In this document: positions 1 through 64,000 of the stretch, piece after piece | Layout: every line of letters begins with the position of its first letter | Numbering within the stretch: position 1 is the stretch's first letter | NCBI GenBank assembly: GCA_014376785.1 | Contig: JACMQW010000018.1 | Coordinates: 9,536 to 73,535 of the forward strand | Length of the DNA stretch: 64,000 nt | Origin: Oligoflexia bacterium | GTDB lineage: Bacteria > Bdellovibrionota > UBA1018 | Reading direction: 5' to 3' | Translations under genes and position numbers: made by a program | Notes under the pieces: model-generated | Database searches by the model: none | Told to the model about the DNA's origin: nothing | Seen by the model: only the letters and a program-made list of their open reading frames with translations

Positions 1-1379
1 TTCGAACTTTCAACCGCAGCCGGCCTTGGTTCCCACCACTTTCCAAAATTCTCAATCGACTGTTCGGCCATCAATTTTCGTAAATCATCTTTGCGAAGTC
101 CCGCAGCGCCTTCGAAAACCGCCGGGTCGTAAATGGCGAAGCAGGCATTGATGGGTTGGTAGGTAGCGGGGTCAGAACCCGTGATGTAGCGCAGAAGTGC
201 TCCCATCGCGGTATTCGGTGGTGGGACATCCAGTGGTCTTCCGAGGAGGCGCTCGTAGATGAAATTTGCTGCCATGAGTCCGCATGCGGCGCTCTCCAGG
301 TAGCCTTCGACCCCGGTGATTTGTCCAGCGAGGTAGACTTTCGGATGACCTCTGAGCGAAAGATCTGCCCTCAAAACCCGTGGTCCACAAACGTAGGTGT
401 TTCGGTGGATCGACCCTAGTCGGAGGAATTCGGCATTTTTCAGCGCGGGAATCATGCGGAAGATTTTCGCCTGCTCACCGTATTTTAATTTTGTCTGGAA
501 CCCGACCAAATTATACGCCGTTTTCGAGGCGTTTTCAGCGCGGAGTTGGACGCAAGCGTAAGGGCGTCGTCCTGTCCGCGGATCGGTGAGGCCGACGGGC
601 TTCATCGGTCCGAATCGGAGCGTCTCTCGGCCCGTAGCTGCGATGGATTCGATCGGTTGGCACCCTTGGAAAAGAATTTCTTTTTCGAAATTTTTCGGCG
701 GGACTTTCTCACCCGCGATCAGCGCATTTAAGAACGCTTCGTATTCTTCTTCGGTGAGTGGACAATTTAAGTAAGCTTCCTCGCCGCCCTTGTCGTAGCG
801 GTTCGCCAGAAAAATACTTTCATGGTCGAGGGATGAGGCGTCCACGATCGGGGCGATCGCGTCGTAGAAATAAAGGTCTTTGCCTTCCTGCCCTTCGGGC
901 GCACTAGCCGCGGTGGCTTTGATCAGCCACTGAGTGAGGGGTTCCGAGGTGAGGGGACCCGTAGCGAAGAGGGTGATTCCATCCGCGAAGGGTTCGGTGA
1001 CTTCTTCGGAATGGCGAAAAATACGCGGATGAGACGCAAGTTTTTCAGTGACGTATTTTGCGAAAACGTCGCGGTCGACCGCGAGCGCTTCTCCGGCAGG
1101 AACTTTCGCCACCTCGGAACCCTCTAATGCCAGGGATCCCATCGCTTTCATCTCCGCTTTCATCATGCCGGGAGCGGAGAGCGGGTTCGTCGTCTTGAAA
1201 GAGTTTGAGCAGACGAGTTCTGCGCATCGGTCGGTGTGGTGCGCTTCGGTCATCTTCTTCGGGCGCATCTCGTGGAGATGAATCTCAAGGTCTGCAGTTT
1301 CTGCATGGCGGGCAAGAAACCAAGCGGCTTCGCTTCCCGCTAAACCAGCGCCGACGATATGAATTTTTCGTAATGCCAT
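1..1379 (-). CDS. trmFO: Methylenetetrahydrofolate--tRNA-(uracil-5-)-methyltransferase TrmFO (Gid), 3' part runs off the window start
   Basis: The minus-strand ATG at 1377-1379 gives MALRKIHIVGAGLAGSEAAWFLARHAETADLEIHLHEMRPKKMT, a Rossmann FAD motif followed by an EMRP segment typical of TrmFO. An internal in-frame segment reads TGRETLRFGPM. No stop is reached before position 1, and the ORF track omitted it because there is no stop in the window. Confidence 0.65.
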   Translation of the reverse strand, partial: MALRKIHIVGAGLAGSEAAWFLARHAETADLEIHLHEMRPKKMTEAHHTDRCAELVCSNSFKTTNPLSAPGMMKAEMKAMGSLALEGSEVAKVPAGEALAVDRDVFAKYVTEKLASHPRIFRHSEEVTEPFADGITLFATGPLTSEPLTQWLIKATAASAPEGQEGKDLYFYDAIAPIVDASSLDHESIFLANRYDKGGEEAYLNCPLTEEEYEAFLNALIAGEKVPPKNFEKEILFQGCQPIESIAATGRETLRFGPMKPVGLTDPRTGRRPYACVQLRAENASKTAYNLVGFQTKLKYGEQAKIFRMIPALKNAEFLRLGSIHRNTYVCGPRVLRADLSLRGHPKVYLAGQITGVEGYLESAACGLMAANFIYERLLGRPLDVPPPNTAMGALLRYITGSDPATYQPINACFAIYDPAVFEGAAGLRKDDLRKLMAEQSIENFGKWWEPRPAAVESS

Positions 1380-1425
1380 CACTTGGGTCTCCGTTTATCC
1401 GTGACTCCGTATAGCATAGAGAAAG

Positions 1426-2340
1426 ATGAAACCTGCGAACCTCGCGGAAGCGATTGCACATTATTTAGAAGTGCTTGAAATTCAAAGGAAATTGGCGAAT
1501 CACACGTTGCGCGCCTACCGGTCTGATTTGTCAGAATGGCAATGTGTGATGGAAGAAGCAGGCTTCGGCACGGTGGACGATTTGGACGCCGGACTGAAGC
1601 CCCAACACATTCGGAGCTATCTGGCGCGGAAGACGGAGTCGCACGAACGCAGTTCGCTCTGCAGAAAACTGTCCGTCGTTCGCGGCTTTCTGAAATTCGG
1701 GCGGAATGAAAAATGGCTCACGCGGAATATCGGCGCTCTCGTTCCTTCTCCGAAACAGAATCGATCGTTGCCGGAGTTTCTAAAAATAGAAGAGGTCTCG
1801 GAACTCATCGGCGCACCCGATGTCTCCACTCAGCTCGGCCGCCGCGACAAGGCGATTTTTGAACTCATTTATGGAGCGGGTCTTCGGGTGAGTGAGGCGG
1901 TGGGTTTGGATGTCGGGGGAGTCAATTTCTCGAGTGGTTGGGTGAGTGTTCTTGGAAAAGGGTCGAAAGAGAGAAACGTTCCGATCGGAACGTCCGCCAT
2001 TCGCGCATTGGAAGCGATGCTCAGCGACCGCGAGGGTAAGACGCACGAACCACTGTTTGTAAACTACCGAGGAACGCGCCTCACCTCCCGTAGCGTGGCT
2101 CGTATTCTCGCAAAACATTTGATTCGCATCGCAGCTAGTCGATCGATTTCCCCACATGGTTTGCGTCATAGTTTTGCGACCCACTTGCTCATGGCAGGTG
2201 CAGATTTGCGAGGAATTCAGCAGCTACTGGGCCATGCCCAGCTTTCTACGACCCAGCGCTACACGCACATCGACCTCGGAACTCTGGTCGACGAATACCG
2301 AGGAGCTCATCCCCTTGAGAAAAAGACTCCTGTTCGGTAA
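1426..2340 (+). CDS. xerC: Tyrosine site-specific recombinase XerC/XerD family
   Basis: 304 aa. The C-terminal catalytic motifs are HGLRHSFATHLL and LLGHAQLSTTQRYTHI (R-H-R-Y integrase signature). The N-terminal SAM-like domain contains TLRAYRSDL. A gid(trmFO)-xerC(codV) adjacency is known in other bacteria. Confidence 0.75.
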   Translation: MKPANLAEAIAHYLEVLEIQRKLANHTLRAYRSDLSEWQCVMEEAGFGTVDDLDAGLKPQHIRSYLARKTESHERSSLCRKLSVVRGFLKFGRNEKWLTRNIGALVPSPKQNRSLPEFLKIEEVSELIGAPDVSTQLGRRDKAIFELIYGAGLRVSEAVGLDVGGVNFSSGWVSVLGKGSKERNVPIGTSAIRALEAMLSDREGKTHEPLFVNYRGTRLTSRSVARILAKHLIRIAASRSISPHGLRHSFATHLLMAGADLRGIQQLLGHAQLSTTQRYTHIDLGTLVDEYRGAHPLEKKTPVR

Positions 2341-2354
2341 CCTCGCAAAACCCC

Positions 2355-2984
2355 ATGGATCTATTGGTCGACTTCCTTCTGAACTTCTACGGTCCGACGC
2401 CTTATCTTTTGGTATTCGGAATTCTTCTGCTTTGCGGATTCGGAGTTCCTATTCCGGAAGACGTTGCGCTTTTCGCAGCCGGCTTGCTTGCGTATTACGG
2501 AGTGGTCGATCTTTGGGTGATGATCGCCGTAGGATTTGCAGGGGTTATGGCGGGTGATTCGATCATGTGGTATCTGGGCCACAAATACGGTCGTCGCCTG
2601 ATGAAAAAGTCATTTTTCCAAAAGCTCTTACCCGAAGAGCGTATCCAAATGGCATCGACGCGTCTGAATCGAAAGGGCGCAAAGCGACTGCTGTTCGCAG
2701 GTCGGTTCATGCCCGGGCTTCGCGCCCCTATTTATTTCACATCTGGTTTCTTGCACGTCCCGTTCTGGCGTTTTTTTATTATGGACGGCCTCGCGGCGAT
2801 GGTCAGTGTGCCGCTCATTATCGGCGCGGTCTTTCACTTCGGAGATGAACTCGACGTCGTGGTTCGGTGGATCAAAAAAATTGAACACGGAATTCTTTTC
2901 ATTATTTTCGGAGTTGCCGTCGTAGTAGGAACGAAATGGTGGCTGACTCACCGTCGAGCGCGCGCTGGAAACATTATCCCATGA
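2355..2984 (+). CDS. DedA/SNARE-associated family inner membrane protein
   Basis: 209 aa, polytopic. It carries the DedA signature GFGVPIPEDVALFAAGLLAYYG and GRFMPGLRAPIYFTSG. Confidence 0.75.
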   Translation: MDLLVDFLLNFYGPTPYLLVFGILLLCGFGVPIPEDVALFAAGLLAYYGVVDLWVMIAVGFAGVMAGDSIMWYLGHKYGRRLMKKSFFQKLLPEERIQMASTRLNRKGAKRLLFAGRFMPGLRAPIYFTSGFLHVPFWRFFIMDGLAAMVSVPLIIGAVFHFGDELDVVVRWIKKIEHGILFIIFGVAVVVGTKWWLTHRRARAGNIIP

Positions 2985-3943
2985 GAACCGCTTTCGTTCT
3001 CTTTGCGGGTTTCTCCTTGTTCGCTTGTTCTCCCCGCGCGGCAAACGTGCCGGAATCGAATGGCGTCCCACTTCCTCGCGCATCGGCCACCCCCCAGGTT
3101 CAGGAAGTCACCAGCGCATCTGCTTACGAAATCACGCAACTGTGCAAATCGCTGCAATCAGGAATCGAAAAGTATCAGTGGCGCGGTTTAAAAACCTGCG
3201 AAGGCATCCATTGGAAATCAGAAAGTCTTTCTGAAGAAGGCCGTCCGTTGATTTATGCCGAGTTCGGCCAACCATCGAGTTTGAATAAGACCCTAATCCT
3301 CTCCATGGTCCATCCGGACGAAATCACTCCTCTCTACCTCGGGTTTAAAATTGCGCATTACATTCGCGAGCGAGAGCTCGATTTAAAGGATGCCCACGTC
3401 ATCATCGCGCCGTTGGTAAATCCAGACGGATTTTTCAAACACCCACCCACTCGCATGAATGCCCGCGGCGTGGATGTGAATCGTAATTTCGATACGCCAC
3501 TGTGGCGGGAAAAAGCGCTGAAAGAATGGACGACCCGATTAGGAAAAAATCCCCGGCGCTTTCCCGGCCAGGAGCCGGCATCTGAGTCGGAAACTAAATT
3601 CCAAGTAGAGCTGATCGAACGATTCAAGCCAGCGAAAATTCTTTCGATCCATGCGCCACTGAATGTCACGGACTACGACGGACCCAATAGCCTCACGCTG
3701 GATCGCTTTCCGAAAGAATACGTTCACGCGTGTTATCAGCTCCGAAGTCGACTCCGCGCGAAGTCGACCGGGTATTTTCCAGGGTCGCTCGGAAATTTCG
3801 CCGGCATCGAGCAGGGGATACCCACGATTACTTTGGAGCTTCCATCAGCAAATCCCAAGCTCGCGGATGGTTTCTGGAAAAAGTTTCAGCCAGGAATACA
3901 CTCGATGATCCAATTTAAATTCGACCCTAGCGCGAAGAAATAG
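2981..3943 (+). CDS. Secreted M14-family zinc carboxypeptidase/amidase-like protein (MpaA/AstE-like)
   Basis: The ATG at 2981 overlaps the dedA stop (ATGA). The N-terminus MRTAFVLFAGFSLFACS has a signal and lipobox-like shape. Motifs are HPDE (HxxE zinc ligands) and DVNRNF (M14 substrate-binding Arg motif). Confidence 0.6.
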   Translation: MRTAFVLFAGFSLFACSPRAANVPESNGVPLPRASATPQVQEVTSASAYEITQLCKSLQSGIEKYQWRGLKTCEGIHWKSESLSEEGRPLIYAEFGQPSSLNKTLILSMVHPDEITPLYLGFKIAHYIRERELDLKDAHVIIAPLVNPDGFFKHPPTRMNARGVDVNRNFDTPLWREKALKEWTTRLGKNPRRFPGQEPASESETKFQVELIERFKPAKILSIHAPLNVTDYDGPNSLTLDRFPKEYVHACYQLRSRLRAKSTGYFPGSLGNFAGIEQGIPTITLELPSANPKLADGFWKKFQPGIHSMIQFKFDPSAKK

Positions 3944-4667
3944 CCGAAGGGGTTTCTAAAGCTTTTCGAGCTTCCGTGAGGAGATACACTCCAGACGTGA
4001 CAGCCAGTGCGGCCGCGACCCAAATCGCGATTCCGGCAGAGAATCGCTTACGGGGCGGGGGCGTAACTTCCGGTGCGTCGGTCCTAAACGGTACGGATTC
4101 GTGCTCATTTGCTCGCAAGAGAAAAGCGGGGGGAGTGCGAGGTGGTTCCGCGAGGGCCTGGTTTACTCCGAGCGTCCATCCATCGAGAGAGGAAGCGGCA
4201 GTTTCACTCAGCTTTGCCTGGATCATGCGTTCGTTCGGAGCCGGGGGGGCGTGCTGGTCTGTCGGATAGGCCGGGGCTACATTCTGAAATTCGGGAGGCT
4301 GCCTTTTTTCCACGTCAGACCGCGATGACCTGGCGGCTAACTCCAAAGTCGCATGAGCGATCGCGGCCTCATTTTTTAACCGCGCTTCATTCGATGCGGC
4401 TTCTGCGAGTGCGAGTTCGCGAGCAGAACGGTCCTGAGCTTTTTTCCATTCGGCTTCGCGAGTTTTCAATTCTCGCTGCGCCAGTTCTGCTTCGAGCTGA
4501 GCTTCATCTTCGAGTCGGCGTGCTTTCACATACCCGGCAAGCGCGGCGCTGCGATGGATGAGGGCCATCCCTTTGCATTTTCCGCAACGGACGTAAGCAC
4601 GCTGAATATTTTCAAAATCAATTCCAGCGGTGACAAGCGATTCACAGTGAGGGCAGTTCCAACGCAT
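3927..4667 (-). CDS. Zinc-ribbon (MJ0042-type CPxC...CxxC) coiled-coil protein with C-terminal TM helix
   Basis: The N-terminus reads CPHCESLV...VRCGKCKG. This is followed by a charged coiled-coil stretch (EAQLEAELAQRELKTREAEWKK) and a C-terminal hydrophobic segment AGIAIWVAAALAVTSGVYLL. Confidence 0.5.
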   Translation of the reverse strand: MRWNCPHCESLVTAGIDFENIQRAYVRCGKCKGMALIHRSAALAGYVKARRLEDEAQLEAELAQRELKTREAEWKKAQDRSARELALAEAASNEARLKNEAAIAHATLELAARSSRSDVEKRQPPEFQNVAPAYPTDQHAPPAPNERMIQAKLSETAASSLDGWTLGVNQALAEPPRTPPAFLLRANEHESVPFRTDAPEVTPPPRKRFSAGIAIWVAAALAVTSGVYLLTEARKALETPSAISSR

Positions 4668-4744
4668 GGATTTTCTCCGGTCTCATTCTCTAGACTATCG
4701 CCATTAAGCCAAAAAATAACTGGGTAAGTGTTGCCGATTCCGCA

Positions 4745-5608
4745 TTAGGCCGCCTGCAATTCGACAGTAGGTAATTTTTTCACCTTGGCTAATTGTTCCA
4801 GTCGTAAAATTCTCTCACTCACGAGGGGATGCGCCTTACTGCCGGTGCTTCGTTCGATGGCGGCCTGAAGCGTGGTGAGTGCTTCTAAAAGAGAGGTGGC
4901 TTTGATTTGAAAAATTTTCATCGCTGTTTCATCGGCTTCAAATTCTTGGTCCCAGAGGAGCTGCCGCATGGTCATCCAAGTGAGTAAGGCAGGAATGATT
5001 CCCGCAACGAGTGAGAATGCGCCACCCAGATTTGCGTAACCACTCCAGTGCATTCCAATCAGCGTCGCCGCAGTCAGAACGGACGCGACAATAAAAGTAC
5101 CAATGGCCCGGAGCATGCGTTTTAAAAGGTGGTTTTGATTCAGATGGGAAAGCTCATGAGCAAAAACCGCTTCCAGAGCGGACGGGGCGAGTAGTTTTAA
5201 CGCGCCTTCCGAAGCGAAGATAACGGGGCGAAAAATTCCGCGTCCGAATGAAAATCCGGAGACGAAGACGTTCGGCAGCTTACCCGGTAAATCGGAGTCT
5301 GCGGCTGCGTAAAGCGATACTCCGTTCCATTCTCCGATGGCGCGGGCGAAAAACGCATGACGAAGCGTGAATGGACTGACCAGCAGGCTGAGGAAAACGC
5401 CGCCTGAAAATCCGCCTAGAATTCCCACCAAGACGAAGGCGAGTTTGAACGCGGGGAATACCGCTGGAAGCCTTCCCGCAAAGGTAACCCCGAGGGCTGC
5501 ACCCGCCGCGAGACCTGCGCTGGTAAGCAAGATCATGCTTCCGAAGAGGAGGACATTGCTCCATTGATTTCTTAAACGCCGAATAAAAGCTTGTTGAGTT
5601 GCATCCAT
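4745..5608 (-). CDS. M48 family zinc metalloprotease (HtpX-like), membrane-bound
   Basis: HELSHLNQNH is an HEXXH motif and a downstream EFEADE supplies the third ligand. Several TM helices are present. The start is placed at MDATQQ (5606-5608) because the longer ORF would overlap divergent meaB. Confidence 0.7.
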   Translation of the reverse strand: MDATQQAFIRRLRNQWSNVLLFGSMILLTSAGLAAGAALGVTFAGRLPAVFPAFKLAFVLVGILGGFSGGVFLSLLVSPFTLRHAFFARAIGEWNGVSLYAAADSDLPGKLPNVFVSGFSFGRGIFRPVIFASEGALKLLAPSALEAVFAHELSHLNQNHLLKRMLRAIGTFIVASVLTAATLIGMHWSGYANLGGAFSLVAGIIPALLTWMTMRQLLWDQEFEADETAMKIFQIKATSLLEALTTLQAAIERSTGSKAHPLVSERILRLEQLAKVKKLPTVELQAA

Positions 5609-5688
5609 GCTTTTTTCTATTCGGTGCGAAACGATGCGAGCGAGAGGGTAGAGATTGCCGACCCTTCGCCTTGTGATACGAAAGATCC

Positions 5689-6645
5689 ATGACTGCTCCG
5701 AATTACGCACGGGTCGAGGCTTTGATCACTGATATGCGCGCCGGCAAAAGATTGGCGCTGGCGAGGCTCATCTCTAAAGTTGAGAACCGGGATCCGGATC
5801 TCCATGAAGTGATGAGAAGAATCTATGCCCTTTCGGGCAAGGCTCAGATCTGGGGAATCACCGGTCCTCCCGGCGCCGGAAAGTCCACGATGGTCGATCA
5901 GTTTGCCATCGAGTTGAGGAAAAGAGGAAAGCGAGTCGCAATCGTCGCGGTCGATCCTTCTTCTCCCTTTACGGGGGGAGCGATCCTCGGGGATCGCATC
6001 CGGATGCAGAGGCATACCCACGACGAGGGCGTCTTCATTCGCTCACTCGGAACTCGCGGAAAGCATGGCGGCTTATCCCATGCGACGAAGGAAGTGGTGC
6101 TGCTTCTCGACTCCGCGGGATTCGATGTGATTTTGGTGGAAACGGCGGGGGTCGGCCAGACGGAGCTAGATGTCTTGAAGCTCGCTCAAACCGTCGTGGT
6201 GGCTCTCGTTCCCGAAAGTGGTGACTCGATCCAAGTTATGAAAGCCGGTCTCATGGAGATCGCAGACATCTTTGCCGTAAATAAGAGTGATCGACCTGAG
6301 GCGGATAAACTCGTGAAGGAGATCATCACGATGGTCGGACTGAACGACCACGATGAGAAAAGCTGGATGGTTCCGGTTAAGAAGACGGAAGCCACGCGCG
6401 GGGTCGGTATGGTCGAACTCCTGGATTCGATCGGGGAGCATCAAGCCTGGCTCGGCAAAACGGGAAATCGAGATGAAAAAGGTCGCCGGTTTCTGAAAGA
6501 AGAAGTTCTCGACATCTTAGTAGAGCGATTAGAGCGAAGTTTAGACGGTGCATTTGAGACACGTTCTGGAAAAGAGCTGCTCGAGCAGCTTTTGCGACGG
6601 GAAATTGACCCTTACTCGGCGGCGGATACCCTTTCCGGTCAGTGA
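5689..6645 (+). CDS. meaB: Methylmalonyl-CoA mutase-associated GTPase MeaB / ArgK (LAO/AO transport system ATPase)
   Basis: P-loop GITGPPGAGKST, VETAGVGQTE and NKSD G4 motifs are present. 318 aa. Confidence 0.85.
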   Translation: MTAPNYARVEALITDMRAGKRLALARLISKVENRDPDLHEVMRRIYALSGKAQIWGITGPPGAGKSTMVDQFAIELRKRGKRVAIVAVDPSSPFTGGAILGDRIRMQRHTHDEGVFIRSLGTRGKHGGLSHATKEVVLLLDSAGFDVILVETAGVGQTELDVLKLAQTVVVALVPESGDSIQVMKAGLMEIADIFAVNKSDRPEADKLVKEIITMVGLNDHDEKSWMVPVKKTEATRGVGMVELLDSIGEHQAWLGKTGNRDEKGRRFLKEEVLDILVERLERSLDGAFETRSGKELLEQLLRREIDPYSAADTLSGQ

Positions 6646-6827
6646 AGCTGCGAATTTCTGAAAATAATGGACTGAAATAGTTTTTTAAAAACGAATTTGG
6701 ACCAATAAAGAAGGCTCTCAGCTTTTTTAAAAAATTTCTTGAAGGTGTAAAAAGCGAAGAATATCGAGCAACTAATGCAGAGCGCATTTTAGATGCAGCG
6801 CATTTTAAATACCTGACTAAATTTATC

Positions 6828-6854
6828 TAAAGGTTCCACTATACCCGACCGAAA
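6828..6854 (+). promoter_or_regulatory. Candidate sigma-28 (FliA) promoter upstream of fliC copy 1
   Basis: TAAAGGTT-N11-GACCGAAA compares with the consensus TAAAGTTT-N11-GCCGATAA. It lies about 205 nt upstream of the ATG, so assignment is tentative. Confidence 0.3.
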
Positions 6855-7059
6855 TGCTCTTTGACGGAAAGATCATTGTGGAAATGGTTTCACAGAGGCT
6901 CTCGGTCAAGCAGGGGTACAGCATATTCCTGCAAAAAATCTAAGGTGCGATTCTTCCGGGGGTAGCTCACGGGGGGGATGGAGTGGTCCATCTTCTGCCG
7001 GGTTGCCAAGGGGAGAGCACGGCCTTTAGCAGTACGTATCAAGCAAAAGGGTGTGGTGT

Positions 7060-7893
7060 ATGGGTCTTCGTATTAATACTAATATTCAGTCGTTAGCAGC
7101 TCAGCGTTCTTTAGGGATTAACTCCGGCGCACAAAAAGCAAGCTTAGAGCATTTGTCTTCCGGTTCCCGGATTGTTAGAGCTGCAGACGATGCCGCTGGA
7201 CTCGCGATCTCTGAAAAAATGAAGTCGCACATTCGTTCTTTAAACCAGGACATGCGCAACGCAAACGACGGGATCTCGATGATCCAAACGGCAGAAGGTG
7301 CGATGAACGAAACAGGGAACATCCTGACTCGTTTCCGCGAACTTTCCATCCAAGCTTCTTCGGACACCATCGGTGATACCGAACGGGGATTCATCAACAA
7401 AGAAGTGAAGCAACTCGGTTCTGAAATTGACCGGATTGCAAAATCGACCGAATACAACGGACGCAAGCTTCTCGCTGGAGAAGGCGATAAGCTTGAAATC
7501 CAAGTAGGTCTGAAAAACAACAAAGAGCTCGATCGTTTCCAATACGACGTCGCGGCAACGAACACCACGGCAGATGCTCTCGGTGTGGGTGGCCTTTCCG
7601 TCAACACGAAAGAAGAAGCGCAAAACAACCTCGATAAAATCGACGGAGCGATCTCGAAACTCTCTGGAAACCGCGCTGAAATGGGCGCACTTCAGAACCG
7701 GTTGCAATCTTCGATCTCTAACATGGCCGTCTACAATGAAAACTTGTCAGCCGGTAACAGCCGAATCCGCGATGTGGATATGGCTTCTGAAACTGCGGAG
7801 TTGACTAAAAACAACATCCTCACTCAAGCAACGACTTCAGTCCTCAGTCAAGCGAACCAGAACTCGATGCTGGCATTGAAACTCCTTGGATAA
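7060..7893 (+). CDS. fliC: Flagellin (copy 1)
   Basis: MGLRINTNIQSLAAQR...AADDAAGLAISEKM is the N-terminal D0/D1 segment, and LSQANQNSMLALKLLG is the C-terminal D0. AAGGG lies 8 nt upstream of the ATG at 7060. The track start at 7051 is a GTG. Confidence 0.9.
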   Translation: MGLRINTNIQSLAAQRSLGINSGAQKASLEHLSSGSRIVRAADDAAGLAISEKMKSHIRSLNQDMRNANDGISMIQTAEGAMNETGNILTRFRELSIQASSDTIGDTERGFINKEVKQLGSEIDRIAKSTEYNGRKLLAGEGDKLEIQVGLKNNKELDRFQYDVAATNTTADALGVGGLSVNTKEEAQNNLDKIDGAISKLSGNRAEMGALQNRLQSSISNMAVYNENLSAGNSRIRDVDMASETAELTKNNILTQATTSVLSQANQNSMLALKLLG

Positions 7894-7976
7894 TCTCCAT
7901 TGAGTTCTTGTTAGTACCGAATCGCTTAGACAGCGAGGTCCCTCATTCGGTTGATCCGTGAGGAATGTATCCACCT

Positions 7977-8014
7977 GGAAGGGTTGGATGGGTTAATCCC
8001 ATCCAACCCTTTCC
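7977..8014 (+). terminator. Perfect 16-bp hairpin downstream of fliC1
   Basis: GGAAGGGTTGGATGGG-TTAATC-CCCATCCAACCCTTCC is followed by TCGTTTGT, a weak U-tract. It sits in a convergent intergenic region. Confidence 0.45.
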
Positions 8015-8266
8015 TCGTTTGTGGAGGTAAAGAAAAACTCTGGGGAGGGCTCTAACGGACTCCTTCAGTCACTTCCTGTGACTGACAGTCCTTTAGGACT
8101 GGCGAACCTTCTCGGGCATCATGCCCTCGAAGTATCCTGCGCCTTTTCGCGCATCGTGCGCGGCGGCGGTCGCACCCGAAGGATTTTTAAATGTTTCTCT
8201 AGAAACGAGGAACGTCCGGTGGCGTTGGGGACGGGGTGCGACTCATGACTCGCGTTTCCGCTCGTC

Positions 8267-9154
8267 TCAAGGACAGTGTAAAAATCCCTGAACGTTTTCC
8301 AAAATTATCGAACAGCCTCTCAAAAACTTCATACCTAACATTCCTTCGGCAGGCATGTCCTGAGAAGTCGGCTGAAGCCTCACATCCATTTTAAACTTTC
8401 TTCCCAGTAGCGTTGTTTCTATTTGAGTGAGTAAGCGAACTGACGATGGCTTCCCTGAAATGCCTCCAACTTTCTCGTGGGAGGTAATGGACTTGTTGAG
8501 AAGTTTTTTTCCCGCTCGCGACTGATTCCCAATCGCCGCATTGTCTGCACCTGAATCAACGAGGAATCTCACCGGCAGGTTGGCGATCTTTCCATCCACA
8601 ACGTAAAGGATCGTGTGGGTAACCTCGGGACTGATGGAGTGAATAGAAGTGAGTGGCGTGTAATCCTTTAGTGATGCGTGGGAAATGTCGCTGATGATTA
8701 ACGAAGGAACTTTCCCGAGATTGAGAGTGGCTGCCCCGCTTTTGGTGATCAGACTCTGGGGCGATAAGATTCCAGAAATGCCATAAACGCGGAATGAGCT
8801 AGGCAGGGAGGTGATCCAGACCTCCTTATTCTTGTAAACGAGAGTTTCGCCATTCGACGATTTCAGGGCCAGGTCGATCTTGGCCAGTGGGGCCTGGTCA
8901 TTAGCTCCGGTAGTGGCGGCCATCGTATTTTGAACGATATTGGATTCCGCCGCGAACCAGCTCGCGACAACGCTAAGCGAAGCTCCAGTGTCTACAAGGA
9001 AGATTCCCTTTTTGCCGTTGACGATAATTTCTACTGTCGGAGAGGCAAAACCTGCCTGATCGAGCAATGGATCAAAACTTAGCGCAAACTCAGATGCCCA
9101 AGCAGACGTACAACACAGGGTGAGGATAATACCGAATGGAAGAGTTGAGTCCAT
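8267..9154 (-). CDS. Secreted pepsin/retropepsin-like aspartic protease (two-lobed)
   Basis: Signal peptide MDSTLPFGIILTLCCTSAWA. Two catalytic motifs, FLVDTGASLS and FLVDSGADNA, are present. 295 aa. Confidence 0.6.
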   Translation of the reverse strand: MDSTLPFGIILTLCCTSAWASEFALSFDPLLDQAGFASPTVEIIVNGKKGIFLVDTGASLSVVASWFAAESNIVQNTMAATTGANDQAPLAKIDLALKSSNGETLVYKNKEVWITSLPSSFRVYGISGILSPQSLITKSGAATLNLGKVPSLIISDISHASLKDYTPLTSIHSISPEVTHTILYVVDGKIANLPVRFLVDSGADNAAIGNQSRAGKKLLNKSITSHEKVGGISGKPSSVRLLTQIETTLLGRKFKMDVRLQPTSQDMPAEGMLGMKFLRGCSIILENVQGFLHCP

Positions 9155-9217
9155 AGCGCCGGAGTAGCAGAGAATCTAATCTCCGTCAGCGATTAATCAT
9201 CCGAATGTTTCAGGTCC

Positions 9218-9843
9218 TTACGCCGGCAGAGTCATGATCAACGGATGCCCATCGGTAATGACCATCGTGTGTTCGTACTGTGCGGTGAGGTGACGTTTAT
9301 GCTTGGCAAGCGTCCAGCCACCGCCCGTATCGAAAACTTCTCGAGCTCCAGTGAAGAGAAAAGGTTCGATCGTGATGACCTGGTTCTTCTTCAGAACGCG
9401 TCGATCTTTCGGGTCGTAGTAACTCGGAATAAAACCAGGCGCTTCGTGCAGGGCTCTGCCCACTCCGTGGCTTCCGAGATTCTCGATCACGGTAAGCCGC
9501 TTCGGCGAGCTTCGGATTCGATGGCTCGACCGATTCCGCTGAGTAATGTTCCCGCGCGTGCTTCTTTCATCGCTAGCTTCAGCGCTCGCTGAGTCGCCAG
9601 GCAGAGGTTCTTTTTCAAATCAGATTCCGGTGGAATGACAAAAGACCCGCCGGTATCGGTAGCCGAGCGAGCCCCATAAAGTTCAAGAAACTTTTCGCCG
9701 ATCTGATCCAGCTCTCAAGTCGTCATCCCTGGTTCCAGCGATTTACCCATCAGCCGAAGGCAATTCGCAACGATGCGGCCGATTTTCTGAGGTGCGATTA
9801 AATCTTCTTCGGTCTCGATTGAAATGGAAAGACTGTAGCACAT
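9218..9843 (-). pseudogene. map: Methionine aminopeptidase type I (map) disrupted by an in-frame TGA and a frameshift
   Basis: From the ATG at 9841-9843 the gene reads MCYSLSISIETEEDLIAPQKIGRIVANCLRLMGKSLEPGMTT, then TGA at 9715-9717, then ELDQIGEKFLELYGARSATDTGGSF...ARRSG. The frame then shifts near 9491-9505 into LTVIENLGSHGVGRALHEAP...TMVITDGHPLIMT. The TGA sits where MAP has the Gly of PGVTTGELD, consistent with a GGA to TGA change. Confidence 0.7.
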
Positions 9844-9953
9844 TGCGCGAGCTGACGCTTCCCCTTCGGGCCACGACCGCGATTCGCGCGAGACCAACCA
9901 CTTTAAATCGGACACTGATTCGGACACTGATGCTTGATCGAAGTATGATCCGA

Positions 9954-10080
9954 AGATTTAAGCCCTCTAAAATTGAGCGGCGAGAGTGAGTGGGGAAGGC
10001 GCAGGATGCGCTCTTCTAAGGGCCCCGCGGCAGGATGCCGATCGAACCTCTCGCCGCTCAATTTTAGAGGGCTTAAATCT
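9954..10080. repeat. 121-bp element with perfect 33-bp terminal inverted repeats (MITE-like or long-stem RNA structure)
   Basis: Left arm 9954-9986 is AGATTTAAGCCCTCTAAAATTGAGCGGCGAGAG. Right arm 10048-10080 is its exact reverse complement. The 61-bp spacer holds two mini-palindromes, GCGCAGGATGCGC and GGCAGGATGCC. A partial extra arm copy, CGGCCGCCGCTCAAGCTC, lies at 10090-10107. Confidence 0.6.
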
Positions 10081-10185
10081 CTGTACAATCGGCCGCCGCT
10101 CAAGCTCAACCCACGGAATTGAATTTAGTTTATCAACGAATTCAATGACTTGAAATCAATTGTTAAGCTTTATTCTTTTTATTAT

Positions 10186-10208
10186 GCAAAGCGTCAAAAT
10201 CCCGATAA
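10186..10208 (+). promoter_or_regulatory. Sigma-28-like -10 element (CCGATAA) upstream of fliC copy 2; the -35 match is poor
   Basis: CCCGATAA at 10201-10208 matches 7 of 8 positions of GCCGATAA. The upstream TAAA spacing does not fit. ACTATACCC at 10293-10301 is shared with the fliC1 upstream region (6838-6846). Confidence 0.2.
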
Positions 10209-10343
10209 GGTCTATGTAAGCCAAAGGAATCGAGCAATCGAGGCCAGAGGCAAACAACTACCTTGGAGGCTGTCCCGGGTAGAACAAACATACGAACCTC
10301 GGACTATACCCACCAGTAGCACGTCCGGCCGGGAGAACGTATC

Positions 10344-11171
10344 ATGGGCTTAAGAATTTCGACCAATATTGCGGCTATGTCTGCGGCGCGAGCACTTTCC
10401 TCATCCTCAAACGAACAAGCAAAGAGTTATCAACGACTCGCTTCGGGTAACCGAATCACGTCTGCCGGCGACGACGCCGCTGGATTGTCGATCAGTGAAA
10501 AACTGAAATCACAAATCCGTTCCCTCGGACAAGCCGAAAGGAACGCGAATGACGGAGTGTCCTTCACGCAAGTCGCAGAAGGCGGCTTGAATGAAATCGG
10601 TAACATGCTCGTCCGGATCCGTGAACTCGGAATCCAAGCCGCATCCGATACGATCGGGGACACGGAACGTGGATTCGTGGATAAAGAAGTGCAGCAACTG
10701 AAGGGTGAAATTAATCGGATCGCAAACGTCACCACCTTTAACGGCACTCCGTTATTAAATGGTGAAGGCAAAAAGGATCTGAGCTTTCAGGTCGGCGCTT
10801 CCAAGGCGGACGCCATCGCGTTCAATCCAGAGAATTACAACGCGAGAACCGATAAACTGGGGATCGACGGAATCGACTACACGAGTTCGAGCGGTGCCCG
10901 AGATTCACTCGATAAAGTTGATGACGCGATTTCGAAAGTTTCTGGCTCACGGGCTGATCTCGGGGCTCAACAAAACAAGCTGCAAGCAACCATTTCGAAC
11001 TTAGCCATCCAAAAGGAGAATTATTCGGCCGCGAACAGTCGGATTCGGGATACCGATGTCGCTTCGGAATCCTCGAAACTAGTCAGCGGAAATATTCTGC
11101 AGCAAGCCGGCGTGTCCGTCTTGAGTCAGGCGAACATGGCTCCGCAGGCGGCCCTTAAGCTTCTGGGATAA
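10344..11171 (+). CDS. fliC: Flagellin (copy 2)
   Basis: MGLRISTNIAAMSAARALSSSS...GDDAAGLSISEKLKSQIRSLGQAERNANDG is the N-terminal segment and LSQANMAPQAALKLLG is the C-terminus. GGGAGAA RBS. It is paralogous to 7060-7893. Confidence 0.9.
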   Translation: MGLRISTNIAAMSAARALSSSSNEQAKSYQRLASGNRITSAGDDAAGLSISEKLKSQIRSLGQAERNANDGVSFTQVAEGGLNEIGNMLVRIRELGIQAASDTIGDTERGFVDKEVQQLKGEINRIANVTTFNGTPLLNGEGKKDLSFQVGASKADAIAFNPENYNARTDKLGIDGIDYTSSSGARDSLDKVDDAISKVSGSRADLGAQQNKLQATISNLAIQKENYSAANSRIRDTDVASESSKLVSGNILQQAGVSVLSQANMAPQAALKLLG

Positions 11172-11253
11172 ATAAAATCGCGAAGGGTATTACGAGTGTG
11201 CGCCCGAATCTCGGGGTAATAGTGCCCGCGAGGTTCACAATCTGAAAGCCCAG

Positions 11254-11291
11254 CCCCCGAAGCCAGTGCGCGGTTTCGGGGGTATTTTTGT
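11254..11291 (+). terminator. Rho-independent terminator after fliC2
   Basis: CCCCCGAA-gccagtgcgcgg-TTTCGGGGG is followed by TATTTTTGT. Confidence 0.65.
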
Positions 11292-11361
11292 GGGAACACG
11301 TCAAAAATTCCTCTAGTTTTTTCAGCCCTCCGCCGATGAGCCAGGTAGGGAGAAGTGTCAA

Positions 11362-11634
11362 ATGCAGAAGAAGAGTTCAAAGAGCGGTTCATTCATTCTC
11401 GGTTTCAGTTTCCTCTTTAGCCTCGGTTTAGCTTCCTGCGCGACTGAAGCTACAGACCTCACTGATTCTGTAGACCGTGAGCCCGCATCGATGCGCTCGG
11501 GGCGACGCTCTCAATTGAAAGACGACAAAGAAGAAAAACCAAGGGAATGCATGGTCGGGGAAACTCGGCAGGAAGACGGCGATTGCATGCGACCTTACAT
11601 GTTTGATCACCCGGCCCGTAAGGGCGGGCGTTAA
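11362..11634 (+). CDS. Small lipoprotein (hypothetical)
   Basis: MQKKSSKSGSFILGFSFLFSLGLASC carries the lipobox LASC. AGGGAGAAG RBS. 90 aa, charged mature part with two Cys. Confidence 0.45.
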   Translation: MQKKSSKSGSFILGFSFLFSLGLASCATEATDLTDSVDREPASMRSGRRSQLKDDKEEKPRECMVGETRQEDGDCMRPYMFDHPARKGGR

Positions 11635-11639
11635 TTTCT

Positions 11640-12845
11640 ATGGCCGAGCCGAAAGACAATTCGAAAAAAATTTGGTTTACGGTTGGGCTCGCAGTTAGCC
11701 TATCGGCGGCGACGTTTGCAAAACCACTCGGGAAAAGGATGGAGATGCCTTGGGGATCTCAGGAAAGTCCTGAACTCCTGTCTCCGATGAAATATTCTCT
11801 CGCAGCACTTCCTCCGGATGCGGAAGGAAATCGAAGCATCACCCACTGGGTGAAAAGAATTCCGTGGTCCGGTTCTTGGTGGCCTACATTTGCGGGCGGA
11901 ATCGCATACCGGTGGAGAAGTGGTGATAGTTGGGACTACGGTCTGGATGCAAATGCATTCAACTACCAACCCTACACGCTCGCCCAACTCGCAGCGATGA
12001 CTCCAGAAGAAATGAGTCGAAAGACTTCGCCGATCGAAAAGCTCGATATTTTAAATTTGCGGGCGGGAAATCCTTCTTCAGCCGATTATTACCGAAACCT
12101 GAAAATCCAACGCGCCTGGGCTTCAGACCGTGTTCGAGAAAATCCAGATCAGCGAGGCTTTCATGGACTTTGTAACGGACTCTCAAGCGCTTCTCTTGAT
12201 CTTCCTGAACCCAAAGCGGTGCAGAAGACAGTAAATTACACGGTGAATGGCCAAATCGTACCGATCACACTCCAGTTTGCTTCCGGTGATCTAAAAGCTC
12301 TCGCAACACATTACTACGCAATGAAAACATCGAACTACAGCGAATTTTACGTCGGCATGGCGAATTACAATTGCCAGTCTTCGGGATTTAATTGCCGCGG
12401 TTTAAATGCAGGCGCATTTCACGTCATTTTATTGAACACGGTAGGTCTCCAAGGGGATGGATTTGTGATGGACATCGAGCCGTCGAATGCGGTTTGGAAC
12501 TATGCGGTCGCGGGCTATGCCACGGCCTACAGTTCTTCTTTCCCCGTTCGTTCCGCGAACGTCGATCCGCGAGCGACCCATGAAATCGAAGTTCGGACGG
12601 ACGTGCATGTGATGGGCACGTCGAACCCGACTTTCAAACCGCAAGGTGCCCAATCGAACGCAAACATCGTCACGCATCATTACCACTACCGTCTGGAGCT
12701 CTCTGAAAATCAGGAAATTCTCGGCGGCACTTGGTTGGCGGATTCTGAGAGAATGGATACGGCTTGGAAGCTAAAGAATAAAATCTCGTTCGAAGGGGAC
12801 TATTCAGCCCTGAACGAAATTTGGCAGGCCCAACCTCGCAATTAA
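11640..12845 (+). CDS. Secreted hypothetical protein; possible Cys-His-Asp hydrolase/transglutaminase-like fold
   Basis: A signal-like N-terminus is present (KKIWFTVGLAVSLSAATFA). Conserved-looking patches are GFHGLCNGLSS, NAGAFHVILLNTVG and GDGFVMDIEP. 401 aa. Confidence 0.55.
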   Translation: MAEPKDNSKKIWFTVGLAVSLSAATFAKPLGKRMEMPWGSQESPELLSPMKYSLAALPPDAEGNRSITHWVKRIPWSGSWWPTFAGGIAYRWRSGDSWDYGLDANAFNYQPYTLAQLAAMTPEEMSRKTSPIEKLDILNLRAGNPSSADYYRNLKIQRAWASDRVRENPDQRGFHGLCNGLSSASLDLPEPKAVQKTVNYTVNGQIVPITLQFASGDLKALATHYYAMKTSNYSEFYVGMANYNCQSSGFNCRGLNAGAFHVILLNTVGLQGDGFVMDIEPSNAVWNYAVAGYATAYSSSFPVRSANVDPRATHEIEVRTDVHVMGTSNPTFKPQGAQSNANIVTHHYHYRLELSENQEILGGTWLADSERMDTAWKLKNKISFEGDYSALNEIWQAQPRN

Positions 12846-12890
12846 TGTTTTTTCACGAGAGTTCAACCGCCGGAAGCGTAGGATAGAGAG

Positions 12891-13997
12891 ATGGTGAAGC
12901 ATCCTGCCGCGATCCTGCTCGGAACGCTCCTATTTTTAGGAACCGTTTTCGCTGTGATCCGGGGGAATCTATTTCGTGGCGACGCATCAGGAAGTGGCCC
13001 CGCCCCCGCGAGCACGAACATAACGAAGTCTGCCGGAAAAGATTCTAACCATCCCGGTTCGGCTGAGCGGGTACGACGGTACTGTGCAAATCCCTACGAG
13101 GTGACTTGCGAGAATCCAACGCGGACGACGACTGATCCTACGGGGAGAGTCGATCTTCAGATTTCTGGAGAGGTTCGCGCGCTACGAGTTCTGAGAAAAA
13201 TCCTGACTTCTCACGCCGATTGGAATTCGAAACAGGTCGAAGACCAACTGGTAACGGAGATTTACACCGAGAAACGGGTAAAACGAATCGAGAGTGCTTA
13301 CCGGTGGGTGAAAGCGCAGCTCCACACGGTTATCGAGCGCCAAGATGCCTCTGTTTTTTCGGTCGAAGAGAAGCAAGCCATCCTCTCCCGTGTCGACCGT
13401 GTCGAATTGAATTTACCGCCTCCTGCTTCGAATTATGCAGATGCAGCAGATGTCTTTACGAAAAACTCTATTTATTATGAGCGGACCGAGACTGGGCAGA
13501 TGCGGCTTCGGGTGGGCGGTGCCTACCTTTTAAATATTTCTTCTTGGTATAACCTCGTCTTCTCACTTGCTCATGAATTCTCGCACGCCATTGATCCCTG
13601 CGAAATGGCTGCGGACGCCGTGGTGCCGACTGCATACCGAGAGCTCATTTCTTGTTTCGTCCGAACCGGGTGGGTCGACGGTGCCCGAAACACCTGTGGC
13701 GATAACGAGCAGGTATCCGAAGTCTTCGCCGACTGGATGGCTGCGGAAGTTGTGAGTTCTTCACTCGGCAATTCGGAAAAAGACTATTCGGGCGAGCAAC
13801 GAGTGCAGGCGGCGGTGAATTCCGTGCGAGACCTTTGTGAAGAAGCGGTGAGTTTGGACGTGCTCAGTACCCAAAATCATCAGACTCCGGCGATCCGTAT
13901 TGGAAAAATGTTCGGCAGAAATCCTCTCGTTCGAAAATCGATGGGATGCGAAAATACTCCCGCGGGCGACTATTGTGCTTTTAGTCCAAGGAAATGA
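12891..13997 (+). CDS. Secreted zinc metallopeptidase (HEXXH ... ExxAD, M13-like C-terminal arrangement)
   Basis: Signal peptide MVKHPAAILLGTLLFLGTVFAVIRG. HEFSH is an HEXXH motif, and a downstream EVFADWMA resembles the M13 ExxADxGG third-ligand motif. 368 aa. Confidence 0.6.
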   Translation: MVKHPAAILLGTLLFLGTVFAVIRGNLFRGDASGSGPAPASTNITKSAGKDSNHPGSAERVRRYCANPYEVTCENPTRTTTDPTGRVDLQISGEVRALRVLRKILTSHADWNSKQVEDQLVTEIYTEKRVKRIESAYRWVKAQLHTVIERQDASVFSVEEKQAILSRVDRVELNLPPPASNYADAADVFTKNSIYYERTETGQMRLRVGGAYLLNISSWYNLVFSLAHEFSHAIDPCEMAADAVVPTAYRELISCFVRTGWVDGARNTCGDNEQVSEVFADWMAAEVVSSSLGNSEKDYSGEQRVQAAVNSVRDLCEEAVSLDVLSTQNHQTPAIRIGKMFGRNPLVRKSMGCENTPAGDYCAFSPRK

Positions 13998-14488
13998 TCA
14001 TGAAAAAAAATGCTTCCATTCTTAATCCTCAGGTTTTTCTCCCGCTCTTATTACTCGGGTTTTTTGGATGTTCATCGACGGAAAAAAATTGGGTTCCAAG
14101 CGAGGTCTCACGAGATGACTTGCGGGAAAGCTCGGTAGAGGTTCGTTACACCCTCGCCCAAAACAACTATCGACTTCAGGTAGCGGCAGTGAATGGCGAA
14201 GTGAACGGTTATAATGGAGTGAATGAGCAACCCATCGAGCGCCAAAAAATTCGAAGCGTCTCCTATTTGAACTTTCTGAAGAAAGCATCGAGCATCCTCG
14301 ATTCTTTGAAAAAGAAGATGAAGAACGAAGAGATCAAAGATTGTAAGACACCATTCCTCCTAACTGTGCAGAGGTCCGGCGAGCCGTTGGAAAAAATAGC
14401 AGGATGCCGAAGCCATGATTCGGAAGGGCAAGTGGGTCGGCTGATTCAAGAGGGTGAATTTCTTTTCTACTCTCCGCCAACGAATTGA
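13994..14488 (+). CDS. Lipoprotein (hypothetical), translationally coupled to the metallopeptidase gene
   Basis: ATGA overlap with the upstream stop. MIMKKNASILNPQVFLPLLLLGFFGCSS carries the lipobox FFGC. 164 aa. Confidence 0.55.
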   Translation: MIMKKNASILNPQVFLPLLLLGFFGCSSTEKNWVPSEVSRDDLRESSVEVRYTLAQNNYRLQVAAVNGEVNGYNGVNEQPIERQKIRSVSYLNFLKKASSILDSLKKKMKNEEIKDCKTPFLLTVQRSGEPLEKIAGCRSHDSEGQVGRLIQEGEFLFYSPPTN

Positions 14489-14539
14489 CACTTCGGTTTT
14501 CCCGCCGGATTCCGATAAGTCATCAAAGGGAACTGGCCG

Positions 14540-14911
14540 ATGAAACTGAATATCTCCGCAGCCTCTCCAACAACTTTTGAAAGAATACGTCCCTCTGAAG
14601 CAGGAGGAGACGCACCAAAACGTGAAAGTAAGAACTCGTTTTCGTCTCAGGATGAACAAAAAGAGGCGGAAGAAACTCCCGAAGAAAAAGCGGAGCGATT
14701 AGCCGCCGCAGTTTCTGATTTCGGTTCGGCACTTCCCTCTGAAGCGTCTGATCTGAAGGCCGAAGTGCAGGGAGCAGGGCCGGGACTTCGCGTGACGTTA
14801 AAAGATGGCCGCGGGGCCCTTATTCGGCAGTTCACAGGCGAGGAATTCCTACGTCTTCGTGAAGCAGCAACCGGGACGAACCGCGGAAGCCTTCTCGACA
14901 AGAAACTTTAG
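14540..14911 (+). CDS. FlaG-like small protein
   Basis: 123 aa. The C-terminus RVTLKDGRGALIRQFTGEEFLRLREAATGTNRGSLLDKKL resembles the FlaG family end (...GEVIRQIP.EE.L......GLL.DKK.). Confidence 0.45.
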   Translation: MKLNISAASPTTFERIRPSEAGGDAPKRESKNSFSSQDEQKEAEETPEEKAERLAAAVSDFGSALPSEASDLKAEVQGAGPGLRVTLKDGRGALIRQFTGEEFLRLREAATGTNRGSLLDKKL

Positions 14912-14927
14912 TGTTACATTCGTCGAC

Positions 14928-15680
14928 ATGAAAGTCGTCGTCATTTCAGACATTCACATTCGCGACGAGCAAGATCCTCTCTACCACTTGCTTCTTAAGA
15001 TGATCTTGAAAGAAGCGAACTCGGGTGATGTACTCGTCCTTGCGGGGGATATTTTTGATTTTCTGGTGGGACGTCAGCCGACCTTGATGGCTCGTTACGA
15101 GGGTTTTTTCCGGTTGCTTCGAGAGAAGTGCGAAGCTGGTGTGAGAGTGACTTACATCGAGGGAAATCATGATTTTCACTTGGAGTCTTCCTTTAAAGAA
15201 ATCCCCGGCGTTTCCATTCAGCCAGTAGAAGCGGAATTCCAAATTGGACTGAAAAAGATCTATGTCGCCCATGGTGATTTGGTCGATCAGGAAGATCATG
15301 GTTATTTATTTTTGCGGCGGTTTTTCCGGAGCGTGTTCATCAAATGGGCGGCGTTAGTTCTTCCATCGCCTGTTGTGGAATGGATTGGAAATCGCTCTAG
15401 TCGCGCATCGAGCAACTTGAAACCTCGAATTCCGACGACGCTCTCCGAAGCACGACTAGAAAAACTTCGTTCGATCTACCGAGGTTTTGCACGGGAGAAA
15501 TTTCATGACGGATTCGATGCGGTGGTGCTGGGCCATTGTCATGACCTAGATGGAGCGAACTTTATCGAAGAGGGTCGGATGGGAAGCTACCTGAACGTGG
15601 GCTATCCACGGTCCCATCATTCTTACGTCGTTTTCGACGATGTGAACGGCCTCCACCGCCGCGCACTCCATTCCGATTGA
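14928..15680 (+). CDS. Calcineurin-like metallophosphoesterase (LpxH-like UDP-2,3-diacylglucosamine hydrolase family)
   Basis: First ATG at 14928 (MKVVVISDIHI). Motifs are DIH, LAGDIFDF, EGNHDFH and GHCHD. The longer ORF from 14805 overlaps the FlaG-like gene. Confidence 0.65.
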   Translation: MKVVVISDIHIRDEQDPLYHLLLKMILKEANSGDVLVLAGDIFDFLVGRQPTLMARYEGFFRLLREKCEAGVRVTYIEGNHDFHLESSFKEIPGVSIQPVEAEFQIGLKKIYVAHGDLVDQEDHGYLFLRRFFRSVFIKWAALVLPSPVVEWIGNRSSRASSNLKPRIPTTLSEARLEKLRSIYRGFAREKFHDGFDAVVLGHCHDLDGANFIEEGRMGSYLNVGYPRSHHSYVVFDDVNGLHRRALHSD

Positions 15681-15712
15681 TTTGGGCTGGCGGCCTCCTC
15701 ACAATCTTGGAA

Positions 15713-16587
15713 ATGATAAAATTTGGAGAGATGGGCATCTGTCTGACATTTCTGCTCTTATTTTGCTGCGCGCACGCTTCAGCGGAGGAAGGCGGGGAGT
15801 CGGCCGCATCGAGCGGTTATTCTCTCTCCCGGCCCGTGCCTAGAAAATTTTTGAGAGAACTTTCCCCCGATCGCCCGGATAAAACCGAGTCTCCCTATAC
15901 TGTCGATGCCGGCTGGTACCAAATCGAGGCAGATGGTTTTAGTTACGTGCACGACGAATCCATGGAGAACGCCCTCGTCAAAAAAAACGTCACTCTTAAA
16001 AGGACTCTCATCCTTAAAGCGGGAATAAGCTCGGCGATGGATTTAGAAATCGCGCTTATTCCCTACGTCTCTTCCCGAACTCGAGAAGGATCGGGTCCTT
16101 TCGTAAAGTCGAGCGGAGTCGGAGACACTACTTTCCGGTTAAAAGTGAACTTGTTCGGGAATGACGGCAAGGGTCTCGCTTTGGGATTGATTCCCTATTA
16201 CCAGATGCCGACGGCGAAGACAGGCCTAGGATCGGGAGCGGGTGGGGGTTGATCGTTCCCGGAGAATTGAAGCTGACTCTCGACTTCGAACAAGGTTTCG
16301 AAATCGCATTTGAAAGAGGGAAAGAAGGGGAAGAAGACCTTTACACGTCGAAATGGATCCTTTCTTCATCCTTGCACCATGACATCGTGAAGCATTTAGC
16401 GGGCTACGTGGAGCTCTTTTCCGAGCACGTTACCCACAAAGAGGAAAACCCTTGCTTAGCCACTTTTGATTTTGGTTTCGAGTTCGAGGTGAATGAAGAC
16501 CTTCGACTCGATACGAGTATGGCGGTAGGGTTAACCGAATCGGCGGATGATTTAAATCCATTTGTGGGCGTGACCTATCGATTCTAA
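15713..16587 (+). pseudogene. Outer-membrane beta-barrel protein (MetA-pathway/transporter-like family) split by a 1-nt deletion in a G-run
   Basis: Signal MIKFGEMGICLTFLLLFCCAHASA. Frame 2 ends ...KTGLGSGAGGG with TGA at 16250-16252. Frame 1 continues LIVPGELKLTLDFEQ... and ends with the C-terminal aromatic ...VGVTYRF. Restoring one G in the G5 tract at 16244-16248 gives a continuous ORF. Confidence 0.6.
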
Positions 16588-16604
16588 GTCCCTATACTTT
16601 ATGG

Positions 16605-18194
16605 ATGCGTAAATTTTTCATTTGTTCGGCGGTGACCATCCTGGTTTTGATAGGCATCAGTTCGTTCTTTGAGCCGCGAATTTTATGGACCTTAGTTTTT
16701 TTCGGTCCGCTCATTCTTTTGGGCGTCCAAGATATGCGCCAAACGCGGCACGCGATCCGCCGGAACTTTCCGCTGCTCGGGCATGGTCGATACTTCCTGG
16801 AGATGCTACGGCCAGAAATTAACCAATATTTCGTGGAATCTAATATTGACGGGAGACCGTTCAATCGAAACAAACGCTCAATGATCTATCAGCGTGCGAA
16901 GGGCGAAGTGGACACGCTACCGTTCGGCACGCAGCTGAATGTTTACGAAGAGGGCTACGAATGGATCAATCATTCGATCGTGCCGAAAACTCCGTCCCGC
17001 GAAGTGCCGCGAGTCCTGATCGGCGGACCCCTCTGTAAAAAGCCTTACTCAGCCTCGCTTTTTAATATTTCGGCAATGAGCTACGGATCGCTTTCTAAAA
17101 ATGCAGTGCTCGCACTGAATGAGGGGGCTCGACTCGGCGGATTCTATCACAATACCGGTGAGGGAGGACTGAGCTCATACCACCTCGAAAAAGGCGGAGA
17201 CATCTGCTGGCAAATTGGAACCGGTTACTTCGGATGTCGTGATGAAAAAGGGTCTTTTTCTTCAGAGAAATTCAAAGAGCGCGCTCACCTCGGGCAAGTA
17301 AAATTAATCGAAATCAAGCTTTCGCAGGGAGCCAAACCAGGACATGGCGGCATCCTTCCTGCGGGGAAAGTAACTCTGGAGATTTCGAAAATTCGAGGAG
17401 TTCCGATGGGGGAGGACGTGATTTCTCCGCCGGCCCATTCGGCCTTCTCGACTCCGATCGAACTCCTTCAGTTTGTACAAAGACTCAGAGAACTATCCGG
17501 CGGAAAACCGGTTGGCTTCAAGCTCTGTCTCGGTAAGAAAAGGGAGTTCATGGCGATATGCAAAGCCATGATCGAGACGAAAATTTTGCCTGATTTTATC
17601 ACGGTCGACGGGGCAGAAGGAGGAACGGGAGCCGCTCCGCAAGAGTTTTCGGATTCAGTCGGCACCCCTCTCAATGAAGCTTTGATTTACATTCATAATT
17701 GCTTAGTCGGACTCGGACTCCGCCAAGACATCCGAATCATTGTTTCGGGAAAAATTTCTACTGGATTCAATATCGCGCAAAAACTCGCGCTCGGTGCGGA
17801 CCTCTGCAACGCCGCTCGAGGAATGATGTTTGCGATCGGTTGTATCCAAGCCCTTCGTTGCAATACCAACGAATGCCCCACCGGTGTGGCCACTCAGAAT
17901 CCCGATCTGGTGAAGGGACTTGTCGTCGGAGATAAAGCACCCCGAGTCGCGCGGTATCATAAAACAACGCTTCATAGTTTTCTTGATGTACTGGGCGCGG
18001 CGGGTCTCAGCGAACCTTCGGAACTTCGCCCATGGCACATCCAACGGCGAGTCGATTCGGTGACTGTGAAGCATTACGGAGAAATTTATCGTTATGCCGA
18101 GCCAAACTCGATACTGAACGGTGAGATTGCATCGGAGTATTCCCGCGCCTGGTCTGCAGCTGCGGCTGATTCATTCACGTCTAAGAATTCCTGA
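16605..18194 (+). CDS. FMN-binding glutamate synthase family protein (GltB domain-2-like) with N-terminal TM helices
   Basis: Characteristic segments are KLSQGAKPGHGGILPAGKV, ISPPAHSAF and FITVDGAEGGTGAAPQEF. 529 aa. Confidence 0.8.
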   Translation: MRKFFICSAVTILVLIGISSFFEPRILWTLVFFGPLILLGVQDMRQTRHAIRRNFPLLGHGRYFLEMLRPEINQYFVESNIDGRPFNRNKRSMIYQRAKGEVDTLPFGTQLNVYEEGYEWINHSIVPKTPSREVPRVLIGGPLCKKPYSASLFNISAMSYGSLSKNAVLALNEGARLGGFYHNTGEGGLSSYHLEKGGDICWQIGTGYFGCRDEKGSFSSEKFKERAHLGQVKLIEIKLSQGAKPGHGGILPAGKVTLEISKIRGVPMGEDVISPPAHSAFSTPIELLQFVQRLRELSGGKPVGFKLCLGKKREFMAICKAMIETKILPDFITVDGAEGGTGAAPQEFSDSVGTPLNEALIYIHNCLVGLGLRQDIRIIVSGKISTGFNIAQKLALGADLCNAARGMMFAIGCIQALRCNTNECPTGVATQNPDLVKGLVVGDKAPRVARYHKTTLHSFLDVLGAAGLSEPSELRPWHIQRRVDSVTVKHYGEIYRYAEPNSILNGEIASEYSRAWSAAAADSFTSKNS

Positions 18195-18356
18195 AGCGGA
18201 GAACTTGATCATCCCTCCCGGACCGCGTATTCGAAGGGAAACACATTCTGAGTCGAAGGAAGTGGGTGAAAATCCCACACTGTCCCGCAACGGTGATGAG
18301 ACGACGCTCTCTCAGTCCGGTCTACGACAAAGAATTCATCCCGAGGAGGAATCGCT

Positions 18357-18869
18357 ATGACCACTGAGAGAGAAGTAGAGCCCGAGCCGAAATTAGAACC
18401 GATCCCTTCCGAGCCGCTCCGGATGGTGGAGATGGTTTTTCCAAATAACACGAATCATTACGGAACGCTTTTCGGAGGAAAAGTACTCGATCTGATGGAC
18501 CGAGCAGCATTTCTCGCGGCTACCCGATTTGCCCACCAGACGATGGTCACTGCCAGCACCGAGCACATTGATTTTTTCACGCCCGTGAAAAGTGGCCAAA
18601 TCGTGGAACTCGTCGCAAAGGTCGTTTTTACCGGTAAGACTTCACTTACCGTAAAGGTCGACCTTTTTTCGGAAGACGCCATCCGAAAAACCAGAGTGCA
18701 TGCGAGCCAGGGTTACTTTCACATGGTTGCCGTGAACGAAGAAGGCAAGCCAGTAAGAGTTCCAGAACTCACTCTCGAAAATGAGCATGACCGAGCCGAG
18801 TGGCAGGAAGTGAAAGCACTCCGGGAATTTAGAAAATCACGCACTCTCAAAAAAGGAAAATCGATATGA
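18357..18869 (+). CDS. Acyl-CoA thioesterase (hotdog fold, YciA-like)
   Basis: MVEMVFPNNTNHYGTLFGGKVLDLMDRAAFLAA matches the acyl-CoA hydrolase family. Confidence 0.8.
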   Translation: MTTEREVEPEPKLEPIPSEPLRMVEMVFPNNTNHYGTLFGGKVLDLMDRAAFLAATRFAHQTMVTASTEHIDFFTPVKSGQIVELVAKVVFTGKTSLTVKVDLFSEDAIRKTRVHASQGYFHMVAVNEEGKPVRVPELTLENEHDRAEWQEVKALREFRKSRTLKKGKSI

Positions 18870-19501
18870 AAACCGAAAATCAAGCACTGCATTGGCGATA
18901 TGCCACCAAAGGATTCAACCCAGAAAAGAAAGTGCCCGAAGAAAAATTAAAAGAGATTCTAGAGACGGCTCGCATGGCTCCGACCTCTTATGGCCTTCAG
19001 CCATTCCACGTGACCGTGGTTAAAGATCAGGCCTTAAGAGAGAAACTCAAGCCCTTCTCCTGGAACCAGGCGCAAATTACGGATTGTTCACACCTTGTTG
19101 TTTTCCAATCGCGAATCAGAATCGATGAAAAACTCGTGAATGACTACATCGAGCTCATTTCGAAAACGCGTGGCGTTCCAGTGGCAACCCTCGAAGGATT
19201 CAGAGGCATGATGCTTTCGACTGCGGCAAAGGAACCAGGTTCAGCTACTTCTCAGGAATGGGCAAAGCGCCAAGCCTACATCGCGATGGGGTTTCTCCTT
19301 CATTCGGCGGCGATGCACGAAGTAGATGCTTGCCCGATAGAAGGCATCGATGGGGCGGAATACGATCGCCTCCTGGGTGCGGATGCAAAAGGACTCCAGA
19401 CCGTCGTAGTCGTCGCGCTCGGACACCGAGCTGAAAGTGATGCTTATCAAAACTTGAAGAAGGTTCGCCAACCAGTCGAACAGTTTTTCTCGTTCGTTTA
19501 A
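18866..19501 (+). CDS. NAD(P)H nitroreductase family protein
   Basis: ARMAPTSYGLQPFHVTVVKDQALREKL is typical of nitroreductases. It overlaps the upstream stop by 4 bp. Confidence 0.8.
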   Translation: MKTENQALHWRYATKGFNPEKKVPEEKLKEILETARMAPTSYGLQPFHVTVVKDQALREKLKPFSWNQAQITDCSHLVVFQSRIRIDEKLVNDYIELISKTRGVPVATLEGFRGMMLSTAAKEPGSATSQEWAKRQAYIAMGFLLHSAAMHEVDACPIEGIDGAEYDRLLGADAKGLQTVVVVALGHRAESDAYQNLKKVRQPVEQFFSFV

Positions 19502-19525
19502 AAGTTTCAGCGAAAAGACCAAATG

Positions 19526-19573
19526 AAAAAGAGAGGGGGAAGCTGACTTTTCAGTTTCCCCCTCTCTTTTTCC
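19526..19573 (+). terminator. Rho-independent terminator after the nitroreductase gene
   Basis: AAAAAGAGAGGGGGAA-loop-TTCCCCCTCTCTTTTT is followed by TCC. Confidence 0.7.
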
Positions 19574-19875
19574 AAATGCTGGTGTTCTGCGGTTAAACCT
19601 TCGAACTTCAAAAGCTCGCTTTTCAAACCACCGCGATCGACTAGGTGACTTTCGGCTCACAGCCAAGGTCTGAATTTTTTCAAAATAAAATCACAGCGGC
19701 TTGATTCTTTAATCGTCATTTTTTAGTCCGAGGCGGACGAACTTGATTTGATCCAATTTTTTAATTAATAATTACAAGCACTTAGTTAAGATTTAAGCAG
19801 CCAATAAAATCTCTCATCTAAAGGGAGTATTGTGGACGAAAAGTTTAGGTGTCACGATAAAAGTGGGAACCTAAC

Positions 19876-21519
19876 ATGACGACTCGCCAATTTTCGCTCC
19901 GCTCGAAACTTTTAGCCGCTTTTAGCGTCCAGCTTTTCTTCCAACTGGCTCTGGGAACGATCGGTCTCGTCTCTCTCAATCGGGTGGTTCAGAACTACAA
20001 TCACGTGCTGGATGTGAATATGCAGAAGGATGAGCTCCTCGCAAACTTTCGACTTCTGCAGAAGGATGTCGTGATCGCGGTGAAAAGCGTAAAAGGTGCA
20101 TTGGGAAATTCTGAAGCGCTCAGTGGGCTAGAGAAAGCGGTTCAAGCAGCCGAAACGGAATTTTCCGTTGGAGCTGCAGAATTCAAGAAATTACCTTCGA
20201 GCGAATTCGAAGAAAAGACCTGGCTCGAAATTGAAAAAAGTTGGCAGGATCTGGTTGCCTTAGGCAACACCATGATCATCGAGGGGCGAAAAGCTTCACT
20301 CGATGATGGGCGCGCATTAGATCAGCTCTTCAATGTAGATTTCGAAGCACGTCGAAAAAATTTACGGACGCCGCTGGAAGCTTTGAGAGATTACGAAGCA
20401 AAAGACTCTGAAGAATGGGGAAGCTCAGCTGAGCAAACCGCAGAAAAAGCTCGAAAAATCATGTTTGCTGCTCTCTTCTGTGGCCTCGTTTTCGGAGCGA
20501 TCGCCGGAATCTACAATACCAAATCGGTTCATTCACTTCTCATCAGAATTGCGAACGCTCTCCAAAGCAATACCGATGCGGTCGATACCGTCGCTGAAGA
20601 AATTTCACACTCGAGTGGAGATCTTGCATCGAGCGCTAACCGGCAGTCCTCCGCCCTCCACCAAACGGCCGCCGCAGTGGAACAAATCACTTCGATGATT
20701 GGAAAGACGGTGAGCAACGCTTCAGACTGTCAAATTTTATCCGAAAAAAGTGCGCAAACCGTCGAAAGTGGCCAACACGCTTTAACGTTATTGCTGGAAG
20801 CCATTCGTGAAATTGACTCCAGTAATGCTGAAATTAATCTTCAGATCCAATCCAGCAATCACGAGTTTGCAAACATTGTGAAACTCATTGGTGAGATTGC
20901 GGCAAAAACGCAGGTGATTAACGACATCGTTTTTCAAACAAAACTCCTCTCTTTTAATGCTTCGGTCGAAGCTGCCCGTGCCGGCGAACATGGGAAGGGC
21001 TTTGCGGTGGTCGCAGAGGAGGTCGGAAAACTTGCTAGCATGAGTGGGTTTGCGGCGGATGAAATCTCAAAAGTTCTTGAAGAAAACCTTCAAAAAGCAG
21101 AATCAGTCACAAAAGACGCCACCTCTCGCGGCGAACGTCTCACGAAAGCAAGTCAGACGAAAATCGCGGTAGGGTTAAAGCTTGCGTCCGAATGCGATGA
21201 GAGCTTTCGGTCCATCGTATCAGGGACCGAAGATGTGAAGTCTTTGGTTTCAGAAATTACGGCTGCGTCCTCTGAACAAATGAACGGGGTGGGCGAAGTT
21301 TCGAAAGCGGTCAGTGATCTCAGTGCTTCAGCGCAGGGGAATAGCGATATTTCGCACTCCACTGCGAGCGCGGCAAAGGACCTTCACGCTCGAGCCGCAA
21401 ACCTTTCTGCAGTCGTTCGTGAGCTTTTCCTAGCTCTTCATGGTCAATCGAGCCAGACGGCGCCTGCGAATGAGAGTTCGTTGAGCTCTGAGCACGTGAG
21501 TTCTCTCAGTGTGGGGTAG
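19876..21519 (+). CDS. Methyl-accepting chemotaxis protein
   Basis: An N-terminal TM is followed by a periplasmic 4HB-like domain, a second TM and then the signaling domain with [29 protein letters not shown]. 547 aa. Confidence 0.9.
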
Positions 21520-22699
21520 TCAGTGTCGCACAGTTCGAAGTCGTCTCAGCTGGGAACCAAAGTTGCATTTTCGCAAGAAAATCGGCCCCGGTGGTGGACG
21601 AACAATTCCCTCCACAATGACCGTCTTTACTCTTTAGGTAGAGGCGAGAGCTGGAAGCTGACCCGGTGGACACCAGTCCTTTTGCGATAGCGTAAGCCGT
21701 GCTGAGCGTACTGTTTCCGAACTGAGGTCTGCTTCCGGTCGTGTGACAGCTCGCGCAGAGATTTTTTGCGAGCGGCCACACGGTGGCTGCGTAAGCGTTT
21801 TGTTTTTCAGTGTTCGAACACGCCACCATCGCGGGTGCGGGCACAGAGCTCGGAACTGGACTTGGAACTGATGTCGAAACAGGCGCCGGAACGGTGCTCG
21901 GAGCAGGGGGTGTCACGACTGCGGCCACACCCACTTGAAGTTCAAACCCGAGAGCGTAACCGCTCACAATCCCGCTGATTCGAAAATCTCCGGCCGTATC
22001 ACGCATCACATAAAGTGGTTTCGATCCGGTTATTTTAGAGAGCGTGAGAGTGTTAGCTGCGACTCGACAACTGGAATCTGAGAAAGTTCCAGAACCCGTA
22101 AGTGCGACGATCAAATCTCGGGGTGGCAGGGTGGCGATTCCATTAGCAGCGTAAACAACCTCGTAGCTCACGCAGGCATTCGCCGTCTGCATGACGGATG
22201 CGACTTGTTGGAGCGCGCTCCCATTCAGTCTCAGCTGTGCTCCGCTTGTGGGCACGCCTCCGGCTGAACCTGGGCAGCTGGTCGAGATGCTCTCCGCACT
22301 CATCCAAGTCGTCAATCCGGTCATCAGTGCAGAGCCATCTCTTTGGCACACCGGGCTTCCACAGTGACCATCCTTCGCGTGCATGTAGATGAGAGAAGTG
22401 TCGAGGCTCGCGGAATTCACGAGAGTTTTGGTTGCTGCATAAGCCGTCGAAGGATCCGCGACCGCGAAAGTCGGCGCGGTTCCCGCACCGTGGCAACCTG
22501 CGCAGTTTGTTTTCAAGTACGGATAGACGGCGGTTTGGAAGGTGGCGAAACCATTCGGGCAGCCCGCGTCCTGGGCGTGTACGATACCGTAACTCGCGAG
22601 CGGCGCATTCTGCACTTTATCGAGTCCGTAACATCCCGTCAGAACATTCAGGACGATGAAAGTGAAGGTAATTTTTCTGCCGTTTTGAGTCTTTCCCAT
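21506..22699 (-). CDS. Lipoprotein with two CxxCH heme-binding repeat domains (Planctomycete-type cytochrome c-like, PSCyt1-like)
   Basis: The lipobox is LTGC. The internal duplication is [16 protein letters not shown]...[10 protein letters not shown] and [16 protein letters not shown]...[37 protein letters not shown] linker separates them. Confidence 0.55.
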
Positions 22700-22873
22700 G
22701 ATGAGTCACCCCTAAAGTCTTTCTATTTAACCACGGGGTTGATGAAGCAGGAAGATGGGTCTCGGGAGACTTTCTTGCCAACGCGATCGAACCAAATCTG
22801 CAGTAAAATCTATCTCCGGGCTGACTCATTAATCGTTGTTTATTCAGCGAAATAACGTGCGATTATTCTTTGG

Positions 22874-24133
22874 GTGGGCACACGCAACTTCAAACTCTTG
22901 ATCGTCTTTTTCTTATTCTTTTCCGCCGTAACCACTCAAGCGGAATGTCGCAATGTGGATTTGAACCGAGAGAGTCCTTTAAAGGAAATGCCGGTGCTTG
23001 ATCAGGATGGGACGGGGACCTGTTATGCCCAGGTAGCAGCCCAACTGATCAACTTCAAGCTCAAGACCAACCGATCGAATTTCCAGGTGTCGTCGATCGA
23101 TCTGGCTTTGGTCGGCGCCACTTCTTCGCGTTTTTTCGACAGGGACTCGCTAACGGCTGGTCAGGTGGCTCCTCTCATAGAAGCAGCCGGGAAATATGGA
23201 GTTGCTTCGAAAGCTTGTGTGGACTCTGAAATCAAACGATTCCACCAAGACGCGGGACTCTCCACCGAACAGTTTACGGCGATTCTCGAATCGATGAATG
23301 AAAGTTCATCCTATTTTTTAACTCGAGCTGCCGAAAGACGCTTGGCCGAGTTCGACATCAGCCAAAATCCTGATATTTCAAGCTGCCGTTACAAGGCCAC
23401 TCTCGATGTCCTCGATCGGCGCGGCCTCTGGGGAAGTTCGGTAACTGAAGTTTTGAATCAGGTCCTCTACCGTTGTCGAAGCGAGAGAAAGAAAATTTCA
23501 AATTTAGATTATGACTCGCTGACTATTGGAACAGACGCCGAGATGATGAATGAAGTGGATAGGATACTCGATCGGAAGATTCCAGTCAGTGCCGGCTTAT
23601 GTGCGCCGATTTTACTCGAGTCTAAAGAGTATTCGGGACTGGCTGGAAAGTCTCCGCCTTTGGACCGGGGTTCGCTTGATAATTTCACCAAAGAAAAATG
23701 CGAGCCTCACCAAACCCTGATCGTTGGCAGAAATCAGTTTTCGGATGGTAGTTGTCGGTATTTGGTACGGAATTCCTGGGGAGGAGCGTGGAAAACCGAC
23801 GGTTTAACCTGCGCTTGCAAGACGAGCGATGGCGTCTACCACTCAGACTGCAAATCTGCGGAGAGTGGCATAAAAGTAAAAGAGAAACAGATTTCGGAGC
23901 GGATTTCAGAATCGAATCGGCTAAGCGATCGCTATGAAGCGCTGAAAATCCGCCATCCCGAAGAAGCAAAGAAAGTTCTAAGGGAAAGTAAGATCCAAAA
24001 AATGAAGTTTAATATTGATTTAGATGAGCTTAAAAAATTGCGAGAGGAATACGAACAACGGGCATATGTCGGTTGTTGGATCGATTCTAAAAATCTGAAG
24101 AAAAATGTTTTTCACGTGGGCTCACTGAAGTGA
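22874..24133 (+). CDS. Secreted papain-like (C1 family) cysteine protease with C-terminal coiled-coil extension
   Basis: GTG start and a signal peptide ending TTQA. The catalytic Cys context is DQDGTGTCYAQVAAQ. A His-containing HQTLIVG and VRNSWGGAWKTDG (the NSWG motif) follow. The last ~100 aa are charged (KVKEKQISERISESNRLSDRYEALK...). Confidence 0.65.
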   Translation: MGTRNFKLLIVFFLFFSAVTTQAECRNVDLNRESPLKEMPVLDQDGTGTCYAQVAAQLINFKLKTNRSNFQVSSIDLALVGATSSRFFDRDSLTAGQVAPLIEAAGKYGVASKACVDSEIKRFHQDAGLSTEQFTAILESMNESSSYFLTRAAERRLAEFDISQNPDISSCRYKATLDVLDRRGLWGSSVTEVLNQVLYRCRSERKKISNLDYDSLTIGTDAEMMNEVDRILDRKIPVSAGLCAPILLESKEYSGLAGKSPPLDRGSLDNFTKEKCEPHQTLIVGRNQFSDGSCRYLVRNSWGGAWKTDGLTCACKTSDGVYHSDCKSAESGIKVKEKQISERISESNRLSDRYEALKIRHPEEAKKVLRESKIQKMKFNIDLDELKKLREEYEQRAYVGCWIDSKNLKKNVFHVGSLK

Positions 24134-24534
24134 TCGGAAAAATCATGAGAGGCGCAGTTTTCACACTTTTGTTTTTGGGCTTCGCAGGGGCAGCAGAGTC
24201 TGTTGGCTTACCTAAGTGTGAGCAGCCGTTCGTTGCTTTCTTGGAATCTGGGGAGAAGGTTCGCTTCTGTGATTTTGAAAGTCTGATGGTCTCAGAAAGT
24301 TGCATCCGAGATGTTGCTGCTTGTCGCGAACTCGTTGCCCTGAAAAAAAATCTCTCTAAAATAAAAGAAACGTTTCGATCCGGGGAATATGCGGCAAAGC
24401 GAAATCCGGGTTCGAAGATTTGCGACCTCCTCGGCTGGAAGGTGGATATGGCAACGGGTTACGATGAGAGCCAGATTTGCGTCTGTGTGGCGCCATTAGG
24501 ACTTCGAGTAATTTGTAGTTCGATGCTTCCCTGA
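24130..24534 (+). CDS. Small secreted Cys-rich protein overlapping the C1 protease stop (possible cognate inhibitor/chaperone)
   Basis: GTG at 24130 overlaps TGA (GTGA). An alternative ATG lies at 24145. The signal is MRGAVFTLLFLGFAGAA. 8 Cys in ~115 aa. Confidence 0.45.
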   Translation: MIGKIMRGAVFTLLFLGFAGAAESVGLPKCEQPFVAFLESGEKVRFCDFESLMVSESCIRDVAACRELVALKKNLSKIKETFRSGEYAAKRNPGSKICDLLGWKVDMATGYDESQICVCVAPLGLRVICSSMLP

Positions 24535-24678
24535 TGTGTGGATGCTTAGTTAGCCAAACTCGTTGTTTCCGGGAATGAACGTCTCTTAGAGTTTCACGCC
24601 GAAAATTATTGGAGCCGTGATCTTTGAGGTGAAGGTGTATTGATTTTCAATCGATGCCTTTTCCAATATTGTTTTCAT

Positions 24679-25965
24679 ATGAAAATGAAGTCCCAAATTT
24701 GCTTTGGAATCATTCTGAATTCCGTCGCTTTTCCATTTTTATCCTGGGCATCCGACCCATTAAGAATCCAATCGCCAGAGGTAGGGGATTGCGCAATGAT
24801 AGCCGGGCCCGCTAATCTGCTCCAGCAGCCGGATGGAAAAATTTTTAAGTCCCTGCCGGACTCTAATCGATTCAGAATCGTAAAACAGGAAAGTCCCTGG
24901 ATTAAAATTGAATCCAGAACGAACGACAATGCCCATTTTTGCTCTAACGATGATCAGGAAACGGATGGACCCGAAGAATCAATCAGTGGTTGGATTCATG
25001 CAAAAAGTATTAAGAAGCTGACAACCAGCCAGCTATTCAAAGAGTTTCCCCGAGCTCTCAGCTTACGTCTTGAACGGGACTTGAGAAGCTCAGAGCCGAT
25101 GTGGACTGCTGTAGTGGACAAAAAGGAATGCGAATGTTTCCGCAGTTCTTCAAGCTATGGGCCGAGTTCAGAATCCTCGAATAAGGTTTACACTCGTTCG
25201 ACGAAATTGAGCGGGCTTTGCAAAAGCACCACAGATTTTGTTTTCTGTCAGGACACTCACCTGCTTCCGGCACAAGTCTGGGCTTCTACTCTTTGTCCAA
25301 GAGCTTGCCTCAAATTGAGCGATGCTCCGTTGCTCGCACTCGAGAAAAAAATTCAGCGACTAGAACTTTTAAGTCGATCAGCAAGAGGAGATTACAAATT
25401 AAAAGTATCGCCATTTACTTGGAAAACTCTCGAGCGAGAGTATCCGAATTGGCTGGCCGCGAATTACACGACTTTTGGATATTCGCTAAATGAGAAGCTT
25501 CAACGTGCGATGTATGATCGGATATTTGACCTGGAACTGGCGACATTTTTTCATCGGGGAGAGATTAGCTTCCGGGGCAAAAAGCGAAATGTTGAGATCG
25601 TAATTTTTTTTGAGACGACGAAAGATTTCATCGCAGAGAACCCCAGTTGGATCGCGACAGATGTTGGGTCTAGCGAGTTACTTTGGAAAGAAAAATTGCA
25701 TCTGGAATCAAGAGGTTTCATGAAGGGAAAAGCCCCTCAGTTCTGTATCTTTCCCGAGACGAAAAGTTCTGAACACCCTGACTTCCTAGTCTACGTTCAG
25801 AACCAGATGGGCGACGGATGGTCGGATTTAGGACTGATCACCACGGATGCGGTAGGTAAAATTCAGAATGTTGACAAGAGTACTGCAGAGGACAAGCTAC
25901 TCAGCGGTTCTTTGGGGAATTGGATTCATTTGATCGATCAATGTAAGCTTTTTGTTACTCAGTAG
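24679..25965 (+). CDS. Secreted hypothetical protein
   Basis: ATG at 24679 (MKMKSQICFGIILNSVAFPFLSWA, signal peptide). 429 aa, Cys-rich, with no recognisable catalytic motif. Confidence 0.5.
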   Translation: MKMKSQICFGIILNSVAFPFLSWASDPLRIQSPEVGDCAMIAGPANLLQQPDGKIFKSLPDSNRFRIVKQESPWIKIESRTNDNAHFCSNDDQETDGPEESISGWIHAKSIKKLTTSQLFKEFPRALSLRLERDLRSSEPMWTAVVDKKECECFRSSSSYGPSSESSNKVYTRSTKLSGLCKSTTDFVFCQDTHLLPAQVWASTLCPRACLKLSDAPLLALEKKIQRLELLSRSARGDYKLKVSPFTWKTLEREYPNWLAANYTTFGYSLNEKLQRAMYDRIFDLELATFFHRGEISFRGKKRNVEIVIFFETTKDFIAENPSWIATDVGSSELLWKEKLHLESRGFMKGKAPQFCIFPETKSSEHPDFLVYVQNQMGDGWSDLGLITTDAVGKIQNVDKSTAEDKLLSGSLGNWIHLIDQCKLFVTQ

Positions 25966-26013
25966 AATTTGACCGGTATTTCGATTGCTCCCCGATCCTC
26001 TGATCTTGCCTTT

Positions 26014-26226
26014 TTAACCGCGTTTCTTCATTCGGCCCCAAATGGAGAGGAGACAGAGGAGCGTCCCCATCGCTGCGGGCTTTAAAGCGATCAGGGATTC
26101 AAAGCTGAAAACAAACGAAAGAATGTAAACCAAGACCGCCATCCCAAGGAAAGTGAGTCCCAGGTAGACGAGTCGTGGGTCGTCGAGTGTTCGAATCTTT
26201 TTCATAGATCGCCAGATGTTTCTCAA
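26014..26226 (-). CDS. Small two-TM membrane protein (hypothetical)
   Basis: 70 aa with two hydrophobic segments. No homology recognised. Confidence 0.3.
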   Translation of the reverse strand: MRNIWRSMKKIRTLDDPRLVYLGLTFLGMAVLVYILSFVFSFESLIALKPAAMGTLLCLLSIWGRMKKRG

Positions 26227-26341
26227 AGTTGGAGCCCGGGATTGGCCATCACTCCCTCAAACCTGCGCGCCCTACCGTGCCAGATCCCGGTCAAAAAATC
26301 GCGTCCAGTCCCGCGCAAGACTTCGCTCATCCATCGTCCCG

Positions 26342-26443
26342 CTTTCAAAAGCCTAAAAAAGAGTTCCGCAGCGACCGAGCAGTTGACCGCAGAGAACCAT
26401 TCCCGAACGCGAGGACTATTTGATTTTTTAGGCTTTTGAAAGG
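26342..26443. repeat. Inverted-repeat element (20-bp arms, 62-bp spacer) immediately 3' of tRNA-Leu
   Basis: Left arm 26342-26361 is GCTTTCAAAAGCCTAAAAAA (with an outer G/C mismatch) and right arm 26424-26443 is TTTTTTAGGCTTTTGAAAGG. The architecture parallels the 9954-10080 element. Confidence 0.5.
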
Positions 26444-26464
26444 GGGATGATGGATGAAGGAAAA

Positions 26465-26549
26465 TGGTGCCCGGGACTGGACTCGAACCAGCATGCTGTT
26501 AGGCGCTCGCCCCTGAAACGAGTGTGTCTACCAATTCCACCACCCGGGC
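26465..26549 (-). tRNA. tRNA-Leu (anticodon CAG), class II with long variable arm, CCA encoded
   Basis: The reverse complement is GCCCGGG-TG-GTGGAATTGGTAGACAC-A-CTCGT-TTCAGGG-GCGAG-CGCCTAACAGCAT-GCTGGTTCGAGTCCAGT-CCCGGGC-A-CCA. It has a perfect 7-bp acceptor stem, the anticodon loop has U33 with anticodon CAG and G37, and a TTCGA T-loop. Confidence 0.85.
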
Positions 26550-26621
26550 ACATCAGAGAGTTCCCGTGTTAACGAATTCAGCGGGCCTCTGTCAACTGGC
26601 TTGTGGACCGGCATCCTACCC

Positions 26622-27149
26622 TTAATTGGCTATCAGGAGCGACGAAATGCTCTTCTTACAGGTCGAGGGAAGGATGAAAGAGGTCCCGACGGGGGCCAGG
26701 GAATTTGCCGTGGTGCCGTAATTGAAAAGTTCCACGGTGTTCATGCTGGGGTGCACGCTGGCGACTAAGATGCGTCCGTCATCCATTACGGTGAGCGCTG
26801 AAATGCCCGCCACCACACTCGGGTCGTTATAGACATGAACTCCGTTCGTGATCGCGGTCGCTGACACGTCGTAACTGTAGATCGAATGAACCGGGACAAT
26901 ACTATTTGAGTAAGCCACGAAGAGTTTTCCCGACGAGTGCAGAAGCATGGCCGTCGGGAAAGGGTTCACCGTCGGAGTGGAAATGGCATTCACACAATCA
27001 GTGCTAACGGAGTAACCCGTCTTTTTTACGATTCCGATTCGATTCTGGGCGGCGGCGGCGTGGGCAAAAAGAATGTCTCGATTCGCTTTCTGGCTAATAG
27101 CGGAACTAAGCGTCGTCGATGTCGCGCAAGGTCCTGCGGGTGCATTCAC
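26622..27149 (-). pseudogene. Fragment of a YVTN/lactonase-type beta-propeller repeat protein, with no proper start
   Basis: Repeat-like segments are GKLFVAYSNSIVPVHSIYSYDV and DGRILVASVHPSMNTVELFNYGT. The ORF begins at an internal GTG right after an in-frame TAG. It is only 175 aa and sits between the tRNA and the IS remnant. Confidence 0.4.
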
Positions 27150-27628
27150 CCATGGAGTCGTTGCCCCGATCGAAGTCCGGTTGCGGGCGCTGTTAAATTT
27201 TTCGATGAAGGTCTATCGACTGACAAGCCGCTCTCCTACTTCCCGCTGCATTCTCCAAGAGCACTAAAAGGTGATCGTGGTCATAAGGAATAACCTTTAC
27301 CGGCTGATCGCCCGGCGAGGTGTTGAAGTCCTAAATGGTTCGATCGAAAGCGCCGTTCAAGGCGTGGCGGACGATGGTGTTTCTCGCGCTAAGAGGAGTC
27401 TCTCCGTTCCCAGCGCGATTAACTTAACAGGTGCAAACCAAAGCTAAGTTTTTGAACTCATGAAAGGTTTCCCCATGACGAGTTCGCGTTAGAATCTCAG
27501 TATTATTTCTCTCTTATCTCCCGAAGCATTTCCATAAAAAACACCTGCTTCGCTCGAATAAAAAAACGAATACATCGCGCAATCGAAAGTTCGATCCCAA
27601 GGTTTTCTTTCACACGCTGATCGTCTTA

Positions 27629-28397
27629 GTGGGCGGGGAAAATCACGAAGGTTACTCACATGCGCTGATGAAAGTATGGAGCGGAAAACGCAGATTAGAA
27701 AATGCGCCCGCCCGAAGCTCCCTCGCTCGTCTCCGAAAATGGATCTCCTACCTCTTCTTCAAAGATCATTTCGAGAAACTCGTAAAGAAAGCGGACGCTG
27801 TTAGATCGACCTATTTAGGGCTTCGAATCTACGCCATCGACGGGCAGATGTTGACGCTTCCCAAATCAAAAGAAATCACGCAGGCGGGCTTCACGGGCGT
27901 GAGCAAGGATCTGAGATTTACGAACCGAGCGCGAGAGCCTGGTGATTTACGACCGACTGTACTTTGGAGTGAGGCTCGTGAAGGCGCACTACCGCCGCGG
28001 TAATCACTTTTTATTTCGCCTGAAAAAGAACGCGAATAGGGAGATTGCGGCGTTCTTTCAAGACCCGGCCCGGCCGACGACCGCCACGTTTATGCTCGGA
28101 GAAAAGTTTGAGGTGAATCTCGTACGCATCTTTGACGCGAAAAACAGAAGGCACGACGTCTTCGCAACGAGCTTGCCGATCGATTTCTTGAAGCCGCATT
28201 TAATTGCGAAACTCTACCGGCTCCGCTGGGAAGTGGAGACCTCGTTTCTAGAGCTCACGGGCATCACGAAGGCAGAACAGTGGCATTCGAAATCCGTGAA
28301 CGGCATCCTGCAGGAGCTCTACGCGAAGTTTTGGCTCATTAACTACACGAAGCTTCAGATTCACGCTCAGACCCAGAAACCGAGGGGTTCTATATGA
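27629..28397 (+). mobile_element. IS4-family transposase remnant (frameshifted, 5'-truncated)
   Basis: Two overlapping ORFs lie in different frames (27629-28003 and 27942-28397). The second carries the IS4 signature LYRLRWEVETSFLELTG. Combined they give ~255 aa against ~400 aa for an intact transposase. Confidence 0.65.
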
Positions 28398-28744
28398 ATT
28401 CGATTGCTTACGAAAAAGGTCACTGGAGAGGAGGAAGCATCGATCACGACGCTACAAACGAGAGATTAAGAAACCGCTAAGTCCTTATCCTTACAACAAT
28501 TGCAAATGGGTTTGGGACGCTTAAGGCAACGGCATTACACGAAGAGTGCGCATTTTCTCTGGTCAGGTGTCTAAATTTTTTACAGTTTGTGCAAATTGTC
28601 CTATGACTCGAAACTTTGTAAGATCTTGTAATCACGATCTAATTTATCCGCTGAGAAAATTGACTGTGCGCGGCACGGTCTTGGCATTAGCCCGCCCGGG
28701 TATCTTAAAGATCCCGTGACGAAAAGATGCCCCCGGAGAAATTT

Positions 28745-29692
28745 ATGAAAATGATGAAACAAGCAGGATTTGGAATTTTGAGCGCACTCTCACTCGTTGG
28801 TTGTGGCGGCGGAGGTGGGGGCGCGGCTCCTGCTCAGCCCGCAGCAGCGATGAATCCCACCGGAAATTATTACCAGACGCAAGGATCGCAACCCTACAAT
28901 TGCCAATCGGGCATGATCCAACTCCGAAACGCTTTCGGACAAACCCAATGTTTCAATACGGTGAATCTCGCTGAAGCCTGCATCCAGGCCCGCGGCATTT
29001 TCCAAGGAAACCTCTGCCGACGCGAACGAGTGATTCCATCCCGGAATGCGGTTTTTACGGTTCGGAACGTCCAGCCTTATTTCCCAGTCACCATTCCAGG
29101 AATTTCGGCTAGCCTCTATGCCGGAGAATCGCTGAAGCTTTCCGGATGTCTTGATAATGGGTATGGCGATGCAGAATGGAGCGCGCAACTTCTTCAAGGA
29201 GGAGTCGCAGTGGGTTCCGCATCGAGCCAATCCATGGTGATGAACGGTCAAAGCTCTGACAATTTTACGATTGCAGCAACGAGCTCAGGTTTTGCCGGCG
29301 GCGTAGGATACGCAAACGGTGGATATCAAACTCCTGGCTATCAGAACACCGGTTACCCAAACACAGGATATCAAAATACGGGATACCCAAACACAGGATA
29401 TCAAAATACGGGATACCCAAACACAGGATATCAAAACACCGGTTACCAGAATCAAGCCCCCTACAATAATGGGGCCTATACCAACACTCCCTATCCGAAT
29501 ACGGGCGCTTATCCGAATGCCGGAGTTTACCCGAATGGCCAAACGCCTTACGGAAACACGATGGCGATGATTCCGCAGAGCTACGATTTGCAGATTATGT
29601 TTGAGTACCGTGAGCCTAAAGTGAAGATCGCGCTGAAAATGTCGGCAGTCACCTGCGAAGACGGTCACGGAAACAACTATGCTTGCCCTTAA
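28745..29692 (+). CDS. Lipoprotein with G-Y-(Q/P)-N-T pentapeptide tandem repeats
   Basis: ATG at 28745 with a GGAGAA RBS. MKMMKQAGFGILSALSLVGCGGGGGG carries the lipobox LVGC. The repeat block reads GYQTPGYQNTGYPNTGYQNTGYPNTGYQNTGYPNTGYQNTGYQNQ. Confidence 0.65.
   Translation: MKMMKQAGFGILSALSLVGCGGGGGGAAPAQPAAAMNPTGNYYQTQGSQPYNCQSGMIQLRNAFGQTQCFNTVNLAEACIQARGIFQGNLCRRERVIPSRNAVFTVRNVQPYFPVTIPGISASLYAGESLKLSGCLDNGYGDAEWSAQLLQGGVAVGSASSQSMVMNGQSSDNFTIAATSSGFAGGVGYANGGYQTPGYQNTGYPNTGYQNTGYPNTGYQNTGYPNTGYQNTGYQNQAPYNNGAYTNTPYPNTGAYPNAGVYPNGQTPYGNTMAMIPQSYDLQIMFEYREPKVKIALKMSAVTCEDGHGNNYACP
29321..29455 (+). repeat. 9x tandem 15-nt coding repeat (period 15; two perfect 30-nt copies at 29366-29395 and 29396-29425)
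   Basis: GGATATCAAAATACGGGATACCCAAACACA is duplicated exactly. The adjacent units are degenerate. Confidence 0.8.
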
Positions 29693-29718
29693 GGATCGGC
29701 TAGCCTCATCCTTAACGG

Positions 29719-32346
29719 ATGAATCGCAACGAACCACGCAACAAGCGACGTAAAGGCGAAGTAAAAGGTAAGGCCACTCAGGCTAAGCCCGGCGCTTCAA
29801 AGGTAAAATCAGAATCCGACGAAGCCCCGCGAGAGTCTCGCGAGGCTTTTGTCTTTACGGATCGGTCGGGTAAACAGCACCTGCTGCCCCCACGTGGAAA
29901 TTCAGCCGGGAATTCACACGCTCCCCTGAAACGCGATCATGATTCCGGTCGGAAACCGGAACAGGGTGGAAGAAAGTTTCCGCGAGGTCCTGGGAAACCA
30001 GCGGATCGTCAACCGAATGGCGGCACAAACGCTGGCGCGAAACCTTCCTTCTCGTTCAAAGCGCGCGGTGAAGATTCACCTGCTTTCCGCTCTCCCGCGG
30101 ATCGACCGCGTGACCGCACGAACGACCGAGGACGTGATGGTCGCGGGAATCGGGATTCGAACCGCAGTTCGCGTGGGCCTCATTCGGATCGAGGCAGCTC
30201 GCGAGGCGACCGTGAAAACTCTCGCGGTGACCGCGGCAGTTCACGAGGCGGAAGAGGTGAACCCCGCTCAGATCGTGGTGGTTCTCGAGGTGAACGCGGA
30301 GCCAGTCGGAGGGATCGCAACGACCGAGGTGACCGAGGTAGTAATCGGTCACGACGTCCGAGTGCGCCGCACGTTCCAAGCGAGAGCGATTTCAAATTAA
30401 AAGCTCGGATCGATAAAAACCGAAAAGGTTTTGCGTTTCTCCAATTTGAAAGCCGTGAATACGAGGACGCTTTCCTAAGCCCATTCGAGGCCGAACGATT
30501 CTTTCATGGCGACCGGGTCGAAGCCGTAGTTACGGAAGAGGGCGAAGTCGTCGAAGTGCGCGTGATCGAACATCGATTCCGCGAACTTGTGGGTCGTTAC
30601 TACCGCACGGGTAAAAACGGCATGGTCGTATACGAGCGGAAAAAAGCGCGCGAAGAATTATTAGTCGTAGGAGATTCGAAAAGCGCGAAAACTCGCGACT
30701 GGGTTCGTGCGAAAGTGATTTATCCGGAAGAAGAAAACGGACGCATCACTTGTGAAATCCTCGAAGCCTACGGTGAAGAGTTGCCGGCCAGCGCGGACAT
30801 TCAGATGGTTTCCGCAGAATACAATCTGGTCGAGGAGCATTCTCCAGAAGCAGTAGCCGAAGCCGAAAGTTTTAAGCTCGACCTCGCGGATCCTCACCGA
30901 GTGGATCTGCGCCATGTTCCTTTCATCACCATCGATGGTGAAACCGCTCGTGACTTCGATGATGCCGTTTACGTCGAACGCAATCGTGAAAATGGCTACA
31001 CGCTTTGGGTGGCGATCGCCGATGTCTCTCATTACGTTAGGCCCGGAACCACGCTCGATGATGAGGCGCTTTCGCGCGGGACTTCGGTGTATTTTCCGGA
31101 GCGGGCATTTCACATGCTCCCTCGCGCACTCTCAGAAAACCTCTGTTCGCTTCGGCCGGATGGTCCTCGGCTCACGATGACCGCTAAAATCGATTACGAC
31201 CGAACGGGTAAAAAGCTTCGAGTCGAAGTGATGAACTCGCTCATCCAAAGTCGGAGAAGAGCGACCTACAACGAAATCCAAAAAGAGGCCGACGAAAACG
31301 TCGGCGTGGCGGGTTGGGAATTCCGCGTGCATTACGATCTGTACGCCATTCTTCGAAAGAAAAAAAACGAACGCGGTTCCATCGATTTCGATCTTCCCGA
31401 AGCCGAAGTGAAAGTCGAACCGACCGGCGAACCGATCTCAATCAAAAACCGACCCCGTCTGGATGCACATCGGTTGATCGAAGAGTTCATGATCGCGGCG
31501 AACGAATCCGTGACGGAATGGGCGCTGGAACGCGAGTGGCCTTTCGTCTACCGCGTGCACGACGAACCCTCCGCGGGTGCGATGGCGAAATTCGCTGATC
31601 TCTGCAAACACCATGGTGTGCCCTTCGTGGTGGACAAAGATAATCTCGGCGAAGCGTTGAACGAAGTCGTGAAATCCCTCGAAGGAAATCCGGCCCAGAT
31701 TCTGCTGAATATGGCGCTCCTTCGTTCGATGGCCCAAGCTCACTACTCGTCCGCACATGGGATCCATTTTGGCCTCGCTTCGCAAGCTTACACGCACTTT
31801 ACCTCGCCGATTCGCCGGTATCCCGATTTGGTCGTGCATCGCATGTTAAAGCTCGCTCTGGATTACGAACGCGAGAAGAAGATTCTCGAAGATGACGAGC
31901 GTGAAGAAATCGAAAAAAAGTTAGCCGAAATCACCGAACACTGTAGCTACCGTGAGCGGATCGCGTCGGATGCCGAACGCGAGTCCATTAAACTCAAGCA
32001 AACTCGTATTATGCTGAAAGAGATCGGAAATGAATTCCCAGCAAAGGTGAATGGGATGTTAGAGGCGGGAATGTTTGCGACTCTGGAAGATCCCTTCGTG
32101 GAAGGTTTCATCGCAACCGAAGCGATGGCAGGAGATTCTTTTTCATTCAACGTCGAACGCCAGGTATTCGTCGGTCGACGAAGCAAGAAAACCTTTAAGA
32201 TCGGGGATTCGATTCGCGTGCGCGTAGACAACGTGGATCTCGATCTTCGGCGCATCGATCTCGGATTGGTCGCGGACGATTCGGATCGCGTGCCGACGGT
32301 TGCTGAAACGATGAAGGAACTGCTGAAGGCGGACGACGAATCATGA
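29719..32346 (+). CDS. rnr: Ribonuclease R (RNB family 3'-5' exoribonuclease) with ~225-aa N-terminal Arg/Gly/Ser/Asp-rich low-complexity extension
   Basis: The cold-shock region is KGFAFLQFESREYEDAFL...HGDRVEAVV. The RNB catalytic core contains FITIDGETARDFDDAVYVE. A C-terminal S1-like domain is present. The N-terminus is DRGSSRGDRENSRGDRGSSRGGRGEPRSDRGGSRGERGASRRDRNDRGDRGSNRS. Confidence 0.85.
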   Translation: MNRNEPRNKRRKGEVKGKATQAKPGASKVKSESDEAPRESREAFVFTDRSGKQHLLPPRGNSAGNSHAPLKRDHDSGRKPEQGGRKFPRGPGKPADRQPNGGTNAGAKPSFSFKARGEDSPAFRSPADRPRDRTNDRGRDGRGNRDSNRSSRGPHSDRGSSRGDRENSRGDRGSSRGGRGEPRSDRGGSRGERGASRRDRNDRGDRGSNRSRRPSAPHVPSESDFKLKARIDKNRKGFAFLQFESREYEDAFLSPFEAERFFHGDRVEAVVTEEGEVVEVRVIEHRFRELVGRYYRTGKNGMVVYERKKAREELLVVGDSKSAKTRDWVRAKVIYPEEENGRITCEILEAYGEELPASADIQMVSAEYNLVEEHSPEAVAEAESFKLDLADPHRVDLRHVPFITIDGETARDFDDAVYVERNRENGYTLWVAIADVSHYVRPGTTLDDEALSRGTSVYFPERAFHMLPRALSENLCSLRPDGPRLTMTAKIDYDRTGKKLRVEVMNSLIQSRRRATYNEIQKEADENVGVAGWEFRVHYDLYAILRKKKNERGSIDFDLPEAEVKVEPTGEPISIKNRPRLDAHRLIEEFMIAANESVTEWALEREWPFVYRVHDEPSAGAMAKFADLCKHHGVPFVVDKDNLGEALNEVVKSLEGNPAQILLNMALLRSMAQAHYSSAHGIHFGLASQAYTHFTSPIRRYPDLVVHRMLKLALDYEREKKILEDDEREEIEKKLAEITEHCSYRERIASDAERESIKLKQTRIMLKEIGNEFPAKVNGMLEAGMFATLEDPFVEGFIATEAMAGDSFSFNVERQVFVGRRSKKTFKIGDSIRVRVDNVDLDLRRIDLGLVADDSDRVPTVAETMKELLKADDES

Positions 32347-34001
32347 AATGGCTTCGGAGAGGACGTCAGCTGAATCTGGCTGTCCGCAATTCGAGACGGC
32401 TCCGCGAAATCCTCGGTGTTTTCGCAAAACACGGATTCACCGACGTCGCCGTTCGGATGGACCTGGAGCGGTTTCTTCCCGCACGGTGGAAATCGGGACT
32501 GATCGCCGCGAGTGATCGTCCGACGGAAGAACGTCTACGCATTGCATTCGAGGAACTCGGGCCGACATTCGTCAAGCTTGGGCAGGTTCTGGCGACCCGT
32601 TCTGATTTGATTCCCCAAGATTTCGTCGATGAATTAAAAAAACTGCAGGATAACGTTTCGACCCTTCCTTTCGAAATGATTCGCACTGTAGTCGAGAGAG
32701 AACTCGGAAAACCACTGACGGAGGCTTTCGCTTCGTTTGAAGAAAAACCCATTGCTGCCGCTAGTATCGCGCAAGTTCACGGAGCTGTTCTACCGACCGG
32801 TGAAAAAGTCGTCGTAAAAATTCAAAGGCCCGATCTCGAGCGAATCATTAATCGAGATGTGGCGCTTTTAGATTTTCTAGCAAAGCTTTTAGAAAAATAC
32901 GTGCCGGAGTCTCGAATCTTCGCGCCAGCCACGATCGTCGATGAGTTTTTTCGCACGCTCAAGCTCGAACTCGATTTCCATATCGAAGCAAATAACATCG
33001 GCCGCATCACGGAAAATCTTGCTGAATTTAAAGATGTGAAGCTGCCGCACGTCTACCGCACGCACTCGACGCGCCACATTCTGACCCTAGAACGGTTTTT
33101 CGGTATTCCGATGACCCAGATCGCTGAAGTGAAAGCGAAGGGTTATGATTTGAAGCATCTCAATGAAGTGGGCGCCCGTGCTTTCTTCAAGACCGTCGTG
33201 AAAGACGGTATTTTTCACGGTGACCTTCATGGCGGGAATCTTTTTGTTTTAGAGGACGGTAAGCTCGGGCTCATCGATTTTGGAATTGTGGGGCGTCTCT
33301 CGCGCCGTTCCCGCCAACAGCTCTCGAGCATGGTCTTGGCGATCATGACTGAGGATTTCGAAGCGCTTTGTTACCAATACGCGGAACTGGGTTCGGCAGG
33401 ACCGAACGTGGATTTTGATGGGTTCCAGCGCGAAGTGCGAAACGCATTGGCTCCTTACCTAGGGCTGAGAGCAAAAGACATCAACTCGGGGCAAGTCCTC
33501 ATCGAGGCCACGAAAATTGCGGCGAAGTATGAAATTCGTGTGCCCGGCGACTGGATGATTGTTTTCCGCGCTCTGTTTACGGTGGAGGGACTCGGCCGGG
33601 AGCTGGATCCTGATTTCGACATGATGACTTTGGGTCGGGAACTTATGGTCGATTTGGTGAAAGACCAGTATTCTCCTGAGAACTTTTCGAAAGACGCGCT
33701 TTGGATCGCGAAAGACATGATGGCGCTTGCGCTGGTCTTGCCGCGGCAGATTCGTTGGATGTTTAAAAAATTCAGCGCAGACGGCTACGCGTTCGAAGTG
33801 AAATCTCCGCAGCTCGACCAACTGACCGCAGGTCTCGAGCGAAATACCCGAAAGCTCAGTCTCTCGATCCTGACGACGGGACTGGTCATAGCGGCCGCAC
33901 TCAGTATGCAGGCTCCCGAAGCCATCCATCGCTTTAAGGGGTATCCGGCCCCGACGATCGTGCTTTTAGTTTTAGCGCTTTGGACTTGGTTCAGAGTCTA
34001 G
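32343..34001 (+). CDS. ubiB: UbiB/ABC1 atypical kinase family protein (ubiquinone biosynthesis)
   Basis: ASIAQVHGAVLPTGEKVVVKIQRP and FHGDLHGGNLFVLEDGKLGLIDFGIVGRL are present. C-terminal TM helices. ATGA overlap with rnr. Confidence 0.8.
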   Translation: MKWLRRGRQLNLAVRNSRRLREILGVFAKHGFTDVAVRMDLERFLPARWKSGLIAASDRPTEERLRIAFEELGPTFVKLGQVLATRSDLIPQDFVDELKKLQDNVSTLPFEMIRTVVERELGKPLTEAFASFEEKPIAAASIAQVHGAVLPTGEKVVVKIQRPDLERIINRDVALLDFLAKLLEKYVPESRIFAPATIVDEFFRTLKLELDFHIEANNIGRITENLAEFKDVKLPHVYRTHSTRHILTLERFFGIPMTQIAEVKAKGYDLKHLNEVGARAFFKTVVKDGIFHGDLHGGNLFVLEDGKLGLIDFGIVGRLSRRSRQQLSSMVLAIMTEDFEALCYQYAELGSAGPNVDFDGFQREVRNALAPYLGLRAKDINSGQVLIEATKIAAKYEIRVPGDWMIVFRALFTVEGLGRELDPDFDMMTLGRELMVDLVKDQYSPENFSKDALWIAKDMMALALVLPRQIRWMFKKFSADGYAFEVKSPQLDQLTAGLERNTRKLSLSILTTGLVIAAALSMQAPEAIHRFKGYPAPTIVLLVLALWTWFRV

Positions 34002-34020
34002 TTTCGGCGATCGATGTGAG

Positions 34021-34209
34021 CTAGTTCTCGCCCTTATTTTTCGCGCGAATTTTGACGTTCTCACCTCGAACGATCACTTCGACATCGATGGGTCGGCAGC
34101 AGACTTCGCAGTCATAAACGAACGATTGTTCTTCGCCTTCTGACGGGTCGACAAGGATTGAAAAGCTTTCCCAGCAATACGGACACTGTATTTCTTTTTC
34201 GTCGAGCAT
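34021..34209 (-). CDS. CPXCG-type cysteine-rich zinc-ribbon small protein
   Basis: MLDEKEIQCPYCWESFSILVDPSEGEEQSFVYDCEVCCRPIDVEVIV matches the Cys-rich CPXCG family pattern (CPYC...CxVCCRPI). The track ORF extends to 34317 with a non-conserved leader. Confidence 0.5.
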   Translation of the reverse strand: MLDEKEIQCPYCWESFSILVDPSEGEEQSFVYDCEVCCRPIDVEVIVRGENVKIRAKNKGEN

Positions 34210-34320
34210 GGCCCCTCCAGCCAAGAGTATTTTGCCGATTGTTCCGCTAATCCAGTAGTTTGACAATCTAAACGGGGGACATGGATGTTCCGCCGCTGAA
34301 TTCAAGGATGAGGTCATCTA

Positions 34321-36381
34321 ATGAGAAAATGCTGGGGCGGGTTACTTGGACTACTGGCGATGGTGTCGCTCTGCCTTGCCTACGCGCAAATGGCCCATGC
34401 GGCGGACGATCCCGCGCCCTTGGCTGGCGCTGCGGCAGACTCTTCTGACGATGGGGTCGATGATGATGCTACGCCCGCTCCAGATACCGCGCCCGCAGCG
34501 GCCGATATGGCCCTCACCGATTGCCAAAACGAATTGGCGAAGGCTTTCGAAAAATTAATCACCGACGATCAGTCAAAGATCCTCGAAAAACAGCTTCAAA
34601 TCACGACCTATAAGCTCGCTGCCGCGACGTTGCTTGCGAAGAATAAGACGGTCGAGGATTACGTGAGCCAAGAAGAGGCGACGATTAAGCAACTCAACGA
34701 CCGCGATTCTCAAGGTGGGAAAAGAAAAAGCACCCAGCAACAGTTGCTCGACCTGTATGTAAAATATGGCGAGGACGCTGATGACAACACCATTCGGGCC
34801 CGGTTTAAAGAGAGCCTCCAGAAACTTCCGAACGGCGCTTACATGCGACTTAGCACCCGCTTTAAAAACGAAGACCTGTCTGCCTTCGCGCGGGCAAGCA
34901 TGCTGGCCCAACCTGATCATCCCTATTACAACCAGAATGACGTTTCGATTCTCTGGTTCCAAAGTCAGATTTCCCGTGGAGTGACCGCCCGAATGGGGCG
35001 CGGTTCGGCCCCCGCTAATTTTCAGGAAATTTCTACCCAAGTCGCGGTGTTGACAGGTTTTACGGGGGAGGCCCCGAAGTCCGTGACCGAATTAAAATCT
35101 CAAATTGCGGATGCGCAGAAGTGGATCGATGACGAACTCGAAAAGGTCATGAACACTTACAAAGACGACGTGAAAGCATCCTGTAAGAAGGAAGACCTCT
35201 GCGAATCTTGCGGGACGAAGGTTGCAAATCGAGACACGGCTTTCACCAAGGCCATGGATAACGTCATTTCAAAAATGAAGCAGGAAGGAGTCGGTCAGGG
35301 TAAGGGCGAAAAAATCGACAAAGTCATCGCTCAGATGAAGGGCCAGGGAATTACCCTTGATTTAAAGCCAGTGTCCTCGGCAAAACGTAAATCGAAAGCC
35401 ATTGCGGCCCGTGTTCGTCGTCCGGAAAAAGAAGTCAGGCGAGACCTCGCAGAAACTCATGTGATTCCGCGAGGGGCGGCTGCGAAACAGAGCCCGCCCA
35501 CTCCCCGAGTGACTTCATCAAAAAATTCCGCAAGCAATGCCGCGGTGGCGCCCGCCCGCCCGCCGGTAAAATCGTTTGTGACCCAACCGGACACTTCGAC
35601 GGTGAACATCCCAGTCATTCCAAACTTACCCGCCTCTGCCGCAGATACCACGGTCGTTCGTGTGAAGAATACAGCCACTCAAGACACCCTGAAGTCCGCA
35701 ACGGCTCCGACCGTTCCTAAAAAAGTGAAAGTCAAAACCGAAGACCAGAGTGGAAAAGTAAAAATTAAAATAAAGTCGAAAGATGGGATGGGAAGTCCTA
35801 CTGCAGATGTTACAACCGCAAGCCGAGGGCCGCTCCGAGTAGAAGAAGCGAAGGCAAACCCTTCAGTAGTTCCCACGATCATCAATCCTACTATTGGACC
35901 GCTGGTGAAAAGCGTTCAAGATTACCAAAAGTCGCAGATCGAAGCTGCGACAAAAAGAATTGCGGCAGTGAGTGAGTCTGTGGAAGAGGCAGTCGAAGCG
36001 CAGCCCACGGCAAAAGCCGTACAAGGCTCCATGCTGACTCGCTTTCTGCCGATATCCACGGTCGACGGCGAATCTCAGGACCTGAAGGCACCCATAGCTG
36101 ACGCCACGTATGAAAATATGGGCGAGGGTGAGAAAAACCAGATAAAGCTGGGGAAACTGCGGGCCGGGAACTGTGACATGACTCTCTACCTAGTGAAGCA
36201 GAATGGGTCTCACTTAAACCGAGCCATCATCCAAAATATAAAAACAAAGAAGAAAATGGTCGCAAAAAAAATCAATCCGAAAGAGATCGGGGCGGGATAT
36301 CAAGCTCCCGAAGTCATCGCGAAAGATGTTGGAGAGCGTGAAGACGTTTTCAAATTCTGTCGTACGGAAAATGCGTCATGA
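34321..36381 (+). CDS. Large secreted hypothetical protein (acidic N-terminus, Lys-rich C-terminal half)
   Basis: Signal MRKCWGGLLGLLAMVSLCLAYAQMAHA. A low-complexity DDPAPLAGAAADSSDDGVDDD region and a KVKVKTEDQSGKVKIKIKSKDG patch are present. 686 aa. Confidence 0.55.
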   Translation: MRKCWGGLLGLLAMVSLCLAYAQMAHAADDPAPLAGAAADSSDDGVDDDATPAPDTAPAAADMALTDCQNELAKAFEKLITDDQSKILEKQLQITTYKLAAATLLAKNKTVEDYVSQEEATIKQLNDRDSQGGKRKSTQQQLLDLYVKYGEDADDNTIRARFKESLQKLPNGAYMRLSTRFKNEDLSAFARASMLAQPDHPYYNQNDVSILWFQSQISRGVTARMGRGSAPANFQEISTQVAVLTGFTGEAPKSVTELKSQIADAQKWIDDELEKVMNTYKDDVKASCKKEDLCESCGTKVANRDTAFTKAMDNVISKMKQEGVGQGKGEKIDKVIAQMKGQGITLDLKPVSSAKRKSKAIAARVRRPEKEVRRDLAETHVIPRGAAAKQSPPTPRVTSSKNSASNAAVAPARPPVKSFVTQPDTSTVNIPVIPNLPASAADTTVVRVKNTATQDTLKSATAPTVPKKVKVKTEDQSGKVKIKIKSKDGMGSPTADVTTASRGPLRVEEAKANPSVVPTIINPTIGPLVKSVQDYQKSQIEAATKRIAAVSESVEEAVEAQPTAKAVQGSMLTRFLPISTVDGESQDLKAPIADATYENMGEGEKNQIKLGKLRAGNCDMTLYLVKQNGSHLNRAIIQNIKTKKKMVAKKINPKEIGAGYQAPEVIAKDVGEREDVFKFCRTENAS

Positions 36382-37130
36382 TTTTAATCACGGGAGCGAG
36401 CAGCGGAATCGGTGAAGCCACCGCCGAAACATTCGCTCGAGCGGGAGCGCCTCTCGTTCTCTGGGCTCGGAGACTCGAGCGGCTAGAGGCAGTGAAGATC
36501 AGGTGCCTGGAACTCGGTGCGGCTCAGGTCCATGTGGCAAGCCTCGACGTTCGAGATCCGAAGGCCATCCATCATGAGATTTCGACTCATCAAGAAATCT
36601 ATTCCAGCCTGACAGTGCTTGTGAATAATGCCGGACTCGCGCGCGGACTCTCGACGTTTCAGGACGCTGATCCGAGTGACTTCGAGGCGATGATCGACAC
36701 GAATATCAAAGGCTTCTTAAACGTCACCAAGGCGGTGCTCCCTGGATTCTTAAAAAAAAACCATGGGCATCTGGTTCACCTCGGGTCGGTCGCTGGGAGA
36801 TGGAATTATCCAAAGGGTCACGTCTATTGCGCGACTAAGGCTGCGGTAAAAGCGCTCAGTGAAGGCATTCGAATGGATTTAAACGGCACTGCGATTCGCG
36901 TGACGGAAATTGCGCCGGGAATGGTGGACACCGAGTTTAGCACCGTGAGGCTTGGCGATGCAGATCGTGCGAAAGGAGTTTACGCGGGCATGACCCCGCT
37001 CCTCGCTTCCGATATCGCAGACGCGATTCACTGGTGTGCGACCCGCCCACCGCATGTGAATATCCAGGAAATGGTGATTTATCCGGTAGACCAAGCAAGT
37101 CCGACGCTGGTCTCTAGGCGGGGATTATGA
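36378..37130 (+). CDS. SDR family NADP-dependent oxidoreductase (YdfG-like)
   Basis: ILITGASSGIG is the cofactor motif. YCATKAAV is YxxxK and NAGL is also present. It overlaps the upstream stop (ATGA). Confidence 0.85.
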   Translation: MILITGASSGIGEATAETFARAGAPLVLWARRLERLEAVKIRCLELGAAQVHVASLDVRDPKAIHHEISTHQEIYSSLTVLVNNAGLARGLSTFQDADPSDFEAMIDTNIKGFLNVTKAVLPGFLKKNHGHLVHLGSVAGRWNYPKGHVYCATKAAVKALSEGIRMDLNGTAIRVTEIAPGMVDTEFSTVRLGDADRAKGVYAGMTPLLASDIADAIHWCATRPPHVNIQEMVIYPVDQASPTLVSRRGL

Positions 37131-37792
37131 GCTTTCGTTCTGAGAAGCGAAATCAGTCGCAGCACCGACCCTCCGCTTCCCTTGTTCGGACGCTCATGGC
37201 TTTTTGCTTGGTCATGTTGTCGGGAACCGCTAGAGCCGACTTCGAAGCAGATTTCACGACGTCTTCCACCCAAGCGAGGACACCGAAATTTCACGGTAAG
37301 GTTTATTTGAAGGGAGATCGACTTCGCGTCGATTCTTCTTACCCTTTCGATTTAAACGCTTACGCTAAAGCGGGTGCGAAGACTGCTTCCGTGGCAGTTC
37401 CCTCCTTTCACATTCGACTGAGCGCAAATCTCGAAAAATACTCGGGTCAGATCCCGCTTTGTCTGGCGAAAGATTTCGCAGCCTGCGTATCCGATCTAAA
37501 ACTAAAGAAAATAGGATCAGAAAAGTGCGGCGATCAAAATTGTGAAATTTACGAATCCCTTTCGATCGGAAAGGAGATTAAAAAGCTGAAAGTGTGGCAA
37601 CCGGAAAACGTAAAAGAAATTTCGCTCGTGAAAAGCCTCCTGACAAAAAGCAACGGTGTGCAGCTCACTACCACCTTTAAAAAAATCACCGGCACTGTTC
37701 ATCCAGAAAACTTTTACGATGTTCCTGCGGGATTCGTGAATGCCGGCTCGATCGAAAGCTTTTACGGAGACCTCAAAGGGAAATCGGAGTGA
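37127..37792 (+). CDS. Secreted hypothetical protein (possibly LolA-like fold)
   Basis: Overlaps the SDR stop (ATGA). An internal signal-like segment LMAFCLVMLSGTARA is present. No catalytic motif. Confidence 0.5.
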   Translation: MSFRSEKRNQSQHRPSASLVRTLMAFCLVMLSGTARADFEADFTTSSTQARTPKFHGKVYLKGDRLRVDSSYPFDLNAYAKAGAKTASVAVPSFHIRLSANLEKYSGQIPLCLAKDFAACVSDLKLKKIGSEKCGDQNCEIYESLSIGKEIKKLKVWQPENVKEISLVKSLLTKSNGVQLTTTFKKITGTVHPENFYDVPAGFVNAGSIESFYGDLKGKSE

Positions 37793-38508
37793 TTTGGGAA
37801 ACGAAGGTGACCCTCGAGCGGATTCAGTTGCCGGAAGGTAATTTTCTCTCGCTTGAAATCGAGGAATTAGTGAACCTCGAGGCGACGATCGATGCGCTCT
37901 TTATTGAGCTTGAAAAAACGGGTGAGTCGGCATTACTAGAAGAACTTTGCCCCTATTTTGGCTGTGTTTGGCCCTCTGCGCGTGGACTGACCGAATACTT
38001 ACTCGAGCATTCTCCCGAAGAAAAAGGAGGCACGCGGATCTTGGAAGTCGGTTGTGGACTGGCGGTTCCTTCCCTTGCGCTCGCAAAACACCTTAAATTC
38101 TCAAAAATAATCGCGACTGATTTTCATCCCGAAGTGCCGAAGTTTTTGGCTAAAAATATCGCGCGAAATCGAATCTCGAGTGACCGGTTCAATTACGAGC
38201 CGCTCGACTGGAGAAATCCTCCCGAGAACCTAGCGCGCTTCGGAGTCGTGATGGGCTCCGATGTCCTCTACGAAAAAGCGCATCCCGCAGATCTGGCCGA
38301 AGCACTGGTTCGTCTAGTGAAGCCGCTCGGTCGGGTGATCATTGCGGATCCGGGCCGTCCCTACCTTCCGGTATTTGTGGAGGAAATGAACGCGCGCGGA
38401 TTCTTCGCGAAGCCCCGAGTCTACACGGTTCCGGCAGATCCCGTGCGCGGCGAGACCCTGCCGCACTCGACAAAAGACGTGCAGGTGTTTGATTTTCGAA
38501 AGCCTTAA
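37789..38508 (+). CDS. Class I SAM-dependent methyltransferase
   Basis: Motif I ILEVGCGLAVPSLALA and motif post-I IIATDFHPE are present. It overlaps the upstream stop. Confidence 0.75.
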   Translation: MIWETKVTLERIQLPEGNFLSLEIEELVNLEATIDALFIELEKTGESALLEELCPYFGCVWPSARGLTEYLLEHSPEEKGGTRILEVGCGLAVPSLALAKHLKFSKIIATDFHPEVPKFLAKNIARNRISSDRFNYEPLDWRNPPENLARFGVVMGSDVLYEKAHPADLAEALVRLVKPLGRVIIADPGRPYLPVFVEEMNARGFFAKPRVYTVPADPVRGETLPHSTKDVQVFDFRKP

Positions 38509-39926
38509 ATGTTCCGCGACCGCTTATCGACCATCAGTGCGGCTTCTTTCACGGATTCTGAAAGAGTCGGATGAGCATGGCAGGTGCGAGCAATGTCTTC
38601 GCTCGATCCGCCGAATTCGATCACCGATACGATTTCCGGAATCAGGTCCGAAGCACGTGGCCCGACGATGTGAGCTCCCAAAATTTTATCGGTTTTTTGA
38701 TCGGCGATGATTTTTACAAACCCTTCGACCTCATCCATCGTTTTTGCGCGAGCGTTCGCGATAAACGGAAAAACCCCGACAGAATAGGCGACGCCGGATG
38801 CTTTCACTTCTTCTTCCGTGTAACCCACGGTCGCTAGCTCTGGCCAAGTGTAGACGACGTTTGGAATGGCTTCGTAATTCACATGTCCGGGTTGGCCCGC
38901 CATGAGTTCGACCGCCGCGACGCCTTCTTCTTCCGCTTTGTGTGCGAGCATCGGTCCATCCACGATATCGCCGACGGCGTAGATTCCGGAAGCCGACGTC
39001 TCGAAATGTTCGTTGATCGGCACGCGACCTTGTTTGTCGAGAGTGATTCCCACCGTCTCTAAACCGACGTTAGCAGTGTAGGGTCGGCGACCCGTCGAGA
39101 CGAGCACGATGTCGCCTTCGAACGAGACTTTCGTCCCGCCGTTTGCCATGTCTTCGGCTTCGACGATCATTTTTTCGCCCTGAGGTTTCGCGCCTAAGCA
39201 CTTATGAGAAAGTTTAAAATCAAAGCCCTGTTTCACGAGGGCCTTCGCCAATTCCTTCCCAGCCTGAATGTCAGTTCCGGGAAGGATGCGGTCTTGGAAT
39301 TCGATCACGGTGATTTTCGAACCGAGACGCGACCAAACGGAGCCCATCTCAAGCCCGATCACGCCGCCGCCGATCACGATGAGTTTTTCAGGAACCTTCG
39401 TCAACTCAAGCGCTTCGGTCGAAGACACCACGGTTTTTCCGTCAAACTTCAAGAAGGGAAGCTCAGCCGTTTCAGAGCCGGTCGCAAGGAGTATCCGCGG
39501 TGCCGAAATTCGGGACACGCCTGCTTCTCCCGTGACTTCGACTACGTAGTTTGGGCCTTCTTTACCGACGATTTTTCCATGTCCAGAAACCGAGTCGACA
39601 CCGTGTTTTTTAAAAAGTCCGGCGATCCCATTGGTGAGCTGTCGAACGATGCCTTCTTTTCGCTTCTGCATGGCATCGAGATCGAGCTGGATGTCACTCA
39701 TCACGATGCCGTGCTTCGCGAACTTCGTTTTGGCTTGATAGAAGTGTTCACTCGACTCGAGCAGTGCTTTCGAGGGGATGCACCCGACGTTTAAGCAAGT
39801 GCCGCCCAGAGTCTTGCGCTTCTCCACACATGCGGTTTTGAAGCCGAGCTGTGTAGCGCGAATCGCAGAAGTGTAGCCCGCAGGCCCGCCGCCAATGATG
39901 ATCAGGTCATAATTCGTTTCGGACAT
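38505..39926 (-). CDS. lpdA: Dihydrolipoyl dehydrogenase (E3)
   Basis: YDLIIIGGGPAGYTSAIRATQLGFKTACVEKRKTLGGTCLNVGCIPSK contains the FAD motif and the redox-active disulfide. 473 aa. Confidence 0.9.
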   Translation of the reverse strand: MSETNYDLIIIGGGPAGYTSAIRATQLGFKTACVEKRKTLGGTCLNVGCIPSKALLESSEHFYQAKTKFAKHGIVMSDIQLDLDAMQKRKEGIVRQLTNGIAGLFKKHGVDSVSGHGKIVGKEGPNYVVEVTGEAGVSRISAPRILLATGSETAELPFLKFDGKTVVSSTEALELTKVPEKLIVIGGGVIGLEMGSVWSRLGSKITVIEFQDRILPGTDIQAGKELAKALVKQGFDFKLSHKCLGAKPQGEKMIVEAEDMANGGTKVSFEGDIVLVSTGRRPYTANVGLETVGITLDKQGRVPINEHFETSASGIYAVGDIVDGPMLAHKAEEEGVAAVELMAGQPGHVNYEAIPNVVYTWPELATVGYTEEEVKASGVAYSVGVFPFIANARAKTMDEVEGFVKIIADQKTDKILGAHIVGPRASDLIPEIVSVIEFGGSSEDIARTCHAHPTLSESVKEAALMVDKRSRNI

Positions 39927-39946
39927 TTTTTTCCTTCGAGACTCAC

Positions 39947-41431
39947 TTAGAAAGTGAAGTCGAGTTTTTCTGGATTCTCAAGCGCGTCTTTCAGATGCAC
40001 AAGCCAAGTCACTGCACCTTTACCATCGACGATCCGGTGATCGTAAGAAAGCGCGGTGTACATCATCGGGCGAATCTCGACCTTACCGTTAATAGCCATC
40101 GGTCGATCCATGATTTTATGCATCCCGAGAATTCCGGATTGAGGCGGATTCAGAATCGGAGTGGACATGAGCGAGCCGTAAGTTCCGCCGTTCGAAATCG
40201 TAAACGTTCCTCCGGTCAAATCCGCCATGGAAAGTTTTCCGTCACGGCCTTTGATCGCGAGTTCTCCGATTTTCCGTTCAAGCTCTACAAACGATAGGGC
40301 ATCCGCACCGCGAATGACCGGAACCACGAGTCCACGGTCGGTGCCCACCGCGACGCCGACATCGTAATAGTCATGATAAACCGTATCGCGGCCATCGATC
40401 ATCGCGTTCACTTCTGGAACGAGTTTCAAAGCGTAGATCGAGGCTTTCGTGAAAAACGACATAAACGAAAGGTTCACGCCGTGCTTCGCTTTGAACGCTT
40501 CTTTCTGTTCGGAGCGAAGCTTCATCACTGCCGACATATCCACTTCGTTAAACGTCGTGAGAATCGCTGCCGTGTGTTGGGCATATACCAGGCGTTCCGC
40601 AATCTTCGATCTCAGCATCGACATCTGGACTCGACGATCGCCCGGCTTATCCGTCACCGCCGGAGATTTTACTGCCGGTACGGAGGCTCCAGTAACGGAG
40701 GATGCCGCCGGCGTCTGGGCGCCATTTCCAGGCACGGAGGATGCCGCAGGCGTCTGGACGGAAGGAGCAGACGAAATTGCGCCAAGGACATCGCCCTTCG
40801 TCACCCGACCCTCTTTACCCGTGCCAGAGAGAGTCGCAGGATCGACATGGTTTGAAGCGGCTGCGCGACGGACTGCCGGCGAAAGGCCCGGAGCAGCGTT
40901 CATCCCGGGTGCAGACATCGGAGGAGTAGGCTGAGCAGAGGCGGCTGGGGGAGGGGGTGCAGCCGGTGCGCCCGGAACGGGAGGAATGGCGCCGTAACTT
41001 GCAGCATTTGCCGGAGCCGAAGGAGGTGTCGGTGGAAGGGGAGGCTTCATTCCAGGAGGGGCGGGTGGAAGTCCCGGCATTCCCGGAGGTGAAGGGGGAG
41101 CACTCGGTGCAGAACTCGCCGGTGCAGCCGAAACCTGGCCCCCCGGCATGGAGGATGCCGCAGGCGTCTGAACTGAGCCGCCCACCGTCGCCGCGACCGC
41201 ATCATCGATAAACCCAACCACCTCACCGATCGGTATCATTTCGCCCGCAGGCTTTAAAATTTGAAGCGTGCCGGTGTGTTCAGCAACAATTTCTACGGTG
41301 GCTTTGTCTGACTCGATTTCCAAAAGGAGATCGCCTGTTTTCACGGCTTCGCCATTTTGCTTCGCCCACTTCAGGATGCTGACTTCGGTAATCGATTCTC
41401 CGACGCTCGGAGCGACGACGTTCTTTCTCAT
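39947..41431 (-). CDS. sucB: Dihydrolipoamide succinyltransferase (E2 of 2-oxoglutarate dehydrogenase)
   Basis: The lipoyl domain has [19 protein letters not shown]. Long Pro/Ala-rich linkers follow. The catalytic C-terminus is [21 protein letters not shown]. It lies immediately downstream of sucA. Confidence 0.85.
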
Positions 41432-41446
41432 GGATGTCCCTTTCGA

Positions 41447-44317
41447 TTAGGTAAATGCAGCCTCAGTAAAGGCTTTTAATTGGATTTCGTGAAGCTTGGT
41501 AGACCCGACCGCAGGTGCTGCTCCGGCTTCGCGACCCACGTAGCGAATCGAGCGATTTCCGGCGAGGCTAGAAAAGTCAGAGATTCCGCCCGCCCACATT
41601 CCATGAACGAATGGCCAAGCTCCCATATTTCTAGGCTCTTCCTGGACCCAAACCAATTCGGCATTTGGATAACGGGCGAGGATCGAAGCGAGCTTGGCGG
41701 CTGGGAAAGGATGAACCTGTTCCAATCGAACAAGTGCGATATCATCCCTGGCGAGCTCAGTGCGCTTAGCGAGCAAGTCGTAATAAACTTTTCCGGAAGA
41801 GAGCAGAACGCGTTTCACTTTCGCCGCATCGACTGAGGAGTCGTCGATCACTTCTTCAAAAAAGCCCGTCGCAAGATCATCGAGTGTCGACACCGCATGC
41901 GCATTTCTCAGCATCGATTTCGGAGACATGACGATCAGGGGTTTTCTGAAATCCCATTTTAACTGTCGGCGAAGGGCGTGAAAAATTTGTGCGGGCGTTG
42001 TCAAATTCACGATGAAAATATTATCGCGTCCTGCGAGCTGGAGGAACCGCTCCAACCGTGCACTGGAATGTTCCGGACCTTGTCCTTCGTATCCGTGCGG
42101 AAGCAAAAGGACCAGGCCGCTCATGCGGCGCCACTTCGATTCGGAACTCGCGATGAACTGGTCGATGATGACCTGGGCACCGTTTGCGAAATCTCCGAAC
42201 TGAGCTTCCCATATCACTAGAGTATTCGGAGCGGTGAGCGAATAGCCATGTTCAAATCCGAGCACGGCGGTTTCCGAAAGCTCTGAATTATAAACCATGA
42301 AAGGCGCTTGGCCGTCGCGTAGGTGATTGAACAAACAGAGCTTCGTTCCGTTTTGGGTATCGTTGAACACGGAGTGGCGATGGGTAAACGTTCCTCTTTC
42401 TGCGTCTTGACCCGAGAGTCGAACGGGAAAGCCTTCATTTACGAGTGAGGCGTAAGCGAGTGATTCCGCATTTCCCCAGTCGATGCCTTTTCCTTCGGTG
42501 ATCGCTTTCAGTCTGGCTTCGAGGAAACGATTTAACTTTGGATGGAGGTGAAATTCAGCCGGAACAGTATTCAGTTTTTGAGAAAGGTCTTTCAACGTAT
42601 CGGACTCGACCGAAGTCTTTATCGGTTTGAATAAATCTTCGGGAGTCGGAAGTTTGAAATTTTTCCATTCTCCTTCGAAGACCGAAACATAAGGGAGAGG
42701 TTTTTCAGCGCGCGTCTTCGTCTGCGCTTCGGTTAATTTCGCCATGATCGCATCGACCACTGCCTGATTATCTGCATCACCCTGCACGCCGGTTTCGGAT
42801 AATTTTTTTCCGTAAATTTCTCGGGTCGAAGGGTGGACTTTAATTTTCGCGTACATGACGGGTTGAGTGAAGGAAGGTTCGTCACCTTCATTGTGACCAT
42901 GTTTGCGGTAGCAGATGAGATCGATGAAAACGTCTTTTTTAAATTTTTCTCGGAATTCAGTTGCGAGCCTAGTGACGTGCCAGACCGCTTCTGGATCATC
43001 GCCGTTCACATGAAAAATCGGACTTTCAAGCATCATCGCGATGTCGGTTGCGAACCGGGTCGAACGCGCGTCACTGACGGAAGTCGTGAATCCGATTTGG
43101 TTATTGATCACGACATGGAGGGTGCCACCTGTCGCATATCCTTCTAGCTGCGAGAGGTTGAGTTCTTCGTAACAAACGCCCTGGCCCGCGAGAGCCGCAT
43201 CACCGTGGATGATGATTGGCATCACTTTCGTGCGTTCGGAATCTCCGATGCGATCTTGTTTTGCGCGAGCAATTCCTTCGACGACCGCGCCGACGAACTC
43301 AAGATGGGAAGGATTGTTTGCCAGAGACAGGCGAACGTTCTTTCCTTGGCGGGTGGTAAATTCGGTCGAATAACCTTTGTGATACTTAACGTCGCCTTCG
43401 CCCTGGGAATAATCGGAAGGATAATTGCCTTCAAATTCAGTGAAAATGTATTCCGGCTTCTTACCGAAGAAATTCGTGAGCACGTTCAATCGTCCACGAT
43501 GGGACATTCCCATTACGAAAACAGAAGTTCCGAATTCAGCGCCGACTTCGACGATGCAATCTAAAAGCGGAATGACACTTTCTCCGCCTTCGACCGAGAA
43601 CCGCTTCATCGCCACATAGCGGGTGTGCAAAAAGCGCTCGAACGTCTCCGCTTCAGCGAGGCGCTTGAAGATCAACTTTTTCGTCGGCGTGTCCAAATGG
43701 GCATTGTTTCGAGTGGTTTCCATCCGTGACTGAATCCAGTCGCGTTGTTCCGGGTCATGGATGTGGATAAATTCCACGCCGATGGTTGAACAGTAGGTTT
43801 CCCGGAGGAGGGCGATGATGTCTTTGAGTTTAGCGGTTCCCATCCCGAGAAGTTTGCCCGCGTTGAAACTTTTTTCGAGGTCAGCGGGAGTGAGTCCGAA
43901 CCGAGAGAGATCTAAAAAGCCGTGGGATTCTGCCGGCGGCTCGAGAGGGTTAATGTCCGCGATGTTGATTCCGCTTTCGCGGTAAGCTTGAATCAGCTTA
44001 GCAACTTTTCCTTCGCCTTCGAGTTGTTCGATCGAGAGGGAGGAGAGACCCTGGGCATTTCCCGCAACCACACCCGAGGGAAGCGAACCGCTAAAATTTT
44101 CGGCGCCGAATTCGATTCCTTCGAAAAAAGACTTCCAAGAGTCTTCCACAGAATCCGGATTCTCGAGGTAACGAGAATAGATTTCATCGATGTAATCAGC
44201 GTTCACGCTTTTCAAATAGCTGTAGCGTTGCAAGGACTTAGGGGTCGTCTTTTCCAAGTTTCTGCTCCGGATTCGCAAGTTGGTAGGCGATTCCGATTTT
44301 AGCTTAATTCCTCGCAA
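41447..44317 (-). CDS. sucA: 2-oxoglutarate dehydrogenase E1 component
   Basis: SYLKSVNADYIDEIYSRYLENPDSVEDSWKSFF aligns with the SucA N-terminus. HRGRLNVLTN is present. 956 aa from a TTG start at 44315-44317, so the true start is uncertain by ~20 codons. Confidence 0.85.
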   Translation of the reverse strand: MRGIKLKSESPTNLRIRSRNLEKTTPKSLQRYSYLKSVNADYIDEIYSRYLENPDSVEDSWKSFFEGIEFGAENFSGSLPSGVVAGNAQGLSSLSIEQLEGEGKVAKLIQAYRESGINIADINPLEPPAESHGFLDLSRFGLTPADLEKSFNAGKLLGMGTAKLKDIIALLRETYCSTIGVEFIHIHDPEQRDWIQSRMETTRNNAHLDTPTKKLIFKRLAEAETFERFLHTRYVAMKRFSVEGGESVIPLLDCIVEVGAEFGTSVFVMGMSHRGRLNVLTNFFGKKPEYIFTEFEGNYPSDYSQGEGDVKYHKGYSTEFTTRQGKNVRLSLANNPSHLEFVGAVVEGIARAKQDRIGDSERTKVMPIIIHGDAALAGQGVCYEELNLSQLEGYATGGTLHVVINNQIGFTTSVSDARSTRFATDIAMMLESPIFHVNGDDPEAVWHVTRLATEFREKFKKDVFIDLICYRKHGHNEGDEPSFTQPVMYAKIKVHPSTREIYGKKLSETGVQGDADNQAVVDAIMAKLTEAQTKTRAEKPLPYVSVFEGEWKNFKLPTPEDLFKPIKTSVESDTLKDLSQKLNTVPAEFHLHPKLNRFLEARLKAITEGKGIDWGNAESLAYASLVNEGFPVRLSGQDAERGTFTHRHSVFNDTQNGTKLCLFNHLRDGQAPFMVYNSELSETAVLGFEHGYSLTAPNTLVIWEAQFGDFANGAQVIIDQFIASSESKWRRMSGLVLLLPHGYEGQGPEHSSARLERFLQLAGRDNIFIVNLTTPAQIFHALRRQLKWDFRKPLIVMSPKSMLRNAHAVSTLDDLATGFFEEVIDDSSVDAAKVKRVLLSSGKVYYDLLAKRTELARDDIALVRLEQVHPFPAAKLASILARYPNAELVWVQEEPRNMGAWPFVHGMWAGGISDFSSLAGNRSIRYVGREAGAAPAVGSTKLHEIQLKAFTEAAFT

Positions 44318-44395
44318 CTGCGGGGAAAATCAGCTCGGCAAAATGATCCTGCTGGATTATTTAGACGCAGTCGACTCTCCGAAATGAAAAACCGC

Positions 44396-45217
44396 TTATT
44401 TCTTTTTTGGAACTTCAGGCACCCAAGCCGAAGGCGATTTCGTTGCGCGAGAGGCCCAGGCTTTTAGATCTTCTTTCCACTTTGGCGGGGTGCGAGTAAT
44501 GGGTGTCCGCTTTTCCTCGAGATCCACGAGGAGAGCCATGAAGCGGCGTTCGTCCATTTCAGAGCCGCGCTGCCATTCGAGGCCATAACGATGCCCCGTT
44601 CCATCAGGCCGTCCATAAACCGCAATGCCGCGCATTAGAACGACGTGTTCTTCATAGTCAAAGGTGAGGAGAACCGAGTCTCCGTTTACGACCGGAGCAG
44701 AATCCGTTTTCAAACCCGCTCCACCGACTGCCAGATCAACGATCTCGCAGGGCGTCGCATGTCCCTCCGTTTTTGAAAGTTGGCCACGCATCGAGACCGT
44801 GTACCTGGGCGCGTTTTCCCACCAGCGCAAACGCGAATTCATAAATACAGCTCTGACATTCGGAAGCAGCAAGTAACCAATCAATGCCAGATTGGTTGCG
44901 GTCACGCCCATCAGCATCGGAATTGAAATCACATCGCTAGCGAGGCGCCATTCGGAAATATTCAGATAGATCGAAACGAGGGAGAGTCCGATGACGATGA
45001 AATATCCAAAACGTTTTGCGAAAAAAATCAGCAAACCGCTAAAGATCGGCAAGCCGTAAAAAACCATGAGATCGATCGGTCGAGAAAATCTCCAAATCGC
45101 ACTCGCCATTTCAAACGTCGTGACGTGATTCACTCGGGCTGAAAGAAAAATGCTCCCGAAAGGTCCTAAAATTTGCAGCAACGCAAGGATTACAAGAGGC
45201 CAAGGTCTTCTTTGCAT
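44396..45217 (-). CDS. Polytopic membrane protein with C-terminal PilZ-like domain (possible c-di-GMP receptor)
   Basis: About 5 N-terminal TM helices. The C-terminal part has RLRWWENAPRYTV followed by DLAVGGAGL, which resemble the RxxxR and DxSxxG PilZ motifs. Confidence 0.4.
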   Translation of the reverse strand: MQRRPWPLVILALLQILGPFGSIFLSARVNHVTTFEMASAIWRFSRPIDLMVFYGLPIFSGLLIFFAKRFGYFIVIGLSLVSIYLNISEWRLASDVISIPMLMGVTATNLALIGYLLLPNVRAVFMNSRLRWWENAPRYTVSMRGQLSKTEGHATPCEIVDLAVGGAGLKTDSAPVVNGDSVLLTFDYEEHVVLMRGIAVYGRPDGTGHRYGLEWQRGSEMDERRFMALLVDLEEKRTPITRTPPKWKEDLKAWASRATKSPSAWVPEVPKKK

Positions 45218-45242
45218 TCTTCAAGGCTAAAGGAATCCTGAA

Positions 45243-47933
45243 CTAACGTCGAGATTTCTTCTGACCCTTTCGGGCAGCAATGAGCTCAAGGGCTTGTTCG
45301 ATCGTAACCGATTCAGGTGCCTGATCTTTCGGAATGGATGCGCTGACCGTTTTGTATTTCACGTAAGGCCCGAATTTTCCTTCGAGAACCTGAAGGGGTT
45401 TTCCATCTTCAGGATGTGGACCGATTTCTTTCAGAATTTTAGAAGTCGCTCTTCCTTGCTTTGGCTGAGAAATCAGTTCCAGAGCGCGTTCGAAAGAAAC
45501 GGTGTAAACATCGTCTTCTTTTTTAAGGGAGCGGTAGTCGGTACCCATTTGAACGTAAGGTCCGAATCGACCATTATTCACGAGAAGAGGGACCTTCGTC
45601 TCAGGATGCAGACCGAGTTCCCTTGGAAGGGAGAGCCAGGTCAGAGCTTGCTCGGTCGTGACTGCGCGCGGATCTACCCCTTTCGGCACGGAGGCCCGAC
45701 GCGGTTTTGGCAACGCTTTCATGAATTCTTTCAATTTCTTTTTATCGGTCGTGGCGGCCTGCTCGGGAGGAAGGGTAGCGGCTTCGCCGAGTTGGACGTA
45801 CGGACCGAATCGTCCCGTGAGACAATAAATTTTCAGACCGCTTTTAGGATCGGTCCCGATTGCCTGCGGACCCTGGGCGGAAATGGCGATGATTTCTGAA
45901 ATTTTATCCGCCGTGAGGTCAGCGGGAGCGATGTCTTCGGGAATCGAGGCGTGGATTTCTTCTTCGCCTGCACTCTTTCCTACTTGCACGACGTAAGCAC
46001 CGTAACGGCCGATTTTCACATCGACGCCGGGAAGGTGGGGAAGGTCGAGCGTGCGGGATTCGCCCGCATCGATTTTTTTATCATTCGCCGCGGTGAGCGC
46101 TTTTAGCCCGTCTTTCCCTAAGAAAAAGGCGCGGAGGTAGGGAAGCCATTCCTTTTTACCCTCGGCGATCTCGTCGAGTGACCGTTCCATCTCAGACGTA
46201 AAACCAGCATCGACCAACTGGGAAAAGTGCTTCACCATGAGCTGGGTGACGGCGATTCCGGTGAAAGTCGGAGTGAGGGCGTTTCCGTTTTTTCGAACGT
46301 AATCTCGATCTATGAGCGTGCTGATAATCGAAGCGTAAGTCGAAGGTCGACCGATACCCTTCTTCTCGAGTTCACGAACAATCGAAGCTTCGGTAAACCT
46401 CGCGGGTGGTTGGGTTTCGTGCTCGACACTTTCAGCTTTTAAAAGCTTTAAAATGTCCCCTTCGCGCATTACGGGAAGCAACGTTTCTTTATCCGCAAGC
46501 GCTGCCGACGGATCATCGGAACCTTCAACATAAGCGCGGAGGTAACCCGGAAAAAGAATCGTCGAGCCGGAGGCGTGAAATACGGCATCGTCGGACTGGA
46601 TTTTTGCGGTAACGGACTTTTTCTGCGCGTCGACCATTTGACAAGCGACGGTGCGCATCCAAATGAGTTCATAGAGATCGCGCACTTTTCCGCTGAGTCC
46701 GGTTTTATCCGGATGAATGAATTCCGACCCGGCCGGTCGAATGGCTTCGTGGGCTTCTTGCGCGCCTTTGTCTTTTGTTGTGTAAGTGCGCGGAGTCTCA
46801 GGAAGGTATTTTTCGCCGTACAAGGCTTTCACCGCGTCGCGAGCGGCAGCGATGGCTTGGCTCGAGAGAGAGGGCGAATCAGTTCGCATGTAGGTGATCA
46901 AACCTTCTTCATAAAGCTGCTGGGCGACGCGCATGGTTTCGCGGGAGGAGAGTCCGAGTTTTCGGTTTCCTTCCTGCTGCAGCGTCGAAGTGATGAAGGG
47001 GGGGGAGGGCTTGGAGCTGTTCGGTCGTTCCTCGATGGAGATGACTTTCCACTCTCCCGAGCGCACTGAATCTAAGAGTTTTTTCGCCGCGGGTTCACCG
47101 AGGAGTAAAACGTCTTTACCATCGTTGATTTTCCCAGTGGTCTCATCGAAATCTTTGGAGGTTGCGATGCGCCGCCCGCCTACCGTGTGGAGCTTTGCAT
47201 CGAAAGCGGATTCGTCTTTGTCGGAAGTTTTCCGAACGTTCGCGACCAAGTCCCAGTACCGGGCCCGGCGGAAGGCGATGCGTTCACGTTCACGATCGAC
47301 GACCATCCGAAGGGCGGAAGACTGAACCCGGCCGGCAGAGAGGCCAAATGCGATTTTTTTCCAAATCAGTGGCGAGACGGTGTACCCGACCAATCGATCG
47401 AGGATCCGCCTGGTTTCTTGGGCCCTGACCAGCCGTTCGTCGATGTCCCGCGTTTCAGTCAATGCCTGTTCGATCGCGCTCTTGGTGATCTCGTGAAAAA
47501 CCATGCGTTTCACGGGAACTTTCGGCTTTAAAAGTTCGACCAAATGCCAGGAAATGCTTTCTCCTTCACGGTCTTCATCGGTCGCGAGGTAGAGGCTGTC
47601 TGCTTGTTTTAGTTTTGCTCGTAGGTCAGCGATGACTTTCGATTTGCCTTTCGGCACGACGTAGAGCGGCTCGAAGTCTTGTTCGACGTTCACGCCGATT
47701 TTTGTCCACTCTTCGTTCTTGATGCTTTTCGGGATATCGGCGGCTGACTGAGGGAGGTCTCGGACATGTCCTACGGAAGCTTCGACGATGAAGTTCTTCG
47801 GAAGGAACTTGCGAATCGTTTTTGCTTTCGTCGGGGACTCGACGATGACTAATACAGTGCCGTCACTGATTGCTTTCGCTTTCGGGGCGGGCTTCGTTTT
47901 TTTGCTGACGGCTTTTTCGGTCGGAGTGGCCAA
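45243..47933 (-). CDS. topA: DNA topoisomerase I
   Basis: The Toprim N-terminus is LVIVESPTKAKTIRKFL. C-terminal repeated zinc-ribbon/Lys-rich domains are present. 896 aa. Confidence 0.9.
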   Translation of the reverse strand: MATPTEKAVSKKTKPAPKAKAISDGTVLVIVESPTKAKTIRKFLPKNFIVEASVGHVRDLPQSAADIPKSIKNEEWTKIGVNVEQDFEPLYVVPKGKSKVIADLRAKLKQADSLYLATDEDREGESISWHLVELLKPKVPVKRMVFHEITKSAIEQALTETRDIDERLVRAQETRRILDRLVGYTVSPLIWKKIAFGLSAGRVQSSALRMVVDRERERIAFRRARYWDLVANVRKTSDKDESAFDAKLHTVGGRRIATSKDFDETTGKINDGKDVLLLGEPAAKKLLDSVRSGEWKVISIEERPNSSKPSPPFITSTLQQEGNRKLGLSSRETMRVAQQLYEEGLITYMRTDSPSLSSQAIAAARDAVKALYGEKYLPETPRTYTTKDKGAQEAHEAIRPAGSEFIHPDKTGLSGKVRDLYELIWMRTVACQMVDAQKKSVTAKIQSDDAVFHASGSTILFPGYLRAYVEGSDDPSAALADKETLLPVMREGDILKLLKAESVEHETQPPARFTEASIVRELEKKGIGRPSTYASIISTLIDRDYVRKNGNALTPTFTGIAVTQLMVKHFSQLVDAGFTSEMERSLDEIAEGKKEWLPYLRAFFLGKDGLKALTAANDKKIDAGESRTLDLPHLPGVDVKIGRYGAYVVQVGKSAGEEEIHASIPEDIAPADLTADKISEIIAISAQGPQAIGTDPKSGLKIYCLTGRFGPYVQLGEAATLPPEQAATTDKKKLKEFMKALPKPRRASVPKGVDPRAVTTEQALTWLSLPRELGLHPETKVPLLVNNGRFGPYVQMGTDYRSLKKEDDVYTVSFERALELISQPKQGRATSKILKEIGPHPEDGKPLQVLEGKFGPYVKYKTVSASIPKDQAPESVTIEQALELIAARKGQKKSRR

Positions 47934-47997
47934 TTCATTCCTCGGTTCTTATCCATAAGAAGGGAGGTCCACGTTTGAGTAAAGCGGAATACCACCG

Positions 47998-48354
47998 TCA
48001 AACCTTCCGCGGGGTACCCGACATGAACCGCTGAGCTTCGATCTCGACGCTTTCCACATGGCAATGAAAGTGCCCGAACGCCTCGTCCGTTTCGGCATAA
48101 TTTCCAGATTTTGCGGCCAATTCCAGCGCTTTGGCGAGATTTCCCATTTCCGTGAAGCCATACCCCCCTGCGGTGCCTTTGGTTTTATGGGCGAGCTTTG
48201 AGATAAATTCAAAGTCTTTACGGTTCAGTGCGTCTTTCAGCCCTTCTAAGTCACGTTTTCGTTTTTCCAGGTAGGCCGGAGCGATGTCCGCCATTTCCGA
48301 AGGAATTCGGATTGTCATTTTTTTCATACGCCCTCTATCTTTAAGGAAGGTCAT
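47998..48354 (-). CDS. Hpt (histidine phosphotransfer) domain protein
   Basis: ISKLAHKTKGTAGGYGF matches the HxxKG...G Hpt signature. 118 aa. Confidence 0.6.
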   Translation of the reverse strand: MTFLKDRGRMKKMTIRIPSEMADIAPAYLEKRKRDLEGLKDALNRKDFEFISKLAHKTKGTAGGYGFTEMGNLAKALELAAKSGNYAETDEAFGHFHCHVESVEIEAQRFMSGTPRKV

Positions 48355-48466
48355 TACGCGTGCAATCTCTAATGGGTTAGTTCATCATCAGTCTCTATCG
48401 GGTTTGAATAAACGAATTCCACTGTAACTCTTTCCTGAAATCTCTTTCGAAAGCGGAGTCTGCGTC

Positions 48467-49204
48467 ATGGAAGTTGGGAGCGGGAGCACAAGCGGCAACA
48501 CGAAGGTCATTCGACGTCAAAACTTAAAGCCGAAGCTTCTCATCGTCGACGACGAGCCGGAAATTCGTGAAATCGTCCGCGAAGTTTTGAATGAGCATTT
48601 CGAAATCATTGAGGCGGCGAACGGGAAAGAAGCGATTAATCAGGCTCAACGTTCGCTTCCTGACCTGATTCTGATGGACATCATGATGCCCGAAATGGAC
48701 GGCATTGCGGCTACGGATAGTATCCGAAGTCTAGCTTCCACTCGCCACATCCCTATTTTGATGCTGACGGCGGCCAACACGAAAGATTACCGCATCCGGG
48801 CTTTTGATTTCGGCGCGGATCATTTCATCGGAAAGCCTTTCGATTTCGAAGAGCTCACCGTACGCCTCTTATCCGTTTATAAAAGATCTCGGCAAATGAA
48901 TCAGCCCGTGAAGAAGGAGATTTTCTTCGTAAACCTGGAGCTGAATTTCGATGCAAAAGAACTGAAAATCGATCACGTTCGAATTGAAATGAGCCCGGTA
49001 GAATATGATATTGTGCGCCTTTTAGTACTCAACCGCGAAACCCTCGTGACGCGCGCCCAAATCATCGAAGAAGTGTGGAAATCGAAAGAAGCACCCGACC
49101 GAGTCATGGATGCTCACATCGTTTCGATCCGAAAGAAGTTGTCGGGATTCAAAGGCACGATTAAAACTGTCTACGGATCCGGCTATATTCTGCGAGCAGA
49201 GTGA
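48467..49204 (+). CDS. OmpR-family response regulator (receiver + winged-helix)
   Basis: The receiver has LLIVDDEPEIREIV...PDLILMDIMMPEMDG. The C-terminal trans_reg_C region has VEYDIVRLLVLNRETLVTRAQIIEEVW. Confidence 0.8.
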   Translation: MEVGSGSTSGNTKVIRRQNLKPKLLIVDDEPEIREIVREVLNEHFEIIEAANGKEAINQAQRSLPDLILMDIMMPEMDGIAATDSIRSLASTRHIPILMLTAANTKDYRIRAFDFGADHFIGKPFDFEELTVRLLSVYKRSRQMNQPVKKEIFFVNLELNFDAKELKIDHVRIEMSPVEYDIVRLLVLNRETLVTRAQIIEEVWKSKEAPDRVMDAHIVSIRKKLSGFKGTIKTVYGSGYILRAE

Positions 49205-50403
49205 CTGACTGCTTTCGCGATGCGGGTTCCCATCGAGACGCAGGCTTGAATGAGAAATCCCCCCGTCGGAGCGTGCCAGTCGAGCATTTCTCCGCCACAA
49301 TAAACACCTGGGAATTTCTTCAGTTCTAGATCAGGGGTCAGTTCCGAAAGCGCGACTCCTCCACTCGATGAAATGGCTTCGCTGAGAGGTCGCGGAGAGC
49401 CTAAAGTGATCGGAAACCGTTTCACAGCGCGCGCGAAGCGATCTAAGTCAGCACGGTCCTCGTTCGGAAGGTGGTGAAAGAGGAGGGCGAGTGCGGCTTC
49501 TGAGAGAGCGAGCTTTTGCTTTGCGCGCCGAATCGGGGAGAGGTTTTCCCGCACTTGCTTTAATTTATCGGTCACCTGGTCGAGCGTGAGATCGGGCTTT
49601 AAATCGATGAAACACTGTCCGGTCTCGCCGTAGAAATAAACCGGAGTGCCTTCTAATCCATATTCGGTAATGACCAACTCTCCGCTTTTCGAACCCTGAG
49701 TGGATTCGAAGCGGATTTTTTTCAAGGGCTTACCTTCCGCTTCCGCAAGCAATGCCGGTTTCCAATCCACCGTGTAGCCAACATTGCGCGGTGAGAAGGG
49801 AACCATCCCGATGCCTTTTCCCCGGAAGAGTTCCGCCCAAGCCGGGGTTTCTGTTTCCCAGCTTGCTCCTCCGAGCGCAAAAATCGCGGATGCGAAACGT
49901 TTCGCCGGTCCCTCATTAAAGGTCAGGGAAATTCCTTCCCGCTCACTTGAGAAGTCCACCAATTCTTGCGTGGAATGGATCTGAACGCCGCGACTTCTTA
50001 AAAGCTCTGTCCATTTTTTCAGGAGTTGGGATGCTTTCATTTCCCGCACGAAATACCGGTCTGAAGTACCGAGAAAGGTTTCAAGCCCGAGCTCGTGCTC
50101 GATAAACTGAATCCAGTGAGTGGTGCCGAAATCAGCTAAAGTGTCCTTCCAAGTCGCGCGCGTGAATCCTTCGTAATGTTTTGCGAACGCTTCGGCCTCT
50201 AGGTGATGGGAGATATTCAGTCCGGAACTCCCCGCGATGAGAAGTTTTCGCCCGAGGCCGGATCTCTTCTCGAAAAGGTGGACCTCATTCCCAGAATCAG
50301 CGGATAAGTGCGTCGCTGCCATCAAGCCCGCGGGGCCCGATCCAACCACGGCGATTTTAAAATTCGAATGCGGCTCTGGAAGGGGGCTGTCCATCGAAGG
50401 CAT
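49183..50403 (-). CDS. NAD(P)/FAD-dependent oxidoreductase (HI0933/BaiN-like flavoprotein)
   Basis: KIAVVGSGPAGLMAA is a dinucleotide fold. GGASWETETP is present. 406 aa. Confidence 0.65.
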   Translation of the reverse strand: MPSMDSPLPEPHSNFKIAVVGSGPAGLMAATHLSADSGNEVHLFEKRSGLGRKLLIAGSSGLNISHHLEAEAFAKHYEGFTRATWKDTLADFGTTHWIQFIEHELGLETFLGTSDRYFVREMKASQLLKKWTELLRSRGVQIHSTQELVDFSSEREGISLTFNEGPAKRFASAIFALGGASWETETPAWAELFRGKGIGMVPFSPRNVGYTVDWKPALLAEAEGKPLKKIRFESTQGSKSGELVITEYGLEGTPVYFYGETGQCFIDLKPDLTLDQVTDKLKQVRENLSPIRRAKQKLALSEAALALLFHHLPNEDRADLDRFARAVKRFPITLGSPRPLSEAISSSGGVALSELTPDLELKKFPGVYCGGEMLDWHAPTGGFLIQACVSMGTRIAKAVSHSARRI

Positions 50404-52304
50404 TAGGGACGCACGATTTTCAATGCCCCGCTCGAGTACCGACGAGACGCGGTGGTGTAGTCCGAGATCGTTTGTTCAGCGTCCAAGCTGAGGAGTTGGT
50501 TTGGAACTCGGGGGAGGGGTTGGACGCCCCAGTCAGAATCGACTGTAAACTCTTCTACCTGCTTCTTTGGCTTTAATAAAACGAAGTGGTGATCTTTCAT
50601 ACGGCCGATGTTTTGGTAGGTTCCGAAAAAAGCTTCGCGAGTGGGATGGGAAATCAGGCTCGATCCAAAAAATTTCTGTTCATCGAATTTCCAGCCCAAT
50701 AAGTCGAAGAGGGTAGGGCCAACGTCGACCTGGCTTCCGACTTCCGAAATGCGCGTCGGTTTCAAGTGATCCGGTGCATAGAAAATGACGGGAATCAGGT
50801 AATCGCGCGGGATCACTCCGCTTCCGCCCGCTACACTGGCATTGTGGTCAGCGACGAAAATGAATACGGTGTTTTTAAACCAGGAATGAGTTTTCGCGTC
50901 TTCTAGAAATTTTCCGATGGCGTAGTCGGAGTATTGGATAGCGCCCTGGCGTACCACCCCTGAGGCGATGGCAACTTTGCCGTCGGGATAGCGGTAGGGA
51001 CGGTGATTCGAGGTCGTCAGGATGAATTGGAAGAATGGTTTCTTCTGCTCATGAGTGATGTCTGCTTCTCGAATGGATTTTGCGAAAAGGTTTTCGTCAC
51101 ACACCCCCCATGCTGTTTCAAACGTGATTTCTTCTTTACTGAAGCGTTCGTGGTCGACGACGTCGAATCCACAGCCTTCGAAAAACGGACCCATGTTGTC
51201 AAAAAAGCCGCGACCGCCATAGAGAAAGGAAGTGCGGTAATTTTTTTTCTGAAATTCTGTGCCGAGGTTGTAGAGGTTTTCGTTATCGGGACGGCGAACG
51301 ATTGACTGGCCGGGCGTCGGAGGGAGCGAAAGAGTGACCGCTTCGATCCCTCGGACCGTGCGGGTGCCGGTGGAAAAGGTACTTGAGAACCACAGGCCTT
51401 CACGAGTGAGGCGATCGAGATTCGGGGTGAGGTTCTCTTTTCCCCCGTAGGCTCCTAAGAACCTCGCACTCATGCTCTCCATCAGAACGAGAATGACGTT
51501 TGGAGACTCGGAGAAGGGTTTTGAAAGAACATCCCCCGCGCGCATTCCTGAAGCGGCACGATTCTGGAATTCATCTTTTTCGATGCGTTCCGCAACCGCG
51601 GGAGAAATCCCTTGATAGAAGCGATCGAAGTCGAGTGTGTTATTTCGGTATGCGGCGAAAAGCGCGTAACTTCCGTTTTTCGCCAGATCCTGGCCAGCCA
51701 TGGGAACGTTCAAAATGAGACGGTCCTCCGTCACTGCGAAATGGAAGAGGGCAGTGCAGACTAAGAGCGCTAAAGCGACCTGAATTCTTCCCGAAGTGCT
51801 GGTTCGGTTAAACCATGCGCAAGAACCCGGTTTCTCCAGTCGGTTAACGAGGTAAAGCATTCCGGCGTAAACGATCCCGAGAGCGAGGAGCATTCGAATC
51901 ACGGGATACGATTCCCAGAGGTTTCCAATCACCTCGTGGGTGTAAACGAGGTAGTCGACCGCAATAAAATTATAGCGTGCTTCCATATCCACCATAAAAA
52001 TGGGCTCACAAACGGCAGAAAGCAGCACAATGAAAAGGACGATTGATTCAAAAACGAATACGGGAGTGCGGAGTCGAGGGAAGAGCGACCTCAAAGCCCA
52101 AAGGGGGAGAAAGGTGTAAGAGAGGAAAGCGAGATCTAATATCAGGGTGCGACCGAGGAATGCAGGCGAGAGTAAGCTTTTCCAAAGGCCTGGGCTCTCT
52201 TTCGCGATAAAGAGAAAGAAGATGCGAGGAATCCAGAAAAGCACCCAAAGTAAACCGAGCAGCCTCACTTCCCTGGATTTGAGAAATCGCGGTTCCAATT
52301 TCAT
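50403..52304 (-). CDS. LTA-synthase/sulfatase-family membrane protein (phosphoglycerol/phosphoethanolamine transferase-like)
   Basis: N-terminal TM helices are followed by an alkaline-phosphatase-superfamily domain (NVILVLMESMSARFLGAYGG...TSNHRPY). 633 aa. Confidence 0.7.
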   Translation of the reverse strand: MKLEPRFLKSREVRLLGLLWVLFWIPRIFFLFIAKESPGLWKSLLSPAFLGRTLILDLAFLSYTFLPLWALRSLFPRLRTPVFVFESIVLFIVLLSAVCEPIFMVDMEARYNFIAVDYLVYTHEVIGNLWESYPVIRMLLALGIVYAGMLYLVNRLEKPGSCAWFNRTSTSGRIQVALALLVCTALFHFAVTEDRLILNVPMAGQDLAKNGSYALFAAYRNNTLDFDRFYQGISPAVAERIEKDEFQNRAASGMRAGDVLSKPFSESPNVILVLMESMSARFLGAYGGKENLTPNLDRLTREGLWFSSTFSTGTRTVRGIEAVTLSLPPTPGQSIVRRPDNENLYNLGTEFQKKNYRTSFLYGGRGFFDNMGPFFEGCGFDVVDHERFSKEEITFETAWGVCDENLFAKSIREADITHEQKKPFFQFILTTSNHRPYRYPDGKVAIASGVVRQGAIQYSDYAIGKFLEDAKTHSWFKNTVFIFVADHNASVAGGSGVIPRDYLIPVIFYAPDHLKPTRISEVGSQVDVGPTLFDLLGWKFDEQKFFGSSLISHPTREAFFGTYQNIGRMKDHHFVLLKPKKQVEEFTVDSDWGVQPLPRVPNQLLSLDAEQTISDYTTASRRYSSGALKIVRP

Positions 52305-52816
52305 TTCCCGTTCCCACGAAAAGTCGATTCACCGAGCGCGCGCTCGATTTGTGGGCCGAGAGATTCGGGAAGCGTTTTCGGGGAGAAGCGCGAAAGCACT
52401 TTCCCGTTTCGATCGACGAGAAATTTCGTAAAATTCCATTTTACGCTTTCCGTTCTAAATAATCCTTTCGCCTCTCGTTTCAGGAGTTGGTAGAGGGGAT
52501 GGGTACTCGGTCCATTCACGTCGACTTTCTGAAAGAGCGGGAAGTCGACCGAGTAAGTCAGGCTACAGAAGTTTTTAATTTCTTCAGCGTTTCCTGGTTC
52601 TTGAGCCATGAACTGGTTGCATGGAAAGCCGAGCACCTCGAAACCGCGTTCTCGGTATTTAAGGTAGAGTTTTTCAAGACCTTCATACTGGGAAGTAAAT
52701 CCGCACTTACTCGCGACGTTTACGATCAAGAGGACCTTACCTTCGTAACTCGCAAGCGTCGTTTCTTTGCCGTCGATCATCTGAACCGGAATGTTGTGAA
52801 TAGGGGAGGAGCTCAT
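52301..52816 (-). CDS. gpx: Glutathione peroxidase
   Basis: LLIVNVASKCGFTSQYEGLEKLY and LGFPCNQFMAQEPG are present. The start is the ATG at 52814-52816 (MSSSPIHN); the longer track ORF begins at a TTG. Confidence 0.85.
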   Translation of the reverse strand: MSSSPIHNIPVQMIDGKETTLASYEGKVLLIVNVASKCGFTSQYEGLEKLYLKYRERGFEVLGFPCNQFMAQEPGNAEEIKNFCSLTYSVDFPLFQKVDVNGPSTHPLYQLLKREAKGLFRTESVKWNFTKFLVDRNGKVLSRFSPKTLPESLGPQIERALGESTFRGNGK

Positions 52817-52923
52817 GACGGCATCATGGAGTGGAATCCACGGAGGGGCAAGCGCTCTCCCAGACAAATTGCCTGGTCATCTGCTCTGAATCGGCATATT
52901 TCGGCTGTAGGGGAACCCGAAAA

Positions 52924-53946
52924 ATGAATCGATTCATCACTCACCTCCCGTTCGTGCTATTCGCCTTGGTCTGCTCTCAAGCCGCCTGGGCAATTTCCGA
53001 AACTGGGTATTCAGAGAATTATTCTCGAAATGTCCTCCCTTTTCTGCTGTCAGGTGAGCGTTTCGCAATTCATCCCAATTCGAAAGTTGAACTCGTAGGA
53101 GTTCGTTTCGTGCATCCGCATGCGCGAGGAACGGTCGTGGTTTTAACCGGGCGTTCGGAACCCTGGTTGAAGTACGGCGAGGTTTTCTATGACCTTCATC
53201 AAATGGGATTCAGCGTTTATTCCTACGATCACCGGGGTCAGGGATTATCGACTCACCTCTCCAACCGGAACCCCCAAATCGGACATATTTTGCGTTTTGA
53301 AGATTATGTCGATGACCTCGCGCTAGTGACTCGAAAGGTGATTTTGCCCAGTGTGCCGGTCGGAGAACCGCTTTATCTCCTCGCCCACTCCATGGGAGGA
53401 GCAATCGCGGCGGGGTATCTTGAGCGGGGCCTGAATCCCTACCGCGCTGCGGTTTTGAATTCTCCGATGCTTCAAATCGATACGGCGCCCTATCCCGAAT
53501 CGGTTGCCAGGGTCATTGTCCTCGGAGCCATGCGCCTAGGCCAAGGGGGTGCCTACGCGCTCGGGCGTGGCGATCTCATTCCGGGATTTCCATTCGAAAA
53601 AAACGACGTTACCCACAGCCGCGCTCGCTTCGACATGAGTGAACAAACCATCACCCGATTTCCATCAATAGGAGTGGGAGGCCCTTCGAGTGAGTGGGTT
53701 TACCGCTCGCTGGTCGCTTCCCGTGAAATCACCGAACTTTCTGCACGAATTCGTACCCCGCTTCTCATGCTTCAAGCGGGAGAAGACCATGTGGTCCTCC
53801 TACCGAGGCAGGCGCAAGCTTGTGACCTCGCCTTCGATTGTCAGTTGGTCCATTATCCCAAGGCCAGACACGAAATTTTAATGGAAGTGGATGGGATCCG
53901 AAACCGTGCGTTCGAGCAGGTCGATCGGTTCTTTTCGGCCCACTAA
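52924..53946 (+). CDS. Secreted alpha/beta hydrolase (lysophospholipase-like)
   Basis: ATG at 52924 gives MNRFITHLPFVLFALVCSQAAWA as a signal peptide. LLAHSMGGAIAAGY is GxSxG. A C-terminal DH pair is present. Confidence 0.7.
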   Translation: MNRFITHLPFVLFALVCSQAAWAISETGYSENYSRNVLPFLLSGERFAIHPNSKVELVGVRFVHPHARGTVVVLTGRSEPWLKYGEVFYDLHQMGFSVYSYDHRGQGLSTHLSNRNPQIGHILRFEDYVDDLALVTRKVILPSVPVGEPLYLLAHSMGGAIAAGYLERGLNPYRAAVLNSPMLQIDTAPYPESVARVIVLGAMRLGQGGAYALGRGDLIPGFPFEKNDVTHSRARFDMSEQTITRFPSIGVGGPSSEWVYRSLVASREITELSARIRTPLLMLQAGEDHVVLLPRQAQACDLAFDCQLVHYPKARHEILMEVDGIRNRAFEQVDRFFSAH

Positions 53947-53948
53947 TT

Positions 53949-54341
53949 TCATTCTGGGAAGAGCGCTGTGAGAGCGGCTTCGGGCGTAATCTGTCCATCG
54001 CGGACGGCGTGGAGAATCATGAGACGTGCATCCTGCACGCTTTCTACTTTCGCAGGTGCGCCGCTCGTGATGCTAGAGTTTTGGCTTGAAAGATTCCCGA
54101 GATCTACTCCGTTTGCCTGATAAAGAATCCGCGCCATTTTTTCCCGGAATCCGTCGGGCAAACCGCGTTCAAAAGCTTCCATCTCCGTTTTCACATCATG
54201 TCCTGCCATGGCGTTGTGCATGAGGGTTTGCATTTTCATCATCATTTCCGGAGGGAGCGTGCCCATGAGTTGGGAAATTTCTCCGATCAGTCGGGGATCC
54301 ATTTGAGACGGGTCAAATCCAGCGGGCATACCAGGAAACAT
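53949..54341 (-). CDS. Hypothetical Met/Pro-rich small protein
   Basis: 130 aa starting MFPGMPAGFDPSQMDP...LPPEMMMKMQ. No assignable domain. Confidence 0.45.
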   Translation of the reverse strand: MFPGMPAGFDPSQMDPRLIGEISQLMGTLPPEMMMKMQTLMHNAMAGHDVKTEMEAFERGLPDGFREKMARILYQANGVDLGNLSSQNSSITSGAPAKVESVQDARLMILHAVRDGQITPEAALTALFPE

Positions 54342-55144
54342 GGTGTGAACTCCTTTTTGAAAGAGGGGAGAAAGTGAGCGGTGGGGCTTAATCAGCCGAG
54401 GCTGAAAGACATACCCGGTGCATCGTCAGTAAAAAAGAGAGAATCGCCATGGATTGTCGGAAAATTTCAGTGAATGCGCGCAACGAATAAGGCAGGGGGC
54501 GGAGTCCGAATCGGTACCGCAGCATGGTTAATCCCGAGAGAATTTGCGGACCGCTTCCCGTTTTCTGGAAGTCACCTCGAGCGCTATTGAATGAAACTTC
54601 CGATTCTTTTCGTTTTAGCGTGAAACTCAACCGAGGCTTCTCTCATCCGCTCGAAAAAGGAAATGACGTTCATTTTGATCGCGCTGAACTCGCGGATACC
54701 TATCCGGTTACAACGAACTGGGTAAAAAATTAGTTGTACTCCTCATCCAACTTTCTCTGAGTACTCCGTTCCGCGCGGAGTCTTTCTGCCGTCTGGTTTC
54801 TTGTCTACGCGCGCCGCCACGGTTCGCCTACGATAGATCGCAGCGAGTATTCTCCGCAGTTTCTGTCTGACACGGCAGATCTGCTGAGAATAAAAGATCC
54901 GGTGAAACCGGCCTGAGTGATTTTTGATAAGACCACGTTCGGCTTTGCGACGAGAAACGCCGCATCTTTACGTTCACCTCTCGATGCCTAAAACCGGCCT
55001 CTATTCTTCTATAACGAGGTTGGGAGATAAAGCACTCGAGGTTGGCGGGAGAGGATAAGCAGGCAAAGTTGTTGTAGACGCGACGCATTGAACAAGATAA
55101 ATGCAGTGCGTAAACATCATTTCTCATTGAAAGTGAGTTCAGCC

Positions 55145-56020
55145 ATGCTTTCCAATTCTTTAAAATCCAAACTTCTCCTCGCACTCAGCGCGACGCTCTT
55201 AACCACCGTCGCTGCTTCGGCGGCTCAGGGACCAAAGAACCCAAACGACCCCTACGAGCCCAATGAAATTTATTCGGCAGGTTCACACCGGGGACAACGA
55301 ATCCCGTTCGAGCCACGTCGCTCTCTGAAGATCATTTCGGAGACGAAAGAGAGTGTTCGGGTGGCAAACTTCGCGCACCAGGGCCACTATTACATCGCAG
55401 ACATTCCTAAAAATGCGGTGACTCAGATTCTTTTCCAAACCGACTACTTCACCTCTGAAATTCCAGCTGCGCATGCTGAAGTGCGGTTGAAGTTTGATCA
55501 TGCAGTCCGTTTGCAGCCCCAGAAGAAAAACGAACAGAATCTGCCGAACTGGAAGATTTCAGACATTATCATTTCGATCGAAGCCGTAAAGGATGTCTCC
55601 ACACCCTTTAGTCTAGTGCAAGGCTTGCAGAATGAGTTCACGACTTCTTACCGATTCATCTCCGCTTCGACGAAATACACGGATGTCGTTTGCAAAGAAA
55701 AAGAACGGGTCACTCAGCATATCCTTAAACTGAGCGCCGCAGAGCGAGAGTCCTTTTTAATTGCAGCGATTCGTAAGTCTGATTCTGCGGGTATTTCTGA
55801 GATGTACAATACCTGGACGAGAAACTGCACGACCGAAATTTTCAGATTGTTGGATGAGGCGACCTCACCCGGTGCCTATGTTCGTTTAAGGTCTGCTGCG
55901 CGCACCCTAGGCGCTCATTATCCAGTATTCGCACAATCGTCTCTGCGTGCGCGCTATCTCCTGGGAGCGGAGGTTTCTGAATTTCGCGATGACCCGACAG
56001 TGCGCGTAAAGTGCGATTGA
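55145..56020 (+). CDS. Secreted DUF4105/Lnb-like domain protein
   Basis: Signal MLSNSLKSKLLLALSATLLTTVAASAA. YNTWTRNCTTEIFRLLD matches the NCTT motif of the DUF4105 family. An alternative upstream ATG lies at 55088. Confidence 0.6.
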   Translation: MLSNSLKSKLLLALSATLLTTVAASAAQGPKNPNDPYEPNEIYSAGSHRGQRIPFEPRRSLKIISETKESVRVANFAHQGHYYIADIPKNAVTQILFQTDYFTSEIPAAHAEVRLKFDHAVRLQPQKKNEQNLPNWKISDIIISIEAVKDVSTPFSLVQGLQNEFTTSYRFISASTKYTDVVCKEKERVTQHILKLSAAERESFLIAAIRKSDSAGISEMYNTWTRNCTTEIFRLLDEATSPGAYVRLRSAARTLGAHYPVFAQSSLRARYLLGAEVSEFRDDPTVRVKCD

Positions 56021-56074
56021 GCGAAGCCTTTTTTCTGATCGATGTTCGCCCTTTTTAATGAGAATTTTTAAGGG

Positions 56075-56874
56075 ATGAGCTCAGGAAGACTGAGAAAAAT
56101 TTCGGAATGCTGCCATGCCACCGTGATTCTCGGAGGAATTGCCGTACTGGCTGGTTGGCATTTCGAAATTTCCGCGCTGAAAACAGTTTTACCTGGACTG
56201 ATCAGCATGAAAGCGAACACAGCGATTGGATTGATCGCTCTCGCTTCTTCGGGAATGGTCTTGGCGAATTCCCGGTTAACCAATCTCTCTCGAACGATGG
56301 CGATCTGCTTTTCGATGATTGCTTTCATCCTGGGCGTACTCACTCTCTCGGAATACCTGCTTCGCATTGATAGTGGACGACGTTCAGTGGAATCGGGCGC
56401 GACTACTTAGCCTAGCGTTGGTCTTGATTGCTTCCCTGATTTCTCTCCAAGCATTCGTGGGTTACTTATCGGAATCACGTATTCTTTCGGCGCAGCTTTC
56501 TATACGCAAACCGCGCTGCATACGGCAATCCTCTTTGTTTTGCTCTGCGCAGGTTACCTGTTTTTCTCACTTTCGATCTCCCGGGGAAATTAGAATGGAC
56601 TGGAGATCGGCGAGGACTGGCGCAGGTATTCCAGCACTTGATTCTGAACGCGATGAAGTTTGGGAGCGGGAAGCCGGTATCTGTGCATCTGAAGCATACC
56701 GTTGAAGGCGTTTCGTTTTTCGCAAAGATTCCCGTATTAGTCGCGACCGCGAAAGGCAGTCCCAAAGAGGAACTCAAAGGATTGCCTGCTCACATCGGGC
56801 GGATTCGAAAGCCCATGGAGATCGAAGAATTTCTCAATTCGGTTCTCGAAAAATGCGGAAAACCTTCGCCCTAA
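56075..56874 (+). pseudogene. Remnant of a hybrid sensor histidine kinase (sensor TM module with in-frame TAG; HisKA and most of HATPase deleted; receiver C-terminal end retained)
   Basis: Frame 2 reads ...LAGWHFEISALKTVLPGLISMKANTAIGL...VESGATT, then TAG at 56408-56410, then ...GLLIGITYSFGAAFYTQTALHTAILFVLL. Frame 1 reads GDRRGLAQVFQHLILNAMKFGSGKPV (the HATPase N-box) fused to IPVLVATAKGSPKEELKGLPAHIGRIRKPMEIEEFLNSVLE (a receiver alpha4-beta5-alpha5). Confidence 0.5.
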
Positions 56875-59099
56875 AGTCGTTGAACTTTAACTGACGCGAG
56901 TCCGCCGAAAGATTGATAGGTGCATGCCGCGCTCTCGCCGAGGTGCTGGTCAGCGCCGAAGTTTGGCGTGTAGAGGCAGCTCTCTCCTTCGTTGCAGAGT
57001 CCATCGTGATTTCCAGCGACAGATTTTAAGTCCTCCACTGCATTTAACAAGAAGGGCTGAGCATCGGTCAGTGAAGTGGCGTTCCGATCTCCGGCTAATT
57101 CTCTCGGGCAAACATCATTCGGACGGAAGGTGCCGTTCTCATCTTGAGCGTTTCCGCTCCGATTTCTGAGCACAAGTTCGGCGGACGGTAACGAGGGATG
57201 GCTCACTTGCCCAGTCGAAGGTGGACTCAGGTCACATTGAGCACTCGTTATTCCTAGAGCTCCCTGAGCAGGAATTCTGCACTCTCCGCTGGCGTTCTGT
57301 GTGGTCACGAGGTTGCCCACGACTTTTAACGAAGAAGCGGATGCGCTATCAGCTAGGAAAATTCCGTAACCAGAGTTGTGGCCGGCGACGAACTGGGAGA
57401 GCGTCGCGCCTTTTGATTCTCCGTCGAAGTGCATTCCGTCACCGTTGTTTTCAGTACTTAGAATCTGGTGATAAAGGGTTCCCGAATCGATCGCGGTCTG
57501 ATGAATCCCGTTCCCGCCATTTTTTCCAGATGTTACGAGTGAGAGAGTTTTCACCGCTCCTGCGATTTGAATTCCATCGCCTCCATTTCCAGACGTCGTG
57601 ACCCCGGAGATCACGGAATTCAAGGACGCTACCTTCAGTCCATGGCCATGGTTCAGTGAAGCCGTGATTTGGCGGTAGGTATTTCCGGCCGAGCTGGAGT
57701 TTTCCTCCGCGAATCCGTCCCCGTCTTTTCCACCCAGCTGGCCATTCGAGAGTGCGATGATTCCATCGAAGGTATTTCCGCTCATGTTCCCATCGGAAAT
57801 AATCCCGGTGTATAAATTTTCTGAAGCATTGAGGTTGCTGAATTGGTTCCCCGTCATGTTTCCACTGAGCACAATCCCGTAGCCCGACCGCGTGGCATGA
57901 ATCTCACTGAAGTGGGAATTCGTGGCATTCAGAACATAAAAGCCATAGGCAGAAATGTTTTTAGCGGAAATGTTTTCGAAGACCGCATTCGTAACCGATC
58001 CCGCAGCAAAGCCATAAGGACAGGCTTCGAAATAGAGGTCTCGGTAGTTCGCTCCGGTTGTGCCGATCGATGCGAACGCGGTGCTCGTAGAGTGATGAAA
58101 ATTCATGTGAGAGTAGCGTTGCTGACTCCCATTCGTACTCCTCATTCCGAAATAATGAGCATTCCCCGCATTGATGCGGTCCATGCTCGCGCCGATGCCG
58201 TAATTAGAAGTAAAGAGATGGTATTTCGAGTTCGTTAGATTGAGATTCTTCAATCGAAGGTAGCTCGAGTTAAAGGCTGCGATGGCATAGAGAGCTTGGT
58301 TATCGGCATCAATCGCGTAATCGGTGGTGCTGATTTCCCCATAGTTCCAATCTGAAGATCCTTCGATCGAGGTAAATACGCGGGAGTCTACCGCAATGAC
58401 CGCAGATTGGTTTGCCCCCGCGATGGCCATCGTGGAGCCGTTGAAATTTGTGAAAGCGGTTCCGGTGACTTTAATCCCTTTGGGGAAAATAAGAGAGATG
58501 TGATTTGCGCCGATGTGAAACCCATCACTCACGCCACTTTCCGTGATGACGTACAAAGCTCCTTCGGAATCGAGGTTATCGACACTTCCTTGGCTTGGGA
58601 TTTTTCCGATGATCCGGTTCAGCCACCAGGCACTCTCCGAGTTTTGACCGAGGTTTCTTCCAGATTGGAAGAGTTTCACCGAGTTTTTTAAAAAAGACGG
58701 AGGAGTGGCCGAGGAATCGATGAGGTCTGCCAAACTCTTGTTTGCGGCGAGGGATCCGACGATTCGAGGCGCTCCGTTTAAGATCTCACACTTCCAGTCA
58801 AACGCGCCCAACCGGTCCGTCATGGAAATTCCATCGCAGGAAGTGGCGATTCCCATCAGGTCGACCTTTCGCTTCTCACCTCCATGAACACAATCGGTTT
58901 CCGTTCCCACACAGAGACTCAGATCTCCGGACCGTACAAAATCATTCCAATTGGCCGCGTTTTCGTAGAGCGGTTTCACGCTCATTTCCTTCAAAGCTTC
59001 CGTTTGAGAGGCGCGGTCTAATGACCGAACTTCATTACTGCACCCACTCTGAATCACTAGCAACGCAGTACTGAGAGCTAAGCCGTGAATGGTTTTCAT
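56871..59099 (-). CDS. Surface lipoprotein with right-handed parallel beta-helix repeats (pectin-lyase fold)
   Basis: ATG at 59097-59099 with a GGAAGGTG RBS. MKTIHGLALSTALLVIQSGCSNE carries the lipobox QSGC. The central region is made of repeated NxxGxG-type beta-helix rungs (GNMTGNQFSNLNASEN..., SGNGGDGIQIAG..., GKNGGNGIHQ..., ENNGDGMHFDG..., HNSGYGIFL). Confidence 0.65.
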   Translation of the reverse strand: MKTIHGLALSTALLVIQSGCSNEVRSLDRASQTEALKEMSVKPLYENAANWNDFVRSGDLSLCVGTETDCVHGGEKRKVDLMGIATSCDGISMTDRLGAFDWKCEILNGAPRIVGSLAANKSLADLIDSSATPPSFLKNSVKLFQSGRNLGQNSESAWWLNRIIGKIPSQGSVDNLDSEGALYVITESGVSDGFHIGANHISLIFPKGIKVTGTAFTNFNGSTMAIAGANQSAVIAVDSRVFTSIEGSSDWNYGEISTTDYAIDADNQALYAIAAFNSSYLRLKNLNLTNSKYHLFTSNYGIGASMDRINAGNAHYFGMRSTNGSQQRYSHMNFHHSTSTAFASIGTTGANYRDLYFEACPYGFAAGSVTNAVFENISAKNISAYGFYVLNATNSHFSEIHATRSGYGIVLSGNMTGNQFSNLNASENLYTGIISDGNMSGNTFDGIIALSNGQLGGKDGDGFAEENSSSAGNTYRQITASLNHGHGLKVASLNSVISGVTTSGNGGDGIQIAGAVKTLSLVTSGKNGGNGIHQTAIDSGTLYHQILSTENNGDGMHFDGESKGATLSQFVAGHNSGYGIFLADSASASSLKVVGNLVTTQNASGECRIPAQGALGITSAQCDLSPPSTGQVSHPSLPSAELVLRNRSGNAQDENGTFRPNDVCPRELAGDRNATSLTDAQPFLLNAVEDLKSVAGNHDGLCNEGESCLYTPNFGADQHLGESAACTYQSFGGLASVKVQRL

Positions 59100-59208
59100 T
59101 TTAAATTCACCTTCCAATGATTAGAGTGCATCAGGTGTGCCTCTTAGGGCTCGAACCTGGTTGGTTTGGGCTCCGGAATGGTTGAATTGGCACCGGATTT
59201 GACTGGAC

Positions 59209-59985
59209 TCATGTGTCAGAAATTGCCGAATGATTCCAGACCGGGTCGGAAGAATTTTCCGCTAGGTAATCGAGAATTCGAAGGACTTCGATTTTAAGAG
59301 TATCGGCTGCGCGAGCGTAATTTCTTAGAAACTGGCTCGCCGTATCGTCAGGGTGATCGACAAGGTCGGTGACGCTTTTTACGAGCAAAAGCGGAGTGCC
59401 GAAAAAGTGGCAAGCCCAGCCGATCGCCGCCGCTTCCATTTCTTTCAAGGTTGCGCCTGATTGCTTCATGTAAACTCGATCATCATCCGAGTAATCAAGT
59501 GCGTCGCCTGAGGAGACGATTCCCTCAGATAATTTCAACGCATTTCTCAGTTCCGCAGAATTTGCGACCGGGTATTTTCCGAAGCCGTAATTCTGCATTG
59601 CGGGAATGCTGCTTCTTCGATGATGAAAGGCCACAAAACGAGTTCCTATAAAAACTTCTGAAATACGGTGGTGGAGAGAGTGAAAACCTCCGCACGTTCC
59701 AGCGTTCAATACCAGATCCGGCTGTAAATGAGTGATTCCGAGATAGGCCAGTAATCCGGCGGGCACACTACCAATCGAATCAAAGGAATGAACCGGATCA
59801 TTTCCAGGTAACCCAAATGTTATTTCTAAACCGCGGTGATTCGCTTGATAAAATTCGAAAGGAAGACCGGGGCACCAATCGGGTGCAATCCGAACAGCCA
59901 CTAAGGCTGATAGCAGAGGCTCTGCTTCGACTTTCATCGCCACCTGTAGAAAAATTTTTCGGGCTTCAGCCATGAGAGAGGGCAC
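59209..59985 (-). CDS. Nucleoside phosphorylase-I family protein (MTA/SAH nucleosidase or futalosine hydrolase-like)
   Basis: KIFLQVAMKVEAEPLL, NAGTCGGF and KEMEAAAIGWAC resemble the MtnN/PNP_UDP_1 motifs. 258 aa. Confidence 0.6.
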   Translation of the reverse strand: MPSLMAEARKIFLQVAMKVEAEPLLSALVAVRIAPDWCPGLPFEFYQANHRGLEITFGLPGNDPVHSFDSIGSVPAGLLAYLGITHLQPDLVLNAGTCGGFHSLHHRISEVFIGTRFVAFHHRRSSIPAMQNYGFGKYPVANSAELRNALKLSEGIVSSGDALDYSDDDRVYMKQSGATLKEMEAAAIGWACHFFGTPLLLVKSVTDLVDHPDDTASQFLRNYARAADTLKIEVLRILDYLAENSSDPVWNHSAISDT

Positions 59986-60170
59986 TACTCTTCGTTGGAA
60001 GAGGAGTCTGATCCTTTTTCTTTATGGGAAAATCGACCCCGGTTGGCGTCGTTGTCAGAGCCTTGTGGTCGTTTCTCTTTGAGCGCGCCACTCCGAATGC
60101 CTGACTCCGCAGCATCGCTCTCGTGAATTTTTGGATCCTCAGAAGTCGTTTCGGTTTTTTTTTCGTCCAT
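59985..60170 (-). CDS. Small acidic hydrophilic protein (hypothetical) between the FAH and nucleosidase genes
   Basis: 61 aa, highly charged and Ser/Asp/Glu-rich. It is supported only by operon position and end-to-end packing. Confidence 0.3.
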   Translation of the reverse strand: MDEKKTETTSEDPKIHESDAAESGIRSGALKEKRPQGSDNDANRGRFSHKEKGSDSSSNEE

Positions 60171-60178
60171 CTTGTACC

Positions 60179-60982
60179 TCAGTTTTGTTGGGTTTTATCA
60201 GTGGTGACTCGGGTCTCCCAAGTGAGAGAGGTTCCGAATGCATTCCAGGTTGTTTTCAGTCGGTTTCCGGGTTTCAGAGGCCCTACGCCAGAAGGAGTTC
60301 CGGTATAAATGATGTCTCCGCGATCCAAAGTGAAACGATGGGAAAGGTAGCTCACTAAAGTCGGAATGGAAAAAATCATCTCGCTTGTTTTTCCGCTTTG
60401 TCGATTCTGTCCATCTATGGCGAGCTCGAAAGTCAGTATGCCCCAGTCTTTTTCAGACGGCTTTTCGACTTCTATGAAGGGACTGAGTGCGGCAAATGTA
60501 TCGAGCCCTTTCGCTAGCGTCCAAGGGAGCTTCTTCTGCTTGAGTTGGTTTTGGAGATCGCGAGCGGTGACGTCTATTCCTACCGCCACGGCTTGCAATG
60601 CGCTCAGCACCTCCGTAGCGGATTCATTTTTAACCCGGCGTCCGATCGCTACGACGATTTCCAATTCGTAATGGACGTCCGATGAGTGCGGGGGGAGTAC
60701 GATGGGTTCATTCCCCAGGCAAAGTGCCGAAGTGGGTTTCGTGAATATCACGGGCTCGCTGGGGACTTCGTTTCCAAGTTCCTTTGCGTGTTCTCGGTAA
60801 TTTCGGCCGACACAAAAGATATTACGCACGGGGAAGGAAAGACCGACCGGAGTGCGAAAGGGAGAGTGCATCGGGCATTTATCTGCTGGGCTGATGAGCA
60901 TTGTCAATCCAGAGCTACGATCGCGTGCTTCCTCGTTGCTAAATGGACTGAACGCAAATAAACCTTTTGGCTCAGCCCCCAT
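60179..60982 (-). CDS. Fumarylacetoacetate hydrolase (FAH) family protein
   Basis: FCVGRNYREHAKELGNEVP, HYELEIVVAIG and IIYTGTPSGVGPL are present. The start could be one of several internal Met codons. Confidence 0.75.
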   Translation of the reverse strand: MGAEPKGLFAFSPFSNEEARDRSSGLTMLISPADKCPMHSPFRTPVGLSFPVRNIFCVGRNYREHAKELGNEVPSEPVIFTKPTSALCLGNEPIVLPPHSSDVHYELEIVVAIGRRVKNESATEVLSALQAVAVGIDVTARDLQNQLKQKKLPWTLAKGLDTFAALSPFIEVEKPSEKDWGILTFELAIDGQNRQSGKTSEMIFSIPTLVSYLSHRFTLDRGDIIYTGTPSGVGPLKPGNRLKTTWNAFGTSLTWETRVTTDKTQQN

Positions 60983-61000
60983 TCCCCAAAAGAGGAAAAA

Positions 61001-61534
61001 ATGATTAAAATGATCTCATGTTTTATTTTTCTACTTGGATTCAGTGCTCCGGCATTAGCGGGAACTCCGGATCAAGATCCTTCCGTCTATCTTGCTCAGC
61101 GAATGTATGAGCGCGCGATTTCTCCATCGGCTGAAAAACTATTTGCCGGTAAACGATGGATCTGTGGAAGTTTCAGTGCTTCCCCGGGGACGCTCTCTGG
61201 AACGAATGGTGCCGATCTCGGAACTTTTATTTTCGAAGCTAATGGTGAGGGTTTCACGAACCTGAATAAAGGTTACCCAAACTCGACCGTTTTTAATCGA
61301 ACGGGCCGCGATCTTCGTTCTCAGTATTCTTTTTCTCCAACCGCTCATGGTTCGATTTCCGTCCGTGAAATGAATGGGGCGTTGGTTGCGGAAGTGACCG
61401 CTCAACGGTCTCGCACGGATCAGGTTGCCGCGATCTCTGTGCCGACCGAAGTAGTCAGTCGTTACTACTACTGCACTCTTTACGATTCGATCTCGAGCGA
61501 GAACGCCGAGAGAGTTTACTCACGCCCTTTCTAA
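61001..61534 (+). CDS. Small secreted protein, paralog A
   Basis: MIKMISCFIFLLGFSAPALAGTPDQD is a signal peptide. 177 aa. Confidence 0.55.
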   Translation: MIKMISCFIFLLGFSAPALAGTPDQDPSVYLAQRMYERAISPSAEKLFAGKRWICGSFSASPGTLSGTNGADLGTFIFEANGEGFTNLNKGYPNSTVFNRTGRDLRSQYSFSPTAHGSISVREMNGALVAEVTAQRSRTDQVAAISVPTEVVSRYYYCTLYDSISSENAERVYSRPF

Positions 61535-61546
61535 GGAGAATCCGAC

Positions 61547-62032
61547 ATGATTAAATTAATGATTGCCCTTCTTTCACTCTCTGCATCTGCCGCTTTCGCA
61601 GGCACTCCGAACGAAGACTTCTTGGTCGACATGGCGCGAGAAGAATTCAAAATCGCTGGAAAAATCACGGACTCCGATTTGGCCGGTCGAGATTATCAAT
61701 GCGTTCAGTACGCCGCTCTGAATGGGGTTCTTCCTGAATACAACAAATGGACGCTCAAGCTCGAATTCAAATCCATGAGCACCATCTGGGAAAATGCGGG
61801 GAATGGCGGGTTCATCCATTTCCAAAAAGATGAAGCTGGATTCCATTCAACGGCAAAAGGCGTGAGCTACCAAATCGAGGGAAATGAATCGGTTTTCGGG
61901 CGCAAGATCGAAGACGGCCGCCTGGTGTTTGAGCACTCGGTTGCGCCTTCTCGCTACTACCGAGGCTATCCTTCGGTTTCACAACCGAAGCAGATTGCTC
62001 ACAACTATTGGATTTGTTTCGAAGTGCGCTAA
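61547..62032 (+). CDS. Small secreted protein, paralog B
   Basis: MIKLMIALLSLSASAAFAGTPNED is a signal peptide with the same AGTP(D/N)(Q/E)D cleavage context as the upstream gene. 161 aa. Confidence 0.55.
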   Translation: MIKLMIALLSLSASAAFAGTPNEDFLVDMAREEFKIAGKITDSDLAGRDYQCVQYAALNGVLPEYNKWTLKLEFKSMSTIWENAGNGGFIHFQKDEAGFHSTAKGVSYQIEGNESVFGRKIEDGRLVFEHSVAPSRYYRGYPSVSQPKQIAHNYWICFEVR

Positions 62033-62061
62033 GCGCATTAATCGAAATGGAGACCTTCTCC

Positions 62062-62101
62062 GAAGGGTCCTTTGGCTTCACGGCCGATGGACCCTTTTTT
62101 T
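62062..62101 (+). terminator. Rho-independent terminator after paralog B, overlapping the kdpE stop
   Basis: AAGGGTCC-(18-nt loop)-GGACCCTT is followed by TTTTTTTATT. Confidence 0.55.
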
Positions 62102-62789
62102 ATTCTTCAGCGAGTCGATAGCCGACGCCGGGTTCCGTTTGAATGAGTTCTTCAGGATGGATTTTAGATTTCAGTTTTTTCCGAAGCTGCCCGACATAAA
62201 CACGCAAATATTGGGTGTGTTCTACCGAGTTTGGTCCCCATATTTCCTTCAGGAGTGCGCGATGAGTGACCACTTTCCCGGCACTTTTAATCAGCACCTT
62301 CAGAATATCGTACTCAGTTGCGGTTAAGTGAACGAGGTTACCGTCTACTTTTACCGTATGGCCCGCGACATCGCAGTCGATGCCTCGTTTCCGGTAGTGG
62401 AGTCCAGTCACGCCCGATTCCGAGTGACGAAGCCCCACTCTAATTCGAGCGAGAAGTTCTGCGACACTGAAAGGTTTGGTCAGGTAGTCATCGGCGCCCT
62501 GATCGAGCGCCCGTACTTTGTCATCATCGCCTTCTCGCGCGGTGAGAATGAGAATGGGTGCTTTCAGCCATTCCCTGAGTTTCAGAAGGACTGCGTGTCC
62601 ATCCATATCGGGAAGGCCCAGATCGAGAATGACAATTTGGGGTCTAAACTCGATCGCCGCCTGCGCGCCCGCATTCCCCGAGGTTTCCCAGCGAGTGAGG
62701 TATTGATTCGCTTCCAAACTACTGATGAGAAACCGCGCAACCGATTCTTCATCTTCTATGACCAATACCCGTTTTTTTAGCTCCGTCAT
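62100..62789 (-). CDS. kdpE: KdpE-type OmpR-family response regulator
   Basis: VLVIEDEESVARFL...ILDLGLPDMDG is the receiver. The C-terminal winged helix has VHLTATEYDILKVLIKSAGKVVTHRALLKEIWG. The 4-bp overlap with the kdpD stop is typical. Confidence 0.75.
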   Translation of the reverse strand: MTELKKRVLVIEDEESVARFLISSLEANQYLTRWETSGNAGAQAAIEFRPQIVILDLGLPDMDGHAVLLKLREWLKAPILILTAREGDDDKVRALDQGADDYLTKPFSVAELLARIRVGLRHSESGVTGLHYRKRGIDCDVAGHTVKVDGNLVHLTATEYDILKVLIKSAGKVVTHRALLKEIWGPNSVEHTQYLRVYVGQLRKKLKSKIHPEELIQTEPGVGYRLAEE

Positions 62790-64000
62790 TCGAAGACCTC
62801 GCGTGGGACCTGTTGGATAGGGAGTATTCCGCTGAAGATCGATCCGGATCGGTCTGTTCGATTTGCAGCGAATATCGCTCCTCCGTGCGCTTCTAGGATG
62901 GCTTTCGAAATGGAAAGTCCCAGTCCCACGCCTCCTGGAGGACTTCCCGGAACTCGGTAGAAGCGCGAAAAGAGTTTTTCCAATTCATGTTCAGGAATGC
63001 CTGGGCCTTCGTCTTTTACAGAGAATTCAGCATAGGAGTGATTGCTTCTCGTGGAGATCGTAATGGTCGTTTTCTTAGGGGAATACTGGGCAGCGTTCGT
63101 AACGAGGTTCTGGAAAATATGTTCCAAGATCTTTTCATCGCCTTTTACGAACAGGTCCTCGTCGGTAAGCTCCAGTCGGAGAGAATGAGAAGAGAGTATT
63201 TTTGAAAGTCGGGAGTGAAGGGAGCGGATGAAATCGTTTAATTCAAAAACTTCATCGTTTAGTTTTAACACGCCACTCGCAATACGAGACATGTCCATTA
63301 AGTTTTCAACCGTCCGGTTCAGTCTCTCCGCAGAGTAAACCAGATCATCCAACAAGCTTTGGCGTAATTCGGGATTTTCAAGGGCATGCGGATCTTTCAA
63401 CGCTCCTGCCCCGCCAATAATAGCGGTGAGAGGAGTTCTGAGTTCGTGGGAAACAGTATTCAAAAGTGCCTGGTGGAGAATTTCAGACTTTTCATAAACT
63501 TCCGTTTTTCGAGAGGTCATTTCCAGTGCTTCCCTTTCGAGAGCCGTCGCAAGCTGTGCGGAAATGGTTTCGATCAAATTCTCCTGATCGATCGTCAAAG
63601 AGCGATCATTCGTAGGATAGAGTGCGATGATCCCCATGACTTTAGATCTTCCGCGGAGAGGCAGGCAAAGGCAGGGGGATGACGACAGTGTGTCCGTCTT
63701 CCATCCCGCTTTTTTTTCATTGGAACAAGCCCAGCTTGCGACTGCATAGTCTTTCTCAGCTAGAGTGCTTCCAACGGGATAGGAGGGTTCACGAATGAGC
63801 GTTTCATCGCTGTCGGTTCGGAGAATTTTCACTGCACAGGGAAAAGCAAATTCAATACTTTTTGCCCCGAGAGAATGGATATCGGCGTCGCTCTCGGTTT
63901 CGGCAAGTTCCCGTCCAAACTCATAAAGAAGATTTGCGCGCCGCTCGCGAACGCGAAGGTCTTTTTCTTGCCGTTTAATCCGTGAGGCAAGAAAGCCTGC
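62786..64000 (-). CDS. kdpD: Sensor histidine kinase KdpD, C-terminal GAF-HisKA-HATPase part (N-terminus beyond the window end)
   Basis: LLNTVSHELRTPLTAIIG is the H-box. NLVTNAAQYS is the N-box and GGVGLGLSISKAILEAHGG is the G2 box. The minus-strand reading frame continues (RANLLYEFGRELAETESDADIHSLGAKSIEFAFPCAV) to position 64000 without a stop, matching the KdpD GAF region. Confidence 0.8.
   Translation of the reverse strand, partial: AGFLASRIKRQEKDLRVRERRANLLYEFGRELAETESDADIHSLGAKSIEFAFPCAVKILRTDSDETLIREPSYPVGSTLAEKDYAVASWACSNEKKAGWKTDTLSSSPCLCLPLRGRSKVMGIIALYPTNDRSLTIDQENLIETISAQLATALEREALEMTSRKTEVYEKSEILHQALLNTVSHELRTPLTAIIGGAGALKDPHALENPELRQSLLDDLVYSAERLNRTVENLMDMSRIASGVLKLNDEVFELNDFIRSLHSRLSKILSSHSLRLELTDEDLFVKGDEKILEHIFQNLVTNAAQYSPKKTTITISTRSNHSYAEFSVKDEGPGIPEHELEKLFSRFYRVPGSPPGGVGLGLSISKAILEAHGGAIFAANRTDRSGSIFSGILPIQQVPREVFE

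What the first reader, a model, noticed from the sequence alone, without database searches (positions are those of the whole stretch)
22874..24534. Papain-like protease gene with a 4-bp-overlapping small secreted Cys-rich ORF: candidate protease-inhibitor or chaperone pair
The C1-family protease (Cys in GTCYAQVAA, His in HQTLIVG, NSWG motif) ends in an unusual ~100-aa charged coiled-coil tail. Its stop codon overlaps the GTG of a 134-aa signal-peptide protein with 8 Cys (an alternative ATG is 15 nt later). Staphopain-staphostatin-type pairs have this layout, so this could be a dedicated inhibitor or maturation factor. It is followed by another secreted 429-aa protein of unknown function.
Basis: inference. 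Interest (0 to 1): 0.5.

Follow-up and report, generated by a model that had tools for sequence, protein, structure and literature searches.

The report
Propeptide-less papain protease with conserved exported partner
A secreted papain-type cysteine protease that lacks the usual self-inhibiting propeptide is translationally coupled to a small, exported, disulfide-rich protein; the two genes stay adjacent in 16 of 17 related loci, so the small protein is probably the protease's dedicated inhibitor or latency factor, of a type not yet described.

Summary
ORF 22874-24133 encodes a divergent but complete C1 (papain-family) peptidase. Gln44, Cys50 and His279 are invariant and Asn300 nearly so in 78 relatives. 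The AlphaFold model (pLDDT 94) best matches cathepsins S, L and V, ananain and bacterial C1 enzymes. Its stop codon overlaps, as GTGA, the start of a 134-aa signal-peptide protein with 8 cysteines.

I examined 17 independent related loci with enough flanking DNA. The small gene is adjacent to the protease in 16. It lies downstream in 13 and upstream in 3, with a 4-nt overlap in 9 and a gap of 0-21 nt in the rest. The two proteins' distance matrices correlate (r = 0.79).

Best reading (inferred, not shown): a co-exported stoichiometric inhibitor or latency factor that replaces the missing propeptide in trans. The third gene is not part of the module.

The parts
22874..24133 (+). Gene for a secreted, propeptide-less, divergent C1 (papain-family) cysteine peptidase, 419 aa, GTG start
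   Evidence: ORF. Pfam Peptidase_C1 at 20.7 bits, equal to the cut-off. 39 of 78 relatives hit PF00112. Model pLDDT 94, pTM 0.90. Foldseek best hits are cathepsins S, L and V, ananain, Lpg2622, Pd_dinase and xylellain. Family profile hits cathepsin K at E 5e-7.
22874..22942 (+). Signal peptide (about residues 1-23, ...TTQA|EC)
   Evidence: Hydrophobic N-terminus conserved in relatives. Read from the sequence; no signal-peptide predictor was run. NCBI's start at M39 (P0002) omits it.
23003..23023 (+). Active-site motif Q44-D-G-T-G-T-C50 (oxyanion-hole Gln and catalytic Cys, papain spacing Q19...C25)
   Evidence: Q44 and C50 invariant in 78 sequences. Aligned to PVKNQGQCGSC25 of mature cathepsin K.
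23699..23782 (+). C276-x-x-H279 ... R-N300-S-W-G: catalytic His, Asn and the papain NSWG motif
   Evidence: H279 invariant and N300 at least 90% conserved in 78 sequences. This is the Pfam PF00112 match region, 274-319.
23849..24055 (+). Variable insertion: charged antiparallel helical hairpin (residues 326-394)
   Evidence: DSSP on the model gives H326-360 and H362-394, pLDDT above 94. Absent or short in L009, L016 and L019 and in many representatives of about 350 aa.
24062..24127 (+). Conserved C-terminal strands (VGC401W...N411) that close the papain fold
   Evidence: E397-404 and E412-418. C401, W402 and N411 are at least 90% conserved.
24130..24133 (+). GTGA: start codon of the partner overlapping the protease stop codon (translational coupling)
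   Evidence: Sequence. The same 4-nt overlap occurs in 9 of 16 paired loci, including loci with reversed gene order.
24130..24534 (+). Gene for the exported, Cys-rich partner protein, 134 aa (mature about 110 aa, 8 Cys)
   Evidence: ORF. Homologues adjacent to the protease in 16 loci. Model pLDDT about 90 for the mature part. No solved structural analogue.
24130..24195 (+). Signal peptide of the partner (about residues 1-22; A-G-A|A, no lipobox)
   Evidence: Read from the sequence. Low pLDDT N-terminus. Leaders are present in nearly all aligned partners.
24400..24501 (+). DUF333-like C-terminal module of the partner (residues 91-124: NPGSxxC helix plus beta-hairpin)
   Evidence: PF03891 E 0.11 for the window protein. 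11 of 19 partners match at E up to 1, best 2.1e-5. The precomputed Pfam call on the L026 partner is also a weak DUF333 hit.

Best explanation
A two-gene, translationally coupled module. Gene 1 encodes a Sec-exported papain-family (C1) cysteine peptidase that has the full Gln-Cys-His-Asn catalytic apparatus but no propeptide. Gene 2 encodes a Sec-exported, disulfide-rich protein of about 110 aa: an N-terminal beta-sheet, a long helix and a DUF333-like C-terminal unit.

Proposed mechanism, inferred and not shown:
1. The partner is made in fixed ratio with the protease.
2. It meets the protease in the periplasm.
3. It binds the protease tightly and keeps it latent, acting as an inhibitor or self-protection ('immunity') factor that supplies in trans what the propeptide supplies in cis in other C1 enzymes.
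4. The protease is later released or the partner is removed.

The lineages that carry the module and can be named are Oligoflexia and Bacteriovoracaceae (Bdellovibrionota). A role in the exported hydrolase arsenal of predatory bacteria is therefore plausible but untested.
For: Shown:
(1) The protease is a C1-fold enzyme with conserved catalytic residues.
(2) It has no propeptide. Profile position 39 aligns with residue 15 of mature cathepsin K, so the mature N-terminus falls right after the signal peptide. Most of the 140 or so representatives have the catalytic Cys at about position 40-50.
(3) The partner is adjacent in 16 of 17 independent loci with enough flank, starting either from proteases or from partners.
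(4) Adjacency survives inversion of gene order (L015, L016, L024), with a 4-nt overlap in 9 of 16 loci and gaps of 0-21 nt in the rest.
(5) No other neighbouring gene is conserved.
(6) The protease and partner identity matrices correlate, r = 0.79, with 0 of 5000 Mantel permutations reaching this value.
(7) Both proteins carry leader peptides and conserved cysteines, so they share an oxidising compartment.
(8) Two ordinary C1 peptidases picked up as weak hits (L010, L011) have no partner nearby.

Precedent: co-transcribed cognate inhibitors of papain-fold proteases, encoded upstream or downstream and some with leader peptides, are known for Bacteroides Bfp/Btp-Bfi/Bti, staphopain-staphostatin and SpeB-Spi (PMC3462683). 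Bdellovibrio encodes a self-protection protein for its predatory endopeptidases (PMC4686830).
Against: - No binding or inhibition was tested, and no complex model could be made.
- The partner model matches no known inhibitor fold, so inhibition rests on context alone.
- One family member, L027 (P0079), has no partner next to it.
- Tandem or second protease copies share one partner, or none that could be seen: L024, and L014, where the second copy is cut by the contig end.
- Net-charge complementarity between partners is weak (r = -0.40, n = 13).
- The mirror-tree correlation is also expected from simple co-inheritance.
Confidence: 0.45

Rival explanations
1. The partner is a trans-acting foldase or 'intermolecular propeptide'. 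It is needed for correct folding or disulfide formation of the propeptide-less protease in the periplasm, with no lasting inhibition.
For: The propeptide, which in C1A enzymes is both folding catalyst and inhibitor (established knowledge), is absent. Coupling is stoichiometric. The protease has about 10 conserved non-catalytic Cys. A CxC motif (C117-V-C119) occurs in one partner clade.
Against: The CxC motif is lost in the second clade (TFC). There is no thioredoxin-like or I29-like fold. AlphaFold models the protease confidently on its own, which is a weak argument. This rival overlaps the main explanation rather than excluding it.
Confidence: 0.2
2. The partner is a non-inhibitory subunit or adaptor that targets, anchors or sets the substrate specificity of the protease. 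It would form a heterodimeric enzyme.
For: Strict adjacency and co-divergence fit any obligate complex. The DUF333-like module has no known function.
Against: The partner has no lipobox, membrane anchor or recognisable binding domain. Precedents for small co-transcribed partners of papain-fold proteases are inhibitors (PMC3462683).
Confidence: 0.15
3. The partner is a substrate or cargo processed by the protease, or a functionally unrelated secreted protein that is merely co-transcribed.
For: Processing proteases are often encoded next to their precursor substrates (established knowledge for C39/bacteriocin systems).
Against: The partner is a compact folded domain with 6-8 conserved Cys and its own Sec leader, not a leader-core peptide. 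Linkage is kept across family-wide divergence (mean pairwise identity 28%; window versus relatives 19-40%) and across gene-order inversion, which argues against accidental co-transcription.
Confidence: 0.1

Closest known systems
Papain family C1 (C1A) peptidases: cathepsins S, L, K and V, ananain; bacterial Lpg2622, xylellain, Pd_dinase
   Same: Same fold (Foldseek E about 5e-7, target-normalised TM about 0.6). Same Gln/Cys/His/Asn residues, NSWG motif and PV.NQ...C motif. The Pfam PF00112 threshold is reached.
   Different: Only 13-16% identity. About 100 extra, mostly helical residues lie between Cys and His. There is an optional helical-hairpin insertion and a different cysteine pattern. 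No I29-type or any other propeptide is present. It forms its own family of at least 140 clusters at 50% identity, all unnamed.
Bacteroides Bfp/Btp C10 proteases with Bfi/Bti inhibitors (PMC3462683)
   Same: A Gram-negative, papain-fold cysteine protease is co-transcribed with a small protein of about 120-140 aa. That protein is encoded upstream or downstream and itself carries a leader peptide. Stoichiometric co-expression is proposed there as self-protection.
   Different: Those proteases are C10 (SpeB-like) lipoproteins with propeptides, and their partners are predicted staphostatin-like beta-proteins. Here the protease is C1 without a propeptide, and the partner is alpha/beta with a DUF333-like module and no structural match to solved chains.
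Staphopain-staphostatin (C47/I57-I58) and SpeB-Spi
   Same: The inhibitor gene lies immediately beside the protease gene in one operon (PMC3462683).
   Different: Those inhibitors are cytoplasmic and have no leader. Staphostatins are 8-stranded beta-barrels and Spi resembles the SpeB propeptide (PMC3462683 and my own knowledge). None of this applies here.
Periplasmic inhibitors of secreted proteases (AprI/Inh, MEROPS I38) and Bdellovibrio Bd3460 self-protection protein (PMC4686830)
   Same: The logic is the same: a small exported protein, encoded with a secreted hydrolase, protects the producer's own envelope.
   Different: The targets differ (serralysin metalloproteases; DD-endopeptidases) and so do the folds (beta-barrel; ankyrin). 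There is no homology. The I38 details are from my own knowledge.
DUF333 (Pfam PF03891)
   Same: The C-terminal 35 residues or so (NPGSxxC...GG/GWKV...GS..C) match the DUF333 model in 11 of 19 partners. It is the only family that recurs among them.
   Different: The window protein scores 13.2 bits against a 25-bit cut-off. The N-terminal Cys-rich sheet and the long helix lie outside DUF333. DUF333 itself has no established function in the papers I could read.

Membership tests
Peptidase family C1 (papain family, Pfam PF00112) | Catalytic Cys and His, with the oxyanion-hole Gln and orienting Asn, in papain order and spacing | tested here: met
   Q44, C50 and H279 invariant and N300 at least 90% conserved in 78 sequences. 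Aligned to the equivalent residues of cathepsin K.
Peptidase family C1 (papain family, Pfam PF00112) | Papain-like two-lobe fold | tested here: met
   Model pLDDT 94. All top-50 Foldseek PDB hits are C1 enzymes, with probability 1.00.
Peptidase family C1 (papain family, Pfam PF00112) | Score at or above the Pfam gathering threshold | tested here: met
   Window protein 20.7 bits, equal to the cut-off and covering only residues 274-319. The L029 relative scores 38.7 bits over profile positions 14-208. 39 of 78 relatives match at E up to 0.01.
Peptidase family C1 (papain family, Pfam PF00112) | N-terminal inhibitory propeptide (typical of C1A zymogens, not strictly defining) | tested here: not met
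   The signal peptide is followed directly by the equivalent of the mature N-terminus. Some relatives carry an unrelated DUF1573 domain instead.
Peptidase family C1 (papain family, Pfam PF00112) | Peptide-bond hydrolysis | not testable with these tools
   Needs an enzyme assay.
Staphostatin-type inhibitor (MEROPS I57/I58) | Gene adjacent to and co-transcribed with its target cysteine protease | tested here: met
   4-nt overlap in the window, and adjacency in 16 of 17 loci. Transcription itself was not measured.
Staphostatin-type inhibitor (MEROPS I57/I58) | Cytoplasmic location (no leader peptide) | tested here: not met
   Hydrophobic leaders with A-x-A sites in the window protein and its relatives.
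Staphostatin-type inhibitor (MEROPS I57/I58) | Eight-stranded beta-barrel fold, or sequence homology | tested here: not met
Chagasin / ICP (MEROPS I42) | Ig-like all-beta fold with NPTTG, GxGG and RPW/F loops | tested here: not met
   No Pfam hit and no structural hit. The NPGS motif here caps a helix.
DUF333 (PF03891) | Match to the family model above the gathering score (25 bits) | tested here: not met
   Window protein 13.2 bits, E 0.11. 11 of 19 relatives match at E up to 1, best 2.1e-5. This suggests a remote relationship but does not establish it; no profile-profile comparison with DUF333 could be run.

The most novel reading that the evidence does not exclude
The small protein founds a new family of proteinaceous cysteine-protease inhibitors with a previously unseen fold. 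It acts as a detachable, trans-encoded substitute for the propeptide in a clade of papain-like enzymes whose nameable carriers are Bdellovibrionota. Because its C-terminal module is remotely DUF333-like, this would also give a first functional lead (hydrolase binding or inhibition) for the widespread periplasmic DUF333 domain.
Probability: 0.35. Interest if true: 0.7.

Novelty: new variant of a known kind. Interest (0 to 1): 0.55.

Why it matters
Papain-family enzymes are normally kept latent, and helped to fold, by a covalently attached propeptide. This is a sizeable, unnamed bacterial clade that has none. There were 393 hits at E up to 1e-3 to the fused two-protein query among 1.84 billion cluster representatives. 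Instead of a propeptide, these enzymes almost always travel with a small exported partner.

If the partner is an inhibitor, three things follow:
- It is a new inhibitor family and fold for clan CA proteases.
- It is an example of a latency function moved from cis to trans.
- It gives a handle on how predatory bacteria shield their own envelope from exported hydrolases.

It would also give a testable hypothesis for the uncharacterised DUF333 domain. If the partner is not an inhibitor, this is simply a well-defined, conserved two-gene module of unknown role.

Tried and rejected
- **Word-indexed homologue search.** It found only self hits and one relative for the protease, and only a self hit for the partner. 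A search with a fused protease+partner alignment saturated at 8000 candidates and added nothing.
- **Fused paired alignment for structure prediction.** The tool also returns no coordinates, so an interface could not have been inspected.
- **Fold search against afdb50.** The library is not installed, so similarity of the partner to predicted DUF333 structures is untested.
- **Literature leads.** The 'DUF333' hits were mostly DUF3335/DUF3338 or bare table entries. The Bdellovibrio 'BdpK' hit is a serine protease and irrelevant.
- **NCBIfam.** No model matches either protein.
- **Charge complementarity of the pairs.** r = -0.40, n = 13, not convincing.
- **Promoter and terminator scan.** Nothing above shuffled expectation around the pair.
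- **Third gene as part of the module.** Rejected: no tblastn match in any related locus and no family hit.
- **Lipoprotein or anchor reading of the partner.** Rejected: no canonical lipobox. The first Cys usually sits at +2 or +3 after an A-x-A site.

Full report
**1. Observation**

The ORFs are as described.
- ORF 22874-24133 (+, GTG start, 419 aa) carries DQDGTGTC50YA, C276EPH279QTLIVG and RN300SWGGAW.
- Its TGA overlaps the GTG of ORF 24130-24534 (134 aa, 8 Cys). An ATG lies 15 nt further on.
- ORF 24640-25965 follows, with an ATG at 24679.
- The record is a MAG annotated 'hypothetical protein' for both genes (P0002, P0001).
- NCBI starts the protease at M39, which removes a leader that is conserved in relatives. 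The GTG start at 22874 is therefore the better call.

**2. The protease**

Sequence evidence:
- Pfam gives Peptidase_C1 exactly at threshold, over the His/Asn region only.
- I ran an exhaustive HMMER scan of 1.84 billion cluster representatives with a fused protease+partner query. It found 393 proteins at E up to 1e-3 and 139 at E up to 1e-10.
- About 140 of the best 150 are proteases of about 350 aa. The other 8, including the window's own P0001, are partner-like proteins of 115-129 aa.
- In an alignment of 78 proteases, C25, Q44, C50, C201, C243, H279, C294 and G303 are invariant. N300, W402 and eight further Cys (C171, C276, C313, C315, C326, C401 among them) are at least 90% conserved.
- 39 of the 78 hit PF00112 on their own, best E 2.9e-8. 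The L029 relative hits it over nearly the whole profile at 38.7 bits.
- The family profile finds cathepsin K in PDB sequences at E 5e-7.

Structural evidence:
- The AlphaFold model from this alignment is confident: pLDDT 94, pTM 0.90.
- Every one of its top 50 Foldseek matches in PDB is a C1 enzyme: cathepsins S, L and V, ananain, and bacterial Lpg2622, Pd_dinase and xylellain. E is about 5e-7, target-normalised TM about 0.6 and identity 13-16%.

So this is a divergent clade of family C1 with an intact catalytic apparatus.

Two structural points matter.
- There is no propeptide. 'PVYDQDG.G.C' aligns with residues 15-25 of mature cathepsin K. The window sequence VDLN...MPVLDQDGTGTC mirrors papain's VDWR...VTPVKNQGSCGSC (papain sequence from my own knowledge). 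The predicted signal-peptidase site (TTQA|EC) therefore leaves an N-terminus equivalent to that of mature papain.
- Most relatives share this: their catalytic Cys sits at about position 40-50. A few instead carry an N-terminal DUF1573 domain.
- The 'coiled-coil tail' is a helical hairpin (residues 326-394) inserted before two conserved terminal strands. It is missing or short in many relatives, including some that have the same type of partner, so it is not needed for the pairing.

**3. The partner**

The one relative found by the word-indexed search, P0003 (BLASTP reports 30% identity to the window protease), is followed by a 126-aa ORF with the same 4-nt overlap. That ORF is 42% identical to the window ORF (E 2e-22).

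I then looked at more loci in three ways:
- scans of genome and metagenome contigs with the protease alignment;
- contig look-ups starting from partner-like representatives P0088, P0116, P0125 and P0133;
- contig look-ups starting from increasingly distant proteases P0026, P0052, P0017, P0150, P0079 and P0100.

A partner HMM run on six-frame translations gave the tally:

| Result | Loci |
|---|---|
| Partner adjacent (16 independent loci) | window, L001 group, L009, L012, L014, L015, L016, L019, L020, L022, L023, L024, L025, L026, L028, L029 |
| No partner (1 locus) | L027 |
| Order protease then partner (13) | all paired loci except the three below |
| Order partner then protease (3) | L015, L016, L024 |

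- The junction is a 4-nt ATGA or GTGA overlap in 9 loci and a gap of 0-21 nt in the other 7.
- No other neighbour is shared. Flanking genes include flagellar genes, rlmN-like, metG, ABC transporters and others.
- The window's third gene has no counterpart at any related locus.
- Pairwise identities of proteases and of partners correlate: r = 0.79, with 0 of 5000 Mantel permutations as high.
- Two ordinary C1 peptidases caught as weak hits (L010, L011) have no partner.

**4. What the partner looks like**

- Nineteen partners share six invariant Cys. Eight are invariant in the window's clade.
- Nearly all have a leader with an A-x-A-type site and no lipobox.
- The model (pLDDT about 90 for the mature part) has this layout:
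  - a three-stranded sheet (residues 34-55);
  - a long amphipathic helix (66-83);
  - a less confident loop;
  - a helix (93-101);
  - three strands (104-128).
- The only recurrent family signal is DUF333 over residues 91-124. It appears in 11 of 19 partners, best E 2.1e-5, but the window protein is below threshold. The catalogue's own weak call on the L026 partner agrees.
- DUF333 has no established function in the papers I could read.

**5. Mechanism**

Shown:
- an exported, catalytically complete C1 enzyme without a propeptide;
- an exported Cys-rich partner;
- tight, order-independent, often overlapping gene linkage;
- co-divergence of the two proteins.

Inferred:
- the two proteins form a complex in the periplasm;
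- the partner keeps the enzyme latent, supplying in trans the inhibitory (and perhaps folding) role of the missing propeptide.

The inference rests on two things. One is the known dual role of C1A propeptides (established knowledge). The other is precedent for co-transcribed cognate inhibitors of papain-fold proteases. Among these, the Bacteroides Bti proteins are exported and can be encoded on either side of the protease (PMC3462683). Bdellovibrio also has a self-protection protein for exported predatory enzymes (PMC4686830).

My confidence in each reading:

| Reading | Confidence |
|---|---|
| Inhibitor or latency factor | about 0.45 |
| Pure foldase | about 0.2 |
| Non-inhibitory subunit or adaptor | about 0.15 |
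| Substrate, or unrelated protein | about 0.1 |

Points against the inhibitor reading are the lack of any binding evidence, one partner-less member (L027), extra protease copies that share one partner or none that could be seen (L024, L014), and only weak charge complementarity.

**6. Comparison and novelty**

- The protease is a new, unnamed clade within a known family.
- The gene-pair logic is known from staphopain-staphostatin, SpeB-Spi and, most closely, Bfp/Btp-Bfi/Bti.
- New here are the combination of a C1 enzyme with no propeptide and the partner family itself, which has no solved structural relative and only a sub-threshold DUF333 link.
- I rate it a new variant of a known kind. Interest is moderate, and higher if inhibition is confirmed.

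**7. Limits**

- Taxonomy is known only for the window (nr name Oligoflexia, although one NCBI label says Cryobacterium) and for L009 (Bacteriovoracaceae). The predatory-lifestyle link is conjecture.
- Signal peptides were judged by eye.
- Transcription was not measured.
- No complex model could be produced.

Noticed in passing
window 22874-22990: The NCBI annotation (P0002, 381 aa) starts the protease at M39 (ATG at 22988). That cuts off the conserved signal peptide and the conserved C25/VDLN segment. Homologues support the GTG at 22874.
   Followed up: yes
window 24640-25965 (ATG at 24679): Leader-bearing protein of about 428 aa with no Pfam or NCBIfam hit and no counterpart beside the pair at any other locus. 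Its GC is 0.45 against 0.51 for the window. It is an orphan and not part of the module.
   Followed up: partly
window 26465-26549 (-) and 27629-28397 (+): A tRNA-Leu(CAG) is followed by two overlapping ORFs, 27629-28003 and 27942-28397; the second has a DDE_Tnp_1 transposase domain and the first has no family hit. This looks like a frameshifted IS remnant just downstream of the protease region.
   Followed up: partly
window 18245-18335 (+): AdoCbl riboswitch hit barely above the Rfam gathering score (50.7 against 50 bits). It lies upstream of a 4HBT thioesterase (18357-18869) and a nitroreductase-family gene (18866-19501).
   Followed up: no
window 21506-22699 (-): Secreted 397-aa protein with two CxxCH haem-binding motifs and sub- or near-threshold cytochrome c hits. 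It converges on the MCP gene (19876-21519) and overlaps it by 14 nt.
   Followed up: no
P0001/P0002 source names: The same MAG proteins are labelled 'Cryobacterium sp.' in one NCBI name and 'Oligoflexia bacterium' in nr. The window's 51% GC, chemotaxis gene and Bacteriovoracaceae relatives fit Oligoflexia and not a high-GC actinobacterium.
   Followed up: partly
L024 1006-3601; L014 6806-7330; L025 2501-3865: Variants of the module. L024 has one partner followed by two tandem protease paralogues. L014 has a second protease copy 5 kb away, cut by the contig end. L025 and several representatives carry an N-terminal DUF1573 domain fused to the protease.
   Followed up: partly
L027 2501-3592: The only family protease examined without an adjacent partner. 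It still scores 276 bits against the family HMM. Whether a partner is encoded elsewhere is unknown.
   Followed up: partly
alignment A6 (partners), window residues 89-95: The motif GG-K-NPGS is conserved in many partners and superficially recalls the NPTTG and GxGG loops of chagasin. In the model it caps a helix, and there is no fold similarity, so I treat it as coincidence.
   Followed up: partly

What the first reader, a model, noticed from the sequence alone, without database searches (positions are those of the whole stretch)
26342..28397. tRNA-Leu(CAG) embedded in a decayed patch: IR element, promoterless beta-propeller fragment and a broken IS4 transposase
A well-formed 85-nt class-II tRNA-Leu lies on the minus strand at 26465-26549. 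Its 3' flank carries a 20-bp-armed inverted repeat. Its 5' flank holds a 175-aa YVTN-propeller fragment that starts right after an in-frame TAG. Further out is an IS4-family transposase split into two frames and lacking about 150 N-terminal residues (signature LYRLRWEVETSF retained). This is the footprint of past insertion and deletion at a tRNA hotspot. Genes on either side (23-26 kb, 28.7-32 kb) may be island cargo.
Basis: partly seen in the sequence, partly recalled or inferred. Interest (0 to 1): 0.5.

Follow-up and report, generated by a model that had tools for sequence, protein, structure and literature searches.

The report
Decayed insertion-sequence scar beside tRNA-Leu
An intact leucine tRNA gene in an uncultured Bdellovibrio-like bacterium has about 1.9 kb of dead DNA (a broken jumping gene fused to a broken propeller-protein gene) next to its promoter and an odd long hairpin at its 3' end; this is ordinary genome decay, not a tRNA-targeted genomic island.

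Summary

- **tRNA:** tRNA-Leu(CAG) at 26465-26549(-) is intact.
- **Insert:** Two related metagenome contigs (L088, L089) have only 215-240 bp between this tRNA and a divergent lipoprotein gene. In L089, RNase R follows the lipoprotein gene. The window has about 1.94 kb extra at this point (about 26599-28537).
- **Propeller pseudogene:** It spans 26622-27413(-), longer than the 175-aa ORF. It has lost 24 N-terminal codons and 33 internal codons, and carries one frameshift and two stop codons.
- **IS4-family remnant:** It spans 27414-28537(+) and abuts the pseudogene directly. The right inverted repeat is intact. The left ~61 bp, including the left inverted repeat, are gone. Internal deletions of about 119 and 95 bp break the reading frame. 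The transposase N-terminus is not missing 150 residues.
- **Position and island test:** The insert lies on the tRNA's 5'/promoter side. No integrase and no direct repeat of the tRNA 3' end were found, and the dinucleotide signature is uniform. The right-hand genes (lipoprotein, RNase R, UbiB) are conserved neighbours, not cargo.
- **Inverted repeat:** Its arms are 62/63 nt, not 20 bp, and one arm includes the tRNA's own last ~19 nt. It is unique to this genome and its origin is unresolved.

Overall interest is low.

The parts
26465..26549 (-). Intact class-II tRNA-Leu(CAG) with encoded CCA
   Evidence: ARAGORN. Rfam RF00005 47.5 bits. 99% identical over 99 nt to the tRNA in L088 and 96% over 119 nt to L089.
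26550..26598 (-). tRNA upstream block conserved with L089. It includes a TTGACA hexamer (reverse complement at 26591-26596). The promoter assignment is an inference.
   Evidence: Local alignment of the window's tRNA 5' flank against the L089 intergenic region scores 35, against a shuffle mean of 14.3 and maximum of 25. Alignment A2. The consensus promoter scan did not call this site.
26299..26360 (.). Distal arm of the long quasi-palindrome. 26299-26317 is an inverted 17/19 copy of tRNA positions ~55-73; 26322-26360 is an inverted copy of the tRNA's 3' flank.
   Evidence: the repeat finder pairs I1 and I3. Alignment and shuffle test.
26361..26423 (.). 63-nt spacer (loop) of the quasi-palindrome
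26424..26486 (.). Proximal arm of the quasi-palindrome: the tRNA's 3' trailer (26424-26464) plus the tRNA's own T-loop, T-stem and acceptor 3' strand (26465-26486)
   Evidence: RNA folds: -120.9 kcal/mol, z = -5.9 with the tRNA included; -71.2 kcal/mol, z = -5.4 for the trailer alone.
26293..26298 (-). T6 run directly after the base of the long hairpin on the tRNA strand. It may be a terminator tail (inference).
   Evidence: Read from the sequence. Not called by the terminator scan.
26599..28537 (.). Insert of about 1.94 kb relative to the empty sites in L088 and L089. The left junction is uncertain by a few nt; the right junction is the IS terminus.
   Evidence: In L089 the tRNA 5' end and the lipoprotein start are 215 bp apart; in L088 about 240 bp. 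Homology resumes at the 34-nt motif at 28554.
26622..27413 (-). Pseudogene of a six-bladed beta-propeller-like protein. Codons 1-24 are missing. There is a TAA at 27333-27331, loss of about 33 codons plus a frameshift near 27235, and a TAG at 27215-27213. The 3' 175 codons (26622-27149) remain open and are annotated in NCBI as H7301_02895.
   Evidence: tblastn with P0003: residues 25-85 match 27411-27235 and residues 119-322 match 27236-26631. Homologues. Fold.
27414..28537 (+). Remnant of an IS4-family insertion sequence, 1124 bp against about 1400 bp for intact relatives. The left ~61 bp with the left inverted repeat are absent. Net internal deletions are about 119 bp (27899-27925) and about 95 bp (28373-28395).
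   Evidence: blastn against the intact copies in L083 (178-1577) and L081 (819-2219). NCBIfam transpos_IS4_1, 115 bits.
27497..28524 (+). Broken transposase reading frame in three frame segments. D at 27839-27841 (IYAIDGQ), D in IYDRLYFG (about 27945), E in YRLRWEVE (28215-28238). A 25-codon in-frame deletion lies after 27898. Frameshifts lie near 27927-27946 and 28375-28397.
   Evidence: tblastn with P0008, P0009 and P0036. Coordinates.
28519..28537 (+). Intact right terminal inverted repeat, GCTTAAGGCAACGGCATTA
   Evidence: Matches the 19-bp terminal inverted repeats of L083 and L081.
28554..28587 (+). Intergenic motif shared with L089 and L088 that marks where orthologous sequence resumes after the insert
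   Evidence: 21/34 matches to the L089 motif (second best of 128,000 positions) and 20/34 to the L088 motif (tied best), both at the same position. Alignment A3. A pairwise local alignment of the whole 189-bp region was not significant.
28727..29692 (+). Lipoprotein gene, a conserved divergent neighbour of the tRNA
   Evidence: 36.5% amino-acid identity to the L089 298-aa lipoprotein, which sits in the same position. C-terminal match in L001 directly upstream of RNase R.
29719..34001 (+). RNase R and UbiB genes, a conserved syntenic block

Best explanation
The tRNA-Leu(CAG) gene and the lipoprotein, RNase R and UbiB genes are an old, conserved neighbourhood in this Bdellovibrionota/Oligoflexia lineage.

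In the window's lineage, an IS4-family insertion sequence (a cut-and-paste DDE transposon of about 1.4 kb with 19-bp terminal repeats and a 10-bp target duplication) became lodged in the short spacer between the tRNA's upstream block and the lipoprotein gene's upstream region. A propeller-protein gene of foreign or accessory origin came with it.

A deletion across the IS/gene junction then removed the IS's left end and the gene's first ~24 codons. That deletion immobilised the IS and left the gene without a start or promoter. Both then decayed by further small deletions, frameshifts and stop codons. The ~190-aa partner gene that follows this propeller gene elsewhere is also gone.

The tRNA, its upstream block and the neighbouring operon were spared.

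Separately, a 62-nt stretch running from the tRNA's T-loop to 41 nt past its 3' end was duplicated in inverted orientation 63 nt downstream. This made a long hairpin.

- **Shown:** the anatomy, the empty sites in relatives, the lesions, and the absence of island hallmarks.
- **Inferred:** the order of events, co-acquisition of the IS and the gene, and the origin of the hairpin.
For: **Empty sites.** L089 has tRNA(-), 215 bp, lipoprotein(+), RNase R. L088 has the tRNA, about 240 bp, then a divergent lipoprotein start. The window has 2178 bp between the same two genes. Homology to L089 runs from the tRNA to 26598 (score 35 against a shuffle maximum of 25). It resumes at 28554.

**IS identity and ends.** Pfam DDE_Tnp_1 at 1.7e-12 to 2.7e-14. 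NCBIfam IS4, 115 bits. Intact relatives are 372-373 aa and up to 60% identical. Their IS copies are about 1400 bp with the repeat TAATGCCGTTGC(C/T)TTAAGC and, in L081, a 10-bp duplication GAAGCCTCCG. The window keeps only the right repeat.

**Lesion maps.**

**Pseudogene abuts the IS at 27413/27414.**

**Composition.** GC3 is 0.70 for the IS piece and 0.63 for the propeller piece, against 0.54 +/- 0.044 for window genes.

**Not a binning or assembly chimera.** An independent Logan assembly (L084) is collinear and 99.93% identical over 8762 bp.

**No island hallmarks.** No integrase domain, no direct tRNA repeat, and a uniform dinucleotide signature.
Against: - The relatives are not close: RNase R is 61% identical at the amino-acid level and about 71% at the nucleotide level. 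Loss of the segment in their lineages, rather than gain here, cannot be formally excluded.
- Pairwise alignment of the 189 bp right of the IS with the L089 or L088 intergenic regions is not significant on its own. The right-hand orthology rests on one 34-nt motif and on gene order.
- No target duplication or second IS end marks the left junction, so how the propeller gene arrived is unknown.
- The GC3 deviations come from only about 150-175 codons each.
Confidence: 0.78

Rival explanations
1. One reading: the patch is the remnant of a genomic island or prophage that integrated site-specifically into the tRNA-Leu gene, and the flanking genes are its cargo.
For: tRNA genes are classic integration targets (established knowledge). 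The gene content downstream of the tRNA's 3' end differs completely between the window and L088. The left genes 22874-25965 are orphans with slightly low GC3. A fragment of the tRNA 3' end starting in the T-loop, a typical crossover region, lies 150 nt downstream.
Against: That fragment is inverted, not direct, and its similarity continues 41 nt into the flank. No direct repeat exists in 64 kb. No integrase or recombinase domain was found in the ORFs tested from 10 to 49 kb. The IS and pseudogene lie on the 5' side of the tRNA. The right-hand genes are conserved neighbours. The dinucleotide signature is uniform.
Confidence: 0.07
2. The propeller operon was ancestral at this position and was lost cleanly in the L088 and L089 lineages. 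In the window lineage an IS simply inserted into its 5' end and the operon then decayed.
For: With only two moderately distant empty sites, the polarity is not proven. The pseudogene and IS are directly fused, as expected if the IS hit the gene.
Against: More distant relatives also have the tRNA close to RNase R without this gene (L006: about 95 bp; L002). The retained flanks on both sides of the insert sum to about 65 nt between the tRNA and the conserved motif, against 63 nt in L089. That fits an insertion into an intact spacer. Propeller homologues occur in unrelated contexts, one of them next to a Tn5-like transposase. GC3 is above the host mean.
Confidence: 0.12
3. The long inverted repeat is a functional RNA element of the tRNA transcript rather than a neutral duplication. 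It could be a very stable trailer hairpin followed by a U-run that terminates or directs 3' processing of pre-tRNA-Leu.
For: The trailer alone folds at -71.2 kcal/mol, z = -5.4. The inner 19 bp are perfect while the outer parts have mismatches. That pattern is not expected for uniform neutral decay. T6 follows the base of the full hairpin.
Against: It is absent from the 3' flank of the same tRNA in L088, L089, L002, L003, L006 and L009. L003 has an ordinary short hairpin instead. The terminator scan does not call it. The full hairpin would compete with the tRNA's own T-arm and acceptor stem. No covariation data are possible from one sequence.
Confidence: 0.2
4. The 141-188-bp inverted-repeat unit is a miniature inverted-repeat transposable element (MITE) that landed next to the tRNA.
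For: Its size (141 bp) and 39-nt terminal repeats resemble MITEs.
Against: There is no target duplication. The inverted symmetry continues into the tRNA gene itself (17/19), which an inserted element would not cause. No second copy exists in the window, in any fetched locus, in IMG/VR, or in the phage or plasmid collections. The arms have no similarity to the IS ends.
Confidence: 0.04

Closest known systems
IS4-family insertion sequences (IS4 subgroup sensu De Palmenaer et al. 2008, PMC2266710)
   Same: DDE_Tnp_1 transposase with D(76)D(92-94)E spacing close to the family range. The Y-x2-R-x3-E part of the signature is present. Intact relatives encode a single ORF. Size is about 1.4 kb. The ends begin TAATG, fitting the subgroup consensus -AATR. 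The target duplication is 10 bp in L081.
   Different: The window copy is a fossil: no left end, three internal deletions and two frameshifts. The final K of the YREK signature is a T, both in this copy and in its intact relatives. The D-E spacer is slightly below the published 100-150. Identity to named elements such as ISPa1635 is only 23-26%.
tRNA-associated genomic islands and prophages (tyrosine-integrase elements)
   Same: It is adjacent to a tRNA gene. A partial copy of the tRNA 3' end, starting in the T-loop, lies nearby.
   Different: The copy is inverted rather than direct. There is no integrase. The inserted DNA is on the tRNA's 5' side. There is no compositional island.
Bacterial pseudogene decay by deletion bias after IS insertion
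   Same: Multiple small deletions, frameshifts and stop codons affect both the IS and the adjoining gene. A junction-spanning deletion removed one IS end.
   Different: Nothing unusual. It is a textbook example in a poorly sampled phylum.
Six-bladed beta-propellers (YWTD/LDL-receptor, NHL, BtuG, SGL lactonase folds)
   Same: The AF2 model of homologue P0003 aligns to these folds with TM about 0.5-0.64 and Foldseek E down to 2e-8.
   Different: No sequence-family membership: there are no Pfam, NCBIfam or PDB sequence hits. Identity to any solved propeller is only 9-18%. Elsewhere it is always paired with an uncharacterised ~190-aa secreted partner.

Membership tests
IS4 family insertion sequence | DDE transposase (Pfam DDE_Tnp_1 / NCBIfam IS4 model) with D, D and E present | tested here: met
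   PF01609 at 1.7e-12 and 2.7e-14. NF033592 at 115 bits, equal to its cut-off of 115, on the reconstructed remnant. All three catalytic residues were located.
IS4 family insertion sequence | Y(2)R(3)E(6)K signature (PMC2266710) | tested here: inconclusive
   Y, R and E are present (YRLRWEVE). The residue six positions after E is T, not K, in the window and in intact homologues P0008, P0009, P0011, P0033 and P0036.
IS4 family insertion sequence | Single uninterrupted transposase ORF | tested here: not met
   Intact relatives have one ORF of 372-373 aa. The window copy has two frameshifts and three deletions, so it is a degraded member, not a functional one.
IS4 family insertion sequence | Terminal inverted repeats at both ends | tested here: not met
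   The right repeat is present at 28519-28537. The left ~61 bp, including the left repeat, are absent. No surrogate end was found near 26550-26700.
IS4 family insertion sequence | Target-site duplication of about 10 bp | tested here: inconclusive
   A 10-bp duplication, GAAGCCTCCG, flanks the related intact copy in L081. It cannot be assessed in the window because the left end is deleted.
tRNA-targeted integrative island or prophage | Tyrosine (or serine) recombinase gene next to the tRNA | tested here: not met
   Pfam scans of the longer ORFs (about 120 aa and up) between 10.3 and 49.2 kb, plus the 70-aa ORF next to the tRNA, found no integrase or resolvase domain.
tRNA-targeted integrative island or prophage | Direct repeat of the tRNA 3' end (attL/attR) bounding the element | tested here: not met
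   No match with up to 3 mismatches to 17- or 25-nt probes. blastn-short finds nothing longer than 11 nt, and that hit is the inverted copy.
tRNA-targeted integrative island or prophage | Inserted DNA lies downstream of the tRNA 3' end | tested here: not met
   The insert defined by the empty sites lies upstream of the tRNA's 5' end, at 26599-28537.
tRNA-targeted integrative island or prophage | Deviant base composition | tested here: inconclusive
   The dinucleotide signature is not deviant. GC3 is mildly low for 22874-25965 and mildly high for the two pseudogene pieces.
MITE | Terminal inverted repeats plus target duplication plus multiple dispersed copies | tested here: not met
   Repeats are present. 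There is no duplication, and no second copy in the window, the fetched loci, IMG/VR, phages or plasmids. The whole genome was not available.
YVTN / known beta-propeller sequence families | Significant match to a Pfam or NCBIfam propeller repeat model | tested here: not met
   No family hit at E <= 1. Only the fold is propeller-like.
Intrinsic (Rho-independent) terminator | Short GC-rich stem-loop immediately followed by a U-run | tested here: inconclusive
   T6 follows the base of the 62-bp hairpin and a 4-bp CGCG stem. The consensus scan does not call it.

The most novel reading that the evidence does not exclude
The long hairpin, in which the tRNA's own T-loop and acceptor 3' strand pair with a downstream inverted copy just before a U-run, may be a working device and not debris. 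One possibility is a terminator or processing switch that uses the mature tRNA's 3' end as one arm. Another is the relic of an unrecognised class of element that recombines at inverted copies of a tRNA end. A weak inverted fragment of the same tRNA's 5' part downstream of the tRNA in L088 would then hint at a recurring process at this gene.
Probability: 0.07. Interest if true: 0.5.

Novelty: new member of a known kind. Interest (0 to 1): 0.15.

Why it matters
It matters little beyond annotation.
- The public record annotates a pseudogene fragment (H7301_02895) and a transposase fragment as genes.
- The case gives a clean example, in a poorly sampled predatory-bacteria phylum, of an IS4-family element fossilised between a tRNA upstream block and a conserved operon without harming either.
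- It shows that 'decay next to a tRNA' need not mean integrase-mediated island insertion.
- The by-products may be more useful: an undescribed IS4-subgroup element with defined ends, and an uncharacterised propeller plus ~190-aa secreted two-gene module.

Tried and rejected
1. **Full-length inverted tRNA-Leu pseudogene at 26234-26320.** This was my own idea. Only the 3' 19 nt plus the flank are significantly similar. The body is at chance level (score 16, equal to the null mean; p = 0.15). ARAGORN does not call it even at relaxed thresholds. The fold is not better than shuffles. A GCCCGGG heptamer at the expected 5' end is a post hoc observation only.
2. **Homologue search with the 441-aa ORF (24640-25965)** to reach closer relatives found nothing, so the search was wasted.
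3. **Exact look-up of the lipoprotein** is not on record.
4. **Surrogate or second IS end at the left junction:** none found.
5. **Arm core in IMG/VR:** none.
6. **The tRNA's 22-nt 3' end in IMG/VR** hit 32 stretches. The nine loci tested with ARAGORN all carry whole 87-nt tRNA-Leu genes, most at the match position. This gave no att evidence.
7. **Hairpin region against phage and plasmid collections:** no match.
8. **The Rfam 'MIR447' hit** (36.8 bits against a gathering score of 200) is just a generic long hairpin.
9. **The partner gene of the propeller operon** is not present anywhere in the window.
10. **The genes downstream of the tRNA in L088** have no counterpart in the window, so they could not delimit an island.
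11. **P0017's contig** had no retrievable DNA.
Full report
**1. Observation check**

ARAGORN finds one tRNA in the 64-kb window: tRNA-Leu(CAG), 85 nt, on the minus strand at 26465-26549. Rfam's tRNA model scores it at 47.5 bits. The inverted repeat, the 175-aa ORF (26622-27149, minus) and a DDE transposase fragment (27942-28397, Pfam DDE_Tnp_1, 1.7e-12) are all present. So the objects exist. Several descriptions needed correcting, as set out below.

**2. The IS remnant**

I reconstructed the transposase across frames. The reconstruction reaches NCBIfam's IS4-family model at 115 bits, which equals that model's cut-off. It finds 112 homologues. The closest are intact 372-373-aa proteins, at most 60% identical.

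Two of these homologues gave DNA of intact elements:
- They are about 1400 bp long (L083 178-1577, L081 819-2219).
- They end in perfect 19-bp inverted repeats, TAATGCCGTTGC(C/T)TTAAGC.
- In L081 they are flanked by a 10-bp duplication, GAAGCCTCCG.

These features fit the IS4 family and its IS4 subgroup as defined in PMC2266710. One exception is that the last residue of the YREK signature is T in this whole clade.

Against these intact copies, the window element runs 27414-28537, which is 1124 bp.
- The right repeat is intact at 28519-28537.
- The left ~61 bp, including the left repeat, are absent.
- Net internal deletions of about 119 bp (27899-27925) and about 95 bp (28373-28395) remove 25 codons in frame and cause two frameshifts.

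The transposase aligns from residue 1 of the 373-aa homologues and from residue 11 of a 422-aa homologue. No other copy or fragment of this IS lies in the window.

**3. The propeller fragment**

The 175-aa ORF has no Pfam or NCBIfam hit. It does have six homologues besides itself, of 216-335 aa (the four longest are 298-335 aa), from Bdellovibrio-like sources. An AlphaFold model of one homologue (pLDDT 83.8, pTM 0.87) is an all-beta structure. It matches six-bladed propellers of the LRP/YWTD, NHL and BtuG types. The fold label therefore holds. The 'YVTN' family label does not.

tblastn shows that the gene remnant extends well beyond the ORF:
- Residues 25-85 of P0003 match 27411-27235, with a TAA at 27333-27331.
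- About 33 codons are then missing, with a frameshift.
- A TAG follows at 27215-27213, and then the open 175 codons.

The pseudogene (26622-27413) therefore abuts the IS remnant (27414 onward) base to base. One deletion across that junction explains both the missing IS end and the missing first 24 codons.

In three other contexts this gene is followed, with a 4-bp overlap, by a ~190-aa signal-peptide protein. In one context it sits beside a Tn5-like transposase. That partner gene is absent from the window.

**4. Synteny and the empty site**

RNase R relatives in reference genomes are at most 53-54% identical, and all are Bdellovibrionota/Oligoflexia MAGs. Several of them carry tRNA-Leu(CAG) near RNase R-UbiB.

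A metagenome scan with the lineage-specific 3' half of the tRNA found two contigs:
- **L089:** tRNA(-), 215 bp, lipoprotein(+), RNase R(+).
- **L088:** the tRNA, about 240 bp, then a divergent lipoprotein start.

The window has 2178 bp between the same two genes. Similarity to L089 runs from the tRNA through a conserved upstream block ending at a TTGACA hexamer (to 26598, score 35 against a shuffle maximum of 25). It reappears at a 34-nt motif at 28554. That position is the second-best match to the L089 motif, and tied best to the L088 motif, out of 128,000 positions. Whole-region pairwise alignment on that side was not significant.

The retained flanks sum to about 65 nt between the tRNA and the motif, against 63 nt in L089. 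The extra segment is therefore about 26599-28537, or 1.94 kb. It consists of 23 nt, the pseudogene and the IS remnant.

An independent Logan assembly (L084) is collinear and 99.93% identical over 8.8 kb. The arrangement is therefore not an assembly chimera.

**5. Island test**

- No direct repeat of the tRNA 3' end exists in the window.
- Pfam scans of the longer ORFs (about 120 aa and up) from 10 to 49 kb, plus the 70-aa ORF next to the tRNA, show housekeeping genes: flagellin, glutamate synthase, MCP, 2-oxoglutarate dehydrogenase and topoisomerase I. There is no recombinase.
- Dinucleotide signatures of 22.5-26.2 kb and 26.5-28.5 kb are ordinary.
- GC3 is mildly low for 22874-25965 (0.46-0.51). 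It is mildly high for the IS piece (0.70) and the propeller piece (0.63), against 0.54 +/- 0.044.
- The lipoprotein, RNase R and UbiB genes are conserved neighbours.
- The insert lies on the tRNA's 5' side.

The tRNA-hotspot island reading is therefore not supported. An IS-associated insertion followed by deletional decay is supported. How the propeller gene came to lie between the IS and the tRNA is unknown, because no second IS end or target duplication survives. A larger IS-bounded segment later trimmed by deletions is the simplest guess.

**6. The inverted repeat**

The repeat is much longer than reported. The arms 26322-26360 and 26424-26462 are 39 nt at 90% complementarity. After four unmatched bases, they continue into 26299-26317 and 26468-26486 at 17/19. 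The second of these outer segments is the tRNA's own T-loop, T-stem 3' strand and acceptor 3' strand.

The 62/63-nt arms score 84, against 16.4 +/- 3.4 for shuffles. The rest of the tRNA is not detectably copied.

The trailer hairpin is very stable: -71 kcal/mol, z = -5.4. With the tRNA end included it is -121 kcal/mol, z = -5.9. A T6 run follows it.

It is absent from the same position in six relatives. It is also absent elsewhere in the window, and from IMG/VR, phages and plasmids.

I take it to be a lineage-specific inverted duplication of the tRNA 3' end plus flank, possibly from a template switch. A functional trailer or terminator role is an unexcluded minority view. A MITE or an att relic is unlikely.

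**7. Verdict**

This is a real but ordinary decay patch: a fossil IS4-family element fused to a pseudogene, inserted beside (not into) an intact tRNA-Leu gene. The only unexplained feature is the tRNA-end-containing hairpin.

Noticed in passing
L085 5517-7090; L086 2727-4180; L087 855-2422: The propeller-like protein family (298-335 aa, no Pfam or NCBIfam) is always followed, with a 4-bp overlap, by a ~190-aa signal-peptide protein that also has no family. This is an uncharacterised conserved two-gene module. In L086 it sits next to a Tn5-like transposase.
   Followed up: partly
window 28554-28587; L089 about 245-278; L088 about 255-290 (reverse strand): A 34-nt motif containing the inverted repeat TGTCTAA...TTCGACA is shared between the tRNA-Leu upstream block and the lipoprotein gene in three genomes. 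It may be an operator or promoter element of the lipoprotein-RNase R operon.
   Followed up: partly
L088 353-369 and 492-508: Downstream of the identical tRNA-Leu gene in L088 lies a 15/17 inverted copy of tRNA positions ~5-21. Taken alone this is weak (chance estimate roughly 0.01-0.04 before correcting for six loci examined). It echoes the inverted tRNA-end copy in the window.
   Followed up: partly
window 26234-26240: The heptamer GCCCGGG (the tRNA's 5' acceptor strand) lies on the plus strand exactly where a full-length inverted tRNA copy would begin. The sequence between it and the 3' fragment is not significantly tRNA-like.
   Followed up: yes
window 28727-29692: The lipoprotein has tandem GYQNTGYPNT-type repeats (Pfam Pentapeptide_2, 4.8e-7). 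The Logan contig L084 ends inside this gene, probably because of the repeats.
   Followed up: no
window 29719-30400: RNase R carries an N-terminal extension of about 220 aa rich in R, G, S and D. This region is the strongest dinucleotide-signature outlier in the window. Relatives L002 and L089 have similar but shorter extensions.
   Followed up: no
window 22874-25965: Three secreted-looking orphan genes (a 419-aa protein with a marginal papain-like C1 peptidase hit, plus 134-aa and 441-aa proteins) have slightly low GC3. No homologue at all was found for the 441-aa ORF.
   Followed up: partly
window 26622-27149 (protein P0001): NCBI labels this MAG protein (H7301_02895) 'Cryobacterium sp.', an actinobacterium. 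Yet the closest relatives of the neighbouring conserved genes tested (RNase R, UbiB) are in Bdellovibrionota/Oligoflexia MAGs. This is likely a taxonomic mislabel or binning problem in the public record.
   Followed up: no
window 26014-26226 (minus): A small two-helix membrane ORF (63-70 aa) lies directly downstream of the tRNA and hairpin on the same strand. It is called as a gene in the Logan assembly. Whether it is real or co-transcribed is unknown.
   Followed up: no
window 21877, 22669, 24476, 24941, 25405, 28024: There are six single-base differences between the window and the independent Logan assembly L084 over 8762 bp. One lies inside the IS remnant. They may be strain-level polymorphism or consensus differences.
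   Followed up: no

What the first reader, a model, noticed from the sequence alone, without database searches (positions are those of the whole stretch)
29719..30410. RNase R with a 225-aa N-terminal Arg/Gly/Ser/Asp low-complexity domain in place of the usual HTH module
The ORF is continuous from 29719 into the cold-shock and RNB domains. The N-terminal segment is nearly all R/G/S/D/N/E and contains imperfect SRGDRG repeats at DNA level. Canonical RNase R has a short HTH N-terminus and a basic C-terminal tail, so an RGG/SR-like N-terminal IDR is unusual for bacteria. It might mediate RNA binding, condensate formation or ribosome association. Alternatively the true start could be an internal codon just before the CSD.
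Basis: partly seen in the sequence, partly recalled or inferred. Interest (0 to 1): 0.55.

Follow-up and report, generated by a model that had tools for sequence, protein, structure and literature searches.

The report
RNase R with basic disordered N-terminus
[quoted passage not shown] The arm carries one short, strongly conserved beta-hairpin motif, and this layout is shared across the phylum but has not been described in the literature searched.

Summary
ORF 29719-32346 (875 aa) is an RNase R: it scores above the NCBIfam equivalog cut-off, with an intact CSD1-CSD2-RNB-S1 core at residues 226-851.

- **N-terminal arm.** Residues 1-225 are low-complexity (R 19%, G 14%, S 13%, P 9%, D 8%), carry net charge +26, match no family, and are predicted disordered.
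- **Missing modules.** There is no HTH and no basic C-terminal tail.
- **Internal start excluded.** No in-frame ATG, GTG or TTG exists between codon 1 and codon 280, which lies inside CSD1.
- **Translation supported.** More than 100 Bdellovibrionota homologs keep a variable 20-400 aa, always cationic extension. 92 of 120 contain the same island, Φ-x-Φ-x-D-R-S-G-K-x-H (window residues 44-54, FVFTDRSGKQH). Its codons vary synonymously, and AlphaFold predicts a beta hairpin there.
This peptide motif, a covarying terminator-like RNA hairpin overlapping it (29819-29852), and a conserved -10-like element just upstream of the ATG.
- **Labels not met.** The arm has no di- or tri-RGG motif and few RS dipeptides, so "RGG/SR-like" does not apply. 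DNA-level repeats are weak.

Most likely the arm is an RNA/ribosome-tethering module that takes over the roles of the HTH and the K/R tail. That function is inferred, not shown. I rate it a new variant of a known kind, of moderate interest.

The parts
29698..29707 (+). GGCTAGCCTC, containing a -10-like hexamer TAGCCT (29701-29706) 13-18 nt upstream of the rnr ATG. There is no Shine-Dalgarno sequence between it and the ATG.
   Evidence: A TAnnnT hexamer starts at -20..-12 in 24 of 28 relatives, against a 5% background. The longer consensus is TTTCRGGTARRCTC. Few genes in the window have an SD (10 of 33). The promoter function and the short or absent leader are inferred, not shown.
29719..32346 (+). 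rnr gene: RNase R, 875 aa plus stop.
   Evidence: TIGR02063 scores 606.8 bits against a cut-off of 597.85. Pfam finds RNB, OB_RNB, CSD2 and S1. The protein is identical to NCBI MBC7385097.1, 'ribonuclease R'. AF2 gives the core pLDDT above 90.
29719..30393 (+). N-terminal extension, residues 1-225: a polycationic (+26), low-complexity, intrinsically disordered arm.
   Evidence: Composition and charge are. No Pfam hit even at E<=10. AF2 pLDDT is below 50 for residues 1-41 and 58-211. 106 homologs carry an extension with net charge per residue of 0.161 +/- 0.054. pN 0.40-0.42 is lower than pS 0.69-0.75.
29848..29880 (+). Conserved peptide island FVFTDRSGKQH (residues 44-54). Family consensus: G-[GA]-F-x-F-[KTR]-D-R-S-G-K-V-H-x-Φ-G. 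Predicted beta hairpin.
   Evidence: 79 of 120 homologs match the strict regex. His at +10 is kept in 78 of 79 although it was not part of the regex. 92 of 120 match the relaxed form, and 47 of 47 when the extension is >=150 aa. Its distance to CSD1 varies widely among homologs (CSD1 begins about 25 to 220 residues after the motif). Codons vary synonymously, for example Ser AGY/TCN. AF2 places strands at 45-47 and 53-55 with pLDDT 64-69, inside a region with pLDDT below 40. The same hairpin appears in homolog P0051.
29819..29852 (+). RNA hairpin inside the coding region, followed by a U-rich tract (to 29857). It is intrinsic-terminator-like, and its 3' arm is formed by the codons just before and at the first Phe of the peptide motif.
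   Evidence: The terminator scan flags the stem at 29828-29842 plus the tail AGGCTTTTGT. dG is -21.6 kcal/mol for 48 nt, z = -3.1. It is present in 19 of 20 relatives of the subclade, including ones whose encoded peptide differs. 85.6% of cells are paired, against 37-54% when the partners are slid. 10 of 15 pairs show compensatory changes, and 0 of 500 shuffles reach the observed values. It is absent in most distant relatives that still keep the peptide motif. No Rfam match.
30106..30393 (+). Arg/Gly/Ser/Asp-rich part of the arm (residues 130-225), with an approximate 7-residue periodicity (D/E-R-G-S-S-R-G). Contains 9 Di-RG and 4 Tri-RG motifs.
   Evidence: At DNA level only 13-18 nt imperfect repeats are found, and the 21-nt periodicity has z = 2.2.
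30406..30837 (+). CSD1 (OB_RNB, residues 230-273) and CSD2 (residues 303-373).
   Evidence: Pfam. AF2 beta strands with pLDDT above 90.
30898..31860 (+). RNB catalytic domain (residues 394-714), with the invariant motif DGETARDFDD (D406, D412, D414, D415).
   Evidence: Pfam E = 3.6e-103. Invariant columns in the 88-sequence alignment.
32020..32265 (+). S1 domain (residues 768-849).
   Evidence: Pfam.
32272..32343 (+). Short acidic C-terminal end (net charge -5, predicted helix 861-873). It stands where canonical RNase R has its K/R-rich tail.
   Evidence: For comparison, the E. coli tail is shown.

Best explanation
**What the gene encodes (shown).** The gene encodes a full-length, catalytically intact RNase R. 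Translation starts at ATG 29719, so the protein begins with a 225-residue, intrinsically disordered, polycationic arm.

[quoted passage not shown] In the window's subclade the C-terminal K/R-rich tail is absent too.

**The proposed role (inferred).** The arm takes over their jobs.
- Its bulk positive charge gives non-specific, long-range capture of RNA or ribosomes. That charge is conserved as a property, at about +0.16 per residue, rather than as sequence.
- The one conserved island (residues 44-54, FVFTDRSGKQH) is a beta hairpin presenting two Phe and one His. It is a specific docking element for a partner, most plausibly the 30S subunit, a rescue complex, or single-stranded RNA.
- The island is tethered to CSD1 by a linker of freely varying length.

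**Expression (inferred).** The gene appears to be expressed from a promoter immediately upstream of the ATG, with a very short or absent leader. In the window's subclade it carries a covarying terminator-like hairpin about 100 nt into the ORF. That hairpin could couple rnr transcription to translation.
For: **Translation from 29719.**
- There is no in-frame canonical start between codons 2 and 279.
- The same 875-aa model is in NCBI.
- 106 of 120 homologs have a Met-initiated extension of >=20 aa in frame with the core.
- The peptide motif is conserved in 79-92 of 120 homologs that were collected through core similarity only.
- Motif codons turn over synonymously, including Ser AGY<->TCN.
- In the extension pN 0.40-0.42 is lower than pS 0.69-0.75.
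- A conserved -10-like element sits at a fixed distance from this ATG.

**Disorder plus an island.** AF2 gives pLDDT below 50 for 1-41 and 58-211, but 64-69 with a beta hairpin at 45-55. The result is reproduced in P0051.

**Replacement of the HTH and the tail.**
- Model positions 1-67 of TIGR02063 are unmatched.
- Pfam finds nothing at E<=10.
- PF08461 appears in none of the 120 hit annotations.
- The C-terminal end is acidic.
- Extension charge and C-tail charge are negatively correlated (rho = -0.27, p = 0.006). None of the 27 subclade members has a basic C tail, against 30 of 79 more distant members.

**Precedent.**
- The HTH anchors B. subtilis RNase R on the 30S subunit through uS11 (PMC10901742).
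- The E. coli K-rich tail is disordered and raises RNA affinity. Its short stretch 735-750 recruits the enzyme to tmRNA-rescued ribosomes (PMC3949413).

**Motif specificity.**
- A back-translated pattern scan of 185,579 species genomes found 94 hits.
- 28, plus one cut by a contig end, lie in RNase R N-termini of Bdellovibrionota-type MAGs.
- The rest are scattered, at about chance level.
- A profile search of 1.84 billion proteins returned only two RNase R N-terminal fragments.
Against: - No functional assay exists. RNA binding, ribosome binding and the partner of the hairpin are all inferred.
- AF2 does not dock the hairpin on the core with confidence, even in a homolog with a 20-residue linker (pLDDT about 56). 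This says nothing positive about any partner.
- The negative N/C charge correlation is weak and not corrected for phylogeny.
- About a quarter of homologs lack the motif. These mostly have short extensions, and Bdellovibrio sp. P0119 is among them.
- The arm is interspersed with Asp and Glu (31 acidic residues), so it is a polyampholyte rather than a plain polycation.
- No -35 element with normal spacing was found upstream, and the transcription start is unknown.
Confidence: 0.6

Rival explanations
1. The RG-rich stretch is an untranslated leader and RNase R starts just before CSD1. The conserved hairpin plus U-tract would then be a classical 5'-UTR attenuator.
For: There is no Shine-Dalgarno before ATG 29719. 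A covarying terminator-like hairpin sits about 100 nt downstream. Other frames of this region are also open for 70-153 codons, so openness in a single sequence is weak evidence.
Against: No ATG, GTG or TTG lies in frame between codon 2 and codon 280, and codon 280 is inside CSD1. The frame is kept through length changes of 20-400 codons in 106 homologs. The peptide motif is conserved with synonymous codon changes, also in relatives that lack the RNA hairpin. pN is lower than pS. SD sequences are rare throughout this window.
Confidence: 0.02
2. The arm is translated but is mainly a condensate-forming (phase-separating) module. It would concentrate RNase R with RNA in degradation bodies, as described for the N-terminal disordered region of Type II RhlB helicases.
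For: The arm is RG-rich, mixed-charge, low-complexity and disordered, with 9 Di-RG motifs. There is a precedent in a bacterial RNA enzyme: bioRxiv 10.64898/2026.03.23.713837.
Against: Apart from seven Phe there are no aromatic residues (no Tyr or Trp). Arg versus Lys usage drifts freely among homologs, with R/(R+K) about 0.58 overall. No assay exists. This reading does not explain a single, sharply conserved 11-residue motif.
Confidence: 0.15
3. The arm is a regulatory element of the enzyme itself. It could be an autoinhibitory tail folding back on the very acidic core (-26), or a degron/adaptor site controlling RNase R stability, as the N- and C-terminal regions do in E. coli.
For: The charges of arm (+26) and core (-26) cancel exactly. 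The E. coli K-rich tail is proposed to contact the core and to govern stability through tmRNA-SmpB and proteases (PMC3949413).
Against: AF2 shows no confident intramolecular docking of motif or arm in either model. Core charge varies widely in the family (-12.4 +/- 7.5), so exact cancellation is not conserved.
Confidence: 0.15
4. The extension is neutral low-complexity expansion (slippage-driven junk) tolerated at a permissive terminus, with no function.
For: Length is hypervariable and sequence divergence is fast. Amino-acid identity is about 47% in the arm against 83% in the core at the same evolutionary distance. Weak internal repeats are present.
Against: A positive net charge is kept in every one of 106 homologs (minimum +0.083 per residue). 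One motif is nearly invariant across the phylum. pN is lower than pS. Loss of the C tail coincides with longer, more strongly charged arms.
Confidence: 0.06
5. The apparent peptide motif is a by-product of selection on the overlapping RNA hairpin and U-tract, not on the protein.
For: The 3' arm and U-tract of the hairpin are the codons for G-A-F-x-F.
Against: Most distant relatives have no hairpin there yet keep F-x-F-x-DRSGK-x-H. The DRSGKxH part lies outside the hairpin. Phe codons alternate TTT/TTC and Ser alternates AGY/TCN.
Confidence: 0.02

Closest known systems
Canonical bacterial RNase R (E. coli Rnr, B. subtilis RNase R; NCBIfam TIGR02063; PDB 5xgu, 8cdu)
   Same: The CSD1-CSD2-RNB-S1 core is shared. 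It aligns over 630 residues at E = 1e-103 to 1e-105. The catalytic Asp motif is intact. The score is above the equivalog cut-off.
   Different: [quoted passage not shown] Instead there is a 225-residue disordered cationic N-terminal arm with a conserved beta-hairpin motif.
C-terminal K-rich domain of E. coli RNase R
   Same: Both are disordered and polycationic, and both hold a short, specific determinant inside a non-conserved basic tail. In E. coli this is residues 735-750, which recruit the enzyme to tmRNA-rescued ribosomes and raise RNA affinity (PMC3949413). This is the best functional analogue.
   Different: The E. coli tail is at the opposite end of the protein and is Lys-rich rather than Arg/Gly/Ser/Asp-rich. 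There is no sequence similarity, and the determinant here is a Phe/His beta hairpin.
HTH domain of RNase R as 30S anchor (B. subtilis, PMC10901742)
   Same: It occupies the same position in the protein, N-terminal to CSD1. The only alignment hhalign offers places the motif on the wing strand of the E. coli HTH (REAFVFTDR / DGQLVFTRR).
   Different: That alignment covers 9 columns at 1% probability, so homology is not shown. No helices are predicted, and Pfam and NCBIfam HTH models do not match.
N-terminal disordered extension of Type II RhlB helicases (P. aeruginosa; bioRxiv 10.64898/2026.03.23.713837)
   Same: It is a clade-specific N-terminal disordered region on a bacterial RNA-decay enzyme. 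There it is reported to drive RNA-dependent phase separation and to enhance activity.
   Different: It belongs to a different enzyme family. Nothing is known about phase separation in the present case.
Eukaryotic RGG/RG-motif and SR domains; Arg-rich RNA-binding segments and microdomains of the RNase E C-terminal region (PMC4435900)
   Same: All are Arg/Gly-rich disordered RNA-binding regions. As in RNase E, short conserved microdomains are embedded in fast-evolving disorder.
   Different: The arm has no Di- or Tri-RGG motifs and only 13 RS/SR dipeptides, and acidic residues are interspersed. It is attached to an exonuclease N-terminus, not to an endonuclease scaffold.

Membership tests
RNase R (RNB family, TIGR02063 equivalog) | RNB catalytic domain with the conserved acidic motif | tested here: met
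   PF00773 E = 3.6e-103, residues 394-714. D406, D412, D414 and D415 are invariant in 88 sequences.
RNase R (RNB family, TIGR02063 equivalog) | Two N-terminal cold-shock/OB domains and a C-terminal S1 domain | tested here: met
   OB_RNB 230-273, CSD2 303-373 (21.3 bits, below the Pfam cut-off of 26.2), S1 768-849. AF2 beta barrels with pLDDT above 90.
RNase R (RNB family, TIGR02063 equivalog) | Whole-protein score above the curated equivalog cut-off (distinguishes it from RNase II) | tested here: met
   606.8 bits against a cut-off of 597.85. The RNase II models fall far below their cut-offs.
RNase R (RNB family, TIGR02063 equivalog) | [quoted passage not shown] | tested here: not met
   Model positions 1-67 are unmatched. 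No Pfam hit at E<=10. No helix is predicted in residues 1-225.
RNase R (RNB family, TIGR02063 equivalog) | C-terminal Lys/Arg-rich tail | tested here: not met
   Only 24 residues follow S1, with net charge -5. Compare the E. coli tail.
RNase R (RNB family, TIGR02063 equivalog) | Processive 3'-5' degradation of structured RNA | not testable with these tools
   Needs an enzyme assay.
RGG/RG-motif proteins (classification recalled from Thandapani et al. 2013, not re-read here) | Di- or Tri-RGG repeats (RGG-x0-4-RGG) | tested here: not met
   None found. Only two isolated RGG.
RGG/RG-motif proteins (classification recalled from Thandapani et al. 2013, not re-read here) | Di- or Tri-RG repeats | tested here: met
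   9 Di-RG and 4 Tri-RG between residues 137 and 207.
SR/RS domain | Dense runs of RS/SR dipeptides | tested here: not met
   8 SR and 5 RS dipeptides in 225 residues, with no runs.
Intrinsic (Rho-independent) terminator, for the RNA hairpin 29819-29857 | G+C-rich stem, short loop, U-rich tract directly after the stem | tested here: met
   Consensus scan hit at 29828-29842 plus tail. However, the number of such sites in the region is not above shuffles. The extended stem is supported by covariation.
Intrinsic (Rho-independent) terminator, for the RNA hairpin 29819-29857 | Causes transcript 3' ends in vivo or in vitro | not testable with these tools
   Needs Term-seq or in-vitro transcription.
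Leaderless or short-leader mRNA | -10 element 5-10 nt upstream of the start codon, no SD, transcription start at or next to the AUG | tested here: inconclusive
   A TAnnnT hexamer lies at a conserved distance in 24 of 28 relatives, with no SD. In the window it ends at -13, which implies a leader of about 5 nt. The transcription start has not been measured.

The most novel reading that the evidence does not exclude
Bdellovibrionota have re-engineered how RNase R finds its substrates. A phylum-specific beta-hairpin short linear motif (F-x-F-x-DRSGK-x-H) on a long cationic disordered leash would be a new ribosome, rescue-complex or ssRNA docking device. It would functionally replace both the HTH anchor and the K-rich tail. 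In the window's subclade its coding sequence doubles as a translation-coupled intragenic attenuator, so that rnr transcription reports on ribosome availability.
Probability: 0.2. Interest if true: 0.6.

Novelty: new variant of a known kind. Interest (0 to 1): 0.4.

Why it matters
RNase R is the main bacterial enzyme for degrading structured RNA, defective ribosomes and non-stop mRNAs. Its targeting is currently explained by two accessory modules, the HTH and the K/R-rich tail, studied only in E. coli and Bacillus. Here a whole phylum lacks the HTH, and one subclade lacks both modules. Yet it conserves a different solution: a disordered cationic N-terminal leash with a single sharply conserved hairpin motif.

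If the motif is a docking element, it gives a compact, mutable handle of 11 residues. That handle could be used to ask what RNase R must touch in order to work, and how disordered regions substitute for folded domains in bacteria. The overlapping covarying RNA hairpin is a candidate example of a coding sequence under dual protein and RNA constraint.

None of this changes the basic identity of the gene, which is an ordinary, already annotated RNase R.

Tried and rejected
1. **Internal start codon.** I enumerated in-frame starts and found none usable.
2. **DNA tandem repeats.** TRF and the repeat finder found only marginal repeats.
3. **Pfam on the extension and on the motif at E<=10.** Nothing matched, including the RNase R winged-helix model.
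4. **Motif profile against the 5.8-billion protein set.** 414 candidates were collected and none reached E<=10. The profile is too short for that database size, so this is uninformative.
5. **Motif profile against 1.84 billion representatives.** Two hits were returned, both RNase R N-terminal fragments. No other family carries the motif at detectable significance.
6. **Vestigial HTH wing.** hhalign places the motif on the E. coli wing strand, but at 1% probability. I kept this as a lead only.
7. **Mini cold-shock hairpin.** Against the protein's own core, only a DRTGK beta-turn in the RNB domain aligned.
8. **Intramolecular docking of the motif.** AF2 on the window protein and on a natural short-linker homolog predicts the hairpin at only pLDDT 56-69, so docking is neither shown nor excluded.
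9. **Other RG-rich proteins in the window.** None found.
10. **Rfam.** No match in 29600-30450.
11. **dN/dS.** Synonymous sites are saturated, so only pN versus pS is reported.
12. **Literature.** Five full-text searches found no description of this architecture or of Bdellovibrionota RNase R. The library is incomplete, so prior description cannot be excluded.
Full report
**1. What is there**

ORF 29719..32346 on the + strand is 875 codons long.
- An in-frame TAA lies at 29713, and ATG 29719 follows it after one codon.
- The next in-frame ATG, GTG or TTG is GTG at codon 280 (30556).
- NCBIfam TIGR02063 (ribonuclease R, equivalog) scores 606.8 bits against a cut-off of 597.85. It aligns protein residues 226-851 to model positions 68-710 of 711.
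- Pfam finds OB_RNB at 230-273, CSD2 at 303-373 (21.3 bits, below its 26.2-bit cut-off), RNB at 394-714 (E = 3.6e-103) and S1 at 768-849.
- The closest solved structures are B. subtilis RNase R (8cdu_C, query 220-852 to chain 66-709) and E. coli RNase R (5xgu).

The enzyme core is therefore complete and its acidic catalytic motif is invariant. The first 67 model positions, which form the helix-turn-helix, have no counterpart. After S1 only 24 residues remain, with net charge -5.

The exact 875-residue protein is already in NCBI as MBC7385097.1, 'ribonuclease R' of an Oligoflexia MAG. Oligoflexia and Bacteriovoracaceae both belong to the phylum Bdellovibrionota.

**2. The N-terminal 225 residues**

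- Composition is R 19%, G 14%, S 13%, P 9%, D 8%, A 7%, K 6%, N 6%, E 5%.
- Net charge is +26 and pI 11.6. The rest of the protein has net charge -26 and pI 5.3.
- Hydrophobic residues make up 6.7% of the arm against 32% of the core.
- No Pfam family matches, even at E<=10.
- AlphaFold2 with an 88-sequence alignment gives pLDDT below 50 for residues 1-41 and 58-211, and above 90 for the core.
- Residues 130-225 show an approximate 7-residue period, with SRG at 161, 168, 175, 189 and SRR at 196.
- At DNA level the periodicity is marginal. TRF finds only a 9-bp x2 repeat. The repeat finder gives 13-18 nt imperfect copies. The 21-nt autocorrelation is z = 2.2 against codon shuffles.
- There are 9 Di-RG and 4 Tri-RG motifs, no Di- or Tri-RGG, and 13 SR/RS dipeptides.

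It is an RG-rich mixed-charge region, not an RGG box or an SR domain.

**3. Is it translated?**

Five independent lines say yes.
- **(a) No alternative start.** No canonical start codon could give a protein with an intact CSD1 other than ATG 29719.
- **(b) Conserved frame.** The 120 best homologs were collected through similarity of the whole protein, 55-84% identical in the core. Of these, 106 begin with Met and have an extension of at least 20 residues in frame with the core. Extension lengths range from 20 to about 400 residues. Net charge per residue is 0.161 +/- 0.054 and never falls below +0.083.
- **(c) Conserved peptide island.** See section 4.
- **(d) Substitution pattern.** In codon alignments with three relatives, non-synonymous differences in the arm (pN 0.40-0.42) are well below synonymous ones (pS 0.69-0.75). 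The arm nevertheless evolves about four times faster than the core (pN 0.11-0.14). Synonymous sites are saturated, so no dN/dS ratio is quoted.
- **(e) Upstream element.** A conserved element sits at a fixed distance upstream of this ATG; see section 6.

The 'untranslated leader' alternative is therefore rejected.

**4. A conserved motif inside the disorder**

Aligning the extensions of close homologs revealed one sharply conserved block, window residues 43-57, AFVFTDRSGKQHLLP.
- The pattern Φ-x-Φ-x-D-[RK]-x-G-[KR] occurs in the extension of 79 of 120 homologs.
- Within those 79, His at +10 is present in 78 and Ser/Thr at +6 in 76, although neither was part of the pattern. The flanks carry essentially no information.
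- A one-residue-shorter variant (F-x-DRSGKxH) accounts for most of the remainder. In all, 92 of 120 homologs carry DR[STAN]G[KR]x[HR].
- Occurrence rises with extension length: 47 of 47 when the extension is >=150 residues, 28 of 29 for 100-150, 13 of 18 for 60-100, and 4 of 15 for 20-60.
- The distance from the motif to CSD1 varies widely among homologs: CSD1 begins about 25 to 220 residues after the motif.
- AlphaFold2 predicts a beta hairpin (strands 45-47 and 53-55) with pLDDT 64-69, flanked by pLDDT of about 35. In the natural short-linker homolog P0051 the hairpin is again predicted (strands 11-13 and 19-21), but at pLDDT of about 56. Docking on the core is therefore not supported.
- In 30 DNA sequences the motif codons turn over freely: Phe TTT/TTC, Asp GAT/GAC, four Arg codons, four Gly codons, and Ser as AGC, AGT, TCG, TCA or TCC. 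This is the signature of selection on the peptide. The caveat is that these 30 sequences were found with a pattern that required the peptide. The independent evidence for conservation is the protein set.

**5. How specific is the motif?**

- A back-translated pattern, TTYNNNTTYNNNGAYCGNWSNGGNAARNNNCAY, occurs once in the window and 0 times in 100 shuffles.
- It has 94 matches in one genome each of 185,579 species.
- 28 matches, plus one cut by a contig end, lie in the N-terminal part of RNase R ORFs. These come from MAGs labelled Bacteriovoracaceae, Bacteriovorax, Bdellovibrionales, Bdellovibrionia or Oligoflexia, plus a few with vague labels.
- The other ~65 matches are scattered over unrelated phyla, mostly in short spurious ORFs. 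My own estimate from the information content of the pattern is about 35 chance matches, which is the same order.
- A profile search of 1.84 billion representative proteins gave two significant hits, both RNase R N-terminal fragments.

As far as these searches can see, the motif is private to RNase R of this phylum.

**6. Surroundings**

*Upstream of the ATG.*
- There is no Shine-Dalgarno sequence, but SD-like sequences are rare in this window generally (10 of 33 long ORFs).
- A TAnnnT hexamer starts at -20..-12 in 24 of 28 relatives, against 5% background. It lies within a longer consensus, TTTCRGGTARRCTC. In the window it is TAGCCT at 29701-29706.
- I read this as a -10 element giving a very short or absent leader. 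No -35 element with normal spacing is evident, and the transcription start has not been measured.

*Gene order.* The order lipoprotein-like gene, rnr, ABC1/UbiB-type kinase is kept in relatives.

*RNA hairpin within the arm's coding sequence.*
- A strong RNA hairpin spans 29819-29852 and is followed by a U-rich tract. It was flagged as terminator-like.
- It folds at -21.6 kcal/mol for 48 nt.
- It is present in 19 of 20 relatives of the subclade. This includes four (L103, L105, L004, L015) whose encoded peptide upstream of the motif is quite different.
- On an 18-sequence alignment, 85.6% of cells form standard pairs, against 37-54% when partners are slid. 10 of 15 pairs show compensatory double changes, and 0 of 500 shuffles reach the observed values. 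RNAalifold recovers the inner stem.
- Most distant relatives lack the hairpin but keep the peptide motif. The peptide is therefore not a by-product of the RNA structure.
- No Rfam family matches.
- Its function is unknown. The candidates are an attenuator suppressed by coupled translation, a processing site, or a stability element.

**7. Mechanism**

The following points are established.
- In canonical RNase R the HTH and the K/R-rich tail are the RNase R-specific accessories.
- The HTH contacts uS11 and anchors the enzyme on the 30S subunit (PMC10901742).
- The K-rich tail is disordered and raises RNA affinity. Through residues 735-750 it recruits the enzyme to tmRNA-rescued ribosomes (PMC3949413).
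- In the window's protein both accessories are missing, and a cationic disordered arm with one specific determinant is present instead.
- Across homologs the charge of the arm correlates negatively with the charge of the C tail (Spearman -0.27, p = 0.006, not corrected for phylogeny).
- In the window's subclade none of 27 members has a basic C tail. Among more distant relatives 30 of 79 do.

From this I infer that the arm supplies the non-specific electrostatic capture normally given by the tail. I also infer that the hairpin motif supplies a specific contact, to the small subunit, a rescue complex or single-stranded RNA. This inference has about 0.5-0.6 confidence. That the arm is translated, disordered, cationic and conserved as an architecture has about 0.95 confidence.

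The rival readings are a condensate scaffold, an autoinhibitory or degron element, and neutral expansion. They are listed separately with their tests.

**8. Origin of the motif**

- The only alignment hhalign offers between the motif profile and E. coli RNase R residues 1-115 is to the wing strand of the HTH (REAFVFTDR / DGQLVFTRR). It covers nine columns at 1% probability.
- Comparison with CspA gives nothing.
- Comparison with the protein's own core finds only a DRTGK turn in the RNB domain.

The vestigial-wing idea is therefore recorded as an untested lead.

**9. Novelty and verdict**

The gene is an ordinary, already annotated RNase R. The following are not described in the papers I could search:
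- the phylum-wide architecture, with the HTH absent and an N-terminal cationic disordered arm in its place;
- the conserved hairpin motif;
- the overlapping covarying RNA hairpin.

The library is incomplete, so prior description cannot be excluded. I rate this a new variant of a known kind, of moderate interest (0.4). It is a clean natural experiment on how RNase R accessory modules can be replaced, but it has no functional data and no departure from known principles of basic disordered RNA-binding tails.

Noticed in passing
window 29819-29857 (+): There is a covarying, terminator-like RNA hairpin inside the rnr coding region. Its 3' arm and U-tract are the codons just before and at the start of the conserved peptide motif. 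It is present in 19 of 20 subclade relatives with compensatory changes. It is absent in most distant relatives and matches no Rfam family.
   Followed up: yes
window 29698-29707 (+), and 10-20 nt upstream of rnr in loci L004-L084: A conserved element (consensus TTTCRGGTARRCTC, containing a TAnnnT -10-like hexamer) sits at a fixed distance from the rnr start codon in 24 of 28 relatives. This suggests a very short or absent 5' leader. In the window the sequence GGCTAGCC is also a perfect palindrome.
   Followed up: partly
window, starts of 33 ORFs of at least 250 aa: Shine-Dalgarno-like sequences are rare: 10 of 33 ORFs, and most of those are weak 4-mers. Several starts have TAnnnT-like hexamers close upstream, for example 16605. 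The organism may use many SD-less or leaderless mRNAs.
   Followed up: partly
window 28727-29692 (+), repeats at 29339-29448: The upstream gene encodes a lipoprotein-like protein with a Gly-rich N-terminus after a Cys. It has GYQNT/GYPNT pentapeptide repeats (Pfam Pentapeptide_2). The repeats are encoded by a 30-nt tandem repeat x3.6 at 91% identity. Its C-terminal end (CEDGHGNNYACP) and its position upstream of rnr are conserved in relatives.
   Followed up: partly
window 32343-34001 (+): An ABC1/UbiB-type atypical kinase gene overlaps the rnr stop by 4 nt (ATGA). The rnr-ABC1 adjacency is kept in most relatives examined.
   Followed up: partly
window 30043-30069 (+), residues 109-117: A second, degenerate F-x-F element (PSFSFKARG) lies within the arm. 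It is present only in the window's protein and not in aligned relatives. It may be a decayed duplicate of the motif.
   Followed up: no
window 18245-18335 (+): AdoCbl (cobalamin) riboswitch aptamer, 50.7 bits against a gathering score of 50.
   Followed up: no
window 29939-30400 (+, other frame); 30056-30379 and 30180-30395 (-): Long open frames of 153, 107 and 71 codons overlap the RG-rich coding segment in other frames and on the opposite strand. They are best explained by the stop-poor codon composition of the repeat region. Nothing suggests they are genes.
   Followed up: no
protein P0001 / NCBI MBC7385097.1: The same protein record carries two organism labels, 'Cryobacterium sp.' and 'Oligoflexia bacterium'. 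All close homologs are from Bdellovibrionota-type MAGs, so the first label looks like a binning or naming error. Several motif-bearing loci also have odd labels, for example L048 'Lysobacteraceae'.
   Followed up: no
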